DNA from: Patescibacteria group bacterium
GTDB lineage: Bacteria > Patescibacteriota > Patescibacteriia > Patescibacteriales > UBA12075
Direction of reading: 5' to 3'
NCBI GenBank assembly: GCA_018897195.1
Contig: JAHILH010000001.1
Coordinates: forward strand, 284,565 to 348,564
Length of the DNA: 64,000 bases
Shown: in pieces, positions 1 through 64,000 of the stretch
Position numbering within the stretch: position 1 is the first letter of the stretch
Layout: the number at the start of each line of letters is the position of its first letter
Notes under the pieces: model-generated
What the model was told of the DNA's origin: nothing
Databases searched by the model: none
What the model saw: the letters and a program-made list of their open reading frames with translations, nothing else
Made by a program: the position numbers and the translations under genes

Positions 1-630
1 CTCCACAACCTTATCAAAGCCCTTACGCTTGACCAGACGGCCAACACTCAAGAGAACAGTTTTATCTTCTAGGTCATATTCTTTTTTAATTTTTTCCACC
101 AAGGCATCATTGCGCTTAAAGTCATCATTAATTCCCGGATTTACTACATCCACCTTCACCGCGGACACTTCACCAAGAAAGTCCTTCACCATATTAGCTA
201 CAAAATTATTGCTGCAAATTATATTTTTTGAATTATTTAAAATTAATTTTGTCAAAAACTTTTTTCTCTTTCGCCTGATTGCAAAAGCAAAATCCATACC
301 ATGAATTACCACCGAATAGTCAGTCATAGTAAATCGTGAAACAAGATACGTCACTGTCCCCAATGGCAAAAGATGTCCAACAATAACATGATCTATTTTA
401 TTTTTTAAAATATAATAAAACAATTTAAATATACTGGTAATCCATTTAGGATAGACCAATTTCGAGATCAAGCAGCATTGGGTAATTTTTTTATTTACAA
501 TTTTTTTCTCAAAATTGGCCATGACAAAAATGTCATCCTGGTCTGGCCAGTGTTTAACTATATTTTCATAGTAATTCGCCACTCCACCCTTAAACGGTGG
601 ATATTCTAATGTAAATAATAAAACTTTCAT
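1..630 (-). CDS. Glycosyltransferase family 4 (GT-B), N-terminal 210 codons; 3' end lies outside the window
   Basis: Absent from the ORF track because it runs off the window edge. My reverse-strand translation from ATG 630..628 stays open to base 1: MKVLLFTLEYPPFKGGVANYYENIVKHWPDQDD...KTVLLSVGRLVKRKGFDKVVE. The LSVGRL..KG.D stretch is the typical start of a Glycos_transf_1 domain. Confidence 0.7.
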   Translation of the reverse strand, partial: MKVLLFTLEYPPFKGGVANYYENIVKHWPDQDDIFVMANFEKKIVNKKITQCCLISKLVYPKWITSIFKLFYYILKNKIDHVIVGHLLPLGTVTYLVSRFTMTDYSVVIHGMDFAFAIRRKRKKFLTKLILNNSKNIICSNNFVANMVKDFLGEVSAVKVDVVNPGINDDFKRNDALVEKIKKEYDLEDKTVLLSVGRLVKRKGFDKVVE

Positions 631-640
631 AAATTTCTAT

Positions 641-2110
641 TTATTTGCGCGAAAAGGATTGCGCGATACTAAAAACATCTGCTTTGGTAAAACCTCTCAT
701 TGCAAATAAGGTAGTCAAATAAACTACTCCGGAAATAGCGACATTAACAAAGATATTTAAATACTGTTTCAAGGCAAAGGCTACGCTCACCATCACAACA
801 ACTGATGCTAGGATTTTGAAAAATGTCAGCACATTATTCTTGTATTTATAATCAATAATCTTAACCACCTGCGCCATGCCAAGGACAAACATCAAAAAAT
901 TTGTCGCCAAGATTGTAATGCCGGCACCGATGGCCTGATATTGCGGAATCAAAATCAGATTCATGATTACGCTCACCGCCAAACCAATGGCCATATTTCT
1001 GGTATTAATTTTTTGCTTGTCGCAGGCATTAAGCAAAGAGCCGATTGGGAAATTTAAAAATATAAACACCACAGAAGCGATAATTATTTGCAGAGGCACA
1101 ACTGCTTCCACATATTCTGTTTTAAATATTTTTACAATATCATATGCCAAAATCATTACCCCGCCGCTGATCGGCATGGAAATAATCAACAAATAATTAA
1201 CTGCACGGGAAAAAGAAATCGGCAGTTGCTCGCGATTATTGCGCCAGTACGATGAGAAGGCTGGATACAGCGAAGCTGTAAAAGCCATTGGCAAAAATTG
1301 AAGTGCGAAAATTATCTTGAACGGCACCTGATACAACCCGACATATTTCTCCCCGGCCAACCATTGCAATAACACTTGGTCGACATAGGTATACATTCTT
1401 TGCAAGATTCCAAAAATAGCAAACGATGATGACGTTACCATCATGCTCCACATCAGAGTCTTATTCCACCTTGGTCGAATATTAATACCAAATCTAAAAT
1501 AAAGTGTTAATGCTGAATACGTAAAACCAAACAAGCTAGCCAATGCTAAGGCGATAATCAACCAATTTAAGCCGAGCCCAGCGCGCAAGGAAAAGTAGCC
1601 AAAAACAAAGACAATGACTTGAAAAATAAAAACACCCACGCTTTCAAATTTCAAATTATGAAAACCGCGCATAACAGCATAAAAGGTAATTGCAAAAGAA
1701 TCCAAGACCATGCTAATCGAAGACAGATAGATTAAAAATTTTATCACCGGTGAATAGTGAAAAATACTCGCGAGCATTGCCACTAATAAAGCCGAAAAAA
1801 TAGCCGTTGGAATCTTAATCGCCATCACTGTGCTTAAGAGATTTTGGGCAAATGCTTTTTTGCCGCCATTCTCCTGAGTGGGTGCCTGGTCATTATTCTT
1901 GGCCACTTCCCTAGTTAAAAAATTAAAAAGCCCGATATCAATAAAAATTCCAAAAATAGATGTAAATGATATAGCAAAGTAATACCTACCCAGGTCTTCT
2001 GGGGACAAAGTTCTGGCCAACATGGCAAAATACGCAAAAGAAACAACCTTTTGCATCACCAAGGCCATCGTATAATAAGATGTATTTTTCGCGATATTAT
2101 TTATTTTCAT
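641..2110 (-). CDS. Polysaccharide/O-antigen flippase, Wzx-like (MOP superfamily)
   Basis: 489-aa polytopic membrane protein. The N-terminus (NTSYYTMALVMQKVVSFAYFAMLARTLSPEDLGRYYF) fits the conserved start of 'polysaccharide biosynthesis protein' flippases, and it sits in a glycosyltransferase cluster. Confidence 0.7.
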   Translation of the reverse strand: MKINNIAKNTSYYTMALVMQKVVSFAYFAMLARTLSPEDLGRYYFAISFTSIFGIFIDIGLFNFLTREVAKNNDQAPTQENGGKKAFAQNLLSTVMAIKIPTAIFSALLVAMLASIFHYSPVIKFLIYLSSISMVLDSFAITFYAVMRGFHNLKFESVGVFIFQVIVFVFGYFSLRAGLGLNWLIIALALASLFGFTYSALTLYFRFGINIRPRWNKTLMWSMMVTSSSFAIFGILQRMYTYVDQVLLQWLAGEKYVGLYQVPFKIIFALQFLPMAFTASLYPAFSSYWRNNREQLPISFSRAVNYLLIISMPISGGVMILAYDIVKIFKTEYVEAVVPLQIIIASVVFIFLNFPIGSLLNACDKQKINTRNMAIGLAVSVIMNLILIPQYQAIGAGITILATNFLMFVLGMAQVVKIIDYKYKNNVLTFFKILASVVVMVSVAFALKQYLNIFVNVAISGVVYLTTLFAMRGFTKADVFSIAQSFSRK

Positions 2111-2117
2111 TATTTTT

Positions 2118-2126
2118 ATTGTAACA
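2118..2126 (-). promoter_or_regulatory. Extended -10 promoter (TGTTACAAT), 7 nt upstream of the flippase ATG
   Basis: The reverse strand reads ...ATATGTTACAATAAAAATAATG. There is no Shine-Dalgarno, so the spacing would put the transcription start at or next to the ATG. Confidence 0.45.
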
Positions 2127-2157
2127 TATTATTTTAAAAACACCACCCTCAAAAAAA

Positions 2158-2189
2158 CAAAAAATCTTGTTAAAACAAGACTTTTTTTA
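2158..2189. terminator. Bidirectional intrinsic terminator
   Basis: AAAAAATCTTGTTAAAACAAGACTTTTTTT. Serves ORF 2212..2970 on the minus strand. Confidence 0.6.
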
Positions 2190-2211
2190 ACCTAATATTA
2201 CAAGATAAATT

Positions 2212-2970
2212 CTACTCCTCAACACCAGCAACTTGACCAGTAATATCTTCCACGGGCACTGTTTGATTGTTTCTAATTTTATCAAAATTCTTCTTAATAT
2301 ATTCCGCCAATTGCTCCTTAGTAACAACTTCTGTTTTTTTTGCGGTCATTATACCCTCAGTCTCATCGACAATATTTTGCATTTTTACAATTTTATTGAT
2401 TGGGTATTCAAACATTGAATCAATTTTTGAAATTGATTTATTGGTGAAATTGGGAAAAATTGCAGTTGAGAAAAAAGAAATCATTAATACAGACATTACC
2501 ATCACGCTATAATTCAAAACATTGCCCTGGGGCACATATTCTAATTTTTCTTTAATTAAAATAGAAAATGTTTTTCTTTTTTTATTATGAGTTTTTTTTC
2601 TAATTAAGTCTTCTACGTCTTTATGAATATTAACTTTCATATTCTTATAAATCTCATCCCAGCCCTCAAAAGTTACATAATCAACCTGCATCTCTGTATT
2701 CTTGCCATCCAAAAATACCTCCATAGTTTTAATTAATTTACTCGCATTCGCTAGTCGATTCTTCACATTGGACTTCTTACCAAAAACATTCTCAGCTTTT
2801 TTAACAACTGACTTCTTCGAAGTTTCTACTTTTTTTGCTAGTGCTTTTTCAATTTTCTTAATTGTTTGCTTTGGCAAAACTTTTGCCACGACTGGCTTTG
2901 ATTTCTGACTCTGAAATTCATTATTCAAGAAATCAATAAACGCTGTACTTTTATTTTTGTCTTTTATCAT
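2212..2970 (-). CDS. Hypothetical lysine-rich protein with one central TM helix
   Basis: 252-aa ORF with a hydrophobic segment (VLNYSVMVMSVLMISFFSTAIF). No motif recognised. Flanked by terminator-like hairpins. Confidence 0.45.
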   Translation of the reverse strand: MIKDKNKSTAFIDFLNNEFQSQKSKPVVAKVLPKQTIKKIEKALAKKVETSKKSVVKKAENVFGKKSNVKNRLANASKLIKTMEVFLDGKNTEMQVDYVTFEGWDEIYKNMKVNIHKDVEDLIRKKTHNKKRKTFSILIKEKLEYVPQGNVLNYSVMVMSVLMISFFSTAIFPNFTNKSISKIDSMFEYPINKIVKMQNIVDETEGIMTAKKTEVVTKEQLAEYIKKNFDKIRNNQTVPVEDITGQVAGVEE

Positions 2971-3050
2971 GGGGATAGATTTGAGTTATTAACAGTTAAG
3001 TTCATTATAACATATTTTTGCAAGTGGCACAATATTTTTTTAAACATAAA

Positions 3051-3082
3051 CAAAAACGCTCCTCAACAGAGAAGCGTTTTTA
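3051..3082. terminator. Bidirectional intrinsic terminator
   Basis: AAAAACGCT-CCTCAACAGAGA-AGCGTTTTT. Downstream of gene 3103..5538. Confidence 0.6.
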
Positions 3083-3102
3083 AATTTTATATCTTTTATT
3101 TT

Positions 3103-5538
3103 CTACAATCCCTTAAATTGCACACTCACGGCATCCTTTGTTGCCTGATCTTGCAAAACATTATTAACTAAATAGTCAGCCATTATTTTTGCCTTATCAT
3201 TCTCGCCGATCTTTTGATAAAGAACAGCTAGGCTGTAGCGAGCATTGGCATGATTTGGGTTACCACCCTGAGTTGGGTCCAGCAGGATACTTAAGAATAA
3301 TTGTTCAGCAGTGTTTAGGTCGGCATTTCTTTCGATTTTTCCGCCTGCTTGTCCGGCTTGCACGCTTAGGTTTTGCCCATTTGCATCAAGAGCGTTTTGT
3401 TGCACCTTTGGATCAACAACGCCGCGATTAAAATAAAGGCGACCTAATTCAAATCTATAATCCAGATTGTCGCGCGCGATCAGATTAGCATTTTTTAATT
3501 GCTCAATCGCGTCGTCGATTTTATTTAATTTTTCACTCGCAATCGCCTTGCCATAATATGCTGCGGCCAAATCACCCTTTTTGGCAATTGCTTCATCGTA
3601 CTTCTTTATCGCTTCTTCGATATAAAATTTCTTTTCCTCGTCAGCAGTTTCAATATTTGACTTAGCCATATTAACTAAAGCCATTCTAAGATATGAGGTT
3701 GGATTTTGTGGATCAAGCGCGCTTACCTTTTTATATAATTCTGCCGCTGCATCCAAGGCGCCCCGTGTGTAGAAAGAAGCATTTTCATAAATCAAGGCCA
3801 GGGATTCATTATTTGCTGCTTTGTTAGGTGCATACTGTATAGCCTTTTTGCCCTGCTCAATCGCCGTATTTAAGCTGCTCGCCACTTCTGCCTGATCGTT
3901 ACTACCCATAGCAGCTTTGTTGGCGATAGCCATATAATTGTTTGCAGAATTTATATAATATACATCTTGATAACCAGCCAAGGAAATCGCTTTATTTAAT
4001 TTTTCATTCTTCTGAGCTAAATCATCAATCATTGATGACTCCTTGGCATAAACATCAGCCATATACATTTTCATACCCATCGTGAACAAAATTACCACTC
4101 CAGAACTAACAACCAGGAAGACAGCCGCCAAAGCCAAGGCATACTTTGCTTCGGCTCGAAAAGAAAGACCAACAATTTTGAATTTTTCTGGATACATTTC
4201 AATGCCAGACGCAACCGCCAAAATTGAAATTAAGACTGAAAGAATAATTATGGAATTATTTTGCGGAAACAAAAGTGCAAAAAGCACAATTGAAATAAAA
4301 CTCGCAAACAAACCGACAATAACGGTATTCGCTTCATTGTCTTTACCCTTAATCAATGTCAAAAATAAAATAGAAAGAGAGATTAGCAATAAGACAATAA
4401 CCATAACTGCACCTGGCACGCCAACAGTAGCTATCAATTCAAACAAGGCGCCGGTTGAACTATCAAAACGCACATTCCAAAGCGGTGACATGTTAAAATT
4501 AACATTTTTAAACTTAGAAAAACTATAATCAAATGTAGAAAGACCAGATCCGAAAATCGGATTTTCACGTACAGCTGATTTGGCAATGTCCCAAGAAGCA
4601 CCACGAGAAAGACTAACCTCAGCTGGTAAATTCAAATTCTTAATTTGAAAATTTCCCATTACCAAGAAAATAATCAGCACTAAAAAAGTTAGCAATGGGA
4701 TTATTAAATTATTAGTTGAAATCTTGATAATCTTTGCCATAAAAAACATCAACAACACAACCAAGCCAACAACGGGAATCGGCCAGAAGGTAAAACCGTT
4801 CAAGATGGCCAAAACTGTCAATGATGAAATTATTGAAATACCAGAAATGGTTTTTATTGCTACTAAAAGGGCTTTTGATGCATTCGGTAATAACTCTTTT
4901 GCTTGTGCTGCAACCACTACAAACAAGGGCAAAATCATCACCAAATACATTGTCAAACCAGATAAAGAGCCGATAGGATTAACACCTTGATTATGTGTAA
5001 AACCCATAGGCAAGAGATATTTTCCGTTTATTTGTAATAAGGAATAGATGCTCAATAAAAAACCAGAGGTCACAATAGCGCCAAAAAATAATTTAATATT
5101 TTTTAAATTAATATTATTTACCACTAAATAAAAAAACAAAGCATACACGATAATAGCAATAAGGCCCTTTGACGAATTTCCGTAAGAACCAATCAAACTA
5201 TCCTTAGCGCTAATTGAAAAAATAGTAGAAGCACTAAACAAAACCAAAGTTATTAAAATTGGAATGTCCAGGGGTGTTTTTTTAAAAGATAGTTCACCGG
5301 CAACTACGCCCTTTGTCACCCAAGCCACAACTCCAACCAAAACTAAAAAATAAAACAAGACAATCTTGTCAAAGCCAAAGCCCTGAGCGGTTAGATTGGT
5401 AAAAAATAACGGGATCATGAAAAAAACTAAGGCAATTGAACCCTTGATTATAAGATCTAGGATCATGGTTGCGCCGAATTTATTAACTGATTCCACCCCC
5501 CCCAAAGACGATTTTGAATTGATTTTGGCTTCATTCAT
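3103..5538 (-). CDS. O-antigen ligase/polymerase-like polytopic membrane protein with C-terminal TPR repeats
   Basis: 811 aa. The N-terminal ~480 aa are multi-TM with a Wzy_C-like loop (SRGASWDIAKSAVRENPIFGSGLSTF). The C-terminal ~300 aa show TPR-like repeats (AAAYYGKAIASEKLNKIDDAIEQLKNA, ARYSLAVLYQKIGENDKAKIMADYL). Confidence 0.6.
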   Translation of the reverse strand: MNEAKINSKSSLGGVESVNKFGATMILDLIIKGSIALVFFMIPLFFTNLTAQGFGFDKIVLFYFLVLVGVVAWVTKGVVAGELSFKKTPLDIPILITLVLFSASTIFSISAKDSLIGSYGNSSKGLIAIIVYALFFYLVVNNINLKNIKLFFGAIVTSGFLLSIYSLLQINGKYLLPMGFTHNQGVNPIGSLSGLTMYLVMILPLFVVVAAQAKELLPNASKALLVAIKTISGISIISSLTVLAILNGFTFWPIPVVGLVVLLMFFMAKIIKISTNNLIIPLLTFLVLIIFLVMGNFQIKNLNLPAEVSLSRGASWDIAKSAVRENPIFGSGLSTFDYSFSKFKNVNFNMSPLWNVRFDSSTGALFELIATVGVPGAVMVIVLLLISLSILFLTLIKGKDNEANTVIVGLFASFISIVLFALLFPQNNSIIILSVLISILAVASGIEMYPEKFKIVGLSFRAEAKYALALAAVFLVVSSGVVILFTMGMKMYMADVYAKESSMIDDLAQKNEKLNKAISLAGYQDVYYINSANNYMAIANKAAMGSNDQAEVASSLNTAIEQGKKAIQYAPNKAANNESLALIYENASFYTRGALDAAAELYKKVSALDPQNPTSYLRMALVNMAKSNIETADEEKKFYIEEAIKKYDEAIAKKGDLAAAYYGKAIASEKLNKIDDAIEQLKNANLIARDNLDYRFELGRLYFNRGVVDPKVQQNALDANGQNLSVQAGQAGGKIERNADLNTAEQLFLSILLDPTQGGNPNHANARYSLAVLYQKIGENDKAKIMADYLVNNVLQDQATKDAVSVQFKGL

Positions 5539-5621
5539 AAATTTTCTAATATTAACCCCGAGGGATTTTAAATAATTAATATATGTGTATATCTAATTAG
5601 ATTATATCTAAAAAATTAAAT

Positions 5622-6740
5622 TTAATCAATTTCACCTTGACTATTCTGACTTATAAAAATATTTATCTTGTCCTTAAATATTTGTTCTGAAAAGCTTTCA
5701 GCGTGTTTTTTAATTTCACTTGAATTGAACTCATGTTTATCAAAGACATTAATCGCCTCCACCAAGCTCTCTACTGACTGATTATCAAAAAATAATCCCG
5801 TTTTTCCACTTATCACCGTTTCGGTAGCTCCCCCTTTTTTATAAGCAATAACTGGTCGCCCTGATGCCATCGCTTCGACAACGGTAATTCCAAAATCCTC
5901 TTCTTGTGGATTAATAAAAGCTAGGCAATTACTATACAGTTCAGCTTTTTCATCCTCGCTAACTCGACCAAGAAATTCAATATTATCAGCGCCATTGGCA
6001 ATACTCTTCAATCGTTCAATATCCACGCCACTACCAAATATTTTTAGTTTCTTGTCTTTTAATTTTTTGAAAGCCTCAACTACGATATCAACCCGCTTAT
6101 AAGCCGCTAAACGCCCGCCAATTAAGAAATAATCTTTGGATTCATTTGAAATTTTAAAACGACTCAATTCAACCGGTGGATAAATAATTTCAGAATCACG
6201 GCGATAATATTTACTGATACGTTTTTGCACTGTTTGAGAATTCGCAATAAATAAATCAACTCGCTGTGCGGCCACAAAATCCCAAATCCGTAATTTATTC
6301 AACACCAAGGATATAACTTTCTTGAAATATTTATTGTAAGAAAGTTCATTAATATATTGATGGGTATAATCCCAGAGATATCTCGTCGGCGTGTGACAAT
6401 AACAAATGTGCAAAGTATCCGGCTTGGTTATCACTCCCTTGGCAAACGCTGAGGCATCGGAAATGACAATATCAAAATCGCTCAGGTCAAAAAACTCAAC
6501 GGCAATCGGCATGTATTTCAAATACCATTGATAATGTTTTACACCACCTGGTAATTTTTGAATAATAGAGGTTTTTATTTCTCGCCCTTTAAAATATTTA
6601 TTTACATGCTTTTCTTCATACAATAAAGTATAAATCGGCGCCTCCGGAAACATATCCGCCAACACCTTTAAAACTTTTTCCGCTCCCCCGTCCTGGGCTA
6701 GATGGTCATGAACTAAGGCAATTTTTTTGTTTGTAATCAT
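5622..6740 (-). CDS. Glycosyltransferase family 4
   Basis: Start moved to ATG 6740 (MITNKKIALVHDHLAQDGGAEKV...). The track's 35-codon extension to 6845 translates the repeat elements (IPAFAGMT). EX7E region present: EEDFGITVVEAMASGRPVIAYKKGGATETV. Confidence 0.8.
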   Translation of the reverse strand: MITNKKIALVHDHLAQDGGAEKVLKVLADMFPEAPIYTLLYEEKHVNKYFKGREIKTSIIQKLPGGVKHYQWYLKYMPIAVEFFDLSDFDIVISDASAFAKGVITKPDTLHICYCHTPTRYLWDYTHQYINELSYNKYFKKVISLVLNKLRIWDFVAAQRVDLFIANSQTVQKRISKYYRRDSEIIYPPVELSRFKISNESKDYFLIGGRLAAYKRVDIVVEAFKKLKDKKLKIFGSGVDIERLKSIANGADNIEFLGRVSEDEKAELYSNCLAFINPQEEDFGITVVEAMASGRPVIAYKKGGATETVISGKTGLFFDNQSVESLVEAINVFDKHEFNSSEIKKHAESFSEQIFKDKINIFISQNSQGEID

Positions 6741-6750
6741 ATCTTCTTTC

Positions 6751-6780
6751 GTCATCCCCGCGAAGGCGGGGATCCAGGTA
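6751..6780. repeat. Solo terminal hairpin of the same element family
   Basis: GTCATCCCCGCGAAGGCGGGGATCCAGGTA, matching the right-end type in reverse orientation. No partner end lies within 200 bp. Confidence 0.7.
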
Positions 6781-6816
6781 TTATTTAGATTATTCGTTAT
6801 AATTCTCATCCCAATA

Positions 6817-6913
6817 CCCCTCACCCCGACCCTCTCTCCTCCCAAGGCGGACAGGCCGCCGGGGCGAGGGAGTTTGTATTCCCTCTCCTTTGTAGGAGAG
6901 GGTTAGGGTGAGG
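6817..6913. repeat. GC-rich palindromic repeat, family 2 (CCCTCACCCC / CCCTCTCC units)
   Basis: CCCCTCACCCCGACCCTCTCTCC...GGGGCGAGGGAG..CCCTCTCCTTTGTAGGAGAGGGTTAGGGTGAGG. The outer CCTCACCC/GGGTGAGG and inner CCCTCTCC/GGAGAGGG segments are self-complementary. Confidence 0.75.
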
Positions 6914-6921
6914 CAGAAAAG

Positions 6922-8337
6922 CTACTCTGTCTTTCGACCCTTTAATATCGCAATTGGCGTTCTCAAGAATATTGCTAAATCCAAAAGCAAGGACCAGTTT
7001 TCAATATAATAAGTATCCAATTTCACTTCTTCCTCAAAAGTTAAATCACTGCGACCAGAAATCTGTGCCATACCAGTCATACCAGGTTTAATCGTCAAAA
7101 CTTTTTTGTGATGATGTTCATACTTCGCCACTTCTTCCGGCAAATGCGGACGCGGACCAACCAAGCTCATGTCGCCCTTTAATACTAAAAATAATTCCGG
7201 CAACTCGTCTATGCTCCAACGACGAATAAAGCGACCGACGCGAGTGACACGCGGATCATCCTTAATTTTAACCATTGGCCCTTCAGATCGAATATTTTTA
7301 CTAGCCAACTCCGTATAGCGCAGACTATCCGTCTTCGGTGTCATGGATCGAAACTTAAGATAGTTAAATAATTTACCACCCTGCCCTACACGACACAAAG
7401 GACTGTCGTCATCTTTCTTATAAAAGAACACCGGCCCACTCGAATCAATCTTTACCAATAAAGCGGTTACGATTAAAATCGGTGATACTAAAATAATTAT
7501 AAAAATCGAACCAACAACGTCAAAAGTTCTTTTCGCAATTCTGCCCCAACCCTCCAATGGAGTTTTGATAACTTCTACAATCGGCACACCGGCAATTTCC
7601 ATCACATCGGTTTTTAGCACTTTGGCATCCAATAAATCAGCCGCATAACGAAACGTAATATGATTTTCATCAGCAAAATCAAACATACGCAAAGTCTCCG
7701 CCTTGGATAAGTTCGGATCACATTGAATAATCTCATCAATTTGTCTGAGTTTAATAAATTCTTGCAATTCCTGTGAAGTCTCAATGCTAAAATCTTTCAA
7801 ACGCTTCACCACATTAATACCTAAGGATTTTCGCGTTGCAAACTCCTGCACCAAAACATCAGCCGTCTTGCTAAAACCAACCAAAACAATATCATGTAAA
7901 CCGATACCATAGTTAAACAAACCCTTTTGCAACTCACGCATCAAGATGCGATAAAAAGTAATATATAAAATTGAAATAATCCAACCGGCTAAAACAATAA
8001 AACGAGAATCAAAAAGTTCTCGTCGTAAAAAAATCATAATCACAATCAGCATCAAACCCGTGGAACACGCCAAGGTAATCTTATAGAATTCCCTAATCAC
8101 CTTCTTGGTGCTTTTGATATTATAAAGTCCGGCAAAAGCAAAGATAATAATCCAAGCAACGGCAATCAACATCAACACTTTCAAATAATCGGCAAAATTC
8201 AAATTAAAAACGACCGGTCTGATTCCTATTGTAAATTCTGAAAATCTAATCTGATATGCGGTAATACCCGCCAAGATAATCATTATAAAATCCAAAGGCA
8301 CCAAAAGAAACGAGAAAACTAATTCTGATTTTTTCAT
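6922..8337 (-). CDS. Polyprenyl-phosphate glycosyl-1-phosphate transferase (bacterial sugar transferase, WbaP-like)
   Basis: C-terminal sugar-transferase domain: KRTFDVVGSIFIIILVSPILIVTALLVKIDSSGPVFF...LKFRSM...DELPELFLVLKGDMSLVGPRP. Start moved to ATG 8337 (MKKSELVFSF...). The extension to 8400 translates a repeat end (SRLRGNDG). Confidence 0.85.
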   Translation of the reverse strand: MKKSELVFSFLLVPLDFIMIILAGITAYQIRFSEFTIGIRPVVFNLNFADYLKVLMLIAVAWIIIFAFAGLYNIKSTKKVIREFYKITLACSTGLMLIVIMIFLRRELFDSRFIVLAGWIISILYITFYRILMRELQKGLFNYGIGLHDIVLVGFSKTADVLVQEFATRKSLGINVVKRLKDFSIETSQELQEFIKLRQIDEIIQCDPNLSKAETLRMFDFADENHITFRYAADLLDAKVLKTDVMEIAGVPIVEVIKTPLEGWGRIAKRTFDVVGSIFIIILVSPILIVTALLVKIDSSGPVFFYKKDDDSPLCRVGQGGKLFNYLKFRSMTPKTDSLRYTELASKNIRSEGPMVKIKDDPRVTRVGRFIRRWSIDELPELFLVLKGDMSLVGPRPHLPEEVAKYEHHHKKVLTIKPGMTGMAQISGRSDLTFEEEVKLDTYYIENWSLLLDLAIFLRTPIAILKGRKTE

Positions 8338-8364
8338 ATATAATAAGACTAACACCAATTCCCC

Positions 8365-8532
8365 GTCATTCCCGCGAAGGCGGGAATCCAGGCGCCACAA
8401 TGAGCGGGCGCACGATTATAGAGACTAGTCTTGATAAAATATTGGTTATAAAAATACTTTGTTTAATTTTAATTTTCCTTATATTGAAATCATTGTACGA
8501 GGTACCTGGATCCCCGTCTTCACGGGGATGAC
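8365..8532 (+). mobile_element. REPIN/MITE-like element, copy A (168 bp)
   Basis: GTCATTCCCGCGAAGGCGGGAATCCAGGCGCCACA...CGAGGTACCTGGATCCCCGTCTTCACGGGGATGAC. Terminal inverted repeats, no ORF. Lies between the rnpB 3' end and the sugar-transferase start. Confidence 0.8.
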
Positions 8533-8547
8533 AGTTGTATTCCAATA

Positions 8548-8884
8548 ATCTTAAGGCAAGCGATAAGCCGGATTCTGTCGTGGGCAACTATTTATCTAAG
8601 CCTTGATATTGCTATCAAGATCAAGCGGCACTTCCTGGCTTGCGCCAAGACACGGCCTTGCTCCTTGCAGGGTTTACCACGTCACTCTGTCACCAGAGGA
8701 CGAATCGAGTGGTCTCGAAACTTTTCACCTTTCATCCCGATTGCTCGGGACTAGTATTGTCTCTGTGGCACTTTCCCTAGAATTACTCCTGGTGGACGTT
8801 ATCCACTGCAATGTTCGCTCTTGCGAGCGGGAGTCCGGACTTTCCTCCCCGGCCAAAACCGGAGCAACTGCCTACTTACCTTAA
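8548..8884 (-). ncRNA. rnpB: RNase P RNA (bacterial type A-like)
   Basis: The reverse strand contains GGGGAGGAAAGUCCGGACUCCC (5' strand of P4/CR-I), AGUGCCACAGAGA, GGUAAACCCUGCAAGGAGCAAGG and ACAGAAUCCGGCUUAUCG (CR-V). The 5' UAAGGUAAG can pair with the 3' CUUGCCUUA as P1. Ends are approximate to about +/-10 nt. Confidence 0.9.
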
Positions 8885-8912
8885 AATTATTAAAATCCAA
8901 AAAGATGATTAG

Positions 8913-8941
8913 ATTATATCAGAATGGATTTGGAAAGTCAA
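8913..8941 (-). promoter_or_regulatory. Consensus sigma70-type promoter for rnpB
   Basis: The reverse strand reads TTGACT-17 nt-TATAAT, ~25 nt upstream of the proposed P1 helix. Confidence 0.7.
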
Positions 8942-8962
8942 AAAGGCAAAATCTTGAAAAAT

Positions 8963-8992
8963 AAAAAAAGAAGCTCCATTTCTGAAGCTTCA
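8963..8992 (-). terminator. Intrinsic terminator of the small-protein operon
   Basis: The reverse strand reads GAAGCTTCAGAAATGGAGCTTC followed by TTTTTTT. Confidence 0.65.
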
Positions 8993-9014
8993 GGCTGATT
9001 TAAAATCAAGTAAA

Positions 9015-9275
9015 TTAACCTTTATTCGATACAAGCTCACGTTTAAGCGCTAAGTCATCTTTTTCTTTTTCTTTTTGACTGTCTTTGAAGAGACTTACGC
9101 TTAAAATTGCTGATAACGCGGAAAACGCGAAAGCCAATATAAACGTAACGAGAATGTCTTTTTAATTAAAAATTGCTGCTTGAATGACTGAGATCCTGCC
9201 AAACATAAACATCCCGAGAAACATGGCAATTACTGCACCGAATTTAATAAAAAATCTCGCATTATAAGACTTCAT
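9015..9275 (-). pseudogene. Small membrane protein gene interrupted by an in-frame TAA (37 codons + stop + 48 codons)
   Basis: GGAGGA RBS 6 nt before ATG 9275. Reads MKSYNARFFIKFGAVIAMFLGMFMFGRISVIQAAIFN, then TAA (9164..9162). The same frame continues KDILVTFILAFAFSALSAILSVSLFKDSQKEKEKDDLALKRELVSNKG to TAA 9017..9015. The only terminator follows the second part. Alternatively only the 37-aa peptide is made. Confidence 0.4.
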
Positions 9276-9291
9276 CCTCGTTCCTCCATTT

Positions 9292-9570
9292 TTAATTAAT
9301 ACACACATGTTCTTTCAGTTGAATATCTTTAGCTGGTTTATATGACAGCCAGGTATAAACAAGACTCACGATGAACGAGAACAACATAATCGCCAGTCCA
9401 AAAATTTCAAACACTTGCGTATTTCTGCCAAAAACCATTATGCCACGGGGATACAAAGAATTATATCCAAGGAATAAAGGAATACACGCAAAACAAGTTG
9501 AAAAAAATACCGCTGAATAATAACGACTCAGAACCCACAAACGTTTTAAAATTTCCTTAAACGTTGCCAT
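9292..9570 (-). CDS. Small two-TM membrane protein (92 aa), unknown function
   Basis: Start moved to ATG 9570 (MATFKEILKRL...), preceded by AAGGAGA. It has its own TTGACA-17-TATATT promoter upstream, and two hydrophobic helices. Confidence 0.55.
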   Translation of the reverse strand: MATFKEILKRLWVLSRYYSAVFFSTCFACIPLFLGYNSLYPRGIMVFGRNTQVFEIFGLAIMLFSFIVSLVYTWLSYKPAKDIQLKEHVCIN

Positions 9571-9640
9571 GGCGCATTCTCCTTTATAGTAGAGTTTATC
9601 TGATATAATCAAAAATATATTTATCAATGAACGAATAACC

Positions 9641-9669
9641 AATATAGGACAAATTAAATCATTTGTCAA
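9641..9669 (-). promoter_or_regulatory. Promoter of the small-protein cassette 9570..9015
   Basis: The reverse strand reads TTGACA-17 nt-TATATT. Confidence 0.65.
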
Positions 9670-9680
9670 TCGAAAATTCC

Positions 9681-9713
9681 AAAAAAAAGAAGCCCCGAAC
9701 ATTTGGAGCTTCG
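9681..9713 (-). terminator. Intrinsic terminator after ORF 9729..9965
   Basis: The reverse strand reads GAAGCTCCAAATGTTCGGGGCTTC followed by TTTTTTTT. Confidence 0.65.
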
Positions 9714-9728
9714 ACTGATTTTTTTTAC

Positions 9729-9965
9729 TTAACCGTCCTCTTTCTTCTGGATTATTTTCCTTCGTGTTGTTTCATTTTCGACAATGCAACCAAGGCCAAA
9801 TGATATAAAAATCACAAAATACAGCCAACGATGGACATCCCAGTGAAAATAATCAGATATCATTAAAAAAAATTCTGACACAAACATAGATATCACTACA
9901 TAAAAAATCATCCTTAATGAACTTTCGTGAATATGTATAAAAAATCTCCCAATAGATACCCACAT
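9729..9965 (-). CDS. Small two-TM membrane protein (78 aa), unknown function
   Basis: GGGAGGAA RBS before ATG 9965. An intrinsic terminator follows directly (9681-9713). Confidence 0.55.
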   Translation of the reverse strand: MWVSIGRFFIHIHESSLRMIFYVVISMFVSEFFLMISDYFHWDVHRWLYFVIFISFGLGCIVENETTRRKIIQKKEDG

Positions 9966-9995
9966 ATTATTTCCTCCCGTTTGAGTTATTTTTTA

Positions 9996-10026
9996 TATTT
10001 AAAAATAGTTTTGGTTACAATGTCAA
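9996..10026 (-). promoter_or_regulatory. Possible promoter of ORF 9729..9965
   Basis: The TTGACA -35 box contains the TGA stop of the upstream ORF. The -10 is weak or ambiguous (TTTAAA at 17 nt, TAAATA at 19 nt). Confidence 0.35.
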
Positions 10027-10394
10027 GGAAGATCTATGCGTCCTTCTCTTGGAGCATTGTCATATCTGTACATATAATACGATTTAAACACCGCGCCGTC
10101 AATTATTTTTCCATCTACACTGACAACATCAAAACAAATTGTTACAGTCGTCTCCTCAAGAAATGTACCTTTTTTTTCAACAAGACGTGATATGTGAAGA
10201 CGATCAAAAAAGAATCCAGCCAAAACAAATAAAAGAGATGATATAAACACAGACACCATATTAACACCAATAAGCCAGTCTCTATTATTTATAAGCTCTT
10301 TCGGTAATGCCATGCCAAACATTCCCGTTAACAGCGCAGACATCAACAAAGACCACACAAAAAACATAATCACCTTCCAATGAATATCCCTCAT
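10023..10394 (-). CDS. Small membrane protein (123 aa; two N-terminal TM helices plus a soluble tail), unknown function
   Basis: GGAGGA RBS before ATG 10394 and a consensus promoter at 10467-10495. It is the only CDS in the window that I found ending in TGA. Confidence 0.55.
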   Translation of the reverse strand: MRDIHWKVIMFFVWSLLMSALLTGMFGMALPKELINNRDWLIGVNMVSVFISSLLFVLAGFFFDRLHISRLVEKKGTFLEETTVTICFDVVSVDGKIIDGAVFKSYYMYRYDNAPREGRIDLP

Positions 10395-10466
10395 CTCAAT
10401 TCCTCCATTTTGAATTATTATTTTATATCCTCAAGTAAACGAAGATTTGTCAACGAACAATAAACC

Positions 10467-10495
10467 AATATAGCACAAATACAAAGATTTGTCAA
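10467..10495 (-). promoter_or_regulatory. Promoter of ORF 10023..10394
   Basis: The reverse strand reads TTGACA-17 nt-TATATT. GTTGACAAATCTT is repeated once more 35 bp downstream. Confidence 0.65.
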
Positions 10496-10505
10496 CGGCC
10501 TCTTC

Positions 10506-10534
10506 TTGACACTTCTACTTTTTTCCTGTATATT
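10506..10534 (+). promoter_or_regulatory. secE-nusG promoter
   Basis: TTGACA-17 nt-TATATT. Back-to-back with the divergent promoter at 10467-10495. Confidence 0.65.
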
Positions 10535-10550
10535 GAATACATAAGTAATC

Positions 10551-10575
10551 AACTGCCAAACGGGGCAGTTTTTAG
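10551..10575 (+). terminator. Intrinsic-terminator-like hairpin in the secE leader
   Basis: AACTGCC-AAACGG-GGCAGTT followed by TTTTT, about 10 nt after the predicted start site and 35 nt before the secE ATG. Confidence 0.5.
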
Positions 10576-10608
10576 TTACAATTATTTGGCTAATATTAAA
10601 TAAATTAT

Positions 10609-10794
10609 ATGAATGCAATTATCAATTATGTCAAAGGAGCGATTGTGGAAATGAAGAAAGTTACCTGGCCTACCAAAAATGAGGCCAAGAACTACACTAT
10701 CCTTGTAATCGTTATCAGTATTGCCATTGCGGCCTTCTTGGGTGCGCTTGATTACCTTTTTACCATTGGCTTTGAACAATTTTTAAACAAATAA
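10609..10794 (+). CDS. secE: Preprotein translocase subunit SecE
   Basis: 61 aa with a single C-terminal TM. The motif VKGAIVEMKKVTWPTKNEAKNYT is typical of SecE, and the gene lies directly upstream of nusG. Confidence 0.85.
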   Translation: MNAIINYVKGAIVEMKKVTWPTKNEAKNYTILVIVISIAIAAFLGALDYLFTIGFEQFLNK

Positions 10795-10857
10795 ACCAGT
10801 TATGCCGCAAGGCGCTAACACAGTCTCGTTGAATAACGGGATAATTTATAAAATAGT

Positions 10858-11403
10858 ATGGCAAAACAAACGCTAAATCAAGGACGCCGATGGTATGTCC
10901 TTCACACCTACTCAGGCTACGAGGAAAATGTTGCGCAAAATCTTAAACAGAGAATCGAATCGATGGACATGGAAGACCGCATTTTTGAGATTTTAATTCC
11001 GATTGAAAAAAAGATTAAGATAAAAAACGGCAAGCGTAAGGTGGTTGAGGAAAAAATCTTCCCTGGCTATGTTATGGTTGAGATGGTTGTAACTGACGAA
11101 TCTTGGTACGTGGTGCGAAATACACCAAACGTAACCGGCTTTATTGGCACTGGCACAATTCCAACTCCAATCAGCGAGAAAGAAATCAAAGATTTGAAGA
11201 AAAGAGTTGGTGTTGAAGAACCTAAATTCAAAATCGACGTGGCTGTTGGCTCACCTGTCAAAATCATCGATGGTCCCTTCAAAAATCTTGAAGGTAAAAT
11301 CACGAACGTTGATGAGTCCAAGGGTAAGGTTAAAGTATTGGTATCAATGTTTGGTCGCGAAACCCCAGTTGAATTAGACTTTTTACAAATTAAAAAGATA
11401 TAA
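10858..11403 (+). CDS. nusG: Transcription termination/antitermination factor NusG
   Basis: RWYVLHTYSGYEENV (NGN domain), FPGYVMVEM, and a KOW region (GSPVKIIDGPFKNLEGKITNVDESKGKVKVLVSMFGRETPVEL). Confidence 0.95.
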   Translation: MAKQTLNQGRRWYVLHTYSGYEENVAQNLKQRIESMDMEDRIFEILIPIEKKIKIKNGKRKVVEEKIFPGYVMVEMVVTDESWYVVRNTPNVTGFIGTGTIPTPISEKEIKDLKKRVGVEEPKFKIDVAVGSPVKIIDGPFKNLEGKITNVDESKGKVKVLVSMFGRETPVELDFLQIKKI

Positions 11404-11409
11404 AAGTCC

Positions 11410-11577
11410 GTCATTCCCATGAAAATGGGAATCCATGCGCCACAGATTTTGGATATTTAATTATAGAGACTAGTCTTGATAAAACATTAATAACAAATAG
11501 TACGTCGTAAATTTTAATCCTCCTTATACTGAAACCAATCTACGAGGTACCTGGATCCCCGCCTTCGCGAGGATGAC
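11410..11577 (+). mobile_element. REPIN/MITE-like element, copy B (168 bp)
   Basis: GTCATTCCCATGAAAATGGGAATCCATGCGCCACA...CTACGAGGTACCTGGATCCCCGCCTTCGCGAGGATGAC. Begins 6 nt after the nusG stop. Confidence 0.8.
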
Positions 11578-11667
11578 GGAAGAAATTAAAAATTTAAAAA
11601 TATAAATTAAGAAATAAGCAAATTCGGTGTTTTTAAAAACAGCTTCTACGAATAAGCGCTAAAAGAT

Positions 11668-12090
11668 ATGGCAAAAAAAGTAAAGACAATCATAAAATTA
11701 CAAATCAAGGCTGGACAAGCTAACCCAGCGCCTCCGGTTGGACCTGCTTTAGGTCAACACGGTTTGAACATCCAAGAATTTTGTTCATCTTTTAATGACA
11801 AAACCAGAGATAAAATGGGAGACATTGTGCCAGTAGAAATTACTGTCTATGATGACAGAACTTTCACTTTTGTCATGAAAACAGCTCCGGCTTCTTCTTT
11901 GATCATGAAAGTACTAGGACTTAAAAAAGGTTCAAGCAGTCCCCTAACCACCAAAGTTGGCACACTGACTCAAGATCAATTGCGAGAAATCGCCATCCAA
12001 AAGATGCCTGACTTGAATACCAATGACGTTGAACAAGCAATGAGAATCATTGCTGGCTCAGCAAGACAAATGGGAGTAGAAGTTAAATAA
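11668..12090 (+). CDS. rplK: 50S ribosomal protein L11
   Basis: [39 protein letters not shown] is the canonical L11 N-terminus. Confidence 0.95.
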
Positions 12091-12161
12091 TATTTTATTA
12101 ATATAATTTGTGGAAGAAAGTTTGAAGATTCAAAATTCGCTTGCACCACGAAAAAAAAACT

Positions 12162-12833
12162 ATGGCTAAAGAAAAAAAAGAAGTTGTAGAGTTTGATAGA
12201 TTCAAATTTCACAATATCGACGAAGCTGTCGAATTAGTTAAAAAAATGTCAAACGAAAAATTTGACGCTTCAGTTGAAGTTCATGTTCGTTTAGGAATTG
12301 ACCCACGTAAAGGTGATCAACAAGTAAGAACCGCAGTTAGCCTTCCTCACGGAACCGGTAAAACTGTAAAAGTTTGTGCTTTTGTATCTCCTGATAAAGA
12401 AGAAGCTTGTAGAAAAGCGGGCGCTGACATCGTAGGTGGCGAAGACTTAATCGCTCAAATTAAAGCGACTGAAAAAACTGACTTTCAAGTGGCGGTAGCT
12501 GAACCAGTAATGATGAGACATTTGGCTCAAATTGCTAAAATCTTAGGAACAAGAGGTTTAATGCCTTCTCCAAAGAATGAAACAGTTGCTCCAAACCCAG
12601 TTAAGGCTATTGAAGAATTGAAAAAAGGTAAAGTAAGTTTCAAAAATGATGACACTGGTAATGTGCACGTTAATATTGGTAAAGTTTCTTTCGACAATGT
12701 TAAATTGAAAGAAAATTTCACAGCCTTTATCGACATGATAAAAAGAGTAAAACCAACCGGCTCAAAAGGTGTTTACATCAAACACGTTGCGATTTCCTCT
12801 TCAATGGGTAAAGGTATCAAAGTTTCACTATAA
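12162..12833 (+). CDS. rplA: 50S ribosomal protein L1
   Basis: Start placed at ATG 12162 (MAKEKKEV...). The track's earlier start at 12141 is a TTG. KFDASVEVHVRLGIDPRKGDQQVRTAVSLPHGTGK is canonical L1. Confidence 0.9.
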   Translation: MAKEKKEVVEFDRFKFHNIDEAVELVKKMSNEKFDASVEVHVRLGIDPRKGDQQVRTAVSLPHGTGKTVKVCAFVSPDKEEACRKAGADIVGGEDLIAQIKATEKTDFQVAVAEPVMMRHLAQIAKILGTRGLMPSPKNETVAPNPVKAIEELKKGKVSFKNDDTGNVHVNIGKVSFDNVKLKENFTAFIDMIKRVKPTGSKGVYIKHVAISSSMGKGIKVSL

Positions 12834-12850
12834 AATATACACTCAATATA

Positions 12851-12887
12851 AAAAACACTCACTATTCATAGTGGGTGTTTTTGTTTT
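12851..12887 (+). terminator. Intrinsic terminator after rplA
   Basis: ACACTCACT-ATTCAT-AGTGGGTGT followed by TTTTGTTTT. Confidence 0.7.
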
Positions 12888-12911
12888 AAATTTTTTATCC
12901 ACAGCCCCGAG

Positions 12912-12939
12912 TTGCCATATCTCCCCCATTTGGTAAAAT
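12912..12939 (+). promoter_or_regulatory. Candidate promoter for dCMP deaminase
   Basis: TTGCCA-16 nt-TAAAAT. Confidence 0.45.
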
Positions 12940-12963
12940 AAATATATATATTATTCATTATTT

Positions 12964-13010
12964 ATTCGCAATTCGCAGATTAATACTAATTAGCAGATTA
13001 GCGTTACAAT
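12964..13010 (+). promoter_or_regulatory. Conserved ATTNGCA heptad array (copy 1), ends 3 nt before the dCMP deaminase ATG
   Basis: ATTCGCAATTCGCAGATTAATACTAATTAGCAGATTAGCGTTACAAT. About 40 of 46 positions are identical to 16457-16503. Confidence 0.6.
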
Positions 13011-13013
13011 AGT

Positions 13014-13553
13014 ATGAAAAAAAGAATCTCAAAAGATCAATATTATATCAATTTGGCAAAAGAGGCTGCCTCGAGATCCACTTGTTACCGAGCTCTACAC
13101 GGCGCTCTTATCGTCAAAGATGATCAAATCATCTCCACTGGCTATGTCGGCGCACCTCGTAAAACCAAAGATTGTTTTGAACGTGGTAATTGCCTGCGTC
13201 GCGAAATGAACATCCCCTCTGGTCAAAGATACGAACTTTGTCGCTCCGTACATAGCGAACAAAACGCTCTTATTAACGCCGCTCGCTCAGGCGCTAACCT
13301 ATTTAAAGGCACGATGTATCTTTATTCCGCCGTTCTCAATGAAGAAGGCGATGAAAAAACAATTAACGCCTACCCATGTTTTATTTGTAAAAAAATGATC
13401 GTAAACTCTGGTATTGAAAAATTAGTTTCTCATCAGGCCGATGGCTCAATCAAGGAATATTTAATTGAAGACTGGGTTAAGGATTGGCAGGAGAAAGATT
13501 TAGTGGATGACATGGAACAATACGGCGTTAAAACTGTGAAAACTGATAAATAG
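13014..13553 (+). CDS. dCMP deaminase (ComEB/cytidine-deoxycytidylate deaminase family)
   Basis: Zn motifs HSEQNAL and PCFICKKMIVNSGI, and a 179-aa length typical of dCMP deaminases. Confidence 0.8.
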   Translation: MKKRISKDQYYINLAKEAASRSTCYRALHGALIVKDDQIISTGYVGAPRKTKDCFERGNCLRREMNIPSGQRYELCRSVHSEQNALINAARSGANLFKGTMYLYSAVLNEEGDEKTINAYPCFICKKMIVNSGIEKLVSHQADGSIKEYLIEDWVKDWQEKDLVDDMEQYGVKTVKTDK

Positions 13554-13568
13554 AACTTGTAATTATAA

Positions 13569-13596
13569 TTGACAATAATAATGCTCATGTTAAGGT
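13569..13596 (+). promoter_or_regulatory. Candidate promoter for the ThyX-like gene
   Basis: TTGACA-16 nt-TAAGGT. GGGAGA RBS 9 nt before the ATG. Confidence 0.45.
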
Positions 13597-13649
13597 TTAG
13601 GGATTAAACTGCTCTTTTCCAATTAAATCTAACTGGGAGAAAATATAAG

Positions 13650-15092
13650 ATGGAAATTAAACTATTGCCACCAGAAATTAATAATACGGGCATAATTAAT
13701 AAGTTGATAAATTTGATTGTCGATTTTTTAATTGGTCTAAAGACTAAATTAGGCATCGACAACCCCAACAACAATCCATTGACGGTTGTTAGTCATGCAG
13801 CATTGAAATGCTACCAAGCTATTTCACCAATATGGGGCAAGCGAATTGATGAAAGAGGAAGATTGTTTGACACTAGCCATCACACCACCTTTCAGCATGC
13901 GTCCTCATACTTCACTTTTGACATAGAGAAAATTGCCATTTCTGATATTACTTTTGGCTTGCACCTCGCCAGTCCGTTTTACAATAGCGACCAGCGCTCA
14001 GGACGTTACTGTGCCAAAATGTTTTTGGAGCCAAATTACGAACTAATTGATGACTACATCGCAAAATTTTGGCCAGAAGTCTCAAGTTCTGACCGCACAA
14101 TGGCAATTAATTTTGTAAAATTTGGAGTTGAGGTTTTTCACACCAACATCGAACAAGCAACCAAGACTGCCGTTGATCTTATCAAATCCGAGAGACCTTT
14201 TGCCAAAGGCATCGAGGCTACGGCTGCGAAAATTGCCCAAGAACAAATGCGTATGTTTATTTCCCTCATCTTCCCTACTGGAATGGATTTCACGGTCAAT
14301 CTGACTGCTTTAGCAGCCATGCGTCTTTCTGCCTGGACACCAGGCATGCGTTATGCAACAGACAAAATGGCCGAATTGATCATTGCTAAGCACCCCGAAT
14401 TAGCATACGTCTTTGCAGGTGAAAGAAAAGATGAAAATTGGACACCGGAATTACACGACAAGGAAAAGATTACCTTTCCTAAATTTCAATTATTCTCCGT
14501 CACTAGCCCTGAAAAATTTGTTATGCCAGTTTCCAGGGACATGCATCCGATTGATACACTTCATTTTCAACCGAAATACATGGACAATTCGGTTTGTCGA
14601 GTCAAAACCCAGGTTAAGCTTTCAGCTGCGACCATGGGCCAAGATCAACGACATCGCACTATTAGCCGCGCGAAACCAGCATTTACTGGCGATTTTTACA
14701 TGCCGCCAATCTTGTCTGAGCTCAAACTAGAAAAAGCCGCTGAAGAAGTAATGACCAAATGGCTAGAAATGAAAAATGTCTTACCGGCAACTTTGTGGGC
14801 AGCTATTGCTCCTTATGGCGCAATGCTGACATACGAAAAAGACGGCTCAGCCAACGCTGTTGCGCATGAGCAAGGCAAGAGACTGTGTTTCTGCGCCCAA
14901 GAAGAAATTTACAACCTTGGTCGCCTAGAACGCGAAGCTATCAAACAAGAATACGGTGCTGATTCTGAATTACTAAAAATTTTCGAACCACCATGCTACC
15001 GAACCGGCATTTGCGCAGAAGGCGCACGCTATTGTGGTCGCGATTTACGTATCCGCAATGAGGATAACTTCTTCCCAGAACGAAAAATTTAA
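13650..15092 (+). CDS. ThyX-like (flavin-dependent thymidylate synthase family) protein with two fused ThyX-like halves
   Basis: Half 1 has SHHTTFQHASSYFTFDI...FGLHLASPFYNSDQRSGRY, resembling ThyX GHETPFEH..FTF...RHRxxSxxxxSxRY but with no RHR. Half 2 has VKLSAATMGQDQRHRTISR (RHR present, SxRY absent) and RLCFCAQEEIYNL, resembling the ThyX C-terminal R....AQ.EI motif. Alignment was done by eye from memory. Confidence 0.5.
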   Translation: MEIKLLPPEINNTGIINKLINLIVDFLIGLKTKLGIDNPNNNPLTVVSHAALKCYQAISPIWGKRIDERGRLFDTSHHTTFQHASSYFTFDIEKIAISDITFGLHLASPFYNSDQRSGRYCAKMFLEPNYELIDDYIAKFWPEVSSSDRTMAINFVKFGVEVFHTNIEQATKTAVDLIKSERPFAKGIEATAAKIAQEQMRMFISLIFPTGMDFTVNLTALAAMRLSAWTPGMRYATDKMAELIIAKHPELAYVFAGERKDENWTPELHDKEKITFPKFQLFSVTSPEKFVMPVSRDMHPIDTLHFQPKYMDNSVCRVKTQVKLSAATMGQDQRHRTISRAKPAFTGDFYMPPILSELKLEKAAEEVMTKWLEMKNVLPATLWAAIAPYGAMLTYEKDGSANAVAHEQGKRLCFCAQEEIYNLGRLEREAIKQEYGADSELLKIFEPPCYRTGICAEGARYCGRDLRIRNEDNFFPERKI

Positions 15093-15099
15093 TCATCTC

Positions 15100-15132
15100 A
15101 AAACCGTCAAGCACATAACTTGGCGGTTTTTT
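15100..15132 (+). terminator. Intrinsic terminator after the ThyX-like gene
   Basis: AAAACCGTCAAG-CACATAA-CTTGGCGGTTTTTT. Confidence 0.7.
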
Positions 15133-15147
15133 AAAGTAATTTTCAAA

Positions 15148-15176
15148 TTGACTTAAATCCGTTTTTTTTGTAAAAT
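15148..15176 (+). promoter_or_regulatory. Candidate promoter for the kinase paralogs
   Basis: TTGACT-17 nt-TAAAAT, just after the terminator at 15100-15132. Confidence 0.55.
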
Positions 15177-15205
15177 AAGATAGTAATAAATAAAGAAAAA
15201 ACTTC

Positions 15206-15751
15206 ATGGAAAACAAAATAATTATCGGCCTGGTTGGTCAGATTGCTTCTGGAAAAGGAACAGTAGCAGAGTATTTAGAAAAAAATCATCAAGCGACTAC
15301 TTTCCGCTTTTCAACAATTCTACGAGACGTCTTGAATCGTTTGCACGTTGATATCAGTCGTGAAAATTTGCAAGATTTATCCACCATCTTAAGACAAAAA
15401 TTCGGCGAGGATTTATTGGCCAAAGTTATGGCTGGTGATGTAGAAAAAACAGACAACAAAATTGTGGTTGTCGATGGCATCAGACGCATGGCCGACATTA
15501 AATATCTCAAAGAATTAGAAAATTTTAAATTATTAAGCGTGGTAGCCGATCCCAAGGTTCGTTATCAACGCCTAATCGAACGCTCAGAAAATTCTGGTGA
15601 TAGTCAAAAAACTTACGAAGATTTCTTAGCTGACCAAATGAAAGAAGCCGATGCGGAAATTCCCGAAGTCATGAAAAATGCTGATGTTGAAATCAACAAC
15701 GACATTGACTTTGAAAATTTATATCAACAAATAGATAAATTATTAAACTAA
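15206..15751 (+). CDS. P-loop nucleoside-monophosphate-kinase-fold protein (dephospho-CoA-kinase/UPF0200-like), paralog 1
   Basis: IIGLVGQIASGKGT P-loop of the GKGT type, as in NMP kinases, and a VVVDGIRR motif. Substrate unknown. Confidence 0.55.
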   Translation: MENKIIIGLVGQIASGKGTVAEYLEKNHQATTFRFSTILRDVLNRLHVDISRENLQDLSTILRQKFGEDLLAKVMAGDVEKTDNKIVVVDGIRRMADIKYLKELENFKLLSVVADPKVRYQRLIERSENSGDSQKTYEDFLADQMKEADAEIPEVMKNADVEINNDIDFENLYQQIDKLLN

Positions 15752-15802
15752 TTAAACCCACGACGTCTCGAATCCTCGGGACAATGGTGGGCGAAGTAAA
15801 AC

Positions 15803-16366
15803 ATGAAAATAAAAAAGAAAAAAGTTATTGGCATAGTCGGTGAACAAGCTGGCGGAAAAGGCGCAGCTTCTAATATTATTATCAAAAAATACGGCGGTTC
15901 AAGATTGACAACCTCCAATATCTTGCGTCGCACACTAGACAGTATCAATATTCCCGTTAGCCGTGAAAATCTAATCACCCTAGCCCTCCTAATTAAAAAA
16001 GGCTTTGGCAAAGATGTTTTAATGAAGGCCATGTTAAAAGAGGTAGAAAATGAAGATAGCAGCATTGTCATCGTCGACGGCATCCGCATGCCTGGCGATA
16101 CTGATCCATTTGTAGAAGAATACGGCGATGATTTTAAATTGATTTATGTAACCGCCGATCAAAAAATAAGATACGAAAGAAGCTTAAAGCGAGGTGAAAA
16201 AGCCGGCGAATCAGAAGCTAGTTTTGCTGAATTTATGGAAAAAGAAAATGCTGAAACCGAAAAATACATCGCTAAAGTAGGAAAAAAGGCTGATTTTAAG
16301 ATTGTAAACAATAAAGATCAGGATGAATTGGAAGAAAAAATTATCGCCGTAATGGAGAAAATATAG
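15803..16366 (+). CDS. P-loop NMP-kinase-fold protein, paralog 2 (variant P-loop GGKGA)
   Basis: Collinear with paralog 1 (VIGIVGEQAGGKGA, SRENL, VIVDGIRM, IRYERS). The P-loop Thr is replaced by Ala. Confidence 0.5.
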   Translation: MKIKKKKVIGIVGEQAGGKGAASNIIIKKYGGSRLTTSNILRRTLDSINIPVSRENLITLALLIKKGFGKDVLMKAMLKEVENEDSSIVIVDGIRMPGDTDPFVEEYGDDFKLIYVTADQKIRYERSLKRGEKAGESEASFAEFMEKENAETEKYIAKVGKKADFKIVNNKDQDELEEKIIAVMEKI

Positions 16367-16372
16367 TCTCTT

Positions 16373-16401
16373 TTGACAGAATCTTAAATTTTCGATAATA
16401 T
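16373..16401 (+). promoter_or_regulatory. Candidate promoter upstream of tmk-dut
   Basis: TTGACA-17 nt-TAATAT, followed at once by AGGAGG and a hairpin plus T-run (16411-16445). Confidence 0.5.
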
Positions 16402-16410
16402 AAACAATAG

Positions 16411-16445
16411 GAGGAGTGCTTTAAACAAGGCACTTCTTTTATTCT
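16411..16445 (+). terminator. Hairpin plus T-run between kinase paralog 2 and tmk-dut
   Basis: GAGTGC-TTTAAACAAG-GCACTT followed by CTTTTATT. A short stem, so moderate confidence. Confidence 0.45.
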
Positions 16446-16456
16446 ATTTTCAATAT

Positions 16457-16503
16457 ATTCGCAATTCGCGGATTAGCATTTATTAGCAGATTAGCATTAT
16501 ACA
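16457..16503 (+). promoter_or_regulatory. Conserved ATTNGCA heptad array (copy 2), ends 5 nt before the tmk-dut ATG
   Basis: ATTCGCAATTCGCGGATTAGCATTTATTAGCAGATTAGCATTATAC. Confidence 0.6.
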
Positions 16504-16508
16504 CGAAT

Positions 16509-17570
16509 ATGGAACCAAAAAAAGGAAAATTTATTGTTTTTTACGGGATTAATAACTTGGGTAAGACTACCCAGGCGAAGATTCTTGTTGACCGTTTGAA
16601 TAGCGTCGGAATTAAGACTGAGCATTTGAAGTACCCGATTTACGAGTTATCCCCTTCTGGAAAACTTTTGAATGCTTATTTGCGTGAAGGCAATCCGCAC
16701 AAACTTTCAGCTCGAGAGGCACAATTAATTTATGCTAGCAATCGAACTCAGTATGAAAAAAAATTAATAAACAAGTTAGAAAACGGAATTAACATAATTG
16801 CAGAAGATTACACTGGCACTGGTATTGCTTGGGGCATCGGCACGGGCGTTGATGAGGCTTTTTTGAAATATCTAAATTCTCACCTCCTCAAAGAAGACTT
16901 AGCTTTTTTATTTGATGGTCAACGCTTCATGGAAGCCAAGGAAAAAAGTCACAAGCACGAAAGCAATGATTTCCTCACCGACGAAGTTCGTTGGGCGCAT
17001 TTGAAATTAGGGCAAGAATATAATTGGACAAAGATTAATGCCAATCAAACTATCAACGAAATACATACGCAGATTTGGAACAAAGTTATTGATCTGATTC
17101 AACCTAGAATTAATGCCTCGACAAGCTCAGCACAAAACACAATGGAAAGTGTTTTGAAAGTTGCTCGCATGAACGAATGGGCGAAAATACCGACTCGCGG
17201 ACACGCCAGTGACGCCGGCCTTGATTTGTATTCAGTTGAGAATTATTCTATTTACCCGAATGAAATGACCACGGTCCACACTGGTATCAAAATGGCTATC
17301 CCCCAAGGCATGGCCGGATTAATCTGGGACAAGAGCGGTCTTGCTCACCAAGGTCTCAAAACCATGGGTGGTGTGATTGACTGCGACTACCGCGGGGAAA
17401 TAAAAATAATGGTGAAGAATTTAAGTGATGATATTATTAATATAACCAGAGGGCAAAAAATTGCTCAAATGCTCATTCAAAAAATCGAATACCCGAGAAT
17501 TTCGGAAGAGACAATCGAGGACAACACAGTTCGTGGCGCCAATGGGTTTGGTAGCACGGGAAACTTTTAA
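16509..17570 (+). CDS. Thymidylate-kinase-like domain fused to dUTPase
   Basis: The N-terminal ~200 aa carry a P-loop (FIVFYGINNLGKTTQ) and resemble Tmk. The C-terminal ~150 aa have all five dUTPase motifs: DAGLDLYS, DKSGLA, GVIDCDYRGEI, KIAQM, RGANGFGSTG. Confidence 0.8.
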   Translation: MEPKKGKFIVFYGINNLGKTTQAKILVDRLNSVGIKTEHLKYPIYELSPSGKLLNAYLREGNPHKLSAREAQLIYASNRTQYEKKLINKLENGINIIAEDYTGTGIAWGIGTGVDEAFLKYLNSHLLKEDLAFLFDGQRFMEAKEKSHKHESNDFLTDEVRWAHLKLGQEYNWTKINANQTINEIHTQIWNKVIDLIQPRINASTSSAQNTMESVLKVARMNEWAKIPTRGHASDAGLDLYSVENYSIYPNEMTTVHTGIKMAIPQGMAGLIWDKSGLAHQGLKTMGGVIDCDYRGEIKIMVKNLSDDIINITRGQKIAQMLIQKIEYPRISEETIEDNTVRGANGFGSTGNF

Positions 17571-17585
17571 ACAAGGGAGAGGGCG

Positions 17586-17861
17586 ATGAAAATAAGAATC
17601 AAGGGCGTCAGAAAATTAGTAATTCAATATTTTTTCAATGCAGTTTTCATGATGTTTTCCCTACTTGCTTTTCTTGTTTCTTTTTTCATGCCATTTTTTC
17701 GTTTATGTACCAGAGAAGTTCTGCCATCATCAGTTGAACAACTTGGATGGATACTATCGGCTTCATTATTCCTGGGAATTACCTGCTATCTCCTATACTT
17801 CGTTGGACCAAGTATTATGAATAAGATAAATACTACTTTAGAATATGCTGATCCGGCATAA
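17586..17861 (+). CDS. Small two-TM membrane protein (91 aa)
   Basis: RBS AAGGGAGAGGGCG immediately before the ATG, and two hydrophobic helices. Distant paralog of the next ORF. Confidence 0.5.
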   Translation: MKIRIKGVRKLVIQYFFNAVFMMFSLLAFLVSFFMPFFRLCTREVLPSSVEQLGWILSASLFLGITCYLLYFVGPSIMNKINTTLEYADPA

Positions 17862-17879
17862 CACAAAGGGAGATGGGCG

Positions 17880-18131
17880 ATGAAAAATTTACCAGAAATT
17901 ACCGAATTAAAGGTTCTATTTTTAACTTCAAAATTTCTTTCTTATTCTTTTTTTGTTATTCTCTTTATACCTCTTGCGATATTAACCAGAAAGCTGATCG
18001 ATCCAGGAGTGTCACTATCGCTTGATCAAAGAATAACATTAATTGAATTCTTCTGCTTTTCGGGATTTGTTTCATTTTTCCTAAACGAAGTGTCTAAAAT
18101 TATCAACAAACGAATACAAGCAAAAAATTAG
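17880..18131 (+). CDS. Small two-TM membrane protein (83 aa)
   Basis: Near-identical translation-initiation region (AAGGGAGATGGGCGATGAAAA) and the same topology as the previous ORF. A terminator follows at 18138-18177. Confidence 0.5.
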   Translation: MKNLPEITELKVLFLTSKFLSYSFFVILFIPLAILTRKLIDPGVSLSLDQRITLIEFFCFSGFVSFFLNEVSKIINKRIQAKN

Positions 18132-18137
18132 GACAAT

Positions 18138-18177
18138 AAACCGCCATATTACAATAAAAATAGGGCGGTTTTTTTCT
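18138..18177 (+). terminator. Intrinsic terminator ending the dNTP / small-protein operon
   Basis: AAACCGCC...GGGCGGTTTTTTT. Confidence 0.7.
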
Positions 18178-18244
18178 TGCTTTTTTTAGTATTTTCGGCT
18201 AATATAATGATATAAATAATTACAATTACACTGTTAAAAAACTA

Positions 18245-18301
18245 CCCCACCCCAGCCACTCCTCGCTCCCTCGGGACGCCCTTGTGGTGCAGGAGGGGGA
18301 G
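18245..18301. repeat. GC-rich repeat, family 2 (degenerate copy)
   Basis: CCCCACCCCAGCCACTCCTCGCTCCCTCGGGACGCCCTTGTGGTGCAGGAGGGGGAG, directly upstream of gatB. Its 3' GGAGGGGGAG doubles as the gatB Shine-Dalgarno. Confidence 0.6.
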
Positions 18302-18311
18302 AAATTAAAAT

Positions 18312-19829
18312 ATGCACACAAAATACGATGTCATAATCGGCCTAGAAATTCACGCCGAATTAAAAACTAAATCAAAAATGTTCTGTTCTTGTGATAACGA
18401 CGCTGATAATGCAGCGCCGAATCAGCACACCTGCCCTATTTGCATGGCTCATCCTGGCACCTTGCCAATTCCAAACAAACAAGCAATTGAATGGACTATT
18501 TTGACCGGCCTAGCTTTACATTCCAAGGTAAACAAACTGAGTAAATTTGACCGTAAAAATTATTTTTATCCTGATATTCCAAAAGGCTACCAAATCTCTC
18601 AATACGACTTGCCTTTTGTTTATGACGGTTATATGGATATTGATGGTGACAAGATTGCTATCACCAGAATTCATCTTGAAGAAGACACGGCTAAGAATAC
18701 GCATCCAGACAAAAAGGATTACACCTTGGTTGACTTTAATCGTGCCGGCACACCGCTAATGGAGCTGGTGACTGAACCAGTCATTAAAGACGCGGAACAG
18801 GCGAAGAAATTTTGTCAGAACTACCAAAGAATTTTACGCTACCTTGATATCTCTGACGCTGATATGGAAAAAGGTCACATGCGTTGCGAAGCGAACATTA
18901 GTGTGCAAGAAAAAGGCAAATGGGAATATAAGGGTGAATGCAAGATTGATGCGCTTGGTGATTACAAATTGAATCCAAAAGTTGAAGTCAAGAACATCAA
19001 CTCTTTTAAAGCACTCGAAAAAGCAATTAATTACGAAATCAAGAGACAGATTGCGGCGATTGATGATGGTGAGAAATTAGTACAAGAAACTCGTGGCTGG
19101 AATGAAAACACAAATGAAACTGTCAGCCAACGAAAAAAAGAAACATCTGCCGACTACCGCTATTTCCCAGAACCAGACATTCCCCCACTAAATATTTCTG
19201 ATGAAATGATTACGCGAATCAAGAAACATTTAATAGAAATGCCTCCTGAAAAGAAAAAACGCTTCATGGATGAATATAGCTTCACTGACGAAGTAGCTGA
19301 TCTTTTAGTTAGCGACAGACACTTGGCTAATTATACCGAGAACGTCATTTCCGAATTACGCGCCTGGATTGATGCCTCTGACGATGAATGGGAAAGACAA
19401 AAAACTAAGCTAGCTAAGGCTGCTTCCAACTGGTTGACCGGCGAACTTTTCAAACATCTCAAAGAAACTAGCCAAACGATTAAAGATATCAAAATAACCC
19501 CAGAAAATATGGCTGAATTGATTGCCCTTAGTTATCAAGACAAGATCAACTCCTCCGCCGGTCAGACTATTTTTGAAGTCATGTTCAAAAAAGGCGGCGA
19601 CCCGACTGATATTATGCAAGAACTAGGGCTCGAACAGCTAGATAATGACGAAGAATTAGAAAACTCAATCAAAGAAATAATTGCCAAGAATCCAGAACAA
19701 GCAACGGGATACAAAAACGGCAAAGAAAATCTCATTCAATTCTTTGTCGGCCAGACCATGGCTGCAACCAAGGGCAAGGCGAATCCGAAAAAGGTTTTGG
19801 AGATGTTGAAGAAATTACTTAGTGAATAA
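18312..19829 (+). CDS. gatB: Asp/Glu-tRNA(Asn/Gln) amidotransferase subunit B
   Basis: YDVIIGLEIHAELKTKSKMFCSC, RIHLEEDTAKN, DFNRAGTPLMELVTEP, and a C-terminal GatB/YqeY tail. Confidence 0.95.
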   Translation: MHTKYDVIIGLEIHAELKTKSKMFCSCDNDADNAAPNQHTCPICMAHPGTLPIPNKQAIEWTILTGLALHSKVNKLSKFDRKNYFYPDIPKGYQISQYDLPFVYDGYMDIDGDKIAITRIHLEEDTAKNTHPDKKDYTLVDFNRAGTPLMELVTEPVIKDAEQAKKFCQNYQRILRYLDISDADMEKGHMRCEANISVQEKGKWEYKGECKIDALGDYKLNPKVEVKNINSFKALEKAINYEIKRQIAAIDDGEKLVQETRGWNENTNETVSQRKKETSADYRYFPEPDIPPLNISDEMITRIKKHLIEMPPEKKKRFMDEYSFTDEVADLLVSDRHLANYTENVISELRAWIDASDDEWERQKTKLAKAASNWLTGELFKHLKETSQTIKDIKITPENMAELIALSYQDKINSSAGQTIFEVMFKKGGDPTDIMQELGLEQLDNDEELENSIKEIIAKNPEQATGYKNGKENLIQFFVGQTMAATKGKANPKKVLEMLKKLLSE

Positions 19830-19866
19830 AATTTAGGGATCATGCGCAATAGAATGGGTCTTGGTT

Positions 19867-20014
19867 CCCTCTCCTTTGCAGGAGAGTGTTAACGTAATCC
19901 TCGTCCGACCAATAATAAAGGGGGCAGGGTGAGGTAGAACGAGCGAAGAATATCAGATGTGTTATCTCAAATAATACCCCCTCACCCCAGCCCTCTCCCG
20001 GCGGGGCGAGGGAG
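19867..20014. repeat. GC-rich repeat, family 2 (two units flanking a ~60-bp spacer)
   Basis: CCCTCTCCTTTGCAGGAGAG...GGGCAGGGTGAGG ... CCCCCTCACCCCAGCCCTCTCCCGGCGGGGCGAGGGAG. The same units as at 6817-6913, in swapped order. Confidence 0.75.
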
Positions 20015-20066
20015 AATATAATGGCAATCTTTTTATTATGCTTATTTATATTTATCTTTTAAGCTC

Positions 20067-20107
20067 AAAAAAAAGACCGCTTCCAAGTAAAAACTGGAAG
20101 CGGTTTG
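20067..20107 (-). terminator. Intrinsic terminator after the CDP-alcohol transferase gene
   Basis: The reverse strand reads AAACCGCTTCCAG-TTTTTA-CTTGGAAGCGGTC followed by TTTTTTTT. Confidence 0.7.
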
Positions 20108-20111
20108 CTGT

Positions 20112-21083
20112 TTAGGCCACACGAAGACGGCCCAAGATTAGGAAGAAGGTAGTCATGGTAACCATACAGCCACTGAAGAAAATTGCATCATCAATGTTCA
20201 ATGAAAATGCTAAAACCATAAAAATAAATGAGGCAAAAAGAACAAATACACTTTTTGGAATTTTGACAAGAACTTTTTTCAAAGCCATGAAATTAATAAT
20301 CGGCACCCTAATCGATAGACCATCTATCAAGGCTACTGAAATAAGAATCGGCCAAAAAATAGCACTTGGTTGATTACGCGCTAGATAAATAGCGCAAAGA
20401 CTGCATAGCAATTTTGCCACTATTACAGAACGAACATACTTTGATTTTGGTATAATCTTCGTAATTGCAGAAACAAAGGCTAGTATAGCAACAACGCGAA
20501 ATAACTCGCCGGCAAAATTATGGACATTTTCATTATCCATCAAAATTGGCGCATAGATTATCAAGGCAAACGCCAAAACAGTTTTTACCTTTCCAAACAT
20601 ATTCGCCGCCGTTGACCAGCCCATGTATTTCTGAATATATCGCACCACGAATTGGCCAAGTAAATCTGAGCCCAAAAAAAGCACAACCCATAACATGTTA
20701 CAAGCTATTACGTCGATTTGCCAAAAATGAAACAATGGCCGAAAATACGACAACTTGTCACAAAACGGATCATACCATTTTCCAAATTCAGTTTCCAGAT
20801 CGCACGCTCTCGCCACCATACCATCGACGCCATCTAGATAAGCGGCAAATGTAAAAAGAAAAACGCCAGTTCGTTGACACTCATAATCTATAAAAATAGA
20901 ACTCGCAAGCCAAGCCAACAAAAGTCTGAATGTGCAAATACTATTTGGATGTAACCACCTCTGCCAGTTTGGATTATTTTTGATCAAATCTCGAAATTTT
21001 TCATCTTTTAGCTTTTCGCCAAACCGCAAAACAACAATTCCCCAAAACAGTATCGAATATACCACCCAATACGTTAATGTCAT
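20112..21083 (-). CDS. CDP-alcohol phosphatidyltransferase family membrane protein
   Basis: Exact DGx2ARx8Gx3Dx3D signature in DGMVARACDLETEFGKWYDPFCD. Polytopic, with an AGGAGGGG RBS. Substrate unknown. Confidence 0.8.
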   Translation of the reverse strand: MTLTYWVVYSILFWGIVVLRFGEKLKDEKFRDLIKNNPNWQRWLHPNSICTFRLLLAWLASSIFIDYECQRTGVFLFTFAAYLDGVDGMVARACDLETEFGKWYDPFCDKLSYFRPLFHFWQIDVIACNMLWVVLFLGSDLLGQFVVRYIQKYMGWSTAANMFGKVKTVLAFALIIYAPILMDNENVHNFAGELFRVVAILAFVSAITKIIPKSKYVRSVIVAKLLCSLCAIYLARNQPSAIFWPILISVALIDGLSIRVPIINFMALKKVLVKIPKSVFVLFASFIFMVLAFSLNIDDAIFFSGCMVTMTTFFLILGRLRVA

Positions 21084-21165
21084 AATCCCCTCCTATTATT
21101 TGAAAGAACAATTTTAATATTTATAGTAAATATTTCTACTATTTATATACACCAAAAAACAGCTC

Positions 21166-21194
21166 TTGTCAAAGTTAATTTTATTTGTTAATAT
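21166..21194 (+). promoter_or_regulatory. Candidate promoter for the tRNA-Lys/tRNA-Thr pair
   Basis: TTGTCA-17 nt-TAATAT, ~100 nt upstream of tRNA-Lys. Confidence 0.5.
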
Positions 21195-21300
21195 ATATCT
21201 ATATGAAGTGCCATATGTCTTGGCAGTTTTATTTTTGCTAATATTGGCATTTTTATTTTACCGTAAAAAATACTTTTTAGCAAAACATATCAACAATATG

Positions 21301-21373
21301 CGCCTATAGCTCAGCCGGTAGAGCAACAGCCTTTTAAGCTGATGGTCACAGGTTCAAATCCTGTTGGGCGCAC
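21301..21373 (+). tRNA. tRNA-Lys (anticodon UUU), no encoded CCA
   Basis: Manual cloverleaf: acceptor GCGCCTA/TGGGCGC, D arm GCTC..GAGC, anticodon loop CTTTTAA, T arm ACAGG-TTCAAAT-CCTGT. One A:A mismatch at 27:43. Confidence 0.85.
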
Positions 21374-21388
21374 ATATTTTATCAAAAT

Positions 21389-21462
21389 GCCACCTTAGCT
21401 CAGCTGGTTAGAGCGACTGTTTTGTAAACAGTAGGTCGTCGGTTCGAATCCGACAGGTGGCT
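21389..21462 (+). tRNA. tRNA-Thr (anticodon UGU), no encoded CCA
   Basis: Manual cloverleaf: acceptor GCCACCT/AGGTGGC, anticodon stem ACTGT/ACAGT with loop TTTGTAA, T arm GTCGG-TTCGAAT-CCGAC. Confidence 0.9.
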
Positions 21463-21477
21463 CAGACAAATACACGA

Positions 21478-21505
21478 AAATACCCTAAAATTGGGTATTT
21501 TTTTG
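21478..21505 (+). terminator. Intrinsic terminator after the tRNA pair
   Basis: AATACCC-TAAAAT-TGGGTATTTTTTT. Confidence 0.65.
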
Positions 21506-21540
21506 TACTTAAAATGTGGTCGAAATGTGGAAAAATATTC

Positions 21541-21569
21541 TTGATAAATTCCACCAACTAAGGTAATAT
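21541..21569 (+). promoter_or_regulatory. dnaB promoter, -10 box 6 nt from the ATG
   Basis: TTGATA-17 nt-TAATAT-AATCTT-ATG, with no Shine-Dalgarno. Confidence 0.55.
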
Positions 21570-21575
21570 AATCTT

Positions 21576-22961
21576 ATGACAAAACAAGACGACATCGAAA
21601 AAATCCCGCCTCAAAACATCGACGCGGAAATGTCCTTTATTAGCTCATTGCTAATAGACAAGGACGCCATGCTTAAAGTTTCTGACTCTATTTCTGATGA
21701 TGATTTTTACAAAGACGCCCATCGCATTATTTATACAGCCATGCTTGATCTTTACAACAAGCACGAGCCGATTGATATCGTCAGCGTTACCAACAAGCTT
21801 AAGGGCAAAAAACAACTCGACTCCATTGGTGGTCGCACTTACCTTGCCCACCTAACAAGCTTTGCCGCAACTCCGGCCAATATTCCCCACTACGCAGAAA
21901 TCATCCAAAAGAAAGCGACATTACGTCGTCTACTCAAAAGCGCCAACGAAATTAGCGCCATGGGCTACAACGAAGACGCTGACCTTGATGATATGCTTGA
22001 CCAGGCCGAAAGAAAACTTTTTGGCGTTTCGCAGAAATATTTAAAGAATGCTTTTGTTGGTGTTGACACCTTGCTTAATGATGCCTTTGACAGAATTGAC
22101 GAACTCCACAAACAAGGTGGCAAGCTCAGAGGTATCACCACTGGCTATCCAGACCTAGACAAACTCTTAACCGGTTTACAAAAATCCGATTTAATTATTC
22201 TCGCCGCTCGTCCATCTGTTGGTAAAACCACTATCGCTATGGATATCGCCCGTCAGGCGGCCATCGTTGGCAAAGCTGCTGTTGGCGTTTTCTCACTCGA
22301 AATGAGCAAAGAACAATTAGTTGACCGTATGCTTTGCGCTGAATCGAAGGTTAGCTTGTGGCGCATGCGCTCTGGCAACCTTTCCGACAAAGAAGGTGAC
22401 AATGATTTTGCCAAAATCAATGAAGGCATGGGTCGCCTGTCCGAAGCGAAAATATTTATTGACGACACTCCTAATTGCGGTATCATGGAAATTCGCAGTA
22501 AAGCCCGCCGCCTACAAATGGAAAAGGGATTAGATTTGATGATTATCGACTATTTACAATTAATGGAGGGTCGCGGTAAGAACTCCGACAATCGCGTTCA
22601 AGAAATTGCTGAAATATCCAGAGGTCTCAAAGGCATCGCCCGTGAACTTAATATTCCCGTTATTGCCCTGTCACAACTCTCTCGTGCCGTAGAAGCGACC
22701 AAACCAGCGATTCCTAAATTATCACACCTTAGAGATTCAGGATCGATTGAGCAAGACGCTGATATCGTTTTATTCATCTACCGTAAAGCCGCTGACAGAA
22801 ATTTCAGTATTGAAGAATTAACCCCAGAAGAACGCCACAAAGGCGAAATATTTATTGCCAAACACAGAAACGGCCCAACTGGAAAAGTTGACTTATTCTT
22901 TGATGAGGAATCAGTTAGTTATCGCAATATGGAGACAATCAGTCGTGATGGTATGTACTAA
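21576..22961 (+). CDS. dnaB: Replicative DNA helicase DnaB
   Basis: PPQNIDAEMSFISSLL, Walker A ARPSVGKTT, IIDYLQLM, LSQLSRAVE, HRNGPTG. Confidence 0.95.
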   Translation: MTKQDDIEKIPPQNIDAEMSFISSLLIDKDAMLKVSDSISDDDFYKDAHRIIYTAMLDLYNKHEPIDIVSVTNKLKGKKQLDSIGGRTYLAHLTSFAATPANIPHYAEIIQKKATLRRLLKSANEISAMGYNEDADLDDMLDQAERKLFGVSQKYLKNAFVGVDTLLNDAFDRIDELHKQGGKLRGITTGYPDLDKLLTGLQKSDLIILAARPSVGKTTIAMDIARQAAIVGKAAVGVFSLEMSKEQLVDRMLCAESKVSLWRMRSGNLSDKEGDNDFAKINEGMGRLSEAKIFIDDTPNCGIMEIRSKARRLQMEKGLDLMIIDYLQLMEGRGKNSDNRVQEIAEISRGLKGIARELNIPVIALSQLSRAVEATKPAIPKLSHLRDSGSIEQDADIVLFIYRKAADRNFSIEELTPEERHKGEIFIAKHRNGPTGKVDLFFDEESVSYRNMETISRDGMY

Positions 22962-22969
22962 TTCCATGC

Positions 22970-23131
22970 GTCATTCCCGCGAAGGCGGGAATCCAGGCGC
23001 CACAATGAAAATATTTTAAATTATAGAAACCTAATCTAATAAAGATTGTATACAAAATATTATTTTAATTAATCTACTATATCTAGAACCATTATTCGAG
23101 GTACCTGGATTCCCGCCTTCGCGGGAATGAC
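22970..23131 (+). mobile_element. REPIN/MITE-like element, copy C (162 bp, most diverged interior)
   Basis: GTCATTCCCGCGAAGGCGGGAATCCAGGCGCCACA...TTCGAGGTACCTGGATTCCCGCCTTCGCGGGAATGAC. Begins 8 nt after the dnaB stop. Confidence 0.8.
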
Positions 23132-23153
23132 GACTCGATGGATATTCAAACTT

Positions 23154-23429
23154 ATGTTCAACAAATTAAAACAAATCAAAGACTTACGTGACCAAGCCAA
23201 AGTAATGCAAAGCGCCTTGTCCGGAGAATCTATTACCGTAGATCGCAAAGGATTAACACTTGTTATGAATGGCAATATGGAAATCACCTCTGTAAAAATC
23301 AATGAAGAAATTACCAAAGAGAAATTAGAAGAAATTATCAAAGACAATACAAATAATGCTATCAAGCAAATTCAAAAAGTAATGGCCAAGAAGATGCAAG
23401 AAATGGGCGGCTTCCCTGGTTTGTCATAA
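23154..23429 (+). CDS. ybaB: Nucleoid-associated protein YbaB/EbfC
   Basis: Start moved to ATG 23154 (MFNKLKQIKDLRDQAKVMQ...). The earlier part of the track ORF lies inside the repeat element. Classic position upstream of recR. Confidence 0.8.
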   Translation: MFNKLKQIKDLRDQAKVMQSALSGESITVDRKGLTLVMNGNMEITSVKINEEITKEKLEEIIKDNTNNAIKQIQKVMAKKMQEMGGFPGLS

Positions 23430-23438
23430 ACCACAGCC

Positions 23439-24041
23439 ATGAATTATCCCAAGGCGATTCAAGATTTAATCAGTCATTTAAAAAAACTACCAAGCGTTGG
23501 ACCCAAGACGGCTGAGAGGTATGTTTTTTATCTACTCAATCAACGCCAAGAAGATTTACAACAGTTCGCCAAAGCAATTGCCGAACTAAAAGATAATATC
23601 ACTATTTGCAAAACCTGTTATCAAGTGTCAGAGGCAAACCCATGTTCAATCTGCGCCAATTCTAATCGAGACAATCATACTATCTCCGTTGTTGCCAACA
23701 CTCGTGACCTGCTCACAATTGAAGCGACCAAAATCTACAACGGCAAATACCATGTTCTGGGCGGCCTGATCGATTCTATAAAAAATATCACCCCCGGTGA
23801 TTTATATATCAAGCAGCTCGTTGAGCGCCTTGAAAAAGAAAAAATAAAAGAAGTCATTTTGTCCTTAAATCCAACCTTGGAGGGCGAAACAACTTCCTTG
23901 TACATTTCAAAATTAATCAAAAGCCACAACCCCAATGTGCGTATCACTCGTCTCGCCAAAGGACTACCCTCTGGTTCTGACCTTGAATACGCCGATGAAG
24001 TAACCCTAGCAAACGCTCTCAAGTATCGCAACGAACTTTAG
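23439..24041 (+). CDS. recR: Recombination protein RecR
   Basis: LPSVGPKTAERYVFYLL (HhH), zinc finger CKTCYQVSEANPCSIC, and a Toprim region. Confidence 0.95.
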   Translation: MNYPKAIQDLISHLKKLPSVGPKTAERYVFYLLNQRQEDLQQFAKAIAELKDNITICKTCYQVSEANPCSICANSNRDNHTISVVANTRDLLTIEATKIYNGKYHVLGGLIDSIKNITPGDLYIKQLVERLEKEKIKEVILSLNPTLEGETTSLYISKLIKSHNPNVRITRLAKGLPSGSDLEYADEVTLANALKYRNEL

Positions 24042-24072
24042 ATCAACCTCAGAAAAAAGGAGGTAAAAAACC

Positions 24073-24261
24073 ATGAATACCAAAAAAAGAGCAAGACAAG
24101 CAAAAAAAATCTACTCCTGGCATGTACTCTCACAAATAGTAAAAGACAAAGACTGCATTCCCGGGTCAAGCGTTGTTGCTATCTGCTTAGCTGCCGCAAC
24201 AGCACTAATCACATTTGCCATCATTGCAGAAAAAGCAAACTTCAATTGGGTAAATTTCTAA
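24073..24261 (+). CDS. Small basic protein with a C-terminal TM helix (62 aa)
   Basis: Strong RBS AAAAGGAGGT 7 nt before the ATG. A terminator follows at 24270-24302. Confidence 0.5.
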   Translation: MNTKKRARQAKKIYSWHVLSQIVKDKDCIPGSSVVAICLAAATALITFAIIAEKANFNWVNF

Positions 24262-24269
24262 AACAAAAC

Positions 24270-24302
24270 AAAAAACCCGACTCAGAAATGAGTCGGGTTT
24301 TA
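24270..24302. terminator. Bidirectional terminator between convergent genes
   Basis: AAAAAACCCGACTC-AGAAAT-GAGTCGGGTTTTA. Confidence 0.75.
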
Positions 24303-24314
24303 TCATAGAGAGTA

Positions 24315-24632
24315 TTAAGCAATCTTTTTGATCTCAACCTTAGTATAAGGTTGTCTGTGACCAGTTGTTTTCATATAACGAGTCTTGCTCTTATATTTAA
24401 CTACTGTCACCTTATCATCCTTACCGGTTTCAATAACTGTTCCTTCAACCAATTCACCAAGTGATGGTTTTCCTAGGGTAACATTTTCACCCTCAGAACC
24501 AGCTGTCATCAAGGTATCGAATTTTACAGTTTCGCCTGCTTCAACGTTTAATTTTTCAATTTTGACAATTTGACCTTCTTGTACTTTGTACTGTTTGCCA
24601 CCAGTTTTGATAACTGCAATCTTATTAGACAT
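24315..24632 (-). CDS. rplU: 50S ribosomal protein L21
   Basis: Start moved to ATG 24632 (MSNKIAVIKTGGKQYKVQEGQ), the canonical L21 N-terminus. Confidence 0.9.
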   Translation of the reverse strand: MSNKIAVIKTGGKQYKVQEGQIVKIEKLNVEAGETVKFDTLMTAGSEGENVTLGKPSLGELVEGTVIETGKDDKVTVVKYKSKTRYMKTTGHRQPYTKVEIKKIA

Positions 24633-24639
24633 ATTTTGA

Positions 24640-24668
24640 TATATTTGGAACAAAACCAATCGGGTCAA
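24640..24668 (-). promoter_or_regulatory. rplU promoter, -10 box 5-7 nt from the ATG
   Basis: The reverse strand reads TTGACC-17 nt-AATATA-TCAAAAT-ATG, with no Shine-Dalgarno. Confidence 0.5.
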
Positions 24669-24755
24669 TTCTATTCCGTATTTAATTAATATTTGAAAAC
24701 ATAAAAAAGCCATCGGCTTTTTGTATAGTCAGGAATCTCAAAATTCCAGGTGACT

Positions 24756-24786
24756 AAAATACCGCGTACTTATTGCGGTATTTTTA
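24756..24786 (-). terminator. Intrinsic terminator after the malic enzyme gene
   Basis: ATACCGC-GTACTTATT-GCGGTAT flanked by A and T runs. Confidence 0.6.
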
Positions 24787-24817
24787 TTATACTAAAATAG
24801 TAAAAAAAGTCAAGAAA

Positions 24818-25954
24818 TTACTTCTTAATCGCCTTCGCAATGGCCGTAACCGCCTTTTTGTCTGTAACTTTAGGTAAAATATTGTCAGATGTGGGTTTTT
24901 TAACCGTATACGCCAAGGCAATGGCCGCAGATATTTTCATGGCCAAAGTTACCTTTTTCACGCCAGAATCCAACAATCCCCTAAATATACCCGGAAAAAC
25001 CAAGGCATTATTGATCTGGTTGGCGAAATCTGAGCGTCCTGTACCAATAATAGCCGCACCAGCTTTTTTGGCAATATCCGGCATAACTTCCGGAACAGGA
25101 TTAGCCATGGCAAAAATAATTGGATCGGGATTCATAGATCTAATCATTTCCGCAGAAACCAAATTCCCCTTGGACACACCAATGAAGACATCAGCATTTT
25201 TCATGGCAACATCAAGACCACCTTTCAATTTTTTCTTGTTAGTTTTTTTCGCCATATTTACTTTGTGTATATTCATCCCTTCACGTCCGCTATAAATAAT
25301 CCCCTTGCTATCCAAGATAATCATATTCTTAACATCTTGTGCTAATAGCAATCGCGCAATCGCAAATCCAGCCGCACCGCCACCATTGATAACCACTTGC
25401 AAATCCTTCATTACTTTACCAGTCACCCGGCAAGCATTTATCAAAGCTGCCAAAACTACAATTGCCGTGCCGTCTTGGTCATCATGAAAAACAGGAATTG
25501 ATAATTCATTTTCCAGTCTTTCTAAAATATCAAAACAACGCGGTGCGGAAATATCTTCCAAATTAATCCCGCCAAAACTCGGTTCGATTAATTTACAGAA
25601 ACGAATAATTTCTTCTGTGTCCGTGGTATTAATACAAAGCGGCATCGCATCGACACCAGCAAACTCTTTAAAAATAATCGACTTCCCTTCCATTACAGGC
25701 ATTCCCGCTTCCGGACCGATGTCTCCAAGACCCAACACGGCTGTCCCATCACAAACAATCGCAATCTGATTTTTGCGATTAGTCAATTCCCAGCTTTTTT
25801 TCTTATCCTTGGCAATCTCCATGCACACCGCCGCCACGCCAGGCGTATATGCCGTTGACAGATCCTCAATCGTCTCTAATCTGACCTTAGATTTAATCTC
25901 AATTTTCCCACGATTCTTTTTGTGCAAAGCAATCGCTTTTTTGTTATAGTCCAT
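24818..25954 (-). CDS. NAD(P)-dependent malic enzyme (short form)
   Basis: LSTAYTPGVAAVC, VCDGTAVLGLGDIGPEAGMPVMEGK, GGINLEDISAPRCF, GGGAAG. Confidence 0.85.
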   Translation of the reverse strand: MDYNKKAIALHKKNRGKIEIKSKVRLETIEDLSTAYTPGVAAVCMEIAKDKKKSWELTNRKNQIAIVCDGTAVLGLGDIGPEAGMPVMEGKSIIFKEFAGVDAMPLCINTTDTEEIIRFCKLIEPSFGGINLEDISAPRCFDILERLENELSIPVFHDDQDGTAIVVLAALINACRVTGKVMKDLQVVINGGGAAGFAIARLLLAQDVKNMIILDSKGIIYSGREGMNIHKVNMAKKTNKKKLKGGLDVAMKNADVFIGVSKGNLVSAEMIRSMNPDPIIFAMANPVPEVMPDIAKKAGAAIIGTGRSDFANQINNALVFPGIFRGLLDSGVKKVTLAMKISAAIALAYTVKKPTSDNILPKVTDKKAVTAIAKAIKK

Positions 25955-25974
25955 AAATTTATATAAATTAATTA

Positions 25975-27186
25975 TTAATCAAAAATTGAATATTTTTTTT
26001 CAAATATCAACACCAGGACAAATGTTAAAACACCAGTTATAATCAATGTAACCACGGCCGCCTGAACAAGCGCAATAATACTCAAAAAAGAAATGAAGAT
26101 AAGTACTCCCAAGATTCTGCCAATATGCATATACATTTCTCTATTCATGATATTATTCGCCATATCGTCATGCGCTTGTTTATAAAAACTACCATCTAGG
26201 GCTACGTGCAATAATCCACCAAATACACCACCCATTGTTTGAAAAGTTGTAATTGCAAATATTGTTGTTGAAAAAGCGCGAAAAACCAATGAAACACCGT
26301 GGCCAACAGCCCCTAATTTCCCTACACCATTAGAACCATTCTTATCAATTCTTTTACCACCAAGATAACTAACTAATGCATAGGCTGAGTTAGAAACTAA
26401 GTACAAAAAACCAATTGAAATTAATTTCACTGAAAGAAAAAATAAAAGTATCGGCCACAAAAAACCAGTAGCCACATGACCCATGCCCTGAATAATAAAT
26501 ATTATATTTTTTCGCATCTTACCAAAATCAAAAATCTTTTCAAAGTTCAGACTAATATCAATGACAATATTTTCAGCAGTCAACAAAACCATTGAAGCGG
26601 CAAACACAAATAATGCACTAACTAAAAAAGAACCATAAAAACCAAATACAGTGATAACGGTCGCGCCCAGCAACGGGCTGACAATACTTGCCAAGGTTGG
26701 AACTCCCATCAGTAGGCCTAATTTTTCACCCCCATTTTCTGCTTTAGTTGCTTTCAAAAAATAAACATGATGCGCCGTCCAATAAAAAGAAGAGGCCATA
26801 ATATCAATTAACGCAAGAATAAATAAAAAAAGAATTTTTCCCAAATCAGCCATTAAAACAACCGAAGCGCCCAAGATTAAATAAAATACAACATTTAAAA
26901 AATAACTAATTATTAATGATCTTTTTATTCCCCACCTAGAAATATTTGTCAAAACAAAATAATGACAAAAAATAGCACCAATAAATAAAAATAATTCAAA
27001 AAAAGCAATTTCATGAATTGTTAAACCAAGATTTTTATACAAAAAAATCGGCACAAACAAAGAAACCATGGAAAGAGCAATCAATCTCAAGGTGTCAGCA
27101 ATTACTAAGTTATTGTATTTATTGTGCAAAAAACTAGACAGGTGCAAATGTTTTGCGATGTGTAATTCATGATGATATTTATCCAT
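25975..27186 (-). CDS. MFS-type transporter
   Basis: 403 aa with ~12 hydrophobic helices in two halves. The family call rests on topology only. Confidence 0.5.
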   Translation of the reverse strand: MDKYHHELHIAKHLHLSSFLHNKYNNLVIADTLRLIALSMVSLFVPIFLYKNLGLTIHEIAFFELFLFIGAIFCHYFVLTNISRWGIKRSLIISYFLNVVFYLILGASVVLMADLGKILFLFILALIDIMASSFYWTAHHVYFLKATKAENGGEKLGLLMGVPTLASIVSPLLGATVITVFGFYGSFLVSALFVFAASMVLLTAENIVIDISLNFEKIFDFGKMRKNIIFIIQGMGHVATGFLWPILLFFLSVKLISIGFLYLVSNSAYALVSYLGGKRIDKNGSNGVGKLGAVGHGVSLVFRAFSTTIFAITTFQTMGGVFGGLLHVALDGSFYKQAHDDMANNIMNREMYMHIGRILGVLIFISFLSIIALVQAAVVTLIITGVLTFVLVLIFEKKYSIFD

Positions 27187-27187
27187 G

Positions 27188-27880
27188 TTATATTTTTTTA
27201 TTTATTTTATTATATTTATTTAAAATCAGATCAACGTCAGTCTTCTCAAAATCAGGCCAATACTTGTTCATAGAAATAAATTCACTATCCGCCGATTGCC
27301 ACAATAAAAATCCCGATACCGTCTGCAAACCAGCCATGCTCACAATTAAGTCCGGATAGGCAATCTCGTTTTGGTAAAGATATTTTCTTATCAAGGATTC
27401 ACTAACCTGTTCTGTCTCAAATTTTTTATCAATTATTTTCTTAACCGCTTCAACAATTTCATTACGTCCATCATAATTAAAACAAAAATTCATTGTGCCT
27501 TTGGAGTTATCCTTGGTAGCACTAACAGCCTCCTTAAAAACATCTGCCAAATCACCAGGCAAGTCATTTGTTTCACCACTCAATAATATCTTATAACCAC
27601 TCTGATCAAACTCAGGCAAATTTTCCTTAAGAAAATTCTTTGTCACCTTCATCAAATAAGCCAAATCGTTTTCACTCTTTTTGTAATTATTCGTGAGATA
27701 AAGCGAAAAGGAAATTTCTTTAACACCTTTTTCAAAAAACCATCCAGGCACATTCTTTAATAGTTCATAACATTTTATCGAACCATTTTCAACAGCCAGA
27801 TTTCGTTCCTTGGCCCACTCATCATTGCCACCGAGCATAATAGCGATATGGCGGGGAATTTTATTTTTATTTTCTGTCAT
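27188..27880 (-). CDS. cis-prenyltransferase (UppS) homolog with substituted catalytic positions
   Basis: Collinear with E. coli UppS as I remember it. RHIAIMLGGNDEWAKE replaces RHVAIIMDGNGRWAKK, LYLTNNYKKS replaces AFSSENWNRP, and DLIVSMAGLQTVSGFLLWQ replaces DLVIRTGGEHRISNFLLWQ. Confidence 0.65.
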   Translation of the reverse strand: MTENKNKIPRHIAIMLGGNDEWAKERNLAVENGSIKCYELLKNVPGWFFEKGVKEISFSLYLTNNYKKSENDLAYLMKVTKNFLKENLPEFDQSGYKILLSGETNDLPGDLADVFKEAVSATKDNSKGTMNFCFNYDGRNEIVEAVKKIIDKKFETEQVSESLIRKYLYQNEIAYPDLIVSMAGLQTVSGFLLWQSADSEFISMNKYWPDFEKTDVDLILNKYNKINKKI

Positions 27881-28153
27881 TTATTTTACTATTTTTATTA
27901 ATTTAATCTTATCACCAGCTCCACTAATAATCTTCACGCCATCTTTACCAACCCCAAATTCCTTGGCGAGAAATTTCACCAACTCAATATTAGCCTTGCC
28001 ACCTTCTGGCGCAGCCGCAATGTCTATTTTTAAAACTTCCTCCTCGCCGTCAAGCATGCTCTTAACCTCCGTCTTGTTCGCCCCTGGTCTAGCTTTTATT
28101 TTTAAATAAACTTCATTGTCGTTATTTAATTTCGCCTGATATTTTTTCAACAT
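27881..28153 (-). CDS. DUF167 (YggU-like) protein
   Basis: Start moved to ATG 28153 (MLKKYQAKL...). VYLKIKARPGANKTEV...APEGGKANIELVKFLAKEF...VKIISGAGDKIKLIKI fits the DUF167 pattern. Overlaps the upstream gene by 32 nt. Confidence 0.7.
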   Translation of the reverse strand: MLKKYQAKLNNDNEVYLKIKARPGANKTEVKSMLDGEEEVLKIDIAAAPEGGKANIELVKFLAKEFGVGKDGVKIISGAGDKIKLIKIVK

Positions 28154-29456
28154 TTTTTCTTTCGCTAAAAACAATAGCATTAGGAATATTGCGTCCCGGG
28201 CCAAGCATTAGTTCGCCGTTATAAAATAAAGCTTCGGAATATCCGCCGTCCATATTCAAGGCATATTCCATACCCAGCTCTTGCATAATATAACCTAAGT
28301 CCGGCACAGTCGCATTGCGTGCCACCACCAAATAAGTCTTATTATCTTTATATCCAATCGCATTACGCAAAAGCTTTCCTGTTCTCTGCTTCGCATCCAA
28401 GCTATAATCAACCAAATAATTCATGTAGTTTTCAATCAAGCGCGGATTATCACCAATCGCAGCTTGCAATTTCACGCCGTACGCTTCTCGAAAAGACTCT
28501 TGCACTGTTTTGCCGCCATTATTTTTATACCAACTTGGCGTCGGAAAATCGCGCCCGTCCTTAAAGTAATAAAATTTATTATTTGCATCCCAGGCCATAA
28601 TCGGACCGGTTGTCCAATACTTCAATTGATGCACATTAACCATTTTATCTAAATTTTTATCATAGACTGGATAAAAATAATAATTCGCGCCATCACAACC
28701 AGAAGAAGAGCAAAAATATGTACCATTCATGGCTGCAAAACCGTCATTCTTAATGACAAAATCCATCAATGTCGCACCTCCGTATTTTCCACTCTTGGCT
28801 TCAGTTGGATATGGCTCAGCTACTGGTGTAACTATTTCCAAATTCGGATTACTCAAATCTATTTCAATCATATCGATTGTATACACTTGATTATTAACGG
28901 TTATTTTTTTATTTTCATATTTACTATAACTATTAATCGACTCACTCAAACCTGGTTTGTGAATCATAGCCAGATCTTTTTGACTAATTCCCAACCCCAA
29001 TTTCCGCATCACCGCAAAAGCATCCGCTGGCCTACCTAAGTAATATTTTTTCAAATCTTTGGGATAAATATACCAAGCCTCACCGTTCTTTTCGACTTGT
29101 AAAATAATCTGACCAGATAATTTTTGCGCCAAAGCTAAGTCACCAGCACTAGTCGAAGCCACCGTGCTCGTGGCAATTGTACTGGTAGACACAGCACTTG
29201 TGTCCGCAATCGGAATTTTTTTAAATTCAGTCTCATTAATACCCAAGCCAAGCGTGCGCATCAAGGCAAAAGCATCATTAGGTCGTCCTAAATAATAGCG
29301 TTTCGCATCTTTCGGATTCACATACCAAGCCTCGCCGTTTTTTTCCACATTTAAAAGAATCATTCCCGACAATCTACCAGCCGCTTCACCCGTTTGCACG
29401 ATTATTGGCGACACCAAAAATATAATTAATAACAGTATTTTGAATAAATTTTTCAT
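28122..29456 (-). CDS. Secreted protein: two N-terminal ~55-aa repeats plus a C-terminal phosphodiester-glycosidase-like (DUF2233/NAGPA) domain
   Basis: Signal peptide MKNLFKILLLIIFLVSPIIVQTGEA. Duplicated module LSG.I.L.VEKNGEAWY..PKD.K.YYLGRP.DAF..MR.LGLGI. The C-terminal family call rests on the tail GYKDNKTYLVVARNATVPDLGYIMQELGMEYALNMDGGYSEALFYNG. Confidence 0.55.
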   Translation of the reverse strand: MKNLFKILLLIIFLVSPIIVQTGEAAGRLSGMILLNVEKNGEAWYVNPKDAKRYYLGRPNDAFALMRTLGLGINETEFKKIPIADTSAVSTSTIATSTVASTSAGDLALAQKLSGQIILQVEKNGEAWYIYPKDLKKYYLGRPADAFAVMRKLGLGISQKDLAMIHKPGLSESINSYSKYENKKITVNNQVYTIDMIEIDLSNPNLEIVTPVAEPYPTEAKSGKYGGATLMDFVIKNDGFAAMNGTYFCSSSGCDGANYYFYPVYDKNLDKMVNVHQLKYWTTGPIMAWDANNKFYYFKDGRDFPTPSWYKNNGGKTVQESFREAYGVKLQAAIGDNPRLIENYMNYLVDYSLDAKQRTGKLLRNAIGYKDNKTYLVVARNATVPDLGYIMQELGMEYALNMDGGYSEALFYNGELMLGPGRNIPNAIVFSERKNVEKISGEIK

Positions 29457-29502
29457 AGATTTATATAGAATAAATTATGTATACATTATAGCACAGCCGA
29501 AT

Positions 29503-29535
29503 AAAAAAAACAGTCCATTTCTGGACTGTTTTTAA
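29503..29535 (-). terminator. Intrinsic terminator after the cyclophilin gene
   Basis: AAAAAAAACAGTCCA-TTTC-TGGACTGTTTTT. Confidence 0.7.
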
Positions 29536-29550
29536 TAATTTTTTCGCTAA

Positions 29551-30249
29551 TTACTTCAGTAATTCAACACCATTAATTGCAATATCCACAACCGGTCGAT
29601 CTGGTCCTTCGGTCGCTGAGTTTTCAATCGCCATTACCACATCCATACCTTCTACCACTTCACCGAAATTGGTGTGCTTACCATCCAACCAAGGAGTCTC
29701 ATCAAGTGTTACAATAAAGAATTGTGAGCCATTGGTATTTGGTCCGGAATTCGCCATCGCCAAACTACCCTTTACCAATTTATGTGCATTAAACTCATCA
29801 GCAAAAGCATAACCTGGTCCTCCTGTTCCCCATCTCGATTTCATACCATCGTCCTTGCTCAATGGATCACCACTCTGAATCATAAAGTCCTTAATCACAC
29901 GATGAAACTTGATACCATCATAAAAACCCTTCTTTGCCAAGTTTAAAAAGTTATTAACTGTCGCTGGTGAGTCCTCACCATAAAACTTAACCTTAATGTC
30001 TCCCTTGCTAGTTTTAATTACTGCAAACTGATATTCAGCCGCCAAATCTTCTTGATTGTTGTTGTCCATACTTGATGTATTATCTTCTTGAGCTGTCTTC
30101 TCAACAGAAGTAGCGTCATTTTTTAAATCACTGGTTTGATTTGCAGTGTTGTCCGGGACATTCCCTTCATTTACAGTTTCGACACTTTTAGTTGTGCAAC
30201 CTGTTAACGATAAAGAAATAATCGCGATAAAAAGTAAATACTTTTTCAT
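29551..30249 (-). CDS. Peptidyl-prolyl cis-trans isomerase (cyclophilin type), lipoprotein
   Basis: Lipobox LSLTGC. Cyclophilin motifs FHRVIKDFMIQSGDP, SLAMANSGPNTNGSQFFI, LDGKHTNFGEVVEGMDV. Confidence 0.9.
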   Translation of the reverse strand: MKKYLLFIAIISLSLTGCTTKSVETVNEGNVPDNTANQTSDLKNDATSVEKTAQEDNTSSMDNNNQEDLAAEYQFAVIKTSKGDIKVKFYGEDSPATVNNFLNLAKKGFYDGIKFHRVIKDFMIQSGDPLSKDDGMKSRWGTGGPGYAFADEFNAHKLVKGSLAMANSGPNTNGSQFFIVTLDETPWLDGKHTNFGEVVEGMDVVMAIENSATEGPDRPVVDIAINGVELLK

Positions 30250-30345
30250 AGATTGTTTTTTTAATTAGTAAAATTCAATATTTCTATAATAACAAAAAAA
30301 GTTAAACTTGTTAACCTTTTTTAAAAGCCTAATTTTACAACTATT

Positions 30346-31833
30346 TTAAACCTTAAAATCTTTCTTCAATTCTCGATCATCCATTACACGTTTTTCCTCA
30401 ATCAAGGCCTTCGCCTTCAAGCGGAATTCCTCCAAGTCCATCTTATCCAATTCAATACTTCTTTGTTGTAGATATTCCAAATTATTTCGCTCCGGCTCTT
30501 CCAAAACTTCTGACAACAAAACATCCAAAATCTGTCCGATTTTCGGACTAGGCTGGATTTTTAATAATTCCATTAAATCTAAACCGTTAATTTTTAATTC
30601 CTTAACCGAAACCGGGTCATGTTGGACTTTTTCCATCATATATTCAAGGTGACGCAATTTGTAAGGCTTGCCTTTTTTCACATCCGAGCCCAAACGATCA
30701 GCAATGCGCAAATCTATCAAATCTTTGAGATTTTCCTTGCCCGCCTTAGCGACTAATTTACGCACGGAATGCTCAGTCACTTCGCCAGCATTATAATAAA
30801 ACATATGATTGCGCACTAAATTAACCACGCGAGCGGTATCATCGTTGGAGAACTTCAGTCTTTTCATAATTTTGTCCACCATTTTCGAACCAATGTATTC
30901 ATGGTTATAGAAAGTTGGCTGACTATCAATGATTTTCATTGATTTCGGTTTGCCAATATCATGAAATAGTGCGGCTAGGCGCACTTGCCACTCCTTACTT
31001 GGACAATGTTTCAAGGATAAAAGATTGTGTTTCAAAACATCATGCACATGATGATGAGCCTGATTCACTCCTTCGCCACTAGCCAGTTCGGGAATGATAT
31101 ACTGTAAGATGTTCGTTTTATGCAAAGCTTTGATACCATCATAAGGACGATCTGATTTCAAGATTTTAGTCAATTCATCCTTCATTCTTTCTTGGGCGAC
31201 AAATTTAATTGCGCCTGACATTTTAACAATCGCCCTCTCTGTCTTCGGTTCGATTTCAAAATCCAATTGCGCCAAAAAACGAATCGCGCGCATCATACGC
31301 AAAGAATCTTCCTTAAAACGATCAATCGGCTCACCAACAGCGCGAATAATTTTCTTGCGAATATCTTTTTGCCCCCCAAATAAATCAATAATTATAAAAT
31401 TATCCACCCTGGATTGATAGGGAGCGATTTCTTCAGTAATTTGAATCTTGGAATCGGCGCACTTCATCGCCAAGGCATTAATCGTAAAATCACGGCGGGC
31501 CAAATCTTTTTCCAATTCCTTTTCAAAGACTACTTGATCTGGTCGGCGGCGGTCGCTATAACCCTGTTCGGAACGATAAGTAGTAATTTCAACCACGTGT
31601 TCGGTTAAATCACCATTTTTAATCGGCAAAATCACTGTGCCGAAGGCATTTTCATAGCGAGCATCCGGAAATATTGCCATAATCTCCTCCGGTTCAGCAT
31701 TAGTGGTCAAATCCCAGTCTTTCGGCTCGACATTCATCAAGAAATCGCGAACAGAACCGCCCACGATAAAGATTTCATGGCCAGCTTCTTCAACTTGATT
31801 GATAACATTTTTTAAAAAATTAGGTAATTCCAT
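30346..31833 (-). CDS. cca: CCA-adding enzyme / tRNA nucleotidyltransferase with HD domain
   Basis: IVGGSVRDFLM, KDWDLTT, RRDFTINALA, and an HD region (LFHDIGKP). Consistent with the tRNAs lacking encoded CCA. Confidence 0.85.
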   Translation of the reverse strand: MELPNFLKNVINQVEEAGHEIFIVGGSVRDFLMNVEPKDWDLTTNAEPEEIMAIFPDARYENAFGTVILPIKNGDLTEHVVEITTYRSEQGYSDRRRPDQVVFEKELEKDLARRDFTINALAMKCADSKIQITEEIAPYQSRVDNFIIIDLFGGQKDIRKKIIRAVGEPIDRFKEDSLRMMRAIRFLAQLDFEIEPKTERAIVKMSGAIKFVAQERMKDELTKILKSDRPYDGIKALHKTNILQYIIPELASGEGVNQAHHHVHDVLKHNLLSLKHCPSKEWQVRLAALFHDIGKPKSMKIIDSQPTFYNHEYIGSKMVDKIMKRLKFSNDDTARVVNLVRNHMFYYNAGEVTEHSVRKLVAKAGKENLKDLIDLRIADRLGSDVKKGKPYKLRHLEYMMEKVQHDPVSVKELKINGLDLMELLKIQPSPKIGQILDVLLSEVLEEPERNNLEYLQQRSIELDKMDLEEFRLKAKALIEEKRVMDDRELKKDFKV

Positions 31834-31952
31834 AATAAAAACTATACTTTAAAAACGCTCTTGTGTCAAAGTTTTATTTATGCTACAATTTAAATATCAA
31901 GAAAAAGTGTTTTACACAGCTTGAACAAAAAAAACAAAAAACAAACACAAAA

Positions 31953-32705
31953 ATGAAAAAACCATCACTTAAAAAAATTAATATTGATTATTTTTTGACG
32001 TATCCTCTTATTTTTATAATTCTGGGGATTTTTTTATTGCCAAAATTAGCTTTTTTATCCTCAATCACCGAGCAAAATATTATCAACCTTACAAACAAAG
32101 AAAGAGTCAGCTTGAGTATTCCCGCCTTAACCACTAATGAATTATTAACCAAAGCGGCTTACGCCAAGGCTAAGTCAATTGTCGAATCTCAGACTTTCCA
32201 ACACGATATTGGCGACAAAAGGTTTTCTAGCTGGATAAAAGGCGTTGATTACAAATATACCTACGTCGGTGAGAATTTAGCCTTAGATTTTACAACTAGT
32301 GAAGGCACAATTAAGGCCTGGCTCAATTCCCCAAGTCATAAAAAAAACCTTTTAAATGATAAATTCAAAGAAACTGGCGTGGCTGTCATCGAAGATAAGT
32401 TCCAGGGCAAAAGTACTACAATAATTGTGCAAATATTTGGCACGCCCGTCACACCTCTTGTCAATGAAATTATTACCCCTGAATCAAAAACTAACGATAT
32501 TGTCGCCAAAGTCGATAATAACATAAATAAAAATATTAGTTTAAATCCAGTCAAATACAAACCAAACCTATTTGAATCTTCATTGGATATAGTATATAAT
32601 AAGAAGATATCTGCCATTATTTTACTAAATTTTGTGACCATACTGCTCTTAACTGTCGCTTTTGCCAGTCATAAGATAATTAAGTCACACAAAAAAACAA
32701 GCTAA
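31953..32705 (+). CDS. Membrane-anchored CAP/SCP domain protein
   Basis: Start placed at ATG 31953 (MKKPSLKKI...). CAP-like motifs: NKERVSLSIPALTTNELLTKAAYAKAK, YVGENLA, AWLNSPSHKKNLL. N- and C-terminal hydrophobic helices. Confidence 0.6.
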   Translation: MKKPSLKKINIDYFLTYPLIFIILGIFLLPKLAFLSSITEQNIINLTNKERVSLSIPALTTNELLTKAAYAKAKSIVESQTFQHDIGDKRFSSWIKGVDYKYTYVGENLALDFTTSEGTIKAWLNSPSHKKNLLNDKFKETGVAVIEDKFQGKSTTIIVQIFGTPVTPLVNEIITPESKTNDIVAKVDNNINKNISLNPVKYKPNLFESSLDIVYNKKISAIILLNFVTILLLTVAFASHKIIKSHKKTS

Positions 32706-33139
32706 TGTATGAAATAATCCTCCTGCCAGCGCTGGCTGGACTAACAGCGCAATTGATAAAATTTTTTGTCAATTCAAATAACTTAAAAATCAATCTCTCC
32801 AATCTTGCTGCCTATTCAGGAATGCCGTCCGGTCATTCAGCCATGATGTTCTCGTTGTCGACGATTGTCGGTCTCACCGAAGGATTTGATTCAGCCCTTT
32901 TTGCCGTAACATTTGTTATGACCGTCTTAATCATTCGCGATGCCGTCGGATTGCGGCAATATCTTGGACAGCACGGCAAAACCCTAAACTTACTCGTCAA
33001 AGACCTAGATGAAGATAAAATGCTTGACAACACTTACCCTCACTTACTAGAAAAAATCGGTCACACGCCTCTTCAAGTCTTTGTTGGCAGTATCATTGGC
33101 ATCTCTATAAGTTTGATTGGCTTCTACTTAATAAACTAA
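32705..33139 (+). CDS. Divergent PAP2 / DUF212 (YuiD-like) membrane protein
   Basis: LTAQLIKFF, GMPSGHSAMMFSL, IRDAVGLRQYLGQHG, GHTPLQVFVGSIIG. Confidence 0.7.
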   Translation: MYEIILLPALAGLTAQLIKFFVNSNNLKINLSNLAAYSGMPSGHSAMMFSLSTIVGLTEGFDSALFAVTFVMTVLIIRDAVGLRQYLGQHGKTLNLLVKDLDEDKMLDNTYPHLLEKIGHTPLQVFVGSIIGISISLIGFYLIN

Positions 33140-33150
33140 ATTCTCAATTA

Positions 33151-33177
33151 AAAAATCCGCTCTAAGGCGGATTTTTT
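33151..33177. terminator. Bidirectional terminator between convergent genes
   Basis: AAAAATCCGC-TCTAA-GGCGGATTTTTT. Confidence 0.7.
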
Positions 33178-33194
33178 AATATCTAAAAATAAAA

Positions 33195-34793
33195 TTACAT
33201 CAAACTCATACCCGTCATTTCTTTCGGCTTCTTCAGGCCCAAGACTTTTAAGATAGTTGGCGCAATATCAGACAAGATTCCCTGTGGCTGAATAAGACTC
33301 AGGTCACTGCCGGCCACATTCTTCCAGCCAAAGCTTTTGCCGCGATATTCATTACCTACAACGATAAAAGGCACTGGGTTGGAGGTATGTTCCTTGTCTA
33401 TTTGACCGGTTTGCATATTAAACATCACCTCAGCATTGCCATGATCAGCTGTTATCATCAAGACGCCGTTTTTACTTAATATAGCCTTGGCAACTCGAGC
33501 CACGCATTTATCCAAAAACTCCACACCCTTAATCGCCGCCGCGATATTGCCGGTATGACCGACCATGTCAGCATTGGCATAATTAACGATTATCATGTTA
33601 TGTTTATCGCTTTCAATTTCGCTAAGTAATTTTTCGGTTATTTCCGCTGCTGACATTTCTGGTTTCGCATCATAACTGGAAACCTGCGGTGAAGGAACTA
33701 GGGCATGCTCTTCACCGGGCGCCTTTGTTTCTCGACCTCCATTAAAAAAATATGTTACGTGGGCATATTTTTCTGTTTCCGCAATCCGTAACTGTGTTAA
33801 CCCGCCGTCTGCCACAACATCGCCAAGAGTATTCTTAATTTCATCGGATTCAAAAACTACACTCACGGGCAATCCTTTTTCGTATTCCGTAAAGCAAGCA
33901 AAATATAAATTATCAATCTTTTTTTCACGATTAAATTTTTCCACTTTTTCGTCTACAAACGCCTTTGTTATTTGTCGAGCGCGGTCTGGACGAAAATTAT
34001 AAAAAACAATTGCATCATTATCATTGATTAAAGCGACTGGCTTTCCATCCTTCTCAATAACCGTGGGTATAAATTCTTCATCATATACCTTATTATTATA
34101 GCTTTTTTCAATGGCCGAAATAGCACTTTCTGCCTTATTTCCAACTCCAGCCGTCATCGTCACGTAGGCTTTTTCTATTCTATCCCAATTATTATTTCTA
34201 TCCATGGTGTAAAATCGTCCCGCAATCGAAGCAATCGCGCCTACGCCATACTCGGCAATACTTCTTTCGACACCTTTGATAAAATTCATACCACTGTTAT
34301 AAGAAGTGTCTCGTCCATCTAATATGGCGTGTACGTAGGCCTTTTCAATTCCCTGCTCCTTGGCTAAAACTAAAAGAGCGTGCAAATGGTCAATCGAACC
34401 ATGCACACAACCGTTAGAAACAACGCCCATAAAATGCAATTTGGAATTATTTTTTTTGACATGCTCAATAGCCTCGAGTAGCACCTTATTTTGATAAAAA
34501 GTATTGTCGCTAATTTCCTTATTAATTCTAGGAAGATCTTGATAAAGAATTTTTCCCAAGCCAATATTAACATGTCCGACTTCACTATTACCAGGCTCAC
34601 CCCATGGCAAACCAACTGCTTCACCGCTTGCGCGTAAAGTCATTGACGGATATTCAGAAATCAAACTATTAATAAACGGAGTGTTTGACTGAGTTATTGC
34701 ATTGCCAGTATAAGGTTGTCCAATGCCCCATCCATCAAGAATTACCAAAACAACTGGCTTTGGTATTTTTATTTCAATATTTTCTTTCATCAT
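33195..34793 (-). CDS. gpmI: 2,3-bisphosphoglycerate-independent phosphoglycerate mutase (copy 1)
   Basis: LVILDGWG, GNSEVGHVNIG, LDGRDT, ADMVGHTGN, TADHGNAE, EHTSNPVPF. All metal and phosphoserine motifs are intact. Confidence 0.9.
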   Translation of the reverse strand: MMKENIEIKIPKPVVLVILDGWGIGQPYTGNAITQSNTPFINSLISEYPSMTLRASGEAVGLPWGEPGNSEVGHVNIGLGKILYQDLPRINKEISDNTFYQNKVLLEAIEHVKKNNSKLHFMGVVSNGCVHGSIDHLHALLVLAKEQGIEKAYVHAILDGRDTSYNSGMNFIKGVERSIAEYGVGAIASIAGRFYTMDRNNNWDRIEKAYVTMTAGVGNKAESAISAIEKSYNNKVYDEEFIPTVIEKDGKPVALINDNDAIVFYNFRPDRARQITKAFVDEKVEKFNREKKIDNLYFACFTEYEKGLPVSVVFESDEIKNTLGDVVADGGLTQLRIAETEKYAHVTYFFNGGRETKAPGEEHALVPSPQVSSYDAKPEMSAAEITEKLLSEIESDKHNMIIVNYANADMVGHTGNIAAAIKGVEFLDKCVARVAKAILSKNGVLMITADHGNAEVMFNMQTGQIDKEHTSNPVPFIVVGNEYRGKSFGWKNVAGSDLSLIQPQGILSDIAPTILKVLGLKKPKEMTGMSLM

Positions 34794-34819
34794 ATAATAA
34801 AATTAATTATTAGTTTTAT

Positions 34820-36394
34820 TTAAATAAGGCTTTTCCCGCTCATTTCTTTTGATTTTTCTATATCCAATAATTTTAATATTGTCGGCGCAATATCGCACAG
34901 GCTACCGTTTTTTCTTAATGTAATATTTTTATTATTATTTTTATTAATCAAAATAAATGGAACTTTATTAGTCGTATGCTCAGTATAAACCTCTTCTGTT
35001 TCCAAGTTTATCATTTCTTCAATGTTGCCATGATCAGCGGTAACGAGCACCGTTCCATTAATATTGAGGTAGGCCTCAACAATTCTCCCCAAACAGACAT
35101 CTACGCTTTCACAACATTTTATGCCCGCCGTAATATTGCCAGTATGTCCAATCATGTCGGGCGCCGCAAAATTTACAAAGGTGAAATCGTATTTTGCTTT
35201 ATTGTTTTTTATGTTTTCTAACACTACGTTTGTTAATTCCGACGAACTCATGCTTGGAGTTTCATCATATGATTTGACATCCGGAGACGGAACCATTACT
35301 TGATCTTCACCAGCGACTGTCCCGGAATAACCACCATTAAAAAAATAGGTTACATGGGCATATTTTTCTGTTTCTGCCAAATAGAGTTGCTTAAAATTCG
35401 CAAGTGCCATTGGCAAAGTGTTTGTAATATCAATACCAGGATAAGCCGTCAAAACTTCACTCAAGTCTGGTCCAAAATCAGTCATAGCAACAAAATAAAG
35501 ATGTTCTAGTTTTTTACCACGCAAAAAAGCGCCAGGATTCTTGACATCAAAACCATGCTGCATAAAAGCCTTAGTTAATTGCCGACTACGATCTGACCGT
35601 AAATTAAAAAAGATAACACTATCCCCATCTTCTATTCGAGTATTTGTTTTTTCATCATTGGTGATGATGCATGGCTCAATATACTCATCACTCTCGCCAC
35701 GATTATAAGCCTCAGTAATAGCACCAATGGCCGTTGATGCCATTTTTCCTTTGTTAATCGTCAGGGTGTTAAAAGTTTTTTCCGTTCTTGACCATTTCTT
35801 TTTACGATCCATGGCATAAAATCTACCAACGATTGTGGCAATTTTAAAATTACCCAAATGATTTTTTTCCAGATCTTGAATCAATTTCAATGAAGCATAT
35901 TTAGGGGAATCTCGTCCGTCGGTATATAGATGCAAATATGCATCTTTAACGTTGTTATTTTTCAACATCTCAATCAAGGCAATAAGGTGTCCTGGGTCGC
36001 TGTGAGGACTTTGACCATTTGATAACATTCCCATTAAATGTATTTTTGAATTCATTTTACGAGCATGTCTGATCGCACCTAAAAAAGCCGAATTTTTTAC
36101 AAACGTGCCATTATCAATGGATTTGCTAATTATTACCGACTCTTGTTCCACTAATCGGCCAGCGCCAATATTCATGTGCCCTGCCTCACTATTACCAACT
36201 TGACCGTCGGGCAAGCCAACATACTTTCCATGGGCATAAAGAGTTGTATTGGGATATTTTTTTATCAATGAATTAAATACCGGTGTCTTCGACAAAGAAA
36301 TAGCATTACCACGATTTGGATCACCAATTCCCCAGCCATCCAAAACTATCAATATCATTGGTGACGTTGTTTCATTTTCGACTTTTTTAATCAT
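34820..36394 (-). CDS. gpmI: 2,3-bisphosphoglycerate-independent phosphoglycerate mutase (copy 2, diverged tandem paralog)
   Basis: LIVLDGWG, GNSEAGHMNIG, TDGRDS, PDMIGHTGN, TADHGNIE, EHTTNKVPF. The motifs are intact but the sequence is clearly diverged from copy 1. Confidence 0.85.
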   Translation of the reverse strand: MIKKVENETTSPMILIVLDGWGIGDPNRGNAISLSKTPVFNSLIKKYPNTTLYAHGKYVGLPDGQVGNSEAGHMNIGAGRLVEQESVIISKSIDNGTFVKNSAFLGAIRHARKMNSKIHLMGMLSNGQSPHSDPGHLIALIEMLKNNNVKDAYLHLYTDGRDSPKYASLKLIQDLEKNHLGNFKIATIVGRFYAMDRKKKWSRTEKTFNTLTINKGKMASTAIGAITEAYNRGESDEYIEPCIITNDEKTNTRIEDGDSVIFFNLRSDRSRQLTKAFMQHGFDVKNPGAFLRGKKLEHLYFVAMTDFGPDLSEVLTAYPGIDITNTLPMALANFKQLYLAETEKYAHVTYFFNGGYSGTVAGEDQVMVPSPDVKSYDETPSMSSSELTNVVLENIKNNKAKYDFTFVNFAAPDMIGHTGNITAGIKCCESVDVCLGRIVEAYLNINGTVLVTADHGNIEEMINLETEEVYTEHTTNKVPFILINKNNNKNITLRKNGSLCDIAPTILKLLDIEKSKEMSGKSLI

Positions 36395-36409
36395 ATATTT
36401 CTCGAAATA

Positions 36410-37672
36410 TTATTTTAAATTTAATTGGTCTTCAATCTCCATTAATCGGTTATACTTTACCAAGCGTTCACCTCTTGATAGTGAACCAGACTTAATATAT
36501 TCAGCGCCAACAGCGACAGCTAAGTCTGCAATAAAGTCGTCGGTTGTCTCACCACTACGATGCGAAATCATTAATTTGTAATTATGAGTTTGAGCCAATT
36601 TAATACAGTCGATTGTTTCTGACAACGTCCCTACCTGATTTAATTTTATCAAAACAGCATTGGCTGCTTTTTCCTTTAGGCCAATTCGCAGTCTATTTGA
36701 ATTTGTCACGAACAAATCGTCACCGATTAACAACATGTGACTACCCAATTCTTTTGTTAACTCTCTCCAGCCTTCCCAATCATCTTGGTCAAGACCGTCT
36801 TCGATGGAAATAATCGGGAATTTTCGATACCATTCATTATATAAACCAATTAAGTTGTTTGAAGAAAATTGCGCCTGATCAAGCTTAAAAATATATTTCT
36901 TAGTTTCGTGATTATAGAGCTCCGAAGAACCAACATCCATACCTAAGCCAATATCCTCTCCGGGCTTGTAACCACAATTAATCATTGCGGCCATTATCAT
37001 TTCAATTGCTTGAACACTGTTGTAAATATCTGGAGCATAGCCACCTTCGTTACCAACATCAGTATCCAAATTTCTAGATTTTAAAACATGACCTAGCTCG
37101 TGAAAAATTTCCGCGCCCATGCGCACTTTTTCCTTGAAGGGAATGTTCTTCATTGGCAAAATCATAAACTCTTGAAAATCCAAATTTGTATCAGCGTGCT
37201 TGCCACCGTTAAAAATATTAAATGATGGTGTCGGCAAGGCAAATTTTTCTTTTTTAAATTTAAAAGTTGAGCCGATATATTCATACAATTCTTGACCCTG
37301 CGCCAATGCTGCCGTTCGTGCTACAGCCATAGAAACGGACAGAATTGCATTCGCCCCCAATCTTTTTTTATTCTCGGTGCCGTCCAAATCAATCATTATT
37401 TTATCAATCTTTTCTTGCTTGGTCACATCTACGCCTTTTAATTTTTTTGCAATTTCAGTGTTGACATTTTTTACCGCCTGCAAAACTCCTTGTCCGCTAT
37501 ATCTTTTTTTATCGCCATCTCGAAGCTCGTAAGCTTCGTAAATACCAGTGGAAGCACCAGAAGGGACACTCGCCTTGGCTGAAATGCCGTTTTCCAAGAT
37601 TACTTTTGTTTCTACAGTTGGATTTCCTCGTGAATCTAAAATTTCACGAGCAATGATTTCTTTTATTTTCAT
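36410..37672 (-). CDS. eno: Enolase
   Basis: MKIKEIIAREILDSRGNPTVE, SGETTD, IKLNQVGTLSET. Confidence 0.95.
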   Translation of the reverse strand: MKIKEIIAREILDSRGNPTVETKVILENGISAKASVPSGASTGIYEAYELRDGDKKRYSGQGVLQAVKNVNTEIAKKLKGVDVTKQEKIDKIMIDLDGTENKKRLGANAILSVSMAVARTAALAQGQELYEYIGSTFKFKKEKFALPTPSFNIFNGGKHADTNLDFQEFMILPMKNIPFKEKVRMGAEIFHELGHVLKSRNLDTDVGNEGGYAPDIYNSVQAIEMIMAAMINCGYKPGEDIGLGMDVGSSELYNHETKKYIFKLDQAQFSSNNLIGLYNEWYRKFPIISIEDGLDQDDWEGWRELTKELGSHMLLIGDDLFVTNSNRLRIGLKEKAANAVLIKLNQVGTLSETIDCIKLAQTHNYKLMISHRSGETTDDFIADLAVAVGAEYIKSGSLSRGERLVKYNRLMEIEDQLNLK

Positions 37673-37735
37673 ACACCTTTAGACAACTAGACAGCCAGAT
37701 AACTGGACAGCTAGAATATTTAAAAATTATTGTTC

Positions 37736-38905
37736 CTAACTCACTAACCCTTCTAAACCGGGCATTTTTTCGCCACCCAGATAGCTCAACATTGCGCCGC
37801 CACCGGTCGAAATCCAATCAATGCCATATTCCATTTTTAGCGCACGTAAAGCTTCAACGGTTTCACCGCCGCCAACCACGCCAAAGGTTGGACCCTTGGA
37901 CCGCGCAGCCACATATTGGGCTAGGGCCATCGTACCGGTTTTAAAAATCTTGATTTCAAAAAAACCCATCGGACCGTTCCAGATTATCGTTTTAGCCTTC
38001 TTGATTTCATGGGCATATAATTTAATTGTTTCTGGTCCGATATCAAAAATATAATCCCTATCTGTTATTTCATTTAATTTTCTAATTTTAATATCTCCAC
38101 CCGTTTTACTTGCACTCACCACAACATCTACCGGCAAAAGAATATTTTTTCGATCCAATTTTTTGGCAAAATCCAAATACTCCTTATCAATCATGGACTT
38201 GCCCACATTAAAACCATCAACTTTAAAAAAATTATTTGCCAAGGCACCACCAATCATTACGCGGTGCGCTTTTTTTTGTAAATTTTTTATCAATTTAATT
38301 TTCGTCTTAATTTTAGCACCGCCAATCAAGACTACTAGTGGGTCAACAGGGTGCAAAGCTTTATTCAAACTTAAAACCTCTTGCTCCAAGAGTAAACCAG
38401 CATACGAGGGGATATATTTCTTGATTGCACTGACACTTGCCTCGGCTCGATGACAGACAGAAAAAGCATCATTAACATAAACCTCAGCTAGTTTAGCTAA
38501 CTTCTTAGCCAGCTTCACATCATTGGTTAATTCCCCTTTTTCGTAACGAATATTTTCTAACATCACAATTTCGCCCGCCTTCATCTTGCCCAAAATTGTT
38601 CCGCCAGCTAAAGAAGCAAAATTATCAATAACCCTTATCTTCTTACCCAAAAGCTGCGTTAACTTTCTTACAATCGGCTTCACGGAGAATTGTTCTTCTC
38701 TTTTGTCAGGATTTGGCTTACCCAAATGCGTTATCAAAATTATTTTACAATCGTGGTTAAGTAAAAAATTAATCGTGTCCAAGGCCTTAAGAATGCGATA
38801 ATCATCAAGCACCTTGCCGCCCTTGATTGGCACATTAAAATCAACTCGCAACAAAACTTTTTTGCCGTGTAAATCTTTATAATGATTAATTGATTTAATT
38901 TTCAT
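37736..38905 (-). CDS. pgk: Phosphoglycerate kinase
   Basis: Start placed at ATG 38905 (MKIKSINHYKDLHGKKVLLRVDFNVP). The track start at 38920 lies inside the repeat end. GGGETV and STGGGA motifs are present. Confidence 0.9.
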   Translation of the reverse strand: MKIKSINHYKDLHGKKVLLRVDFNVPIKGGKVLDDYRILKALDTINFLLNHDCKIILITHLGKPNPDKREEQFSVKPIVRKLTQLLGKKIRVIDNFASLAGGTILGKMKAGEIVMLENIRYEKGELTNDVKLAKKLAKLAEVYVNDAFSVCHRAEASVSAIKKYIPSYAGLLLEQEVLSLNKALHPVDPLVVLIGGAKIKTKIKLIKNLQKKAHRVMIGGALANNFFKVDGFNVGKSMIDKEYLDFAKKLDRKNILLPVDVVVSASKTGGDIKIRKLNEITDRDYIFDIGPETIKLYAHEIKKAKTIIWNGPMGFFEIKIFKTGTMALAQYVAARSKGPTFGVVGGGETVEALRALKMEYGIDWISTGGGAMLSYLGGEKMPGLEGLVS

Positions 38906-38915
38906 ATTTTTTTCC

Positions 38916-39084
38916 GTCATCCCCGCGAAGGCGGGGATCCAGGTACCTCGTAGATTGTTATCAGTATAAGGAGAATTAAAATTTACAAAGTATTATTTAT
39001 TATCAATATTATTATGAAGATGAATCTCTATAATTATGTATCCAAAGTATGTGGCGCCTGGATCCCCGCCTTCGCGGGGATGAC
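38916..39084 (-). mobile_element. REPIN/MITE-like element, copy D (169 bp, inverted relative to A-C)
   Basis: The reverse complement aligns end to end with copy B, including the internal blocks ATTATAGAGA, AATTTTAAT, CTCCTTATACTGA and CTACGAGGTACCTGG. Lies between the mreB stop and the pgk start. Confidence 0.8.
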
Positions 39085-39094
39085 GATTTAGAAA

Positions 39095-40102
39095 CTATTT
39101 AGTTGCTAAAATACTACGTTTGTAACTATCGAGATTTTCTAAAGCAATACCAGTACCTTTGGCCACACAGAGCAACGGATCATCAGCTACATAGGCAGGA
39201 ACACCCGTTGTACGAGAAAGCAATTGATCAATATTGCGCAATTGTGAACTACCACCAGATAACACCATTCCCTTATCCATAATATCAGCCGACAATTCAG
39301 GTGGCGTGTCGTGTAAAACTTTTTTGGCCGCACTAATAATAGCTTCTAGTTCGTGCTGCAGGGCCTCCGTTACATCACTACTGGTAATCGTAATACCACG
39401 TGGCAAGCCTGTCAAAATATCGCGACCACGAATTTCCATTGTTAATTTATCTTCCAAGTATAAAGCTGAGCCAATATTAATCTTAATATCCTCCGCTGTT
39501 CTTTCGCCAATCGCTAAATTATATTTTCGACGCACGTATTCCAAAATCGACGCGTCAAATTTATTTCCACCCACACGAACTGAAGTCGCCGACACGATAC
39601 CACCCAAGGAAATTACCGCCATTTCGGCTGTACCACCACCAATATCCACAATCATATGTCCAGAGGCGGAGCCAATCGGAATATCAGCGCCAATCGCAGC
39701 CGCTACCGGCTCTTTGATAATATAAGCCGCCTTCGCGCCAGCAGCAATAGTCGCATCAATCACAGCACGTCTTTCTGTCGAGGAAATGCCAGCCGGTACG
39801 GCTACCATCACCTCGGGACGAAATAAACGCACGCCACCAACAGCCTTATTAATAAAATAACGTAACATTGCTTCAGTTGTTCGATAATCAGCAATTACAC
39901 CATCTTTCAAAGGCTTAATAGCGATAATCGAATCAGGGGTGCGGCCCAACATGTCCTTAGCCTCATTGCCAACGGCCAAGATTTTTTTGTCCGCCATGGA
40001 CACAGCCACCACGCTTGGCTCGTTAATTACTATTCCTCTTTTTGGTAAATGAACTAAGGTGTAGGTTGTTCCTAGGTCAATTCCAATTCTTTTTATAAAC
40101 AT
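39095..40102 (-). CDS. mreB: Rod-shape-determining protein MreB
   Basis: [44 protein letters not shown]. Confidence 0.95.
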
Positions 40103-40133
40103 ATTTTAAACGTAAATTTGCGCCTCTCCCGCA

Positions 40134-42149
40134 CTACTTAATTAATACTGTAAATTTCTTATCTGTTTCAAAAACATCAGACCAGTTTATTTTATTATCA
40201 TTTTCTTTTTTAACAAATAACCCAGTCGGATTATAGCTTTTTATTTTTTTATCAAAATTAAAATCAACATTAAAGGCGCCATATCTACTGCCGGCCTGCT
40301 TTTGTAAATAAAAATTATATTCTTTATTTTTATTTATGCTATCTGCCACCGTCGATGGCAATTTATATTTCAATGTTATTTCTTTAATGGTGCCTGGCTC
40401 AATCGAAACAAAAGTTGTATAAACTGTTTTACCCAGTTCGTTATAAGTCGTCACCTTTTCACCATCAAGACCATCGGCACCGATAAATTCGCTACCTTCG
40501 GGTACATAAAATCGAACATAGGTTCGATAGCGTGTTGTCTTCCAATCAAAACCTCCACTGTGAATATATTTTATTTTCACCTCTGACGTTAACCCATTGG
40601 CATTTGACTCCACCTTGTAATCCAAACGTCTTTTAATCACCGCATCAGTTTTCAAGCTGGCCATATTGGCATCAACAACCATTAAATAATCTCCCGCCGC
40701 CTGAATCACATTGCCGCCCCAGCCCTGCTTTAAGGCTATATTTTCCAAATTTGTATCATGGAAATAAGCAACAAGATTTTTCTTGTCTACGTTATTGCCA
40801 ACAATTTGAAAAACATTATATAAATCAACTGGCGATAAATCAAAAATTCGCTTTTTCAATTCTTTGGTAATTTCACCAATCACCTCTTTGCGCTCCCAAG
40901 ACGGAACACCTAATTGTACATAACCCTTTTCAACTTTATATTGCAATAAATTTACAAAATTGTCTTGATTATATTCCTCTCCGTTTATCATCATCGGACC
41001 AGTAAACATTAACAAATCAGTAATAAGTTCAGGCGTAATGGCAATCACGCCATCAAAATCTTCATTAAAGTTATTAATATCATCCTTACCGGTTAATAGT
41101 TTATTTTCTTCTTTAAAAAAATATTCAATCTTCTGAGCCGAACTAGGCCAATCAGGCGACCAGTTCGCATCACGCAAAAACCAATTATCCACACCGAGAT
41201 ATTTTTTCAACGGATCCGGTGGGACAATTTTAAGTTTATCCTTGACCGGCATATCCATATGATAAACATCATGAGTATCCATTCGTAAAAAATCACTATC
41301 TTCCATTTGCAAGATACCATAAGTACCAATAAAGCCACCGGTTGGTCGAAGTTCATCACTATTTTGCAAAATCACCAAGAAACTACTCTTCTGTGGATAG
41401 CCCAAGGCCTTAGGTAACAGCTCCATGAAGGGGATAATTTTTTGGGAAGCAGTATTTAGCTCAGATACGCGGTCTCTTAGTTCGGTAATTTTCCCCTCAC
41501 CCAGTCTAAATAATCCAGATATTTTTACTTTTACCAATTCATTATTAGCAAAATCAACCTGTTTTTGAATCTCCTTAAAATCAATCGTACTTTCTGTCAA
41601 AATTTTCAAAACTTTGCGCTTTTCCTCCTTGGTTAATTTCAAAAAACTCTGATCATTATTTAAGGAAGTTTGTAGGTTGGCGCCGATACCTGTTCCGATG
41701 GCCATTGCATGACTAAGCGCATCAATTGACGACACCAAGAAGAAAAAATTATTTTTCTGTTCACTAATATAAAAAAGATTGTCTAAGATAAAATTATTAT
41801 AGCCATCCAAGTTTTGCTTAGCTAGTGAAAAATTACTTTCAGCTAATTTTGAATAATCGTTGGCCGTCTTGAAATCCTTTTCCTTGGCAAAGTAAATAGC
41901 TTGATCAATATTATTCTTGCCGCTTCTCAACTCATTAAAAATATTTACCAGGTTAACCGCATTAAATAATAAAAAAATAAAGGCTAAAACAAAAAAGCCG
42001 ACCATTGTCCAACCGAAGTATTTCAACGCTTTGTCCACCACAACCCTTCTTTTCCTTTCTCTAATTAGCGGCAGCTTGTCATAGACTTTTCTGACATTTT
42101 TTAGCGTATCCAAAAAATTGATGTCAATTTGTTTTTCCTTTTTAAACAT
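40134..42149 (-). CDS. DUF4012 domain membrane-anchored protein
   Basis: N-terminal TM, a long helical region, then LVILQNSDELRPTGGFIGTYGIL, which I recognise as the DUF4012 signature. Confidence 0.7.
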   Translation of the reverse strand: MFKKEKQIDINFLDTLKNVRKVYDKLPLIRERKRRVVVDKALKYFGWTMVGFFVLAFIFLLFNAVNLVNIFNELRSGKNNIDQAIYFAKEKDFKTANDYSKLAESNFSLAKQNLDGYNNFILDNLFYISEQKNNFFFLVSSIDALSHAMAIGTGIGANLQTSLNNDQSFLKLTKEEKRKVLKILTESTIDFKEIQKQVDFANNELVKVKISGLFRLGEGKITELRDRVSELNTASQKIIPFMELLPKALGYPQKSSFLVILQNSDELRPTGGFIGTYGILQMEDSDFLRMDTHDVYHMDMPVKDKLKIVPPDPLKKYLGVDNWFLRDANWSPDWPSSAQKIEYFFKEENKLLTGKDDINNFNEDFDGVIAITPELITDLLMFTGPMMINGEEYNQDNFVNLLQYKVEKGYVQLGVPSWERKEVIGEITKELKKRIFDLSPVDLYNVFQIVGNNVDKKNLVAYFHDTNLENIALKQGWGGNVIQAAGDYLMVVDANMASLKTDAVIKRRLDYKVESNANGLTSEVKIKYIHSGGFDWKTTRYRTYVRFYVPEGSEFIGADGLDGEKVTTYNELGKTVYTTFVSIEPGTIKEITLKYKLPSTVADSINKNKEYNFYLQKQAGSRYGAFNVDFNFDKKIKSYNPTGLFVKKENDNKINWSDVFETDKKFTVLIK

Positions 42150-42219
42150 AATGATATTATAACAGGATATAAGAAGAAAATCAATTTAATTTTTTAGTCA
42201 TGTTTTAAGCTATTTTTGG

Positions 42220-43509
42220 CTATTCTTTTCGTAGAGCGTCAATTGGATTCAACTTCGCTGCTTTTTGAGCGGGATAAATACCAAACAAAACACCAAAGAC
42301 AAAAGAAAAACCAAGGGACACAATATAGCTTTTTATCGGTATGACAAAGTCCCAATTCAAACCATACGAATTAGCCCCCAGGGCAATCAAAAATGATATT
42401 AACACCCCAAAAATTACCCCAAAAATACCGCCAAAGATGGTAATAATAATCGATTCAGTTAAAAACTGATATAAGATATCACTCTTCTGCGCCCCGACCG
42501 CCATACGCAAGCCAATCTCGGCTGTTCGCTCACTCACAATCACATACATAATATTCATAATCCCAACTCCACCCACAATCAACGAAATAGCCACGATTGC
42601 CAAAAGCAACAAAGTAATGGCGCCCGTGATCGTATTAAGAATATCCATCGTCTCCGCCATGGTCGCCACACGAAAATCATCCTTGCTCAAATCCGCCACA
42701 CCATTAGCATCGATGGTTGGTTGCGGAATATCATGATTCTCTCTCAGTATATATCGTATCTCCTCGGCTGTGTCCTCGGCAATACTCAAATCCTTGATTT
42801 CATGCACGGCATAGGTCATATAATCGATGCCCATCATTTTTTTCTGCAAGGTTTTTAAGGGCACAAAAACAAATTCATCATAATTTACACCCATTACCGA
42901 TCCTCGCTCCTTAATTACTCCAATAACGCGAAATTTATTTTTGCGAATTTTTATTATTTTGCCCAAGGAATCATTTTCACCAAAAAGTTGTTCTTTTATT
43001 TTACTACCCAATACCACCACTTCAGACAATGAGTTTTCCTCTTCGTCGGTAAAAAAACTTCCCTCCTCTACTTCACTGGCATCAATGTCTATATAACTCT
43101 TGTTTGTTCCAAAAACAAAAGTTTTTTTCATTTCATTTTCATAGCTAACCTGTTCTTGCCCCATAATACTGCCATAACTAGTAATCACATTGGGAATTTT
43201 ATTTATTTTATCCAAGTCACCGGCTGTTAATGTTGTCACCTGCACGCCCTGAGCCATCGCCGCTCCACTCTGCATATCTTTAGAGGTCTGGCTTTTCTTC
43301 CCAGTCGGAATCCGCACCTCGCTCATCACCACGTTGGTTCCGAAAGACTCCACCTGCCCAACAATCAAGCTCTCAATTCCCGCTCCAGCAGAATAAACAA
43401 CAATAACTGCCGAAATACCAATCACCATACCTAAAATTGTCAGACTTGTTCTGGTTTTATTCGCCAACATGGCCGTGATTGAACTTTTTACAATAGTATT
43501 TATTAACAT
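42220..43509 (-). CDS. MacB/FtsX-type ABC transporter permease (paralog B)
   Basis: N-terminal TM, a ~250-aa extracytoplasmic domain, and a C-terminal FtsX 3-TM bundle (IVGGVGIMNIMYVIVSERTAEIGLRMAVGA). Confidence 0.85.
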   Translation of the reverse strand: MLINTIVKSSITAMLANKTRTSLTILGMVIGISAVIVVYSAGAGIESLIVGQVESFGTNVVMSEVRIPTGKKSQTSKDMQSGAAMAQGVQVTTLTAGDLDKINKIPNVITSYGSIMGQEQVSYENEMKKTFVFGTNKSYIDIDASEVEEGSFFTDEEENSLSEVVVLGSKIKEQLFGENDSLGKIIKIRKNKFRVIGVIKERGSVMGVNYDEFVFVPLKTLQKKMMGIDYMTYAVHEIKDLSIAEDTAEEIRYILRENHDIPQPTIDANGVADLSKDDFRVATMAETMDILNTITGAITLLLLAIVAISLIVGGVGIMNIMYVIVSERTAEIGLRMAVGAQKSDILYQFLTESIIITIFGGIFGVIFGVLISFLIALGANSYGLNWDFVIPIKSYIVSLGFSFVFGVLFGIYPAQKAAKLNPIDALRKE

Positions 43510-43515
43510 AGTATA

Positions 43516-44766
43516 TTATTCATAGCGCAGCGCTTCCACCGGTTCAAGCCTCGATGCTTTGCGTGCTGGATATATTCCAAAAACAAGCCCAACAAAAGCC
43601 GAAACACTAATGGATAAAATTACCGATGACAGTGTCACAACAAACTCCCAATCATATCCCAGCTTTACCGCCACGACGGCAATAAGATAGGAAATAATTA
43701 TGCCACTAACAATCCCGATAAGACCGCCGATAGTTGTTACTACAATCGCCTCAATCAAAAATTGATTCATAATGTTAGCGTTATTGGCGCCAATAGCTTT
43801 GCGCAAACCAATTTCACGCGTTCTTTCAGTTACCGTCACTAACATAATATTCATAATTCCAACTCCTCCCACTATCAATGACAAGGCAGCCATAGCGGCT
43901 AAGAAAAACTTCAAAGCATCGGTAATAGTACCAATCATATCAATCGCCTGCGCCGCGCTTCGCACGTCAAAATCATCCTGACTACCGTCTTGTTCTGTGA
44001 TATCATGTCTTTCACGAAGCGTTTTTTGCATATCAAGAACTGCCTCATTTAGATTTTCCTCATAGTCAACCTTAGCCCTGATCATGCCAACATGATTGAC
44101 GCCGGCAATTAACTTTTGCATTGTCATTATTGGAATAAAAACTTGGTCATCATAATCTTGAAAAGCGACCGTGCCCCTCTCCTCCATTACACCAATAACC
44201 TCAAACATCTGTTTCTTAATTTTAATTCTTTGCCCAACCGCAGGCGACTCTCCAAATAGCTCAGTCTTAGCCGTACTACCGAGCACAACCACCTTTGATA
44301 AATTACGCTCCTCTTCTTCTGCGATAAAACGACCCTCTTGCACATTGCCACCCTCCACATTTAAATAACCGGAAGATATCCCGGAAATTGTCGTATCATA
44401 AGAAGCTGACTGCCATTGCAAACTACCGGCGCCTTTTGAATAAGCAACAATATCAACCAAGTTTGGCACATTTTTTTTGTCTTTCATGGCCATGGCATCC
44501 TCATAAGTCAAAGTTGTAATTACTACACCCATCGCTGAAGCCGGCGGACCGTTATTATCTGATTTGCCAGGCAATACGCCGACTAAATTAGAGCCAAAAG
44601 TCTTGACCTGTGACAATATCAAACTCTGTGCACCAGCGCCAACTGCCATAATTACGATTACCGCCCCGACACCGATAATAATTCCAAGCATAGTCAAAAA
44701 ACTTCTCATTTTATTACTGAGAAGCGCCGTAATCGAGTTTTTAACTGATTGCCCAATTGAGATCAT
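43516..44766 (-). CDS. MacB/FtsX-type ABC transporter permease (paralog A)
   Basis: Same architecture (IVGGVGIMNIMLVTVTERTREIGLRKAIGA). Confidence 0.85.
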   Translation of the reverse strand: MISIGQSVKNSITALLSNKMRSFLTMLGIIIGVGAVIVIMAVGAGAQSLILSQVKTFGSNLVGVLPGKSDNNGPPASAMGVVITTLTYEDAMAMKDKKNVPNLVDIVAYSKGAGSLQWQSASYDTTISGISSGYLNVEGGNVQEGRFIAEEEERNLSKVVVLGSTAKTELFGESPAVGQRIKIKKQMFEVIGVMEERGTVAFQDYDDQVFIPIMTMQKLIAGVNHVGMIRAKVDYEENLNEAVLDMQKTLRERHDITEQDGSQDDFDVRSAAQAIDMIGTITDALKFFLAAMAALSLIVGGVGIMNIMLVTVTERTREIGLRKAIGANNANIMNQFLIEAIVVTTIGGLIGIVSGIIISYLIAVVAVKLGYDWEFVVTLSSVILSISVSAFVGLVFGIYPARKASRLEPVEALRYE

Positions 44767-44876
44767 TGCCGAAATTTTTAAATTTTAATTTTAAATTTTG
44801 AATCAATTTTAAATGAATTAATTTTTAATTTTTTAAAATCATCAATTACTCAAAATTCAAAATTCGAAATTAAAAA

Positions 44877-45590
44877 TTATTTTAGAAGCTCTCCATCTTT
44901 TGCAAATCTTCTATTAATGACTGGTTGATCTGAAACAATTTCTCCATCGCGCACGAGAACAATACGCTTCGCATGTTCAGCCGTGTAGGTTTCATGAGTA
45001 ACAAGAATAATAGTATTGCCGGCATCATTTAACTTTTGCAAAATCTGCATAATCTGTACACCAGATTTAGAGTCCAAATTACCAGTGGGCTCATCAGCAA
45101 AAAGAACCGAGGGTTTATTAATCAAGGCTCGTGCAATAGCGACGCGCTGTTTTTCACCGCCGGAAATTTGATTAGTATAATAGTCCATTCTATGACCAAG
45201 GCCAACGCTTTCAAGTACTTCTTTAACTCGTTGATCCATGTCAATTTTATTTTTGGAATACGTTAGTGGTAATTTTACATTTTCAAAAACCGTCGTTCGA
45301 GGTAATAAATTAAAAGACTGAAAAACAAAACCAATTTTTTCATTACGCAAAATTGCTAATTCCTCATCATCTAATTTAACCACATCTTTGCCGTCCAAAA
45401 AATAATGTCCTTCTGTTGCTCGATCCAAAAGGCCTAAAATATGCATCAAGGTGGACTTACCAGAACCAGATGGTCCCATTATCGCCACAAACTCCCCTTC
45501 AGCTATACCAAAAGAAAGGCCGTGCAATACTTTTGTCACGACCTCTCCGGAGTGGAATTCTTTTTGTAAATTTTCTACCTTAATCAACAT
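44877..45590 (-). CDS. ABC transporter ATP-binding protein (MacB/LolD-like)
   Basis: Walker [10 protein letters not shown], signature [15 protein letters not shown], Walker [12 protein letters not shown]. Confidence 0.9.
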
Positions 45591-45615
45591 TGTTGTTTCT
45601 TATAAAAAATTATTT

Positions 45616-45891
45616 TTAGCTTTCTAACACCTTGGCATATCTTTGCTCATCAGCCACCAATCTTGCCCAAGTTTCCGCATCATTATTTTTCATATCCCAA
45701 ATCTTATCACGTAAATGTTCTGTTAATAGATGTAGATTTTCATTACTTTCACTTGCTGCCTCATAAACCGCTTCATCCTCTTCGGGAATTGAAATTTTAG
45801 AAAAAATCTCCCAAAGAATTTTGTGATCAGTATTTAAGTCAGAATCAGTAATCAAGCTATTTAATTTTCCCTTAAAATTTTCTTCTGTCAT
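45616..45891 (-). CDS. Small acidic hypothetical protein (91 aa)
   Basis: ORF inside the exporter operon, with the start placed at MTEENFKGK. No motif recognised. Confidence 0.4.
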   Translation of the reverse strand: MTEENFKGKLNSLITDSDLNTDHKILWEIFSKISIPEEDEAVYEAASESNENLHLLTEHLRDKIWDMKNNDAETWARLVADEQRYAKVLES

Positions 45892-45955
45892 ATTTTTGCT
45901 TCGCCACGCCACAGCTTTGGTGACGGCGGATTTTTAATTTTTTATTTATTTTTCC

Positions 45956-46063
45956 TTAGGCTTGTTGCTTAAAACGACTAAATGCCTCATCTATTTTTTC
46001 TCGAGCTGACAAAACAGACTCTTTTTCTTGGTTACTGTCGGTTGTTTCTTGATGACTAGGCAT
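45956..46063 (-). CDS. Possible 35-aa acidic peptide
   Basis: Below the track cutoff. AAGGAGAA sits 4-5 nt before ATG 46063. Reads MPSHQETTDSNQEKESVLSAREKIDEAFSRFKQQA. Lies between the adaptor gene and the 91-aa ORF. Confidence 0.3.
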   Translation of the reverse strand: MPSHQETTDSNQEKESVLSAREKIDEAFSRFKQQA

Positions 46064-46123
46064 CTGTTCTCCTTTGAAAAAATTAAACATAGGTTTTTGT
46101 TTATTAATTTATAATAAATAATT

Positions 46124-48034
46124 TTAGTTTTCAGTAATCTTCGTGATAATACTCTCACCCTCATTCACGCCCGATACAACTTCAACCAATCCGTCATCGC
46201 CCTTAATCCCAATTTTAATGTCTTTTTCAACAACTTCTTTATCATTAAGCAAAATTCGCACAAATTTTTCGCCACTCGCTCGATCAATCATAGCGCGACT
46301 TGGAATAATCAAAACATTTTCTTTATTTTCAGTTATAATGACAATATTCGCGGTCATTCCTGATTTAATAGTATAGGAAATACTTTTTTCTGTAAATAGG
46401 ACAATAACCTTATAATAAATAACTTCTTGTATGACGGTTTCAGCTGGTTCAATAAAATTCACAACGCCATTGAATTTAATATTTTCACCATATGAGTCGA
46501 GGGTAATCTCTGTATTTTGTCCAATTTTTAATTTGGAAATATCCGCCTCCGAAATCAAGACTTCGATTTTGAAATTATTTTCCCCCAAAATTGCAATCAC
46601 CACCTTGCCGGGGGTGGCTTGCTCACCAACAGAATAATCAACACGAGTTACGACAGCGTCAATCGGTGCCTTTATTTTATTATCATCGATCTGCTTGATT
46701 ACTCCATTTAAATTGGCCTCAGCTTGCTTTATCTGTGATTGTGTCAAATCAACATCATAAGTATTAGCTGGCGCTAAAATTTTAGCCAATTGCGCCTGGA
46801 CAACCGCCTGCGCTACACGAGCTGAGTCTACACTAGACTGAGCGGAATTAATTTGTTGATCACCAGATATCTTGGCTGTTGTTAGCGTATTTTTAGCTCT
46901 ATTAACGGCATCGTTATAGTTTGCTCGCGCCTGCGCCAATGCGTCTTCAGCTGTCGAAACCTTGGTTTCATAATTCACAATCACACCATCAAGGCTTTGC
47001 ATAGCCTGTTGCACTACTGAGACTGCCGCACTAACTAAACCTTGTTCCCTATTAATTGAAGCTTTCAAAGCATCTAAGTCGGCCTGATTAAACTTAGCTG
47101 ATATAATGGAATTTTCCAAAGCGCTATAACAATCACGCAAAGCAGTATTAGCTTCATTGACCACCTTCCAGGCATCATCAACGGCGTCTTGAACATTTCC
47201 ATTTGATTTATCCGCATTCGCTTTTGCCAACGAGATCTTGGCATTGTTCAAATAATCAACTGCAAGATTATACTCTAGCTTGGTTGCAGTTAAATATGTG
47301 GTGTTCTTGACACTAATTAAATCCTCACCATCCTCATCATTTAGAGTTCGATTCAAAACATCCAAGGAATTATTAATCACATTTAATTTATCACTCACAC
47401 TCACCAAGGTATTTTTCACATTATTATCAATATCTTTCTGGTAAATCATTTTGGTATTGCCTAGATTGACCTGCGCGGTCGCAATCGCCTGTTCAGACGG
47501 GGTAACGTCAGTATTGGCACCAGACTGCAAATCGTTCAAAGTTTTTTGTGCCTGACTAATATTTTCATTAACGGTTTTTCTAATTTTATCCAAGTTGCTT
47601 GCAGCCGCATTGTAGGATTTTTGCGCCTGTGCAACATTGGCTTGAGCAATGGCAATATCCTGAGACGTCGCGCCGCTGATTAATTTTGATAAATTACCAC
47701 GAGCCACCTGTAAACCGGCTTCAGCCTCCTGTTTTCTAATATTTAGCGCTGCGTAATCCAACTCAGCCAAAACCTGACCGGCCTTGACCTGGTCACCAAC
47801 CTTGGCATTAATAATATTTACCCTACCAGAATTAGCAAAACTCAAATTAATCTCATTATCCGCCTTTACTGTTCCTGTCTCACTCACTGTCTGTACAATA
47901 TTACTCTTCTGAACCTTCGTGGTAGTATAAACTGTCGTGGTTTTATTTGCCAATGAAAAATAAGTCGCTATGGCACCTGCCAGCGCAAATAATACAACTG
48001 CAATTATTATTCTTTTTTTATTTTTTTTAGTCAT
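46124..48034 (-). CDS. HlyD/MacA-type periplasmic adaptor (membrane fusion protein) with a very long coiled-coil insert
   Basis: N-terminal TM, lipoyl half-motifs (GRVNIINAKVGDQVKAGQVLAELD ... IKAPIDAVVTRVDYSVGEQATPG) separated by ~350 Ala/Gln/Asn-rich residues, then barrel and membrane-proximal domains. Confidence 0.8.
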   Translation of the reverse strand: MTKKNKKRIIIAVVLFALAGAIATYFSLANKTTTVYTTTKVQKSNIVQTVSETGTVKADNEINLSFANSGRVNIINAKVGDQVKAGQVLAELDYAALNIRKQEAEAGLQVARGNLSKLISGATSQDIAIAQANVAQAQKSYNAAASNLDKIRKTVNENISQAQKTLNDLQSGANTDVTPSEQAIATAQVNLGNTKMIYQKDIDNNVKNTLVSVSDKLNVINNSLDVLNRTLNDEDGEDLISVKNTTYLTATKLEYNLAVDYLNNAKISLAKANADKSNGNVQDAVDDAWKVVNEANTALRDCYSALENSIISAKFNQADLDALKASINREQGLVSAAVSVVQQAMQSLDGVIVNYETKVSTAEDALAQARANYNDAVNRAKNTLTTAKISGDQQINSAQSSVDSARVAQAVVQAQLAKILAPANTYDVDLTQSQIKQAEANLNGVIKQIDDNKIKAPIDAVVTRVDYSVGEQATPGKVVIAILGENNFKIEVLISEADISKLKIGQNTEITLDSYGENIKFNGVVNFIEPAETVIQEVIYYKVIVLFTEKSISYTIKSGMTANIVIITENKENVLIIPSRAMIDRASGEKFVRILLNDKEVVEKDIKIGIKGDDGLVEVVSGVNEGESIITKITEN

Positions 48035-48425
48035 TTAATTTGCTTCTATTTTGAATTATTTTTTTAACTTTAGCTACAAACTCATCAATATTTAATTCCT
48101 CTTTTAAGAAATAATAATCTGCGCCTAAATTGTGACAACGAGCCCGCACATCTGCATCACTCATATCAGAAAAAACAAATACTGGTGTGATAAAAATATC
48201 TTCATCCGCCTTGATCCGATTCAAAAGCTCAAAACCATCCATATTGGGCAACACTAAGTCCAAAACAATATAATCAGGCTTATCAACCTTAATCTTCGCA
48301 ATCAAACTCCCAATAAAATCCGTACCATCACTAAAAGAAACCTCAAATCCGCCCACCCGAAATTGCGCCCCCAAACTATGCATCACATTAGCATCATCCT
48401 CAATTATCAATATCTTTTTAGGCAT
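48027..48425 (-). CDS. Single-domain response regulator (CheY-like receiver)
   Basis: ILIIEDD, phospho-acceptor context YIVLDLVLPNMDGFELL, and conserved S (VFSD) and K (YYFLKE). No output domain. The stop overlaps the adaptor start by 8 nt. Confidence 0.85.
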   Translation of the reverse strand: MPKKILIIEDDANVMHSLGAQFRVGGFEVSFSDGTDFIGSLIAKIKVDKPDYIVLDLVLPNMDGFELLNRIKADEDIFITPVFVFSDMSDADVRARCHNLGADYYFLKEELNIDEFVAKVKKIIQNRSKLND

Positions 48426-48596
48426 ATATTAAAATCTGTTAATAACTTTATTATATCATTATTATACTAAAAATTGCATTAAATTACAAATAAAAATGGG
48501 CACACCGCCAATATTGACAAAACGCTAATATCTGATAAAATAATTTTGTTGTTCTTTTTCGTTTTTCTGAATAACTTTACAAACGGAGGTAGAAGC

Positions 48597-48839
48597 TTGG
48601 CAAGTCTTATTGTTAAAAAAGTGATAATGAAGGGCGGAGACACCACCTGCAAGTTCAGCGGCAAACCGATCGTGAACGGACAGGAGCACGTCGCTGTTTT
48701 TTCTGGAAAAAAAGTCGTAAATCGATTCCTCAATTACGATTGCCAAGAAAAATTTCAGGAACTTGTCAATAGCAAATCCACCTTAAAACGATACGCCCAC
48801 AACCCTGAAAAGGAAAAACAAAAAGCCGCGGTGGCTTAA
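48597..48839 (+). CDS. Small hypothetical protein (80 aa from a TTG start)
   Basis: ACGGAGGT RBS 6 nt before TTG 48597, with an alternative ATG 48627 (MKGGDTTCKFSGKP...). A strong terminator follows at 48858-48889. Confidence 0.45.
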   Translation: MASLIVKKVIMKGGDTTCKFSGKPIVNGQEHVAVFSGKKVVNRFLNYDCQEKFQELVNSKSTLKRYAHNPEKEKQKAAVA

Positions 48840-48857
48840 AATAATAACCGCACCCAA

Positions 48858-48889
48858 GCGACCACTACCCAGTGGTCGCACTTTTTTTT
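48858..48889 (+). terminator. Intrinsic terminator after ORF 48597..48839
   Basis: GCGACCACT-ACCC-AGTGGTCGC followed by ACTTTTTTTT. Confidence 0.75.
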
Positions 48890-48894
48890 ATAAA

Positions 48895-48921
48895 TAAAAA
48901 AGCCGGATCTTTGTCCGGCTT
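48895..48921 (-). terminator. Intrinsic terminator of the tgt-like operon
   Basis: The reverse strand reads AGCCGGA-CAAAGA-TCCGGCT followed by TTTTTT. Confidence 0.65.
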
Positions 48922-48933
48922 CGTAGGCATTTT

Positions 48934-49080
48934 TTATTTAGCCCTTTTTATTTTTCTACTCCACGCTTGGGAATAATCCCTTCGACCATCAGTTGTCGCA
49001 TTACGACAGCGATTAGTCGAAATTGTTTTTTTACAAAATCTCAAAAAACTATCAACCGCGAGACCAATGATTATTTTCAT
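48934..49080 (-). CDS. Possible 48-aa basic peptide downstream of the tgt-like gene
   Basis: Below the track cutoff. GGGGGA RBS 6 nt before ATG 49080. Reads MKIIIGLAVDSFLRFCKKTISTNRCRNATTDGRRDYSQAWSRKIKRAK. A terminator follows at 48895-48921. Confidence 0.3.
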   Translation of the reverse strand: MKIIIGLAVDSFLRFCKKTISTNRCRNATTDGRRDYSQAWSRKIKRAK

Positions 49081-49091
49081 TTTTCGTCCCC

Positions 49092-50246
49092 CTATTTTTC
49101 GTTTTTAAGACTTTGTCTTATCTCTTCCATAAGGTCAAGATAAAACTCCAAATTATTTAGACTCGCCAAACGACTGCCTAGTGGTTCTTTTATTTTAAAT
49201 AAATAGTGCAAATAAGCCCTGGACAGATTGCGTAACTCTGGCAATTTACTATCTTTATTTATTGGCGAAAAATCATTAGCAAATTTCGCATTACCAATTG
49301 CTATTGTATCATAAAATGTCTTGGTCGCACACGTCTTCCCCATCGGGATCTTTTTGGAATTCTTTTTCCAGGCAAACATACGACCATGACGACCTTCGCG
49401 AGTAGGGATAACACAGTCAAACATATCCACACCGCGCTTGACGGCTTCGACAATATTTTCTGGATAACCAACCCCCATCAAGTATCTCGGCTTGTCCTCG
49501 GGCATTTCTGGAGTTAAATAATCTAGCACCTTGTACATTTCCTTCGCCGTTTCCCCCACACTCAAACCGCCGATATTATAGCCATCAAAACCAACCTCAA
49601 TCAATTCTTTCAAACTCCGCAAACGCAACTCCTTGTCCAGGCCACCTTGAATGACGGCATGTACCAAGGGTACAGCCTTTTTCTTCTTTTTAACTTGTTC
49701 CAAGTATTTCTTCGTCTTCGCCGCCCAATGAGTGGTCAACGCCACCGACTCTTCGACGTATTTTCTCTCCGCCGGCAAAGCCACGCACTCATCAAGACAA
49801 ACGGCAATGTCCACACCCAAGTCCATTTGAATCCGCAAAGATTCTTCCGGTGTCAAGTCATATTTTCGGCCGTCAATATAGGATTTAAATTTTACACCAT
49901 CACTATTTAATTGCACCAAGCTTTTACCGGTCTTACTTTTATTACCCGCCAAGGAAAAAACTTGAAAACCACCGCTATCCGTCAAAATCGGTTTTTCCCA
50001 ATTCATAAATTGATGCAAGCCACCGAATTTCTTAATCAAGGCCTCTCCAGGTCGCAACATTAAATGATAGGTATTGGATAATAAAATCGACGCGTCCAAC
50101 CTGCGCATATCCTCGCCGGAAATGTGCTTAACCGTCCCTTGCGTCGCTACTGGCATAAAAAAAGGTGTCGGTATTTCACCATGTGCCGTTTTCAAGATAC
50201 CTGCTCGTGCTTGATTATTTTTGGATTTTTTTATTATTTCAAACAT
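49092..50246 (-). CDS. tRNA-guanine transglycosylase (Tgt) homolog lacking the Zn ligands and the nucleophile Asp
   Basis: Clear Tgt fold motifs: LTDSGGFQV, LDEC, VIQGG, IGGLSVGE, YLMGVG, DMFDCVIPTR. But GVGYPEN replaces GVGKPED, and INKDSKLPELRNLSRAYLHYL plus ASLNNL replace ..ECDCYTCRNYSRAYLHHL and ..HN. Confidence 0.75.
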   Translation of the reverse strand: MFEIIKKSKNNQARAGILKTAHGEIPTPFFMPVATQGTVKHISGEDMRRLDASILLSNTYHLMLRPGEALIKKFGGLHQFMNWEKPILTDSGGFQVFSLAGNKSKTGKSLVQLNSDGVKFKSYIDGRKYDLTPEESLRIQMDLGVDIAVCLDECVALPAERKYVEESVALTTHWAAKTKKYLEQVKKKKKAVPLVHAVIQGGLDKELRLRSLKELIEVGFDGYNIGGLSVGETAKEMYKVLDYLTPEMPEDKPRYLMGVGYPENIVEAVKRGVDMFDCVIPTREGRHGRMFAWKKNSKKIPMGKTCATKTFYDTIAIGNAKFANDFSPINKDSKLPELRNLSRAYLHYLFKIKEPLGSRLASLNNLEFYLDLMEEIRQSLKNEK

Positions 50247-50260
50247 TTATTTCAACAAAA

Positions 50261-52051
50261 TTACTTAGTTTTTACAATCTTATAAAGTGTAAAATCATAA
50301 TTTAATCTCTTAATTACCTTTAACTGTATACCAAACTCTACCAATTTGCGTGTATTTAAATATTCAACATCTTTCGGTGGCAGAGAAAAATTATAATAAT
50401 AAACTGGCAATTTTCCAGCTAGCTCTGCGTAAATAACCACCATGTTGGGATCAGTAAAATCACCAACAATCACCTTCCTCTCTGGAAATACTAATTTATC
50501 ATGATATCGAGTAATTAATACAGAATTATTTTCCGTTAAGCTAATTAAATCGCGCCACTCCGCTCTGGTCCTTGTACTTTTTTCATATAAATAAACCAGA
50601 CCCTCTTCGGAGCCAGCTAACAAAAAATTTGCTGACCAAAAAAAGATTGCGATGAGCACTATTGCTCGCATCGCATTAGTGAAAAATTTTCGGGAAATAT
50701 GAAAATTAAAAAAAACGTGTCCAACGCGCTCATTCTTACTAATTACCACTTTGGCGATTGTCCGACTTATTTGCACTAATAAATAAACAAAAAACGGAAT
50801 CATGCCTAAATACATTGGCAACCAATAGCGCGTGTATGAATTACCAATTGTATGACTACGTGGATCCGGATTGTCATAAAAAGTCCAGCTGCCATAATAA
50901 ATTACCAAAATAAAAGAAATCACCGACAAGGACAATAAAAACACCCACTGTCTTTTTTTGCTCTTTTTAAACTTGGCAACAAATAATAAAATTCCGGCTG
51001 AGCCCAACCAAAAGAGCCAATTAAACATTTCAACAAAATAATACAAAAACATATGCGCGCTTTGGCGCGGATGGATACCGAAATAAAATAAAGTCTCCTT
51101 GACCTTGGCAATTATACCGGCATAATTTTTAAAATTACCACTCACGGTTGTTTGGAAAATTTGCGATCCTGAATCTTTAAGGTTTTGAATTGAACTGTTC
51201 ATTTCTGAATAGCCACCCGACAAAGGGGCGCCATACAATATTGTATTAAAATGAAAAACAGGCAACAGGGCGACAAGTAAAAACACCAAAAACACTATCG
51301 GACGATAAAAACCGATTTTTCTGATATTAAAAATCCAAATAACTAGCACCATCGGCAAAATCCACATCAACTCTGATGTTCTGGTTATAACACTGAGCCC
51401 TAAAAATAAACCAGACAGCATCGCAAAAAACAAACCTTTCAATATCGTTTTTTTCTTGGTCCCCTCAAAACGCTCCACCATCATTACTCCAAAATACAAA
51501 GCAATTACCAAAAAAACAGTAAACAAAACATTATGGAACATGCTTCTAACTGTGTAATAAACATAAGATGGGAAAAAAGCCAGAATAAAAGTCGACATCA
51601 AGGCATTTTCTTTGCTAAAAATCTTGCGCACTAATAGATAGAAAAAAATTAAACCAAAGGAGGCGAATAGTGGCGTCAAAAACGGTATCACGCGATAAGA
51701 AAATACCTTCGCAATTGTGCCATAGACCAAAATAATTCCCAAAAAACTGACCGGCTTAATATCACCATGATCAGAACGAAAACTACGCGGCCGCATAATA
51801 TCGCTCGCCATTAAATTATAATTTTCGCGAATTATTAATTTATTTTCTTGAGCGTAATACTTAGTAAAGACATAATTAGCCGTCTCGTCCGGTGATGTCC
51901 ACTTCACAAAATCAACCCCTTCGCCAGTTGATTTTTGGAATTCTTGCGTTTTGTAATTAAAATAACTGGTCGTCAAAAAAAATAATACCGTCAAAATAGT
52001 CAGTAAAATCAGATGCCAATTTTTTTTCAAAATATTCATTTTCATTTCCAA
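50261..52051 (-). CDS. GT-C fold membrane glycosyltransferase (family 39/ArnT/PMT-like)
   Basis: 596 aa with more than 10 TM helices, a first-loop acidic motif (SPDETANYVF), and a C-terminal soluble domain. The start could also be M5. Confidence 0.5.
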   Translation of the reverse strand: MEMKMNILKKNWHLILLTILTVLFFLTTSYFNYKTQEFQKSTGEGVDFVKWTSPDETANYVFTKYYAQENKLIIRENYNLMASDIMRPRSFRSDHGDIKPVSFLGIILVYGTIAKVFSYRVIPFLTPLFASFGLIFFYLLVRKIFSKENALMSTFILAFFPSYVYYTVRSMFHNVLFTVFLVIALYFGVMMVERFEGTKKKTILKGLFFAMLSGLFLGLSVITRTSELMWILPMVLVIWIFNIRKIGFYRPIVFLVFLLVALLPVFHFNTILYGAPLSGGYSEMNSSIQNLKDSGSQIFQTTVSGNFKNYAGIIAKVKETLFYFGIHPRQSAHMFLYYFVEMFNWLFWLGSAGILLFVAKFKKSKKRQWVFLLSLSVISFILVIYYGSWTFYDNPDPRSHTIGNSYTRYWLPMYLGMIPFFVYLLVQISRTIAKVVISKNERVGHVFFNFHISRKFFTNAMRAIVLIAIFFWSANFLLAGSEEGLVYLYEKSTRTRAEWRDLISLTENNSVLITRYHDKLVFPERKVIVGDFTDPNMVVIYAELAGKLPVYYYNFSLPPKDVEYLNTRKLVEFGIQLKVIKRLNYDFTLYKIVKTK

Positions 52052-52134
52052 AGATTGATATCCTATCGCCTCGCTCTAGGATGACAAAATTTATGTTTCT
52101 TGTTTTTTGCCAATTTTTAAGTTAAAATAAACTT

Positions 52135-54030
52135 ATGGAAAAACTTTTAAAATACAGTTTAATATTAATCTCCTTAATCATTTCGATTGGCGGACTTATC
52201 TACAAAATATATGCCCTTAATAATTTAGGCCTTTTTTTGACCATAGTCACATCCGTACTCATTTTTTTTATTATAATAACATTAAACAAAAAAGTCAATT
52301 TCAAAAATGAAAAACAAATCAACCTTTACTCGCGCAATTGGATAATTCCTACTGTGTATCTCCTCTTGGCCTTCAGGCTAATTTTTATTTTACTGAAAAA
52401 CGCTACCCCGAATTCAGTTATTTCACCATGGACCATAATCCCCGGTTATTTTTTCATCATTTATTTATTAGCAACTCTTGTCCTCCTCCTCAATATAGCC
52501 AAGAAAAACCATTTATCCACCCTTCTTTTATCCATTCACTATTTCATCAGCTTTGCTATTGCTGCTTTTGTCTATAAACTAGGCTACGGCTTTGACCCCT
52601 ACATTCACGAAGCTACCATTAATCACATCATCAAGTTCGGCTTTATCACGCCAAAGACTTTTTATTACGCCGGTTATTATTCTGTAATTATCGCCCTGCA
52701 CAAAATATTTCTAATTCCAGTTTTCCTGTTAAATAAATTTATCGTACCGGTCATGGCTAGTCTTTTTTTACCAATCACTATTATCAGCACTCTCAGGCGC
52801 TGGCTTGATAATGACAAAAAAATCAAATTTACGGTTTTAGCACTACTCATCCTGCCTTTTAATATTTTCATTCTTTCTACTCCGCAAAATTTGGCTTATT
52901 TATTTTTATTGCTTAGTGTTTTGTTCAGTCTGGTCTGCAAAAACTACCTAGACCTCATCCTGATTTATCTTCTCGCTTTCAGCGCCTTTATTATTCAACC
53001 CATTGCCGGCATACCCGCCTTAACCGTGGCTGCATATCTGACTATTTTTAATTTTGACCATTCGCCGAAGAAAAAATATTTATACTCAGGTCTGTTTTTA
53101 TTATCATCATTCACACTGCCGGTCCTTTTTTTAACCTTAAACAAAAATCATTTAAATTTTAGCCTGGCAATTTTCAAAAATATCCTCGACTTCTCCTGGT
53201 TAAAGATCATTATCCCCCAACAACAAAACATTTGGCTCAACACCGCCTATCTCATCGGTTTTAACTGGCAATACATCATCATCCTTTTGACCGGCTTTGG
53301 AATTTTTATTGCCTGGAAAAACAAACGAAATTTTCCGCAACATTTTATTTATATTTTAATGATTCTTTCATCTCTAATTTCTTATTTATTTATAATCCTC
53401 CAACCATTTGATTTTTTAATCGATTATGAGCGTAGCGATTATGCCAATCGACTTTTAGTGGTTACGATTATTTTTTCCACCCCCTTGGCAATTTTGGCCC
53501 TATATAAAATAGCCGACGACATCCTACATCAAAATAAAACCACCAGAATCATTCTTACTAGCAGTTTAGCTGTTATTATCTCAATCAATCTCTATGGCTC
53601 ATACCCGCGTTATGACAATTATTTCAATTCACACGGCACTTCCACTAGTCTAGACGATGTCAAAGCCGTGCAGTGGATAAATAACAACGCCCAGGGTGAT
53701 TATATCGTCCTCGCCAACCAACAAGTTAGCGCTGCCGCCCTTCATGAATTTGAATTCAAAAAATACTATGCCGTCAACAATGAGGACGTTTTCTACTACT
53801 CCATTCCCACCGGCGGAATTCTATATCAACAATATCTTAAAATGATTTACGAAAAACCGAGCAAAGAAAACGCCAACAAGGCAATGGACATTGTTGGCGC
53901 ACAAACGGTTTATTTTATTTTAAACAAATACTGGTGGGCTTTTCCAAGAATACTTGAAGAGGCAAAGAATGAAGCTGATTCTTTTGAGAATATCAATAAT
54001 GAGGTTTATGTTTTTAAGTACTCGAAGTAA
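52135..54030 (+). CDS. Large polytopic membrane protein with a C-terminal soluble domain (possible second GT-C-like enzyme)
   Basis: 631 aa, ~14 hydrophobic helices, then ~150 soluble residues. No motif recognised with confidence. Confidence 0.4.
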   Translation: MEKLLKYSLILISLIISIGGLIYKIYALNNLGLFLTIVTSVLIFFIIITLNKKVNFKNEKQINLYSRNWIIPTVYLLLAFRLIFILLKNATPNSVISPWTIIPGYFFIIYLLATLVLLLNIAKKNHLSTLLLSIHYFISFAIAAFVYKLGYGFDPYIHEATINHIIKFGFITPKTFYYAGYYSVIIALHKIFLIPVFLLNKFIVPVMASLFLPITIISTLRRWLDNDKKIKFTVLALLILPFNIFILSTPQNLAYLFLLLSVLFSLVCKNYLDLILIYLLAFSAFIIQPIAGIPALTVAAYLTIFNFDHSPKKKYLYSGLFLLSSFTLPVLFLTLNKNHLNFSLAIFKNILDFSWLKIIIPQQQNIWLNTAYLIGFNWQYIIILLTGFGIFIAWKNKRNFPQHFIYILMILSSLISYLFIILQPFDFLIDYERSDYANRLLVVTIIFSTPLAILALYKIADDILHQNKTTRIILTSSLAVIISINLYGSYPRYDNYFNSHGTSTSLDDVKAVQWINNNAQGDYIVLANQQVSAAALHEFEFKKYYAVNNEDVFYYSIPTGGILYQQYLKMIYEKPSKENANKAMDIVGAQTVYFILNKYWWAFPRILEEAKNEADSFENINNEVYVFKYSK

Positions 54031-54031
54031 A

Positions 54032-54066
54032 CCCTCACCCCAGCTCTCTTCTGGCGGGGAGAGGAA
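54032..54066. repeat. GC-rich repeat, family 2 (single unit)
   Basis: CCCTCACCCCAGCTCTCTTCTGGCGGGGAGAGGAAG fills the 39-bp gap between two convergent genes. Confidence 0.65.
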
Positions 54067-54069
54067 GCT

Positions 54070-56433
54070 TTATCTGAGACGACTTTCTTGATAATCAAAA
54101 ATAGGTCCAGCGGTAATTGTTTTCTTACCTTCGGCGTCTTGATTAACAACAAATAATAACTTGGCGCCATTATTACTCTCTCTTACAGAGCCGCCATCTT
54201 GACCAACAATAAAGAAGTTGGCATCGCCTTCTTTCGCGGAATAATTATTGACAAAAGTTTTAATAAAACGACAATCATCCTCTGCCACAAGCACCCCCTC
54301 TGATTCCGCCTTCTCTATCTCGCGGAATTTCCTCAATTCATCAGTCAACTTCTTTAACTTAATTGAGACACCATTGGTATTTTTTGACATATCCAAAGCA
54401 TCTGTCAACCCAGAAAGCATTTCCCCTCTTGATATCAATTCATTTATAAATTCAATATCTTGTTCGACAATATTATATTTATTGCAGGAATTACCACCTA
54501 GATTACTTTCAGCAATCACTGTACTATTCGAATAATTAACAAACTCGTCGCCCACCAAATGAATATCCACCCAAGAGCCAAGGACGGTGTTATAGCTCTT
54601 TTCAGTTTGCCATAAAGGATTTTTGGCATAAGTTGTATTACTCTTCTGCTCCAGTATCGGTCGAGACATATCCAATGTCATCCAATAAATATTATTATTC
54701 CATGCATTTGTATTAAAATTCGCTATTTGTTGAAAAATATTATTTTGCCTTTCTTGATAACCGGAATATTCCAAGGTATTGCTTGTAAAATAGGAATAGC
54801 CACTATCAATCGGTTTTAATAAATTAACAATATCTAAGCCAAAGCTATTACAACGATAAACTACTCGATTCGTAACACATTCGGTAATTAATTTTGCTCC
54901 GTTATTTTTATTTTTTCTCAATTCCGGTCCGGATAGATAATCAAAAATATGATCATTCGGCCAGAAATAATCCTGCAAAAGTCGCATGCCTAAATTTTTC
55001 CTATTCTTTAACTCTCTTGAGTATGTCCCCTCAATTTCAGAAAAGGCATAATTGGATAATTCATTTTGAATACTTGCAAAATCTTTTTGTTCATTGGGAT
55101 TTTCTCTAGCAAAAATATTTTCCAGATTATAGTTTTCGCCAAACAACTTTACAAACGCAGCATTATAGTTTAAAAAAGTTAAGTCCTGGCGTAGGCCGGA
55201 AAAGAAAGAAATATACTTATAAACAATCGCCCATTTATTCTTCAACTCTAAATCTTTATACAAATCATCAGAAATAAAACTAGCCGCACCAAGATTGATT
55301 TTCCAATCATCATAATCCAAGAGGCACTTTGGGCATTCAGCCGACTGTTGATAAAGCGGAAACTCGGTCCTCATCCACTCGGTAACCAAAAAGAAATTAT
55401 ACAATTTTGCATTATTCCTGTAGGCGTTTGGAACTCTAAATGTTGAATAATCTTTATTATAGAAAAAAATCGGCGATCGGTGTTCACCATTAGCTTCATT
55501 TATAAAAGCAATTTCTTTTTCAATCGTACCATTTTTTAAATAATCAGGAATCTCAAAGGTATATTTTTTAATTTCCTGCGGACTAAACTTGTTTTCATCA
55601 ATCAACTTAGTGCCACTAATCTGTACGTTTCTTGGCTCAAGAAGTTTCAGTCCGGTCGCAAAAAAAGACAGTTCCAATCTCGCCGATTCTAGTAATGGGT
55701 TATTTTCAGCATCATTACCACTAGCTAAGGTTCGATAACGCACCAAGGCCTTGTTATACATCGCCATATTAATATCCCAAAGATTGTCATAAAAAACAGA
55801 TTTTTCAATTTCTTTATAAATTGATTTAATGTTATTTTCAAAATAATACATCAAAAAATCACTAGTAATCATTATTGGCACATTTAGACTAACTAATTTC
55901 TGATAAGTGTTCCAAAAATCGCGCTTATCGCCAGCGACAGTATTTTTTGCAATCGCAAAACCATTTTTATTTAACCTATCAATAGTTTCTTGATCTAAAT
56001 TAATCTTTCGAGAAAAGTCATAGTAATTGGTGGTAGCCGACTTAATATTTATCGGCAACTCATAAGAAGCGTCGATCTGCTTGTAAGGAAATTCTTGTTT
56101 TTTATAAAAATTACCAAAAGTTAATTTCTCACTTGAATTTTCTTTGGTTATTAAACTCTCCGTACTACTGCTAACTTCATCCTTAATTTCAATCGGCAAC
56201 TTACTAATTTCTATAGCATTATTCGATTGTAAGAGGTCAGCTGGATTATAGCCATTCTTTCTGGTTTCGTATTTATAAAATAAAAAAGCCACAATTGTGG
56301 CAACGACTATAATAGCAATAACAATGAGTGCTTTTTGAGATTTCGTTTCTCCATCATCAAATAAGCTCTTCGGTTGAGCCTGCTGTCCCTGGAGATAAGG
56401 ATTTATTCTTTTGTTGTGATCATCGTCAAACAT
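54070..56433 (-). CDS. Large membrane-anchored extracytoplasmic protein, unknown function
   Basis: 787 aa with a single N-terminal TM (ALIVIAIIVVATIVAFLFY). The remainder is soluble and Asn/Tyr/Phe-rich. No family recognised with confidence. Confidence 0.45.
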   Translation of the reverse strand: MFDDDHNKRINPYLQGQQAQPKSLFDDGETKSQKALIVIAIIVVATIVAFLFYKYETRKNGYNPADLLQSNNAIEISKLPIEIKDEVSSSTESLITKENSSEKLTFGNFYKKQEFPYKQIDASYELPINIKSATTNYYDFSRKINLDQETIDRLNKNGFAIAKNTVAGDKRDFWNTYQKLVSLNVPIMITSDFLMYYFENNIKSIYKEIEKSVFYDNLWDINMAMYNKALVRYRTLASGNDAENNPLLESARLELSFFATGLKLLEPRNVQISGTKLIDENKFSPQEIKKYTFEIPDYLKNGTIEKEIAFINEANGEHRSPIFFYNKDYSTFRVPNAYRNNAKLYNFFLVTEWMRTEFPLYQQSAECPKCLLDYDDWKINLGAASFISDDLYKDLELKNKWAIVYKYISFFSGLRQDLTFLNYNAAFVKLFGENYNLENIFARENPNEQKDFASIQNELSNYAFSEIEGTYSRELKNRKNLGMRLLQDYFWPNDHIFDYLSGPELRKNKNNGAKLITECVTNRVVYRCNSFGLDIVNLLKPIDSGYSYFTSNTLEYSGYQERQNNIFQQIANFNTNAWNNNIYWMTLDMSRPILEQKSNTTYAKNPLWQTEKSYNTVLGSWVDIHLVGDEFVNYSNSTVIAESNLGGNSCNKYNIVEQDIEFINELISRGEMLSGLTDALDMSKNTNGVSIKLKKLTDELRKFREIEKAESEGVLVAEDDCRFIKTFVNNYSAKEGDANFFIVGQDGGSVRESNNGAKLLFVVNQDAEGKKTITAGPIFDYQESRLR

Positions 56434-56471
56434 TGATAATATTATAGCACTTTTTCTTTTTTTTGAAAAAG

Positions 56472-57488
56472 TTATTTAAGATATTTAGCCTTATTAAGCA
56501 AATGTTCATCATAGGTCTTACTGAATACCGTTTCACCATTATCAAAACGACTCAAAAAGTACACATAATCATTGGCAATCGGATAAATTGCCGCCTTAAT
56601 CGCATTAATACTCGGATTGCTGATTGGCCCCGGTGGTAAGCCGCGATTCATGTAGGAATTATATGGAGAATCAATTTTGGTATCTTCATAAGTGTATTGT
56701 TTTTTATTCACACCCAGAATATAAGCCAGGGTCGCACAAGACTCCAGAGCCTGGCCGTTCTTGATTCGATTCCAAAAAATTCCCGACACCATGCGTTTAT
56801 CATCATAACTCTTCACCTCTTTTTCAATCAATGAAGCCATGGTGACAATTTCATAAATAGTCTTGCCTTGTTTCTTGATATCCGCACGCATATCCTCCGT
56901 TAATTTACCATTAAAATTGCTCAACATTTTTTTTACGACAGTATCCAACTTAGCATTTTCGTGAATTTTATAGGTATCGGGAAACAAAAAACCTTCAAGT
57001 GTCGCATTTACTGGCAAATCATTCAAGAAATCATAATTAGTTTTCAAATTGCCAATTTCATTTTTGGAGTAGTCTAATAAATCACCAGACTGAATAATAT
57101 TCGCCTTCACTAAATAAGCATCCATTTCTCTTGTAGTCCAACCTTCAATAAACTTTACTTCTTTTTCTTTACGAATCACCTTGCCTTTCACCAAAATATC
57201 TGCAATCTCACCCATGGATGATTTAGCACTCAATTCATACTCACCCGCTTGAAATTTTGTGGCCAAATTATTATTCTTGGCGTAAATATTAAAAAACAGA
57301 GCTGAATTTATCAATTTAGCACTTTGCAAATTGGATGCAATCTGTCGGACACCATCACCTTTTTGCACAACAAAAATCAGATTCTCGCCGCGTGTATTAA
57401 AAGGAGATTTAACGGCATATTTGTAATTCAAGACACCAATAACCGGGATGATAATTATAACAGCGATGAGATATTTTAGGTATTTCAT
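56472..57488 (-). CDS. mltG: Endolytic murein transglycosylase MltG (YceG-like)
   Basis: N-terminal TM, ASLIEKEV (catalytic Glu context), LPPGPISNPS. Confidence 0.85.
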   Translation of the reverse strand: MKYLKYLIAVIIIIPVIGVLNYKYAVKSPFNTRGENLIFVVQKGDGVRQIASNLQSAKLINSALFFNIYAKNNNLATKFQAGEYELSAKSSMGEIADILVKGKVIRKEKEVKFIEGWTTREMDAYLVKANIIQSGDLLDYSKNEIGNLKTNYDFLNDLPVNATLEGFLFPDTYKIHENAKLDTVVKKMLSNFNGKLTEDMRADIKKQGKTIYEIVTMASLIEKEVKSYDDKRMVSGIFWNRIKNGQALESCATLAYILGVNKKQYTYEDTKIDSPYNSYMNRGLPPGPISNPSINAIKAAIYPIANDYVYFLSRFDNGETVFSKTYDEHLLNKAKYLK

Positions 57489-57511
57489 AAATATATTTTT
57501 AATTTAAAATT

Positions 57512-59158
57512 TTAAATTCCACGCGCCTCGCCCTGATCTCCAGTCTCAATCTTTCGCCACGGTATTCGCTTCTTAAAAGCATTCCAAAAATAAAAGAATT
57601 CTTCGCTACGCAACAATGAAGCAAAGGCGGCAAAAACCAAAAGACCAATCATGCCCGCAATAAAACCTTGCAAAAAAACACCCCATAGTTTATCCATGTT
57701 CACATAAGCCGCAATCATAATTTTGGCACTTTGAATTGACCAACCGGCAAAAACCCCAGCCACGGCTAATTTTAAAATTGAGGTGATAATGCGCTTCTCA
57801 TCCAAGTCCCTGCCCACTTCACGACGTAACATTATCCATAGCAAGACAAAATTCAAAGTATTGGCAATTGAGAATGACAAAGCCAGGCTGGAAATATCAC
57901 CACTGCGCACAAAATACAAAGCTAAGCCAACATTAATCGCTGCACTAAAAATGCCGACATAAAAGGGCATTTTGGAATTATGTCGCGCATAAAAAACCCG
58001 GGCCAAAAGTGGTAAAGCAGCTTGAGAAAAAAGCGAAAAGGCAAAAAATTTCAAAGTTTCAAAAGTAAGCACTGTGTCATTCCAATCAAAACTACCCGAA
58101 CCGAGGACGACGCGTACAATCTGTGCCCGCAAGGTCAAAAACAAAACCATGGCCGGAATAATAAAAAACATAATCTGTCGAAAAACATTCGAAAAGTTTT
58201 CCACTAATTTCTTTTCATTGAAAGCCACGGCGGACAAAGTTGGAAATGCGGCAATTGCCAAAGAAATCCCAAAGACACCAATCGGAAATGACTGTAAATT
58301 ATTGGCAAAATTAAAAACAGACAAGGAGCCACTTGGCAACGTGGAAGCAATCACGGTAATTGACAGTAATTCAATCTGTGAAATTCCCAAACTCATAATC
58401 CGCGGTCCCATCATGCGGCCAATCTTAATAATATTCTTATCTTTAAAATTCAAAATCGCTTGATATTTAAAACCCATGCTAAATATTACTGGCAACTGAA
58501 TTAGCATGTGCAAAAATGAACCAAACACCACCCCCCAGGCCAAACCGTAAACTCCCCACAGAGGTACTAAATAAAGGGCACCCAAAATTATTCCCAAATT
58601 ATACATAATCGGCGAAAAGGAATAAACAAAAAAACGCTTGAACGATTGTAAAATACCGCCCAAAACGCTAGAAATACCCAAAAACAATGGAGACAAGAAC
58701 ATAATCCGCGTCAAGCTCACCACCTGTGCTTGTTTATCCACGCCAAAACCCGGCGTAATTACTTTCATAATCCAGGGAGCAAAAATAATACCGACAAGGG
58801 AAATTCCAAACATCGCAATTCCCAAAATATTCAATATATTACTCGACAACTCCCAAACTTCCTTATTTGGATTTTTAAAAATTAATTGCTCTTTTTTGCA
58901 TTCATGATCGCGAATCAAACCGGTAATAATTGGAATAAAGCCGGCCGACAAGGCACCCAAAATTAAAAGATTAAAGATAAAATCCGGAATTCTAAAAGCG
59001 GCGTAATAAATATCCAAAGTGTCGCCCGCCCCAAACTCACCCGCTAAAATCCGATCTCGAAAAACACCTAAAAAGCGACTCGCCAAAGAAGACATCGCCA
59101 CTAAAAGCGCTGCCACCATAATACTATTAATTTGTCCGGAAAAAAGCTTTTTAATCAT
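57512..59158 (-). CDS. murJ: Lipid II flippase MurJ (MviN)
   Basis: 548 aa with 14 TM helices. ASRFLGVFRDRILAGEFGAGDTLDIYYAAFRIPDFIFNLL is the canonical MurJ N-terminus. Confidence 0.9.
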   Translation of the reverse strand: MIKKLFSGQINSIMVAALLVAMSSLASRFLGVFRDRILAGEFGAGDTLDIYYAAFRIPDFIFNLLILGALSAGFIPIITGLIRDHECKKEQLIFKNPNKEVWELSSNILNILGIAMFGISLVGIIFAPWIMKVITPGFGVDKQAQVVSLTRIMFLSPLFLGISSVLGGILQSFKRFFVYSFSPIMYNLGIILGALYLVPLWGVYGLAWGVVFGSFLHMLIQLPVIFSMGFKYQAILNFKDKNIIKIGRMMGPRIMSLGISQIELLSITVIASTLPSGSLSVFNFANNLQSFPIGVFGISLAIAAFPTLSAVAFNEKKLVENFSNVFRQIMFFIIPAMVLFLTLRAQIVRVVLGSGSFDWNDTVLTFETLKFFAFSLFSQAALPLLARVFYARHNSKMPFYVGIFSAAINVGLALYFVRSGDISSLALSFSIANTLNFVLLWIMLRREVGRDLDEKRIITSILKLAVAGVFAGWSIQSAKIMIAAYVNMDKLWGVFLQGFIAGMIGLLVFAAFASLLRSEEFFYFWNAFKKRIPWRKIETGDQGEARGI

Positions 59159-59168
59159 ATTTGATACT

Positions 59169-59202
59169 CCCTCACCCTGGCGGGAGAGGGCTGGGGTGAG
59201 GG
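59169..59202. repeat. GC-rich repeat, family 2 (hairpin form)
   Basis: CCCTCACCCTGGCGGGAGAGGGCTGGGGTGAGGG. The arms CCCTCACCC and GGGTGAGGG pair. Lies 10 nt upstream of the murJ start. Confidence 0.7.
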
Positions 59203-59211
59203 CAAATTTAT

Positions 59212-59240
59212 TTGACGACTTTTTTAAAATAGATTATCAT
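59212..59240 (+). promoter_or_regulatory. Promoter of cassette 59289..59492
   Basis: TTGACG-17 nt-TATCAT. Confidence 0.5.
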
Positions 59241-59288
59241 ATAGGAAACGTTATACACATACTAAAATAAACAAAGAGGAGGTCTTTC

Positions 59289-59492
59289 ATGTCATTACAC
59301 GATATTTTTAACATGCTTTTGCCTGTTCTTTTTTTACTACTCACAATCTCAAGATTTAAAAAAAGAAAATGGGGACAACTGGCAATCATTTGCCTGATCA
59401 TTGCCTACCAATACGGGGAACCAAGTCAAAAAAACACATCAATACAAACAAACAACATCCAGCAAGAAATTCAGCAAGGGATGCAGCAATAG
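59289..59492 (+). CDS. Small membrane protein (67 aa), stand-alone cassette
   Basis: Promoter at 59212-59240, RBS AGAGGAGG, two hydrophobic segments and a Gln-rich tail. Terminator at 59479-59510. Confidence 0.5.
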   Translation: MSLHDIFNMLLPVLFLLLTISRFKKRKWGQLAIICLIIAYQYGEPSQKNTSIQTNNIQQEIQQGMQQ

Positions 59493-59510
59493 CTGCATCC
59501 TATTTTTTTT
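59479..59510 (+). terminator. Intrinsic terminator of cassette 59289..59492 (overlaps its stop codon)
   Basis: GGATGCAGC-AATA-GCTGCATCC followed by TATTTTTTTT. Confidence 0.75.
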
Positions 59511-59621
59511 CAAATTTCATTACTTTTATTATATCATCATTCAAGCACATCTTCAACATTAAATTTACAGCTATAATTAGCACTAAAAAAACATAAATTC
59601 CTCTATTGTTTTCGCCCGCCA

Positions 59622-59650
59622 TTGACAAAAGATAAAAAATGTGCTAAGTT
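59622..59650 (+). promoter_or_regulatory. Promoter of cassette 59711..60085
   Basis: ATTGACAAAAGATAAAAAATGTGCTAAGTT (TTGACA-17 nt-TAAGTT). Confidence 0.5.
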
Positions 59651-59710
59651 TAATAATTATTTTAGCTCTTTTGACAACTGAATATTAAAAACACACAAAG
59701 GAGAACGGAC

Positions 59711-60085
59711 ATGGAAGTAACACTTGAGGATTATATAATGGCATACTATGTCAATCACCCCATCAACTCTTTTTTTATCGGCTCTTTTTTGCTCATCATC
59801 GTCTTCGCCTATTTGCTTTATAGTGATTCACGACGCGTCCATCTGATGATAAGAAATCGCTCACTGGAAAAAGAAAACGAGGGCAAGCAAATCCTCCTCG
59901 CCAAATATGTCGAGATACTGGACAAAAGAGAGGATGATGTTTGGGACAGAGAGAAATCTTTGGCTGAATTGGAAATCGCCAAGGCGAATGTCGCCCGAAT
60001 AGCGCTCTCAACCCAAAGGAGAAGGAAAAAATCCTGGTACAACACGATTGGCCTGCAAAACAACCAGCAGCGGGTATCGGCATAA
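59711..60085 (+). CDS. Small membrane-anchored coiled-coil protein (124 aa), stand-alone cassette
   Basis: Promoter at 59622-59650, RBS AAGGAGAA, one TM (FFIGSFLLIIVFAYLLY) and a charged helical tail. Terminator at 60098-60131. Confidence 0.55.
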   Translation: MEVTLEDYIMAYYVNHPINSFFIGSFLLIIVFAYLLYSDSRRVHLMIRNRSLEKENEGKQILLAKYVEILDKREDDVWDREKSLAELEIAKANVARIALSTQRRRKKSWYNTIGLQNNQQRVSA

Positions 60086-60097
60086 AAACAACAAAAC

Positions 60098-60131
60098 GGG
60101 ATACAGTCCAGCACTGTATCCCCCTTTTTTT
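60098..60131 (+). terminator. Intrinsic terminator of cassette 59711..60085
   Basis: GGGATACAGT-CCAGC-ACTGTATCCC followed by CCTTTTTTT. Confidence 0.75.
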
Positions 60132-60138
60132 AGCAAAA

Positions 60139-60167
60139 TTGACAAAATACAAAAAATACATTAATTT
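60139..60167 (+). promoter_or_regulatory. Promoter of cassette 60226..60501
   Basis: ATTGACAAAATACAAAAAATACATTAATTT (TTGACA-17 nt-TAATTT). Resembles the previous cassette's promoter. Confidence 0.5.
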
Positions 60168-60225
60168 TAACTATTAGCTTAGTTCTTTTAAATTATATGT
60201 ATTAATCCTTAAAAGGAGATTTGGC

Positions 60226-60501
60226 ATGATTTACTTCATCACCGTCGCTGGCGCAATTTTATTAGAAATCGCCTATCAATCAACTGAAATTGAAATCTTC
60301 AAGTGGCTCGGATTTATTTTTGTTGCTTTTCTTGGAATGCTGATTATGGCTAATACGATAAAAATAGAAAATGAGGACTTGCACAGAGAAGCGGAAATGT
60401 CTATGGCTTGGCGGTTAGCCGCACAACAAAGAAGTGCAGAAGAAAATAGACGTAAGCGAATTGCCAAACAAAAAATGAATAAAGCCAAACGAGGATATTA
60501 G
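60226..60501 (+). CDS. Small two-TM protein with a basic helical tail (91 aa), stand-alone cassette
   Basis: Promoter at 60139-60167, RBS AAAGGAGA, terminator at 60516-60553. Confidence 0.55.
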   Translation: MIYFITVAGAILLEIAYQSTEIEIFKWLGFIFVAFLGMLIMANTIKIENEDLHREAEMSMAWRLAAQQRSAEENRRKRIAKQKMNKAKRGY

Positions 60502-60515
60502 CGCCAGAACACAAA

Positions 60516-60553
60516 ACGGGACACAGCACCAAGCTGCGTCCCGTCTTTTTTTT
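60516..60553 (+). terminator. Intrinsic terminator of cassette 60226..60501
   Basis: ACGGGACACAGC-ACCAA-GCTGCGTCCCGT followed by CTTTTTTTT. The sequence resembles the previous cassette's terminator. Confidence 0.75.
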
Positions 60554-60564
60554 ACTCAAAAATA

Positions 60565-62526
60565 TTAATTCACTAACGAACTCGTATCCCCTAGGGCTTG
60601 TCCAAGTTCTTTTGCCTTCAAAACTCGTCTCATAATCTTACCACTTCGAGTCTTTGGCAAAGTTGCTACAAATTCGATATCCTTGATAACTGCAATCGGT
60701 CCGATGTTCTTACGAACGTGCTTACGTAATTCCAATTTCAAGTCATCTGATCCTGTCACACCTTGTTTTAAGATAACAAAGGCTTTGATAATTTCACCAC
60801 GCAATTCATCGGGAATACCAATAACCGCCGCTTCGGCCACATTGTGATCTGACACAAAGGCACTTTCTACTTCGGCGGTACCGATTCGATGACCAGCAAT
60901 CTTCAAGACATCATCTGTGCGACCTTGAATATAGAAATAACCATCTTTATCCTTGAAAGCCACGTCGCCGGCGAAATAAACACCTTTAACTTCTGACCAA
61001 TAGGTCTTGATATATCTTTCTGGATTGTTGAATATTGTTCGAATCATACTTGGCCATTGGTTACGAATTACCAAGAAACCGCCATGACCAACTGGCACTG
61101 GCTTACCTTTCTTGTCCACCACATCAGCGATAATACCTGGGAAAGGCTTACAAGCGCTACCTGGTTTCAAAGTTGCTGAAGGTAAAGGGGTAATCATGTG
61201 CATACCAGTCTCTGTTTGCCACCAAGTATCCATAATTGGAACGCGTTTCTTGCCAATATTTTCATGATACCATTTCCACGCTTCCGGATTGATCGGCTCA
61301 CCAACAGAACCCAAAATACGTAAACTTGGCATCTTATATTTCTTTGTCCACTTTGTACCATAGCGCATCAAAGCTCTAATCAAAGTAGGCGCAGTATAAA
61401 ATACATTTACACCATACTTCTCCACCATAGTCCACAAACGATCTGGATTTGGAATATCTGGCACACCTTCATACATCAAAGTGGTAATACCAGCTAACAA
61501 AGGACCATAGACGATATAACTATGACCAGTAATCCAACCCGGATCAGCGGTACACCAATATATTTCATCGCCTTTCAAATCAAACACCCATTTAATTGTG
61601 CGCAAAACACCCACTTGGTAACCACCAACTGCGTGAACAATACCTTTTGGCTTGGAAGTGGTGCCAGAAGTGTAAAGCACAAAAGCCGGATCTTCAGAGT
61701 CCATCTGTGCACATTTCGCCTCCATTGGCATGCCTTTAACAAAGTCCTCATACCAAACATCAATTTTCTTATTGAAAGCTACTTTCTTTTTATTATTTTT
61801 AACAACGATTACTTTTTTAATTGATTTGCAGGTCTTCACCGCCTCATCAACTGTTGTTTTCAAATCAACCACAGAGCCACGACGGAAAGAACCATCCGCG
61901 GTAATGATTAATTTTGCCTTCGCATCTTGAATACGATCAGCCAAAGCCATTGCTGAGAAACCGGCATAAACAACGCTATGCATGGCACCCACGCGCGCGC
62001 AAGCCAACATGGCAAAAGCTGTTTCTGGAATATTCGGCATGTAGATAGCGACTCGATCACCTTTTTTTACACCTTCTTTCCGCAAAGCGTTTGTCAATTT
62101 ACTAACTTCGTTAAATAATTGCAAATAAGTATATTTACGAGTGCGTCCGGTTTCATCCTCCCATAAAATGGCATTCTTCTTGCGCATCATTTCTTCTTTT
62201 GAGCCTTTTGCCACTTTTAAAAGTTTGCCATTAATATCAACACCAATGTGACGATCAATCGCATTGTAAGAAATGTTAATTTTTCCGTCCACAAACCATT
62301 TATAAAACGGCTTCTTACTGCTATCCAAAGCCTTGGTCCAAGGCTTGAACCATTCTAGGTCATGAGCTGCCTCTTCCCAAAATTTCACGGTGTCTTTCGC
62401 CGCCGCTTTTAATGTTTTTTCATAATCAGGCACATTGGCTGTGCTGATAACCTTCTTGGAAGGCACATACTTTTTTTCCTCCGCCTGTAAGACGTCGGTA
62501 AGTTCTTTGTCTTGTTTCTTTGCCAT
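60565..62526 (-). CDS. acs: Acetyl-CoA synthetase (AMP-forming)
   Basis: 653 aa. Motifs FVLYTSGTTSKPKG, WWQTETG, YFAGD, GRTDDVLKIAGHRIGTAEVE, LPKTRSGKIMRR. Confidence 0.9.
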   Translation of the reverse strand: MAKKQDKELTDVLQAEEKKYVPSKKVISTANVPDYEKTLKAAAKDTVKFWEEAAHDLEWFKPWTKALDSSKKPFYKWFVDGKINISYNAIDRHIGVDINGKLLKVAKGSKEEMMRKKNAILWEDETGRTRKYTYLQLFNEVSKLTNALRKEGVKKGDRVAIYMPNIPETAFAMLACARVGAMHSVVYAGFSAMALADRIQDAKAKLIITADGSFRRGSVVDLKTTVDEAVKTCKSIKKVIVVKNNKKKVAFNKKIDVWYEDFVKGMPMEAKCAQMDSEDPAFVLYTSGTTSKPKGIVHAVGGYQVGVLRTIKWVFDLKGDEIYWCTADPGWITGHSYIVYGPLLAGITTLMYEGVPDIPNPDRLWTMVEKYGVNVFYTAPTLIRALMRYGTKWTKKYKMPSLRILGSVGEPINPEAWKWYHENIGKKRVPIMDTWWQTETGMHMITPLPSATLKPGSACKPFPGIIADVVDKKGKPVPVGHGGFLVIRNQWPSMIRTIFNNPERYIKTYWSEVKGVYFAGDVAFKDKDGYFYIQGRTDDVLKIAGHRIGTAEVESAFVSDHNVAEAAVIGIPDELRGEIIKAFVILKQGVTGSDDLKLELRKHVRKNIGPIAVIKDIEFVATLPKTRSGKIMRRVLKAKELGQALGDTSSLVN

Positions 62527-62548
62527 AGTTTTTTTATTAGTTAGTATC

Positions 62549-63535
62549 TTATTTTTTTAAAATTTCTTTCTTGGTTAATAAACCAGTCTGTGCGCCATGA
62601 TGTGAGACGATTGAAGAGGTGTTCTTTGCGCCCAACCACATTGCCTTTTGAATATCACCTTTAAACATTTTCAATCCAGCCACAAAGCTCGCACCAAAAG
62701 CATCACCAGCTCCAGTTGTATTAATTTTTTTGCCTTCCTTGATAATACCTTGATGATAAAAATTTTCGCCATCATAAGCATCGGCACCATCACCTCCCCG
62801 GGTAATCAAAACAATCTCTACGCCCCAGCTCTTAATTGCCTTTAACAAGTTCTGTATATCGTCAAAATAAGCCTTATTTTGTTTTTTATACAAACCTGAA
62901 GAATACACTAACTCAGTTGCCTCTTCCAAATTTAAACACAAAACAGCTGTTTTTTCTAAATATTTACTCAAGACTTTGTAACCGCTATTGATCTGGATAT
63001 GACCAGGATTCCAGGCAATTTTAACCTTTGACTTAAAAACAGAGTCCAAAACATTTTCCCATTTACCCGACAATGAAGAAATATAAATCCACGCCATTTG
63101 TCTTATCATCCGATATTGGCCCGCTGAAATTGCCAATGCCGAATTGGCTGCTCGATTAGAAAAAACAATATGCTCATTGCCTTGTCCTTCTAATAAAAAA
63201 GAGAAACCAGTCTCGATATCCTTATGTCGTTGAACCAAGTTAATACCGACTTTATTTTTTTGAAAATTCTTAATAATCCCATCACCACGAGAATCCATTC
63301 CGATCGAAACAATAGCTGTCACATTAAGCCCTAGACGCGCCATGCAAACAGCCGCATTTGCAGCCCCACCACCAAAGGTTGAACTAGAATGATCGATTTT
63401 CATCTTTTGACCATAGTCAAAAGCCAATAAGTGCGGGTGCAAAACATTATCTGGATTGTCAATCAAAGTCCCCTCCTTAGTTAAAAATGTAAAATCCTCC
63501 GTCGCACCACCAATGGTGACAAAATTATACAACAT
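62549..63535 (-). CDS. PfkB-family carbohydrate/nucleoside kinase
   Basis: GGGAANAA near the N-terminus and NTTGAGDAFGASF near the C-terminus. Substrate not assignable. Confidence 0.75.
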   Translation of the reverse strand: MLYNFVTIGGATEDFTFLTKEGTLIDNPDNVLHPHLLAFDYGQKMKIDHSSSTFGGGAANAAVCMARLGLNVTAIVSIGMDSRGDGIIKNFQKNKVGINLVQRHKDIETGFSFLLEGQGNEHIVFSNRAANSALAISAGQYRMIRQMAWIYISSLSGKWENVLDSVFKSKVKIAWNPGHIQINSGYKVLSKYLEKTAVLCLNLEEATELVYSSGLYKKQNKAYFDDIQNLLKAIKSWGVEIVLITRGGDGADAYDGENFYHQGIIKEGKKINTTGAGDAFGASFVAGLKMFKGDIQKAMWLGAKNTSSIVSHHGAQTGLLTKKEILKK

Positions 63536-63603
63536 ACTTTTTTATTTTAAAAATTAAATATACTTTAAAATAATTATAGCATATTTTTTAAATAAATGAA
63601 AAA

Positions 63604-64000
63604 TTAATGATATAAAAATGCAAATATCACCCTGGAAATCTTTTTTAACAACAAGCCCAGGACCAAAAACAACCCCAAATACAAGACCACGGCCAGCCAG
63701 GCGGGCATAAATCTCAAAAATAAATCATAATGTGATAAAATTGGCCAGTGCAAGAGATATATTTCGTAAGAATAAAAGCCAAAAATATGAAACAGATTAA
63801 TATCAACCTTTTTAAGTAAAAATAGAGCTAGAATCGCAGCCATAGTGATCAGACTGATTGCCTGCTCCACATCTGGCAATTCTCCCACTCCGGAATAATA
63901 GGCAGTGTAAAAAATTAACGCCAATAGAGAGATAATTAACCCCACTTCTCCTGTTTGTTTGGCCGCGTCTAGTAGGCGATGCTGCCAGCTTTTATTTTCT
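63604..64000 (-). CDS. Acyltransferase-3 family membrane protein, C-terminal part; 5' end lies outside the window
   Basis: The reading frame stays open upstream of the track's GTG at 63945 to the window edge (...ENKSWQHRLLDAAKQTGEVGLIIS...). The C-terminal SYEIYLLHWPIL motif is typical of the acyltransferase 3 family. Confidence 0.6.
   Translation of the reverse strand, partial: ENKSWQHRLLDAAKQTGEVGLIISLLALIFYTAYYSGVGELPDVEQAISLITMAAILALFLLKKVDINLFHIFGFYSYEIYLLHWPILSHYDLFLRFMPAWLAVVLYLGLFLVLGLLLKKISRVIFAFLYH

Follow-up and report, generated by a model that had tools for sequence, protein, structure and literature searches.

Inverted hairpin ends of short intergenic elements in a Parcubacteria genome are probably NTS/SRM sites of Ssn-family GIY-YIG nucleases

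Inspection of a 64,000-nt stretch of a Patescibacteria genome, hereafter the window, reveals a family of short intergenic elements bounded by inverted hairpins. With a probability of roughly 70%, we consider these hairpins to be copies of the Neisseria Transformation Sequence (NTS) within the wider Ssn-related motif (SRM), the recognition sites of Ssn-family small GIY-YIG nucleases, and the elements themselves to be gene-less derivatives of ssn units. The hairpin stems covary; this covariation is real and statistically solid, and the constraint that it reveals is that of a single-stranded DNA (ssDNA) stem-loop maintained end by end.

A repeat search combined with a mismatch-tolerant pattern search places four elements of 164-171 nt and one solo end in the window. 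Copy A (8364-8533, + strand) is 170 nt long and gene-less, with a left NTS hairpin at 8364-8392 read on the + strand and a right hairpin at 8505-8533 read on the - strand. Copy B (11409-11578, + strand; 170 nt) lies between nusG and rplK, its left hairpin at 11409-11437 and its right hairpin, again read on the - strand, at 11550-11578. Copy C (22969-23132, + strand; 164 nt) lies between dnaB and a ybaB-like gene and has canonical NTS at both ends. Copy D (38915-39085, - strand; 171 nt) has an interior inverted with respect to copies A-C, and both of its ends are of the ATCCCCGC/GCGGGGAT type. The solo, right-type end (6750-6795, + strand) comprises an NTS hairpin at 6750-6778 followed by ~17 nt of subterminal sequence; it is located 9 nt upstream of the start of a minus-strand gene and abuts a second kind of GC-rich repeat. 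The interiors of the doublets are conserved, AT-rich and contain no gene. All copies occupy short intergenic gaps between genes of the same direction (nusG-rplK, dnaB-ybaB and the gap beside the RNase P RNA), so that they are probably transcribed, inside likely operons.

Several other features of the window adjoin or resemble these elements. A bacterial class A RNase P RNA is found at 8548-8883 on the - strand (Rfam, 199.9 bits), and 15 nt separate its 3' end from copy A's right end. The second GC-rich hairpin repeat family, CCCTCACCCC..CCCTCTC...GGGG.GAGGGAG, is present at 6818-6912, 19979-20022, 54032-54067 and 59159-59202; the first of these copies is longer and nested (-27.8 kcal/mol) and directly adjoins the solo NTS end. 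A 60-nt direct repeat (12947-13006 and 16440-16499, 78% identical) lies just upstream of the dCMP deaminase and thymidylate kinase/dUTPase genes and may serve as a shared control region for nucleotide-metabolism genes. A likeness of the hairpins to type I-E CRISPR repeats was dropped for want of any array structure.

Read from the outside inwards, the consensus end is a 29-nt hairpin, CGTC-ATYCCCGC-GAAG-GCGGGRAT-CCAGG, consisting of an 8-bp stem and a 4-nt loop. Its 28-nt motif occurs eight times in the window at three or fewer mismatches, versus zero occurrences in 100 shuffles, and the left end of copy B is a ninth, more diverged end. Re-reading of the window confirms the hairpins described for copies A and B in an earlier note on this DNA. 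The right end of copy A (8512-8527) reads CCCCGT-CTTC-ACGGGG, a compensated C:G to T:A pair, with TGTCAT replacing CGTCAT; the left hairpin of copy B (11416-11429) reads CCCAT-GAAA-ATGGG, two compensated pairs; and the remaining ends read CCCGC-GAAG-GCGGG or its complement. The claim that such double changes keep pairing while the two ends of one element diverge also stands, as left-right differences amount to 5 of 29 positions in copy A, 9 of 29 in copy B and 0 of 29 in copies C and D. The description of the right end of copy B as the GC version needs a correction, as this end carries an unpaired G to A change at 11570 (pair 11559/11570), which reads as C.A on the + strand and as a T.G wobble on the motif strand. 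Also overlooked was a third covarying pair, ATT...AAT in four ends and ATC...GAT in five (T:A versus C:G).

Despite these substitutions, every end variant folds as the same DNA hairpin with an 8-bp stem and a 4-nt loop, at -6.3 to -9.7 kcal/mol and with z-scores of -2.4 to -3.5. The canonical ends reach -8.9 and -9.7 kcal/mol, the right end of copy A -8.4 and the left end of copy B -6.6. A half-changed version of the latter reaches only -3.6 kcal/mol.

Covariation was then assessed in public genomes, viral contigs and metagenomes, using scans that left the six inner stem pairs as N, so that the stems themselves were unable to bias the sample. The genome scan returned 127 matches in 120 loci, ~5 of these matches looking like chance; 104 of the 127 are fully Watson-Crick paired, and 14 different stems are represented. 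Hosts include Dehalococcoidia, Alphaproteobacteria, Binatia, Verrucomicrobiia, Actinomycetota, Nitrospirae, Moraniibacteriota and others. Among viral contigs, 50 of 65 matches are fully paired, with further stem types. The family metagenome set comprises 74 pattern-matching ends (from 56 fetched loci plus the window) and 22 partner ends taken by position only, for a total of 96, and 72 of its 94 alignable ends are fully paired. Together, the scans of genomes, metagenomes and viral contigs yield hundreds of NTS copies across many phyla.

Statistics were computed on distinct sequences, with column-paired counts compared with 500 shuffles. In the cross-phylum set, 89.3% of cells are paired versus 77.8 ± 1.2% in shuffled data, and 36 cells are double-changed versus 12.4 ± 2.6, with double changes at six of the eight pairs. 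None of the 500 shuffles reaches the observed value on four of five measures; on the fifth, the count of pairs with a double change, one of 500 does so. In the family set the corresponding values are 97.8% paired versus 87.8 ± 0.9% and 25 double-changed cells versus 6.0 ± 2.9 (0/500 shuffles). Shifting the 3' partner by 1-3 columns reduces pairing to 19-54%. The 25 compensated cells of the family set compare with 13 uncompensated ones, 8 of which are G.T wobbles. That is to say, paired changes exceed unpaired changes, as the earlier note had anticipated.

The scans also recovered arrangements of the motif other than the doublets of the window. Convergent +/- NTS pairs are common in other phyla. 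A Lysobacterales MAG carries the motif in a direct tandem array with a 72-nt period (L016, 5947-6195), and a Dehalococcoidia MAG carries four + copies followed by four - copies (L038, 5563-6611), both unlike the window doublets. The NTS pattern is present in 63 predicted viral contigs (L189-L251, IMG/VR), often near contig ends.

The identity of the hairpins emerged when the dRS3 consensus was searched for in the literature, which pointed to Chenal et al. 2025, Nat Commun (PMC11893778). In that work the NTS is given as CGTCATTCCCGCGMAVGCGGGAATCYRG, a member of the SRM, and its partner SsnA is a 94-aa (~95) single-domain GIY-YIG (cd10448) ssDNA endonuclease. SsnA binds the motif as ssDNA only, with neither duplex DNA nor RNA bound, acts on one strand alone and cuts just upstream of the motif; ssDNA-only, strand-specific binding and upstream cutting are established for the Neisseria and Wolbachia enzymes only (PMC11893778). 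Five window ends were compared base by base with the 28-nt consensus. The left end of copy A and both ends of copy C match it exactly, while copy D and the solo end each show a single difference, a compensated T:A to C:G pair. The degenerate SRM pattern fits eight of the nine ends, with the left end of copy B falling outside. All nine ends have GTC ahead of the palindrome and C behind it, bases that are conserved across phyla while the stems vary. The bases directly upstream of the palindrome and the C directly after it are critical for SsnA, and loop changes are tolerated by the published enzyme (PMC11893778).

The earlier note had ascribed the paired changes to selection on each stem-loop, as ssDNA or as RNA, rather than to duplex inverted-repeat recognition. 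The local, single-stranded stem-loop is upheld by covariation in three independent samples and by the published ssDNA-only binding (PMC11893778); the RNA form is considered below. Structure alone is insufficient for recognition, since altering the palindrome with the hairpin kept abolished the activity of Neisseria SsnA (PMC11893778). A given enzyme may therefore use the compensated variants only poorly.

The partner gene was found in metagenome contigs fetched using the window element's own ends. Related low-GC contigs contain ~420-nt units composed of an NTS, a 98-aa GIY-YIG gene and an inverted NTS, and ssn genes typically have the motif on both sides (PMC11893778). The units at L171 5365-5785 and L149 894-1316 each have inverted NTS ends around a 98-aa ORF, and the unit of L164 (also L180) has a left hairpin with a 26-nt loop insertion; all measure 421-423 nt. 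An ssn gene near NTS/SRM is seen in L149, L164, L171, L178, L179 and L180. PF01541 (GIY-YIG) is the only strong domain match of the 98-aa proteins (E 1e-15 to 5e-18), a weak partial T5orf172 match overlaps the N-terminal part of PF01541, and the PDB holds no relative. A protein search gave 2229 Ssn relatives. Among the matches listed, homologues at 60-70% identity bear the NCBI names Parcubacteria, Patescibacteria and Pacebacteria, and the window host is likewise named 'Candidatus Parcubacteria bacterium'. Alignment with the flanks of the ssn units extends over 45-50 nt at the right of the window elements and over ~36 nt at their left, with a weaker stretch beyond the latter, and the aligned flank includes sequence directly after the ssn stop codon. 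Since the element ends are thus homologous to unit flanks, the window elements are probably ssn units that lack the gene.

Two further observations concern the units themselves. In L171 (4727-7092), the ssn unit has a LexA-like repressor gene on one side and a Y-family (DinB-like) polymerase gene on the other, as judged from translations. The 26-nt loop insertion in the left hairpin is kept by the orthologous contigs L164 (1532-1585) and L180 (1597-1650).

Another Ssn, sharing 72% identity with the L171 protein, has three copies of a variant motif, CGTCATCCTCGGGCTTGACCCGGGGATCCAG, in its flanks (L178 2946-3510, L179 1832-2396), and in this motif a T.G is retained at the stem position that holds the T.G in copy B's right end. 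The pairing of this Ssn with its own SRM variant fits the co-evolution of enzyme and site described for Ssn and SRM (PMC11893778).

While the stems vary, the CGTC and CCAGG flanks and the asymmetric GAAR loop are fixed, which is the signature of an oriented, structure-plus-sequence site. The GAAG/GAAA loop is conserved across phyla, and its complement never occurs on the motif strand. Mismatch types on the motif strand reveal no overall strand bias (12 G.T versus 11 A.C among distinct sequences), and the sole mismatch pointing to one strand is the recurrent T.G at stem pair 5, the type seen at the right end of copy B, which is present in at least 10 copies with four different loop variants. 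An element of the same subfamily, situated at an unrelated locus in L125, also carries the left hairpin of copy B (stem CCCAT/ATGGG, loop GAAA), so the double change of this hairpin arose in an ancestor that was still being copied. These variants therefore did not arise in place.

These patterns bear on intrastrand template switching, an established process for quasi-palindromes, in which changes are copied from arm to arm with no protein reading the hairpin. Copies A and B have changed by transitions only, which cluster in a 20-nt palindrome, and template switching could well produce the second change of each pair. As an account of the hairpins it is nevertheless unlikely, because it leaves the conserved non-palindromic loop GAAG/GAAA and the asymmetric CGTC...CCAGG unexplained and would have erased the T.G at pair 5, which persists across the copies noted above and in the second SRM subfamily. 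The motif is, moreover, tied to a specific nuclease gene.

The window itself contains no GIY-YIG gene by GIY-YIG motif pattern, by tblastn with two Ssn proteins or by Pfam on ten small ORFs. One weak tblastn match (16094-16192) was rejected as a nuclease, being a P-loop kinase. A further ~19 kb of flank (~9.4 kb on the left, ~9.5 kb on the right) holds neither NTS nor ssn. Pfam calls on contigs covering nearly all of the window include no transposase, HUH, IS110 or GIY-YIG domain. The nearest Ssn with an ENA source comes from the sibling sample ERZ27248239 and not from ERZ27247113, and the cognate enzyme may be absent from the genome of the window.

The gene content between the ends is decisive for the enzyme class. 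HUH enzymes also read ssDNA hairpins, and the earlier note had named REP/REPIN-type elements handled by such enzymes as one reading. The window elements do resemble REPINs and their RAYT partners: both are short intergenic hairpin repeats, often forming inverted doublets (four in the window), with no target duplication, the single-copy enzyme gene is flanked by its own repeats and stems are kept by compensated changes. The differences are that the enzyme here is GIY-YIG rather than HUH and that no GTAG-type 5' tetranucleotide is present. IS200/IS605 elements and PATEs share subterminal ssDNA hairpins on a defined strand, the lack of target duplication and small gene-less derivatives. IS200/IS605 hairpins, in contrast, lie on the same strand, their ends are not inverted repeats as the window ends are, and they use another enzyme class; no TnpA is found here. 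That an HUH (Y1) transposase handles the window elements, as it would those of the REP/REPIN or IS200/IS605 type, is extremely improbable, as the sole ORF between such ends in related contigs is the 98-aa GIY-YIG nuclease Ssn, in all five loci seen, and the Pfam calls for the window include no Y1 transposase domain. The attribution to HUH enzymes is therefore abandoned in favor of an Ssn-type nuclease.

The location of the copies in same-direction gaps, where they are probably transcribed, together with a GAAA loop of the GNRA type, would suit a function at the RNA level, with the hairpins acting as transcript stabilizers, processing sites or attenuators. We consider such a function quite unlikely, with an RNA side effect possible. 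No T-run follows the stems, and none of the hairpins is called terminator-like, in contrast to real candidates nearby (8991-8970 and 9712-9689). Each element carries the hairpin in both orientations, which favors no single RNA sense, and the hairpins have no matching Rfam family. Hundreds of unrelated contexts across many phyla contain the motif, and its RNA form is not bound by Neisseria SsnA (PMC11893778). The transcript hairpins offered as an alternative in the earlier note thus find no support. A promoter or terminator role likewise finds no support.

Comparison with relatives provides evidence on mobility. Contigs L130 and L131 are syntenic with the window at 20.5-29.4 kb and 15.1-17.2 kb, with 71-88% identity. 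The orthologue of copy C in L130 (7728-7893) has both hairpins identical, and the whole element is ~94% identical. Two tRNA genes of L130 enclose a complete element, and the window has only a 16-nt spacer there (21373-21388). At two further sites, the window gaps at 25955-25974 and 15752-15802, L130 and L131 each carry an NTS-bearing insertion where the window is empty. Related genomes thus differ in element presence. In addition, ssn genes that are 95% identical occur in different gene contexts. Neither the four copies of the window nor the filled/empty site shows a target-site duplication. The 6 nt upstream of the ends are pyrimidine-rich and G-poor, with C or T at position -1 in 62 of 75 cases.

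Two side observations attach to these copies. The genes flanking copy C are ~85% identical between the window and L130, versus ~94% for the copy itself, and the higher identity could reflect either whole-element constraint or more recent exchange. Same-organism short-read contigs L187 and L188 break off at copies C (~23.1 kb) and D (~38.9-39.1 kb), and NTS repeats thereby fragment short-read assemblies of this organism.

Hairpins of this kind could also serve mainly as landing sites for another mobile element, such as one with an IS110/Piv-type recombinase. The dRS3 repeat, which is the NTS core, is a documented integration target of Neisseria filamentous phage (PMC11893778, its refs 28-30). 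We regard this explanation as very improbable, as neither a recombinase nor a prophage lies beside any copy in the window or the syntenic contigs, and gene-less doublets with conserved interiors would be left unexplained.

The closest known system remains the NTS/SRM with SsnA. Shared features are the 28-nt sequence identity, the oriented hairpin with conserved CGTC upstream and C after the palindrome, the NTS-ssn-NTS layout in related contigs with a 98-aa single-domain GIY-YIG gene, and the intergenic location of copies. The window differs in its host, which belongs to Parcubacteria (Patescibacteria); in copies that are 164-171 nt doublets without a gene; and in having no ssn gene within 83 kb. 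With respect to Neisseria dRS3 repeats and NIMEs, four of the nine window ends contain ATTCCC-N8-GGGAAT, and in both cases inverted hairpins of the dRS3 type enclose repeat units of 50-150 nt. The phylum is different, however; the other five ends read ATCCCC...GGGGAT or a variant, and the interiors are unrelated to RS units. Classical MITEs, such as the Neisseria Correia element, are similarly 100-200 nt long, gene-less and multi-copy, with terminal inverted repeats and presence/absence between relatives. In contrast to MITEs, the present elements lack a target-site duplication, their ends need not match, and the parent unit encodes a nuclease rather than a DDE transposase.

Taken together with the published properties of SsnA, these results suggest the following mechanism. 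Each end would be read on its own strand, as an ssDNA hairpin between 5' CGTC and 3' C(CAGG). The nuclease would bind the folded hairpin and cut a few nt upstream, just outside the element, so that each strand of an inverted doublet would have a single cut site, located at the outer 5' edge of the element. Each end would have to fold separately: copies that lose pairing would no longer be propagated or maintained, while stems changed on both sides would stay competent and could found new subfamilies. A requirement for a folded stem at each end separately would account for stems that covary while left and right ends drift apart. By analogy with the characterized enzymes, we infer that a Parcubacteria Ssn acts on the window copies and that its action drives their spread, with propagation or retention of a copy presumably depending on each end folding alone, which would favor compensated changes regardless of any match between left and right ends. 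GIY-YIG nucleases are not known to join strands or to form an HUH-type covalent intermediate. Because strand joining is not a known activity of these enzymes, host replication or repair would have to complete new insertions.

Mobility of the flanked NTS-ssn-NTS unit was raised by Chenal et al. as a hypothesis only (PMC11893778). We hold it as a tentative possibility, on balance doubtful, that the ~420-nt NTS-ssn-NTS unit is a self-standing, active mobile element in Patescibacteria, with the GIY-YIG ssDNA nuclease as its only protein, spawning the 170-nt gene-less derivatives. If so, it would be the smallest autonomous mobile element known in bacteria, and it would move without transposase-type strand transfer, for instance through nicks at the 5' edge on each strand followed by host replication or repair.

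The NTS/SRM family itself is already known, having been described in 2025, and the published account mentions neither Patescibacteria nor gene-less derivatives (PMC11893778). What is new here is modest: the host group, a gene-less doublet form with clear descent from the ssn unit, and comparative insertion polymorphism. In Neisseria, the Ssn/NTS system limits the integration of incoming ssDNA that carries the motif (PMC11893778); a corresponding role in the Parcubacteria cell, drawn by analogy, is speculation. The present comparison provides clear evidence that compensated changes preserve NTS/SRM hairpins at each end individually, as ssDNA recognition predicts. The presence/absence sites and gene-less derivatives bear on the question, posed in the 2025 paper, of whether NTS-ssn-NTS is mobile (PMC11893778). 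The findings also extend the Ssn/NTS system to candidate-phyla-radiation bacteria, a group with tiny genomes that is thought to rely on the uptake of foreign DNA.

Follow-up and report, generated by a model that had tools for sequence, protein, structure and literature searches.

Dispersed 165-bp repeats of a Candidatus Parcubacteria genome as probable ssnA-less miniature elements of the NTS/SRM-SsnA system

Four similar non-coding sequences of about 165 bp, each closed at both ends by a G+C-rich hairpin, lie scattered between the genes of a 64-kb stretch of Patescibacteria DNA (hereafter, the window), which raises the question of what kind of element they are and how they came to be copied. 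A first-pass annotation had placed them among REPIN- or MITE-like elements and pointed to RAYT (HUH) or DDE transposases as possible partners. Our analysis leads to a different partner: we consider it probable, at roughly 0.62, that the sequences, which belong to a genome of Candidatus Parcubacteria (Patescibacteria), are miniature elements of the NTS/SRM-SsnA system that lack ssnA. They would be cognate with 419-bp NTS-ssnA-NTS units, in which two copies of the Neisseria Transformation Sequence (NTS) enclose the gene of a GIY-YIG nuclease, and probably derive from them. As to the host, NusG and L11 encoded in the window are identical to proteins recorded under Candidatus Parcubacteria / Patescibacteria group bacterium.

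The window contains four full copies of 162-169 bp and one truncated copy, and a profile HMM made from 20 copies of the family matched these five places in the window only. They are as follows.

6751-6800, minus strand: truncated copy, right-end NTS (6751-6778) plus about 20 nt of interior
8365-8532, plus strand: full copy 1, 168 bp, subfamily A
8365-8392, plus strand: left NTS/SRM hairpin terminus of copy 1, exact NTS consensus, fits dRS3 (ATTCCCN8GGGAAT)
8505-8532, minus strand: right NTS terminus of copy 1, compensated stem change CCCCGT/ACGGGG
11410-11577, plus strand: full copy 2, 168 bp, subfamily A
11410-11437, plus strand: left terminus of copy 2, degenerate (GTCATTCCCATGAAAATGGGAATCCATG), six changes, outside the SRM pattern
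11550-11577, minus strand: right NTS terminus of copy 2, matching the consensus with at most 3 mismatches
22970-23131, plus strand: full copy 3, 162 bp, subfamily B, both termini exact NTS consensus
38916-39084, minus strand: full copy 4, 169 bp, subfamily A, inverted

All copies lie in short intergenic spacers, are without an ORF and vary in orientation relative to the neighbouring genes. Copy 1 has a Bac_transf sugar-transferase gene on one side, which faces it with its start, and the RNase P RNA (8548-8883, minus strand) on the other, which faces it with its 3' end; copy 2 begins 6 bp past the nusG stop codon and lies 90 bp ahead of the rplK start; copy 3 occupies the dnaB / ybaB-recR spacer, between the dnaB stop and the start of a ybaB-like gene; copy 4 separates the mreB stop from the pgk start; and the truncated copy sits directly upstream of a glycosyltransferase gene start. 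The dispersed, oriented, non-coding family of four full copies with hairpin-forming terminal inverted repeats was thus found at every place where it had been described. What had been taken for a solo end at 6751-6780 does contain an NTS, but it is part of the truncated, minus-orientation copy.

In an alignment of the four full copies, the ends are invariant and the interior blocks follow one another in fixed order. Three blocks, GCGCCACA, ATTATAGA and CGAGGTACCTGG, are present in all four; AATTTTAAT and CCTTATAYTGA are present in three, being missing from the copy at 22970 because that copy belongs to the second subfamily. The cores measure 106-113 bp and have a G+C content of 22-31%, as compared with 55-71% in the termini and 33-41% in the window, and overall identity among the window copies is 64-83%. 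No other GTCAT...ATGAC inverted pairs were found in the window.

The termini also disturb gene prediction, as had been noticed earlier, and the translations VIPAKAGIQ, WIPAFAGMT and SRLRGND were confirmed. On its outer edge, the right NTS has an ATGAC that acts as a false in-frame ATG start for pgk (38918-38920) and for the ybaB-like gene (23127-23129), and the TTG-started ORFs 5622-6845 and 6922-8400 run through NTS copies, so that four ORFs (5622-6845, 6922-8400, 37736-38920 and 23127-23429) are wrongly lengthened by NTS termini. In CPR gene calls, such termini give rise to false start codons and to these spurious peptides.

Several other features of this DNA were observed in passing. A second family of G+C-rich, nested-hairpin repeats, also intergenic and unrelated in sequence to the NTS, has the form CCCTCACCCC.GCCCTCTCC...GGAGAGGG...GGGGTGAGGG and occurs at window positions 6815-6915, 19865-20014, 54032-54067 and 59160-59202, as well as at 6070-6150 of contig L029 and 1215-1255 of contig L034. 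A 60-nt direct repeat of 78% identity (12947-13006 and 16440-16499; TATTCGCAATTCGC.GATTA...TTAGCAGATTAGC.TTA) lies upstream of a dCMP deaminase gene and of a thymidylate kinase-dUTPase gene, both concerned with nucleotide metabolism, and may be a shared regulatory site. Beside the enolase and pgk genes, a tandem paralogous pair of cofactor-independent phosphoglycerate mutase genes is found at 33195-36394. The spacer between the sugar-transferase gene and the RNase P RNA contains a different GTCAT...ATGAC cassette with hairpin ends in each of three relatives, namely the NTS type in the window (8344-8547), GTCATCCTGGAGTGC... in L029 (7528-7679) and GTCATCCTGAGCAATGCGAAGGATC... in L032 (7049-7136), which suggests a hot spot or cassette replacement.

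The identity of the elements is given chiefly by their ends. Searching for the terminal consensus GTCATYCCCGCGAAGGCGGGRATCCAGG with at most 3 mismatches returned eight sites in the window (6751, 8365, 22970 and 38916 on the plus strand; 8505, 11550, 23104 and 39057 on the minus strand), as compared with 0 expected from 100 dinucleotide shuffles. Read in its own orientation, each terminus consists of CGTCAT, an 8-bp stem (ATTCCCGC/GCGGGAAT) closed by a GAAG loop, and CCAG. The stem had earlier been given as 5-6 bp, and the repeat takes in one further base, since the base before GTCAT is always C (CGTCAT...ATGACG). In 47 distinct NTS copies from the window and related contigs, the GTC that precedes the palindrome and the C that follows it are invariant; hairpin pairing is kept in 99.2% of cells, changes on both sides were seen in three of the eight stem pairs (UA/CG in 31 and 16 copies), and the observed values were reached by no shuffle. 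All terminus variants fold into the same DNA hairpin, the degenerate one at 11410-11437 included, which keeps its 8-bp hairpin (CCCAT/ATGGG) through paired changes. Identity between copies reaches 92-95% in the termini versus about 54% in the cores, and this difference, together with the overall divergence of the window copies, indicates that the copies are old and that their ends are being maintained.

The terminus CGTCATTCCCGCGAAGGCGGGAATCCAG fits the published NTS, CGTCATTCCCGCGMAVGCGGGAATCYRG, which three window termini match exactly. The published Ssn-related motif (SRM) pattern is matched by eight of the nine window termini (0.02 expected). The NTS contains the 20-bp dRS3 repeat ATTCCCN8GGGAAT (PMC11893778), whose strict form is found in four of the nine, namely both termini of the copy at 22970 and one each of those at 8365 and 11410, and termini outside it carry the paired C-G allele ATCCCC...GGGGAT. 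SsnA, a 94-aa GIY-YIG nuclease, binds the NTS hairpin on single-stranded DNA only and in one orientation only, cuts a few nucleotides upstream of the hairpin, and is inactive on RNA (PMC11893778, Nat Commun 2025). The three bases ahead of the palindrome are critical for cleavage and the C behind it for binding, while changed loop identity and loop extensions are tolerated; strand-specific binding and cleavage are known for the Neisseria and Wolbachia proteins only, and Patescibacteria are not named in the main text of that paper (PMC11893778). As judged from their sequence, the window termini are NTS/SRM hairpins in inverted pairs in which the determinants needed by SsnA are intact.

No GIY-YIG gene (ssnA or ssnA remnant), HUH/RAYT gene or DDE transposase gene was found in the 64-kb window, in line with the earlier remark that it holds no transposase. 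A gene bounded by such termini was found on related contigs. L047 carries a 419-bp NTS-ssnA-NTS unit (5366-5784) enclosing a 98-aa GIY-YIG ORF (PF01541, E=5e-18), and the same contig also carries a 167-bp miniature copy (9440-9606). Further NTS-ssnA-NTS units were found on L053, L057 and L138, and every close ssnA homologue (72-95% identity) is bounded by NTS. The units occur in four different contexts: lexA/dinB, metallophosphoesterase/AMMECR1, glycosyl hydrolase family 1/unknown gene, and inside an atp operon. The SsnA of L047 is 95% identical to that of L138, which lies at a different locus (the metallophosphoesterase site), whereas L138 SsnA shows only 86% identity to its positional orthologue in L053; this argues that the ssnA unit has moved between sites or lineages. 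In L053 (1520-1590) and L138 (1597-1660), the left NTS of the ssnA unit has an insertion of about 29 nt in the hairpin loop with the stem kept, which fits the published tolerance of SsnA for loop changes. The source genome of the window presumably encodes ssnA itself.

Homologues of ssnA in Falkowbacteria, Saccharibacteria, Nomurabacteria and CPR2 have inverted GTCAT-hairpin-ATCCAG repeats on both sides, and some of those in named Patescibacteria genomes carry exactly the NTS of the window elements. The exact NTS was also present in 27 contigs of a viral collection (IMG/VR, L002-L028), including a complete, GC-rich NTS-ssnA-NTS unit on L014 (3395-3770), whose SsnA-like protein is 52% identical to the 98-aa protein of L047; a search seeded from this unit returned Sphingomonadales proteins. 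The family-specific right end gave no match in the viral contigs, and a PDB sequence search with the CPR SsnA likewise gave none. The ORF inside an NTS pair on L018 (7310-7605) is small, with a called length of 77 aa, and does not encode a GIY-YIG protein.

Beyond the two termini, miniature and ssnA units have in common a stretch of about 21 nt, which in the ssnA units runs from the stop codon of the gene to the right NTS. This subterminal stretch, AAATCA..T(A/T)CGAGGT(A/G)CC, shows similarity that is significant against shuffles (median z 4-4.7). Inside the left end, similarity between the two kinds of unit was not significant in shuffle-controlled alignment, and the core showed no similarity to the ssnA coding sequence by tblastn or shuffle-controlled alignment; the idea that the core is decayed ssnA was rejected on these grounds. 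An origin by internal deletion thus rests on the termini and about 20 nt at the right end, which make derivation of the miniature elements from an ssnA unit likely.

When metagenome contigs of the JGI were scanned for the right end specific to this family, 17 AT-rich contigs were obtained, on which NTS pairs stand 149-182 bp apart, except for the one pair 419 bp apart on L047. With the window and L034 included, the full miniature copies (149-182 bp) number 20 and fall into two subfamilies; truncated copies occur as well. Related contigs hold at least 20 further copies, and sixteen full ones lie outside the window; a lack of further copies in relatives had been named beforehand as a result that would speak against mobility. 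The earlier statements that the element has no ORF and shows no obvious target-site duplication hold, and no duplication was seen in the flanks of the 20 copies. The pattern GCGCCACA-N80-110-CGAGGTACCTGGAT, which is blind to variants like GCGCCACG, had 0 matches in 185,579 species-representative genomes, and the lineage seems to be absent from that collection.

Relatives differ in which sites are filled. Contigs L029, L032 and L033, syntenic with window positions 1-20 kb at 74-94% DNA identity, contain no NTS in 18-20 kb. The nusG-rplK spacer measures 63 bp without an element in L029 versus 264 bp in the window, the truncated copy (6751-6800) is absent from the orthologous spacer in L029 and L032, and the mreB-pgk spacer of L140 is empty at 34 bp. 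L139 begins inside an NTS (1-18) at a pgk-upstream site matching that of the window, and its Pgk is 90% identical to the window's. The reverse was seen downstream of rplA, where L034 has a family copy, and at the spacer equivalent to window 15752-15802, where L037 has one; both sites are empty in the window. No clean empty site was found among the relatives compared, and exact insertion boundaries cannot be fixed because the relatives (about 76-92% DNA identity) are too diverged in their spacers. These data lend modest but useful support to the view that units bounded by NTS have moved, both those that contain ssnA and those that do not.

A possible mechanism can be outlined from the architecture of the elements. 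Each consists of two inverted NTS hairpins round an AT-rich core of about 110 bp, and because the inverted termini have GTCAT outward, SsnA acting on single-stranded DNA is predicted to make one cut on each strand, immediately beyond the ends of the element. The copies would be recognised by SsnA in trans and may have been copied into short intergenic spacers through SsnA nicking followed by host recombination or replication; alternatively, the hairpin pairs may be kept as cleavage marks on incoming or replicating single-stranded DNA. Because the copies in the genome are old, their current mobility is unproven, and their most likely role at present is that they still serve as SsnA recognition sites that mark single-stranded DNA for cleavage in uptake, replication or repair.

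It is conceivable, though we regard it as unlikely, that the elements are not mobile but static landmarks kept by the host, their hairpin pairs being retained for use by SsnA or another factor, for example, on the model put forward for Neisseria, to restrict or steer the recombination of single-stranded DNA that enters the cell; relatives would then differ through homologous or illegitimate recombination in fast-evolving spacers. Conservation of the termini far beyond that of the cores fits such a role, as do the lack of both target-site duplication and a clean empty site, the absence of known transposase chemistry for SsnA, and the occurrence in three relatives of three different GTCAT...ATGAC cassettes in one spacer. 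However, cores of one family, with their conserved blocks in the same order, are met with in several genomes at loci that are unrelated to one another, for which some copying process is needed, and the ssnA units lie in four different contexts. Retention as landmarks is, moreover, compatible with a miniature element of the NTS/SRM-SsnA system, as it bears on present function and not on origin. Much less probable is a gene for a small structured RNA, which is the annotation given to the Wolbachia element WsnRNA46. Its Rfam model RF02625, of about 151 nt, likewise has inverted GTCAT-hairpin-ATCCAG ends and a short core, and it matches the window below threshold but across the full model at 22954-23151 and 38896-39103 (39-41 bits, E about 1e-7); the whole element also folds as a long hairpin (z = -11). 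The scores are nevertheless below the gathering threshold of 65.3 bits, so that the elements are not members, their hairpin and core sequences differ from those of the model, both strands match equally, and the inverted termini alone drive the match. Promoter and terminator scans gave nothing consistent, no T-tails are present at the NTS hairpins, conservation of the core is poor, orientation to neighbouring genes is variable, and RNA is not a substrate of SsnA. At Rfam gathering thresholds, only the RNase P RNA and two tRNAs pass in the window, and microRNA matches that appeared at a relaxed E-value threshold were set aside as generic long-hairpin artefacts. In view of the ends of its consensus, the Wolbachia 'sRNA' may itself be an SRM-bounded miniature element.

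Two further explanations invoke transposases or recombinases. A REP/REPIN family moved by a RAYT (Y1 HUH) transposase, or a palindrome-associated element derived from IS200/IS605, can hardly be credited, even though the hairpin ends, the intergenic location and the absence of target-site duplication are analogous to REP/BIME sequences, which likewise are short hairpin repeats tied to a single small nuclease-type gene flanked by them and are recognised as hairpins on single-stranded DNA. The gene between identical termini is here a GIY-YIG hydrolase rather than a Y1 HUH transposase, an approximate IS608 TnpA query had no match in 303 kb (window and related DNA), and the 110-bp core is long and non-palindromic, unlike REPIN doublets. 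The RAYT or DDE framing of the first-pass annotation is accordingly not supported, as the termini are the published NTS/SRM containing dRS3 and the gene they bound is that of a 98-aa GIY-YIG SsnA homologue. There is also only a slight chance that the repeats are landing sites for IS110-family recombinases, comparable to dRS3 in Neisseria, which is targeted by an IS110-like recombinase encoded by filamentous phage. The region 2809-4235 of L034 does contain a gene for a transposase of the IS110 family (3054-4235, minus strand; PF01548, PF02371), after which comes an rve-type transposase gene, and the former ends 84 bp from a family copy; but this is a single case with undefined IS boundaries, the window contains no IS110 gene, and the spread of the repeats themselves would be left unexplained.

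The elements are therefore best described as a new instance, in a CPR bacterium, of the recently described NTS/SRM system, and not as a new kind of element. They have in common with the published system (PMC11893778) the NTS sequence, its invariant positions and its hairpin, as well as the NTS-ssnA-NTS unit in related contigs; they differ from it in that the host belongs to the Patescibacteria, the inverted pairs enclose a conserved non-coding core of 110 bp that forms a dispersed family of its own, and the 64 kb examined here are without ssnA. The closest architecture is that of the neisserial NIME (dRS3-RS-dRS3), in which 20-bp inverted ATTCCCN8GGGAAT repeats flank repeat-sequence families of 50-150 bp (PMC1797815). 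NIMEs similarly have G+C-rich ends and G+C-poor cores, are intergenic, and vary in arrays and sites between strains (PMC1797815), and the window element with its core of 106-113 bp corresponds to one isolated dRS3-RS-dRS3 unit. In contrast to the clustered arrays beside variable surface-protein genes in Neisseria, the units described here stand isolated between housekeeping genes, in a host of another phylum, and only some of their termini (4/9) are strict dRS3.

The comparison with MITEs, such as Correia elements, was broadly right with regard to the size of 150-170 bp, the terminal inverted repeats, the non-coding sequence, the intergenic dispersal and the false extension of ORFs. The window family departs from MITEs in lacking target-site duplication, in having termini that are autonomous hairpins, and in having as its partner a nuclease gene and not a known transposase gene, with which it has in common the two termini and, next to the right one, the subterminal 21 nt. 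It had also been suggested that the element would be an ordinary deletion derivative if its termini proved to be the ends of a known autonomous IS. They are indeed the ends of a known gene-carrying unit, so that this description essentially applies, although SsnA is known as a hydrolytic nuclease and not as a transposase or strand-transfer enzyme, and the IS-like nature of NTS-ssnA-NTS is a hypothesis (PMC11893778).

How dRS3/NTS repeats spread has been an open question since the first Neisseria genomes, and these repeats also matter in practice, in that L139 breaks off inside the NTS upstream of pgk, which indicates that NTS repeats break short-read metagenome assemblies. The lineage described here offers a very small test system, composed of a 98-aa nuclease gene enclosed by the motif, a derivative of 165 bp that has identical ends but no gene, and sites that are filled or empty among close relatives, and trans-mobilisation by SsnA is hence directly testable in it. 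We put forward only tentatively, and at less than even odds, that NTS-ssnA-NTS is a true class of mobile element, spreading by means of a 98-aa GIY-YIG single-strand nuclease without a covalent transposase intermediate (e.g., by nicking and then copying), with the 165-bp elements as its first recognised non-autonomous derivatives. If this were true, the family would provide the first comparative evidence, in a minimal CPR genome, of the multiplication of repeats of the dRS3/NTS/NIME type.

Follow-up and report, generated by a model that had tools for sequence, protein, structure and literature searches.

The UppS-like gene in the window (the whole 64,000-nucleotide stretch of DNA analysed here) probably encodes a non-catalytic pseudoenzyme, P0001, that arose in place from the native UPP synthase UppS and is kept for a non-catalytic role, with an acquired pair of prenyltransferase genes elsewhere in the genome supplying synthesis. 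We infer the loss of catalytic activity from the sequence of P0001, in which the residues that bind Mg and the diphosphate groups in other cis-prenyltransferases (cis-PTs) are replaced.

The source genome (G000; 1.17 Mb, 6 contigs, 95.6% complete) is that of a groundwater Patescibacteria member, and the sequencing runs found to contain the stretch were groundwater DNA metagenomes, with no RNA run among them. The gene belongs to a compact minus-strand run formed by the NAGPA-domain gene, DUF167, P0001, the 403-aa MFS transporter, malic enzyme and L21 (Table 1). The sequence-only reading had placed P0001 in an operon with the MFS transporter and DUF167, and the gene junctions bear this out, the TAA of DUF167 standing directly before the ATG of P0001 and the MFS gene starting 1 nt past its stop. 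The true start of the DUF167 gene is likely near 28153-28159 (orthologs are 90-92 aa long). The hairpin 5' of the NAGPA-domain gene is likely the 5' limit of the transcription unit, and the hairpin past the L21 gene is likely the 3' limit of the minus-strand run. The NAGPA-domain protein carries two N-terminal copies of a ~70-aa repeat (…GEAWYVNPKD.KRYYLGRP.DAF..M…LGLGI…), which is also present in unrelated neighbouring ORFs of relatives.

Table 1. Coordinates of the genes and hairpins discussed in the text. Positions without a prefix are those of the window.
Feature	Position	Strand	Remark
Degenerate UppS-like gene, P0001	27188..27880	-	ATG start, intact ORF, 230 aa
DUF167 (YggU family) gene	27881..28204	-	stop TAA abuts the UppS-like ATG
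MFS transporter gene, 403 aa	25975..27186	-	start 1 nt past the UppS-like stop
NAGPA-domain (phosphodiester glycosidase) gene	28122..29456	-	heads the conserved NAGPA-DUF167-UppS block
Malic enzyme gene	24818..25954	-	downstream end of the conserved block
Bidirectional terminator-like hairpin	29506..29533	.	5' of the NAGPA gene
Strong terminator-like hairpin	24272..24301	-	past the L21 gene
Second PF01255 gene, P0121, 237 aa	G000:C3:146498-147208		directly after a trans-polyprenyl synthase (PF00348)
Half-size MFS-like gene	L049:4365-4997, L050:4362-4997, L020:789-1433		
Conserved 364-403-aa protein	L079:4724-5827, L080:4862-5968, L051:5852-7063, L082:3763-4857		

P0001 retains the fold of a UPP synthase. 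It matched Pfam PF01255 over residues 17-229 (E=2e-48, 165 bits), and M. luteus UPPS (1f75) was its lead match among solved UPP synthases (E=6e-37). The AlphaFold2 model, for which 53 aligned sequences were used, had a mean pLDDT of 89.7 and a pTM of 0.87, and its best Foldseek matches were catalytic UPPS/DPPS chains at a TM of ~0.9. The top Foldseek match, 9a7x_A, is a chain with the cis-PT fold from an integrative model titled ISPT-SYA (crosslinking MS and deep learning), and by this title the chain is in complex with a second protein.

Residues were mapped by HMMER alignment to 1f75, and E. coli numbering was carried over through an alignment of P0121, the second cis-PT of the genome, with E. 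coli UPPS. The segments that had been named as kept were present as quoted (NYDGRNEI at 135-142, FLLWQ at 191-195 and WPDF at 208-211). The same was true of the three catalytic motifs reported as changed, namely DGNGRW to GGNDEW (residues 17-22), SENWNR to NNYKKS (64-69) and IRTGGEHRIS to VSMAGLQTVS (180-189), and no alternative alignment put Asp or Arg back at the catalytic positions. In human DHDDS, D34 is the Mg ligand, the binding residues for the allylic diphosphate are R37, R38 and R85, and those for the phosphate of IPP are R205, R211 and S213 (PMC7573591). The Mg-coordinating Asp (E. coli D26, DHDDS D34) is Gly17 in P0001 and is Gly in 7/7 members of its clade, compared with Asp in 106/106 canonical homologs. 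The allylic-diphosphate (S1) residues R30, H43 and R77 (DHDDS R37/R38/R85) are replaced by Glu21, Ser34 and Lys68. At the IPP (S2) site, R194 has become Ser181 and R200 has become Thr187, and of this set only S202 (Ser189) is kept. Also lost are S71 (Leu62), E198 (Leu185) and R242 (Lys229), and G244 is absent. [quoted passage not shown] The G244A substitution inactivates E. coli UPPS (10.1101/139675). Further positions are changed (G29 to Asp20, A69 to Leu60, F70 to Tyr61, E73 to Asn64, W75 to Tyr66 and Y211 to Asp198), and N74 (Asn65) and E213 (Glu200) are kept.

Conservation was counted in a 118-sequence alignment that included 106 canonical homologs. Sixty positions were at least 90% conserved among the canonical homologs, and the degenerate clade has kept 33 of them and changed 27. 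The kept positions make up the fold and dimer regions (NYxGRxE, SxFLxWQ and KYWPDF), and the changed ones include the Mg-binding Asp and all of the diphosphate-binding Arg and His residues. Judged on the alignment, the residue losses in P0001 are far beyond chance. The tunnel region is altered as well, with Leu or Phe at the A69 equivalent and Phe at I141 and at the A143 and A92 equivalents; from the E. coli mutagenesis literature we take these positions to line the tunnel. That the bulkier residues of P0001 at these places, Leu60, Phe83, Phe132 and Phe134, would close its tunnel is only a lead.

P0001 stands where its relatives have a canonical enzyme. None of the 40 relatives examined, which come from the same GTDB family and order, has more than one cis-PT homolog. 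These homologs are 36-50% identical to P0001 and carry the canonical DGNRRW, FSTENWxR, RTSGExRLS and RRFG motifs. In 26/29 fetched loci of relatives, the canonical UppS gene directly follows DUF167, and the usual block is NAGPA-DUF167-UppS-RarA-malic enzyme. The shared place beside DUF167 therefore identifies P0001 as the positional ortholog of canonical UppS. RarA/MgsA, which relatives carry between UppS and malic enzyme, is found on another contig in G000 (C3:34399-34839), and the MFS gene holds its former place. Compared with the homodimeric UppS enzymes of E. coli (1jp3), M. luteus (1f75) and B. subtilis (7jli), P0001 has the same fold (Foldseek TM ~0.9) and length, retains regions IV and V (NYxGRxE, SxFLxWQ, YWPDF) and is a direct descendant in the same genomic position as the canonical UppS of relatives. 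It differs from them in lacking all of the residues given above as lost or absent, from Asp26 to Gly244, and in not being the only cis-PT of its genome.

The degenerate form is shared by a clade of at least seven sequences (P0001-P0007). P0002-P0007, which were found by database search, are 66-85% identical to P0001 and have in common GGNxEW, xxAGL and no RxG, and the C-termini of the other members are ragged and end before that of P0001. The gene order NAGPA-DUF167-UppSdeg-MFS was observed in the window and in 3/3 other fetched contigs of the clade (L043, L045 and L047). Trees were quick IQ-TREE and FastTree runs. In the quick ML tree the seven sequences are united with 100% support on a long stem branch (0.83 substitutions per site), and their clade is nested within Falkowbacteria-like canonical UppS, beside partly degenerate forms (DGNEEW, RTSGK, no RxG). 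That the trees place all degenerate forms together may reflect long-branch attraction, since the genomes in question span different GTDB families.

A search of G000 for a second, canonical cis-PT, as the sequence-only reading had proposed, found one, P0121 (Table 1). It has DGNRRW, D26, R30, H43, S71, N74, R77, R194, S202 and a C-terminal RRFGK, with Asp in place of E198 and His in place of R200, and it is 22% identical to P0001. No P0121-type cis-PT was found in the 40 relatives, in each of which both queries matched the same single locus. The PF00348 trans-prenyltransferase (trans-PT) family was detected in 1/25 family genomes, G000 itself. The nearest homologs of P0121 are 58-68% identical to it and many are annotated as Candidatus Moranbacteria; the JGI annotation of its homologs is GGPP-specific tritrans,polycis-UPP synthase. 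A trans-PT gene followed by a cis-PT gene was also seen on two contigs with close homologs, one from an NCBI MAG and one from a sediment metagenome. Both genes of the G000 pair are 67% identical to the pair of one Moranbacteria MAG, in the same order, and in that MAG the P0121 type is the sole cis-PT. The shared order and the matching identity of both genes indicate that the pair was acquired as a unit, and we regard it as a horizontal acquisition of Moranbacteria type. Sequence composition around the cassette on C3 showed no anomaly. Since the type stands alone in the Moranbacteria MAG and P0121 has its own RRFGK, this appears to be a self-sufficient, homomeric cis-PT. It shares superfamily and genome with P0001, from which it differs in its catalytic residues, its RRFGK, its trans-PT partner gene and its being foreign to the family. 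The cassette and a degenerate gene were seen together in G000 only.

Several further observations concern the Moranbacteria-type genes. One homolog, P0124, shares its two source samples with P0007, but its surroundings look Moranbacteria-like. Next after the Moranbacteria-type cis-PT comes a conserved protein of 364-403 aa that has no strong Pfam match (Table 1), and a three-gene cassette of cis-PT, trans-PT and this gene is possible. G000 does not have the 364-403-aa gene and carries a 235-aa ORF on the opposite strand in its place.

Degenerate UppS copies are not confined to this clade. Within the order, altered motifs and no RxG were observed in G015 (EGSDKW, QTAGK), G030 (GGQEEW, LTGGIK), G069 and G070 (SGNKHW and DGSNDW, respectively, with KTSG) and G028 and G312 (RVGGLQHTG). 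The degenerate copy is the sole PF01255 homolog in G015, G030, G069 and G070. Four genomes with a degenerate single copy were tested for PF00348, and none has it. The low-scoring degenerate single copies all follow DUF167, except that of G069 (L072). A profile search with the clade alignment against 1.84 billion cluster representatives ranked P0242-P0246 and P0271 near the top; in these, RxG and the Arg residues are missing, as is the Asp in all but P0245, and the two of them that could be placed in context both follow DUF167. Counted as clusters at 50% identity, these proteins add at least five to six to the degenerate clade of P0001. On these sequences, the apparent catalytic decay of UppS is recurrent in this order, and the sole-copy forms indicate that degenerate copies need no canonical partner in the genome.

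This bears on the suggestion, made in the sequence-only reading, that P0001 resembles the non-catalytic partner subunits of heteromeric cis-PTs. Like NgBR/Nus1/CPTL and archaeal MaUPPS-B (MA4402), P0001 is predicted to be non-catalytic, has degenerate regions I and III and keeps the dimer-forming C-terminal regions (IV and V) (10.1101/139675), and a canonical cis-PT is present in the same genome. It would then activate or regulate this cis-PT as an accessory subunit in a heterodimer. We consider this very unlikely. P0001 lacks the C-terminal RxG, which is the element that NgBR-type subunits contribute (10.1101/139675; PMC7573591), as well as an N-terminal membrane segment and an RxG-less catalytic partner of the hCIT/DHDDS type. 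P0121 has its own RRFGK, is of a type that stands alone in a Moranbacteria MAG, is only 22% identical to P0001 and is of different origin. In addition, four other genomes have no cis-PT homolog apart from a similarly degenerate ortholog, and P0001 arose recently and in situ from a bacterial homomeric UppS, unlike the ancient paralogs of the NgBR group. The partner-subunit comparison is therefore not upheld.

PF01255 was detected in 120/316 genomes of the order, with no match in 196/316, and three families (f10, f12 and f16) are almost without it (1/41, 12/148 and 0/11 genomes). In five of the most complete genomes of those families (95-100% complete, 1-40 contigs), two GT4 (MraY/WecA-type) genes are retained. 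With GT4 genes present and no cis-PT, such bacteria probably acquire their carrier lipid from an outside source. G000 likewise has two GT4 genes, and neither IspH nor a GHMP kinase was found in it, so that no known route to IPP was found in this genome. Among the 24 family relatives, 22 have canonical UppS and none has PF00348. Canonical UppS without a recognisable allylic primer or IPP source points to the scavenging of isoprenoid precursors. Rickettsia parkeri is an isoprenoid-scavenging reduced bacterium that, as here, has a reduced genome and no recognisable IPP pathway and still needs polyprenyl-phosphate carriers (PMC6854040). In contrast to the present case, our searches gave no degenerate UppS for Rickettsia.

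P0001 could serve the adjacent MFS transporter as an accessory in the cytoplasm, for instance by accepting a scavenged lipid or isoprenoid or by passing one on. The MFS gene begins -1 to +7 nt after the UppS-like gene in 4/4 clade genomes examined, the two being neighbours in the degenerate clade only, its orthologs are at other loci in relatives with canonical UppS, and the missing IspH and GHMP kinase of G000 would fit an imported precursor. We nevertheless regard this as highly improbable, because adjacency is the sole link in genomes that are tightly packed, and because the transporter is a generic member of the MFS that occurs in 24/24 family genomes, whatever the state of UppS. Moreover, the partly degenerate relatives (P0042 and P0045) have an unrelated 210-aa half-MFS upstream instead. 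An uncontrolled complex prediction for the 403-aa MFS and P0001 gave an ipSAE of 0.00, which is neutral as to binding. In the partly degenerate clade, and likewise in some relatives with canonical UppS, the half-size MFS-like gene (210-214 aa, ~six helices) separates DUF167 from UppS (Table 1). A relationship between the 403-aa MFS and this 210-aa half-MFS was considered and dropped, the two having no sequence similarity. In nearly all contexts (L004-L032, L043-L050, L064-L071, L086 and L087), DUF167 is the gene immediately upstream of UppS or its degenerate counterpart, even when the other neighbours change. It was rejected as a functional partner, being present in 295/316 genomes, including families without a cis-PT; as DUF167 and cis-PT are not lost together, we leave their adjacency as gene-order conservation.

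The P0001-type gene is under purifying selection. Pairwise comparison of four clade members gave a dN/dS of 0.035-0.11 and a dN of 0.07-0.23 (dS is saturated at >2, which makes omega rough), values similar to those of the NAGPA, DUF167 and MFS genes beside it, and the ORF is intact in 7/7 clade sequences. The dN/dS values argue that P0001 is not a pseudogene. It is quite unlikely, then, that P0001 is a slowly decaying, functionless gene that has gone unrecognised as a pseudogene and is so far unbroken. Such decay would agree with the dispensability of cis-PT genes in the order, with the long stem branch and with the ragged C-termini among clade members, but it is difficult to reconcile with intact ORFs in at least seven sequences diverged to 66% identity, with the low dN/dS at a dS >2 and with a core of 33 positions that is 99% conserved.

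The distribution of this constraint along the protein suggests what is being preserved. Column identity within the clade is 0.99 at the 33 retained canonical positions, 0.83 over all positions and 0.65 at the 27 changed, formerly invariant positions. Close members of the clade differ at positions 20, 34, 181-182 and 187-188 and within 63-69, the Ser34 and Lys68 positions vary, and Glu21 and Asn64 are invariant, as, almost, are the dimer-forming regions IV and V and the core. As the old active-site positions are the least constrained, the site appears to have been abandoned rather than retuned. What selection maintains is therefore the fold with its dimer-forming regions, and not a catalytic pocket fitted to a new use. 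Residual or altered chemistry may nevertheless persist in P0001, given that the Asn74, Ser202 and Glu213 equivalents are kept. It would then still be an enzyme, for example with a substrate that has no diphosphate head group or with residues relocated in the old pocket. Purifying selection on the whole protein, the invariance of Glu21 and Asn64 and the retained Ser202 and Glu213 equivalents are consistent with this, and other cis-PT-fold enzymes, such as MM_0014, reportedly carry out unusual reactions. We think it unlikely, however, as the members of the clade vary most at the old active-site positions and as, to our knowledge, every known cis-PT-fold enzyme retains the Asp and the diphosphate-binding Arg residues.

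Collectively, these results favour a non-catalytic pseudoenzyme descended from the native UppS. The native gene has stayed in its ancestral place after DUF167 and would have lost cis-prenyl chain elongation, the foreign trans-PT and cis-PT pair would supply polyprenyl diphosphate, and P0001 would survive as a pseudoenzyme, probably still a homodimer, with a non-catalytic role. Candidate roles are the binding of a lipid without a diphosphate head group or a scaffold function, and of the descriptions available 'repurposed scaffold', a term already offered in the sequence-only reading, fits its present role best. In a lineage that scavenged its carrier lipid, decay could have preceded a later regain of the cassette; alternatively, the cassette may have been gained first and the native gene released only then. 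We favour decay first, because relatives with a degenerate sole copy exist. More tentatively, and in our judgement rather doubtfully, the order might hold a recurrent family of UppS-derived pseudoenzymes, invariably placed just after DUF167, that has taken on a new, non-catalytic job linked to scavenging. This job might be, for instance, to hold host-derived polyprenyl phosphate or deliver it to MraY/WecA-type enzymes. If true, it would explain why the fold is kept long after catalysis was lost, even after the gain of a foreign synthase pair.

The degenerate copies are easily mistaken for enzymes. P0001 scores above the cut-off of the NCBIfam equivalog TIGR00055 'uppS' (156.8 versus 109.55 bits), and NCBI records list the similarly degenerate P0242 as 'polyprenyl diphosphate synthase'. 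It follows that metabolic reconstructions will wrongly count these genes towards UPP synthesis, and the uppS labelling of degenerate copies is a systematic annotation error.

A literature search found no paper that links a cis-prenyltransferase with Patescibacteria or with a pseudoenzyme. The non-catalytic cis-PT homologs known to us so far are ancient, RxG-keeping partner subunits (NgBR/Nus1, plant CPTL and archaeal MaUPPS-B). The present case is a bacterial homomeric UppS that would have turned into a pseudoenzyme in its original genomic place; P0001 appears to have lost both its catalytic side and its RxG side and is still selected. The order provides a comparative frame for this change, with canonical sister orthologs, partial intermediates, sole-copy degenerates, complete losses and one lineage with a foreign pair. 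It may thus offer a tractable system in which to study other uses of the UPPS fold and how ultra-small symbiotic bacteria obtain the carrier lipid for their cell wall.
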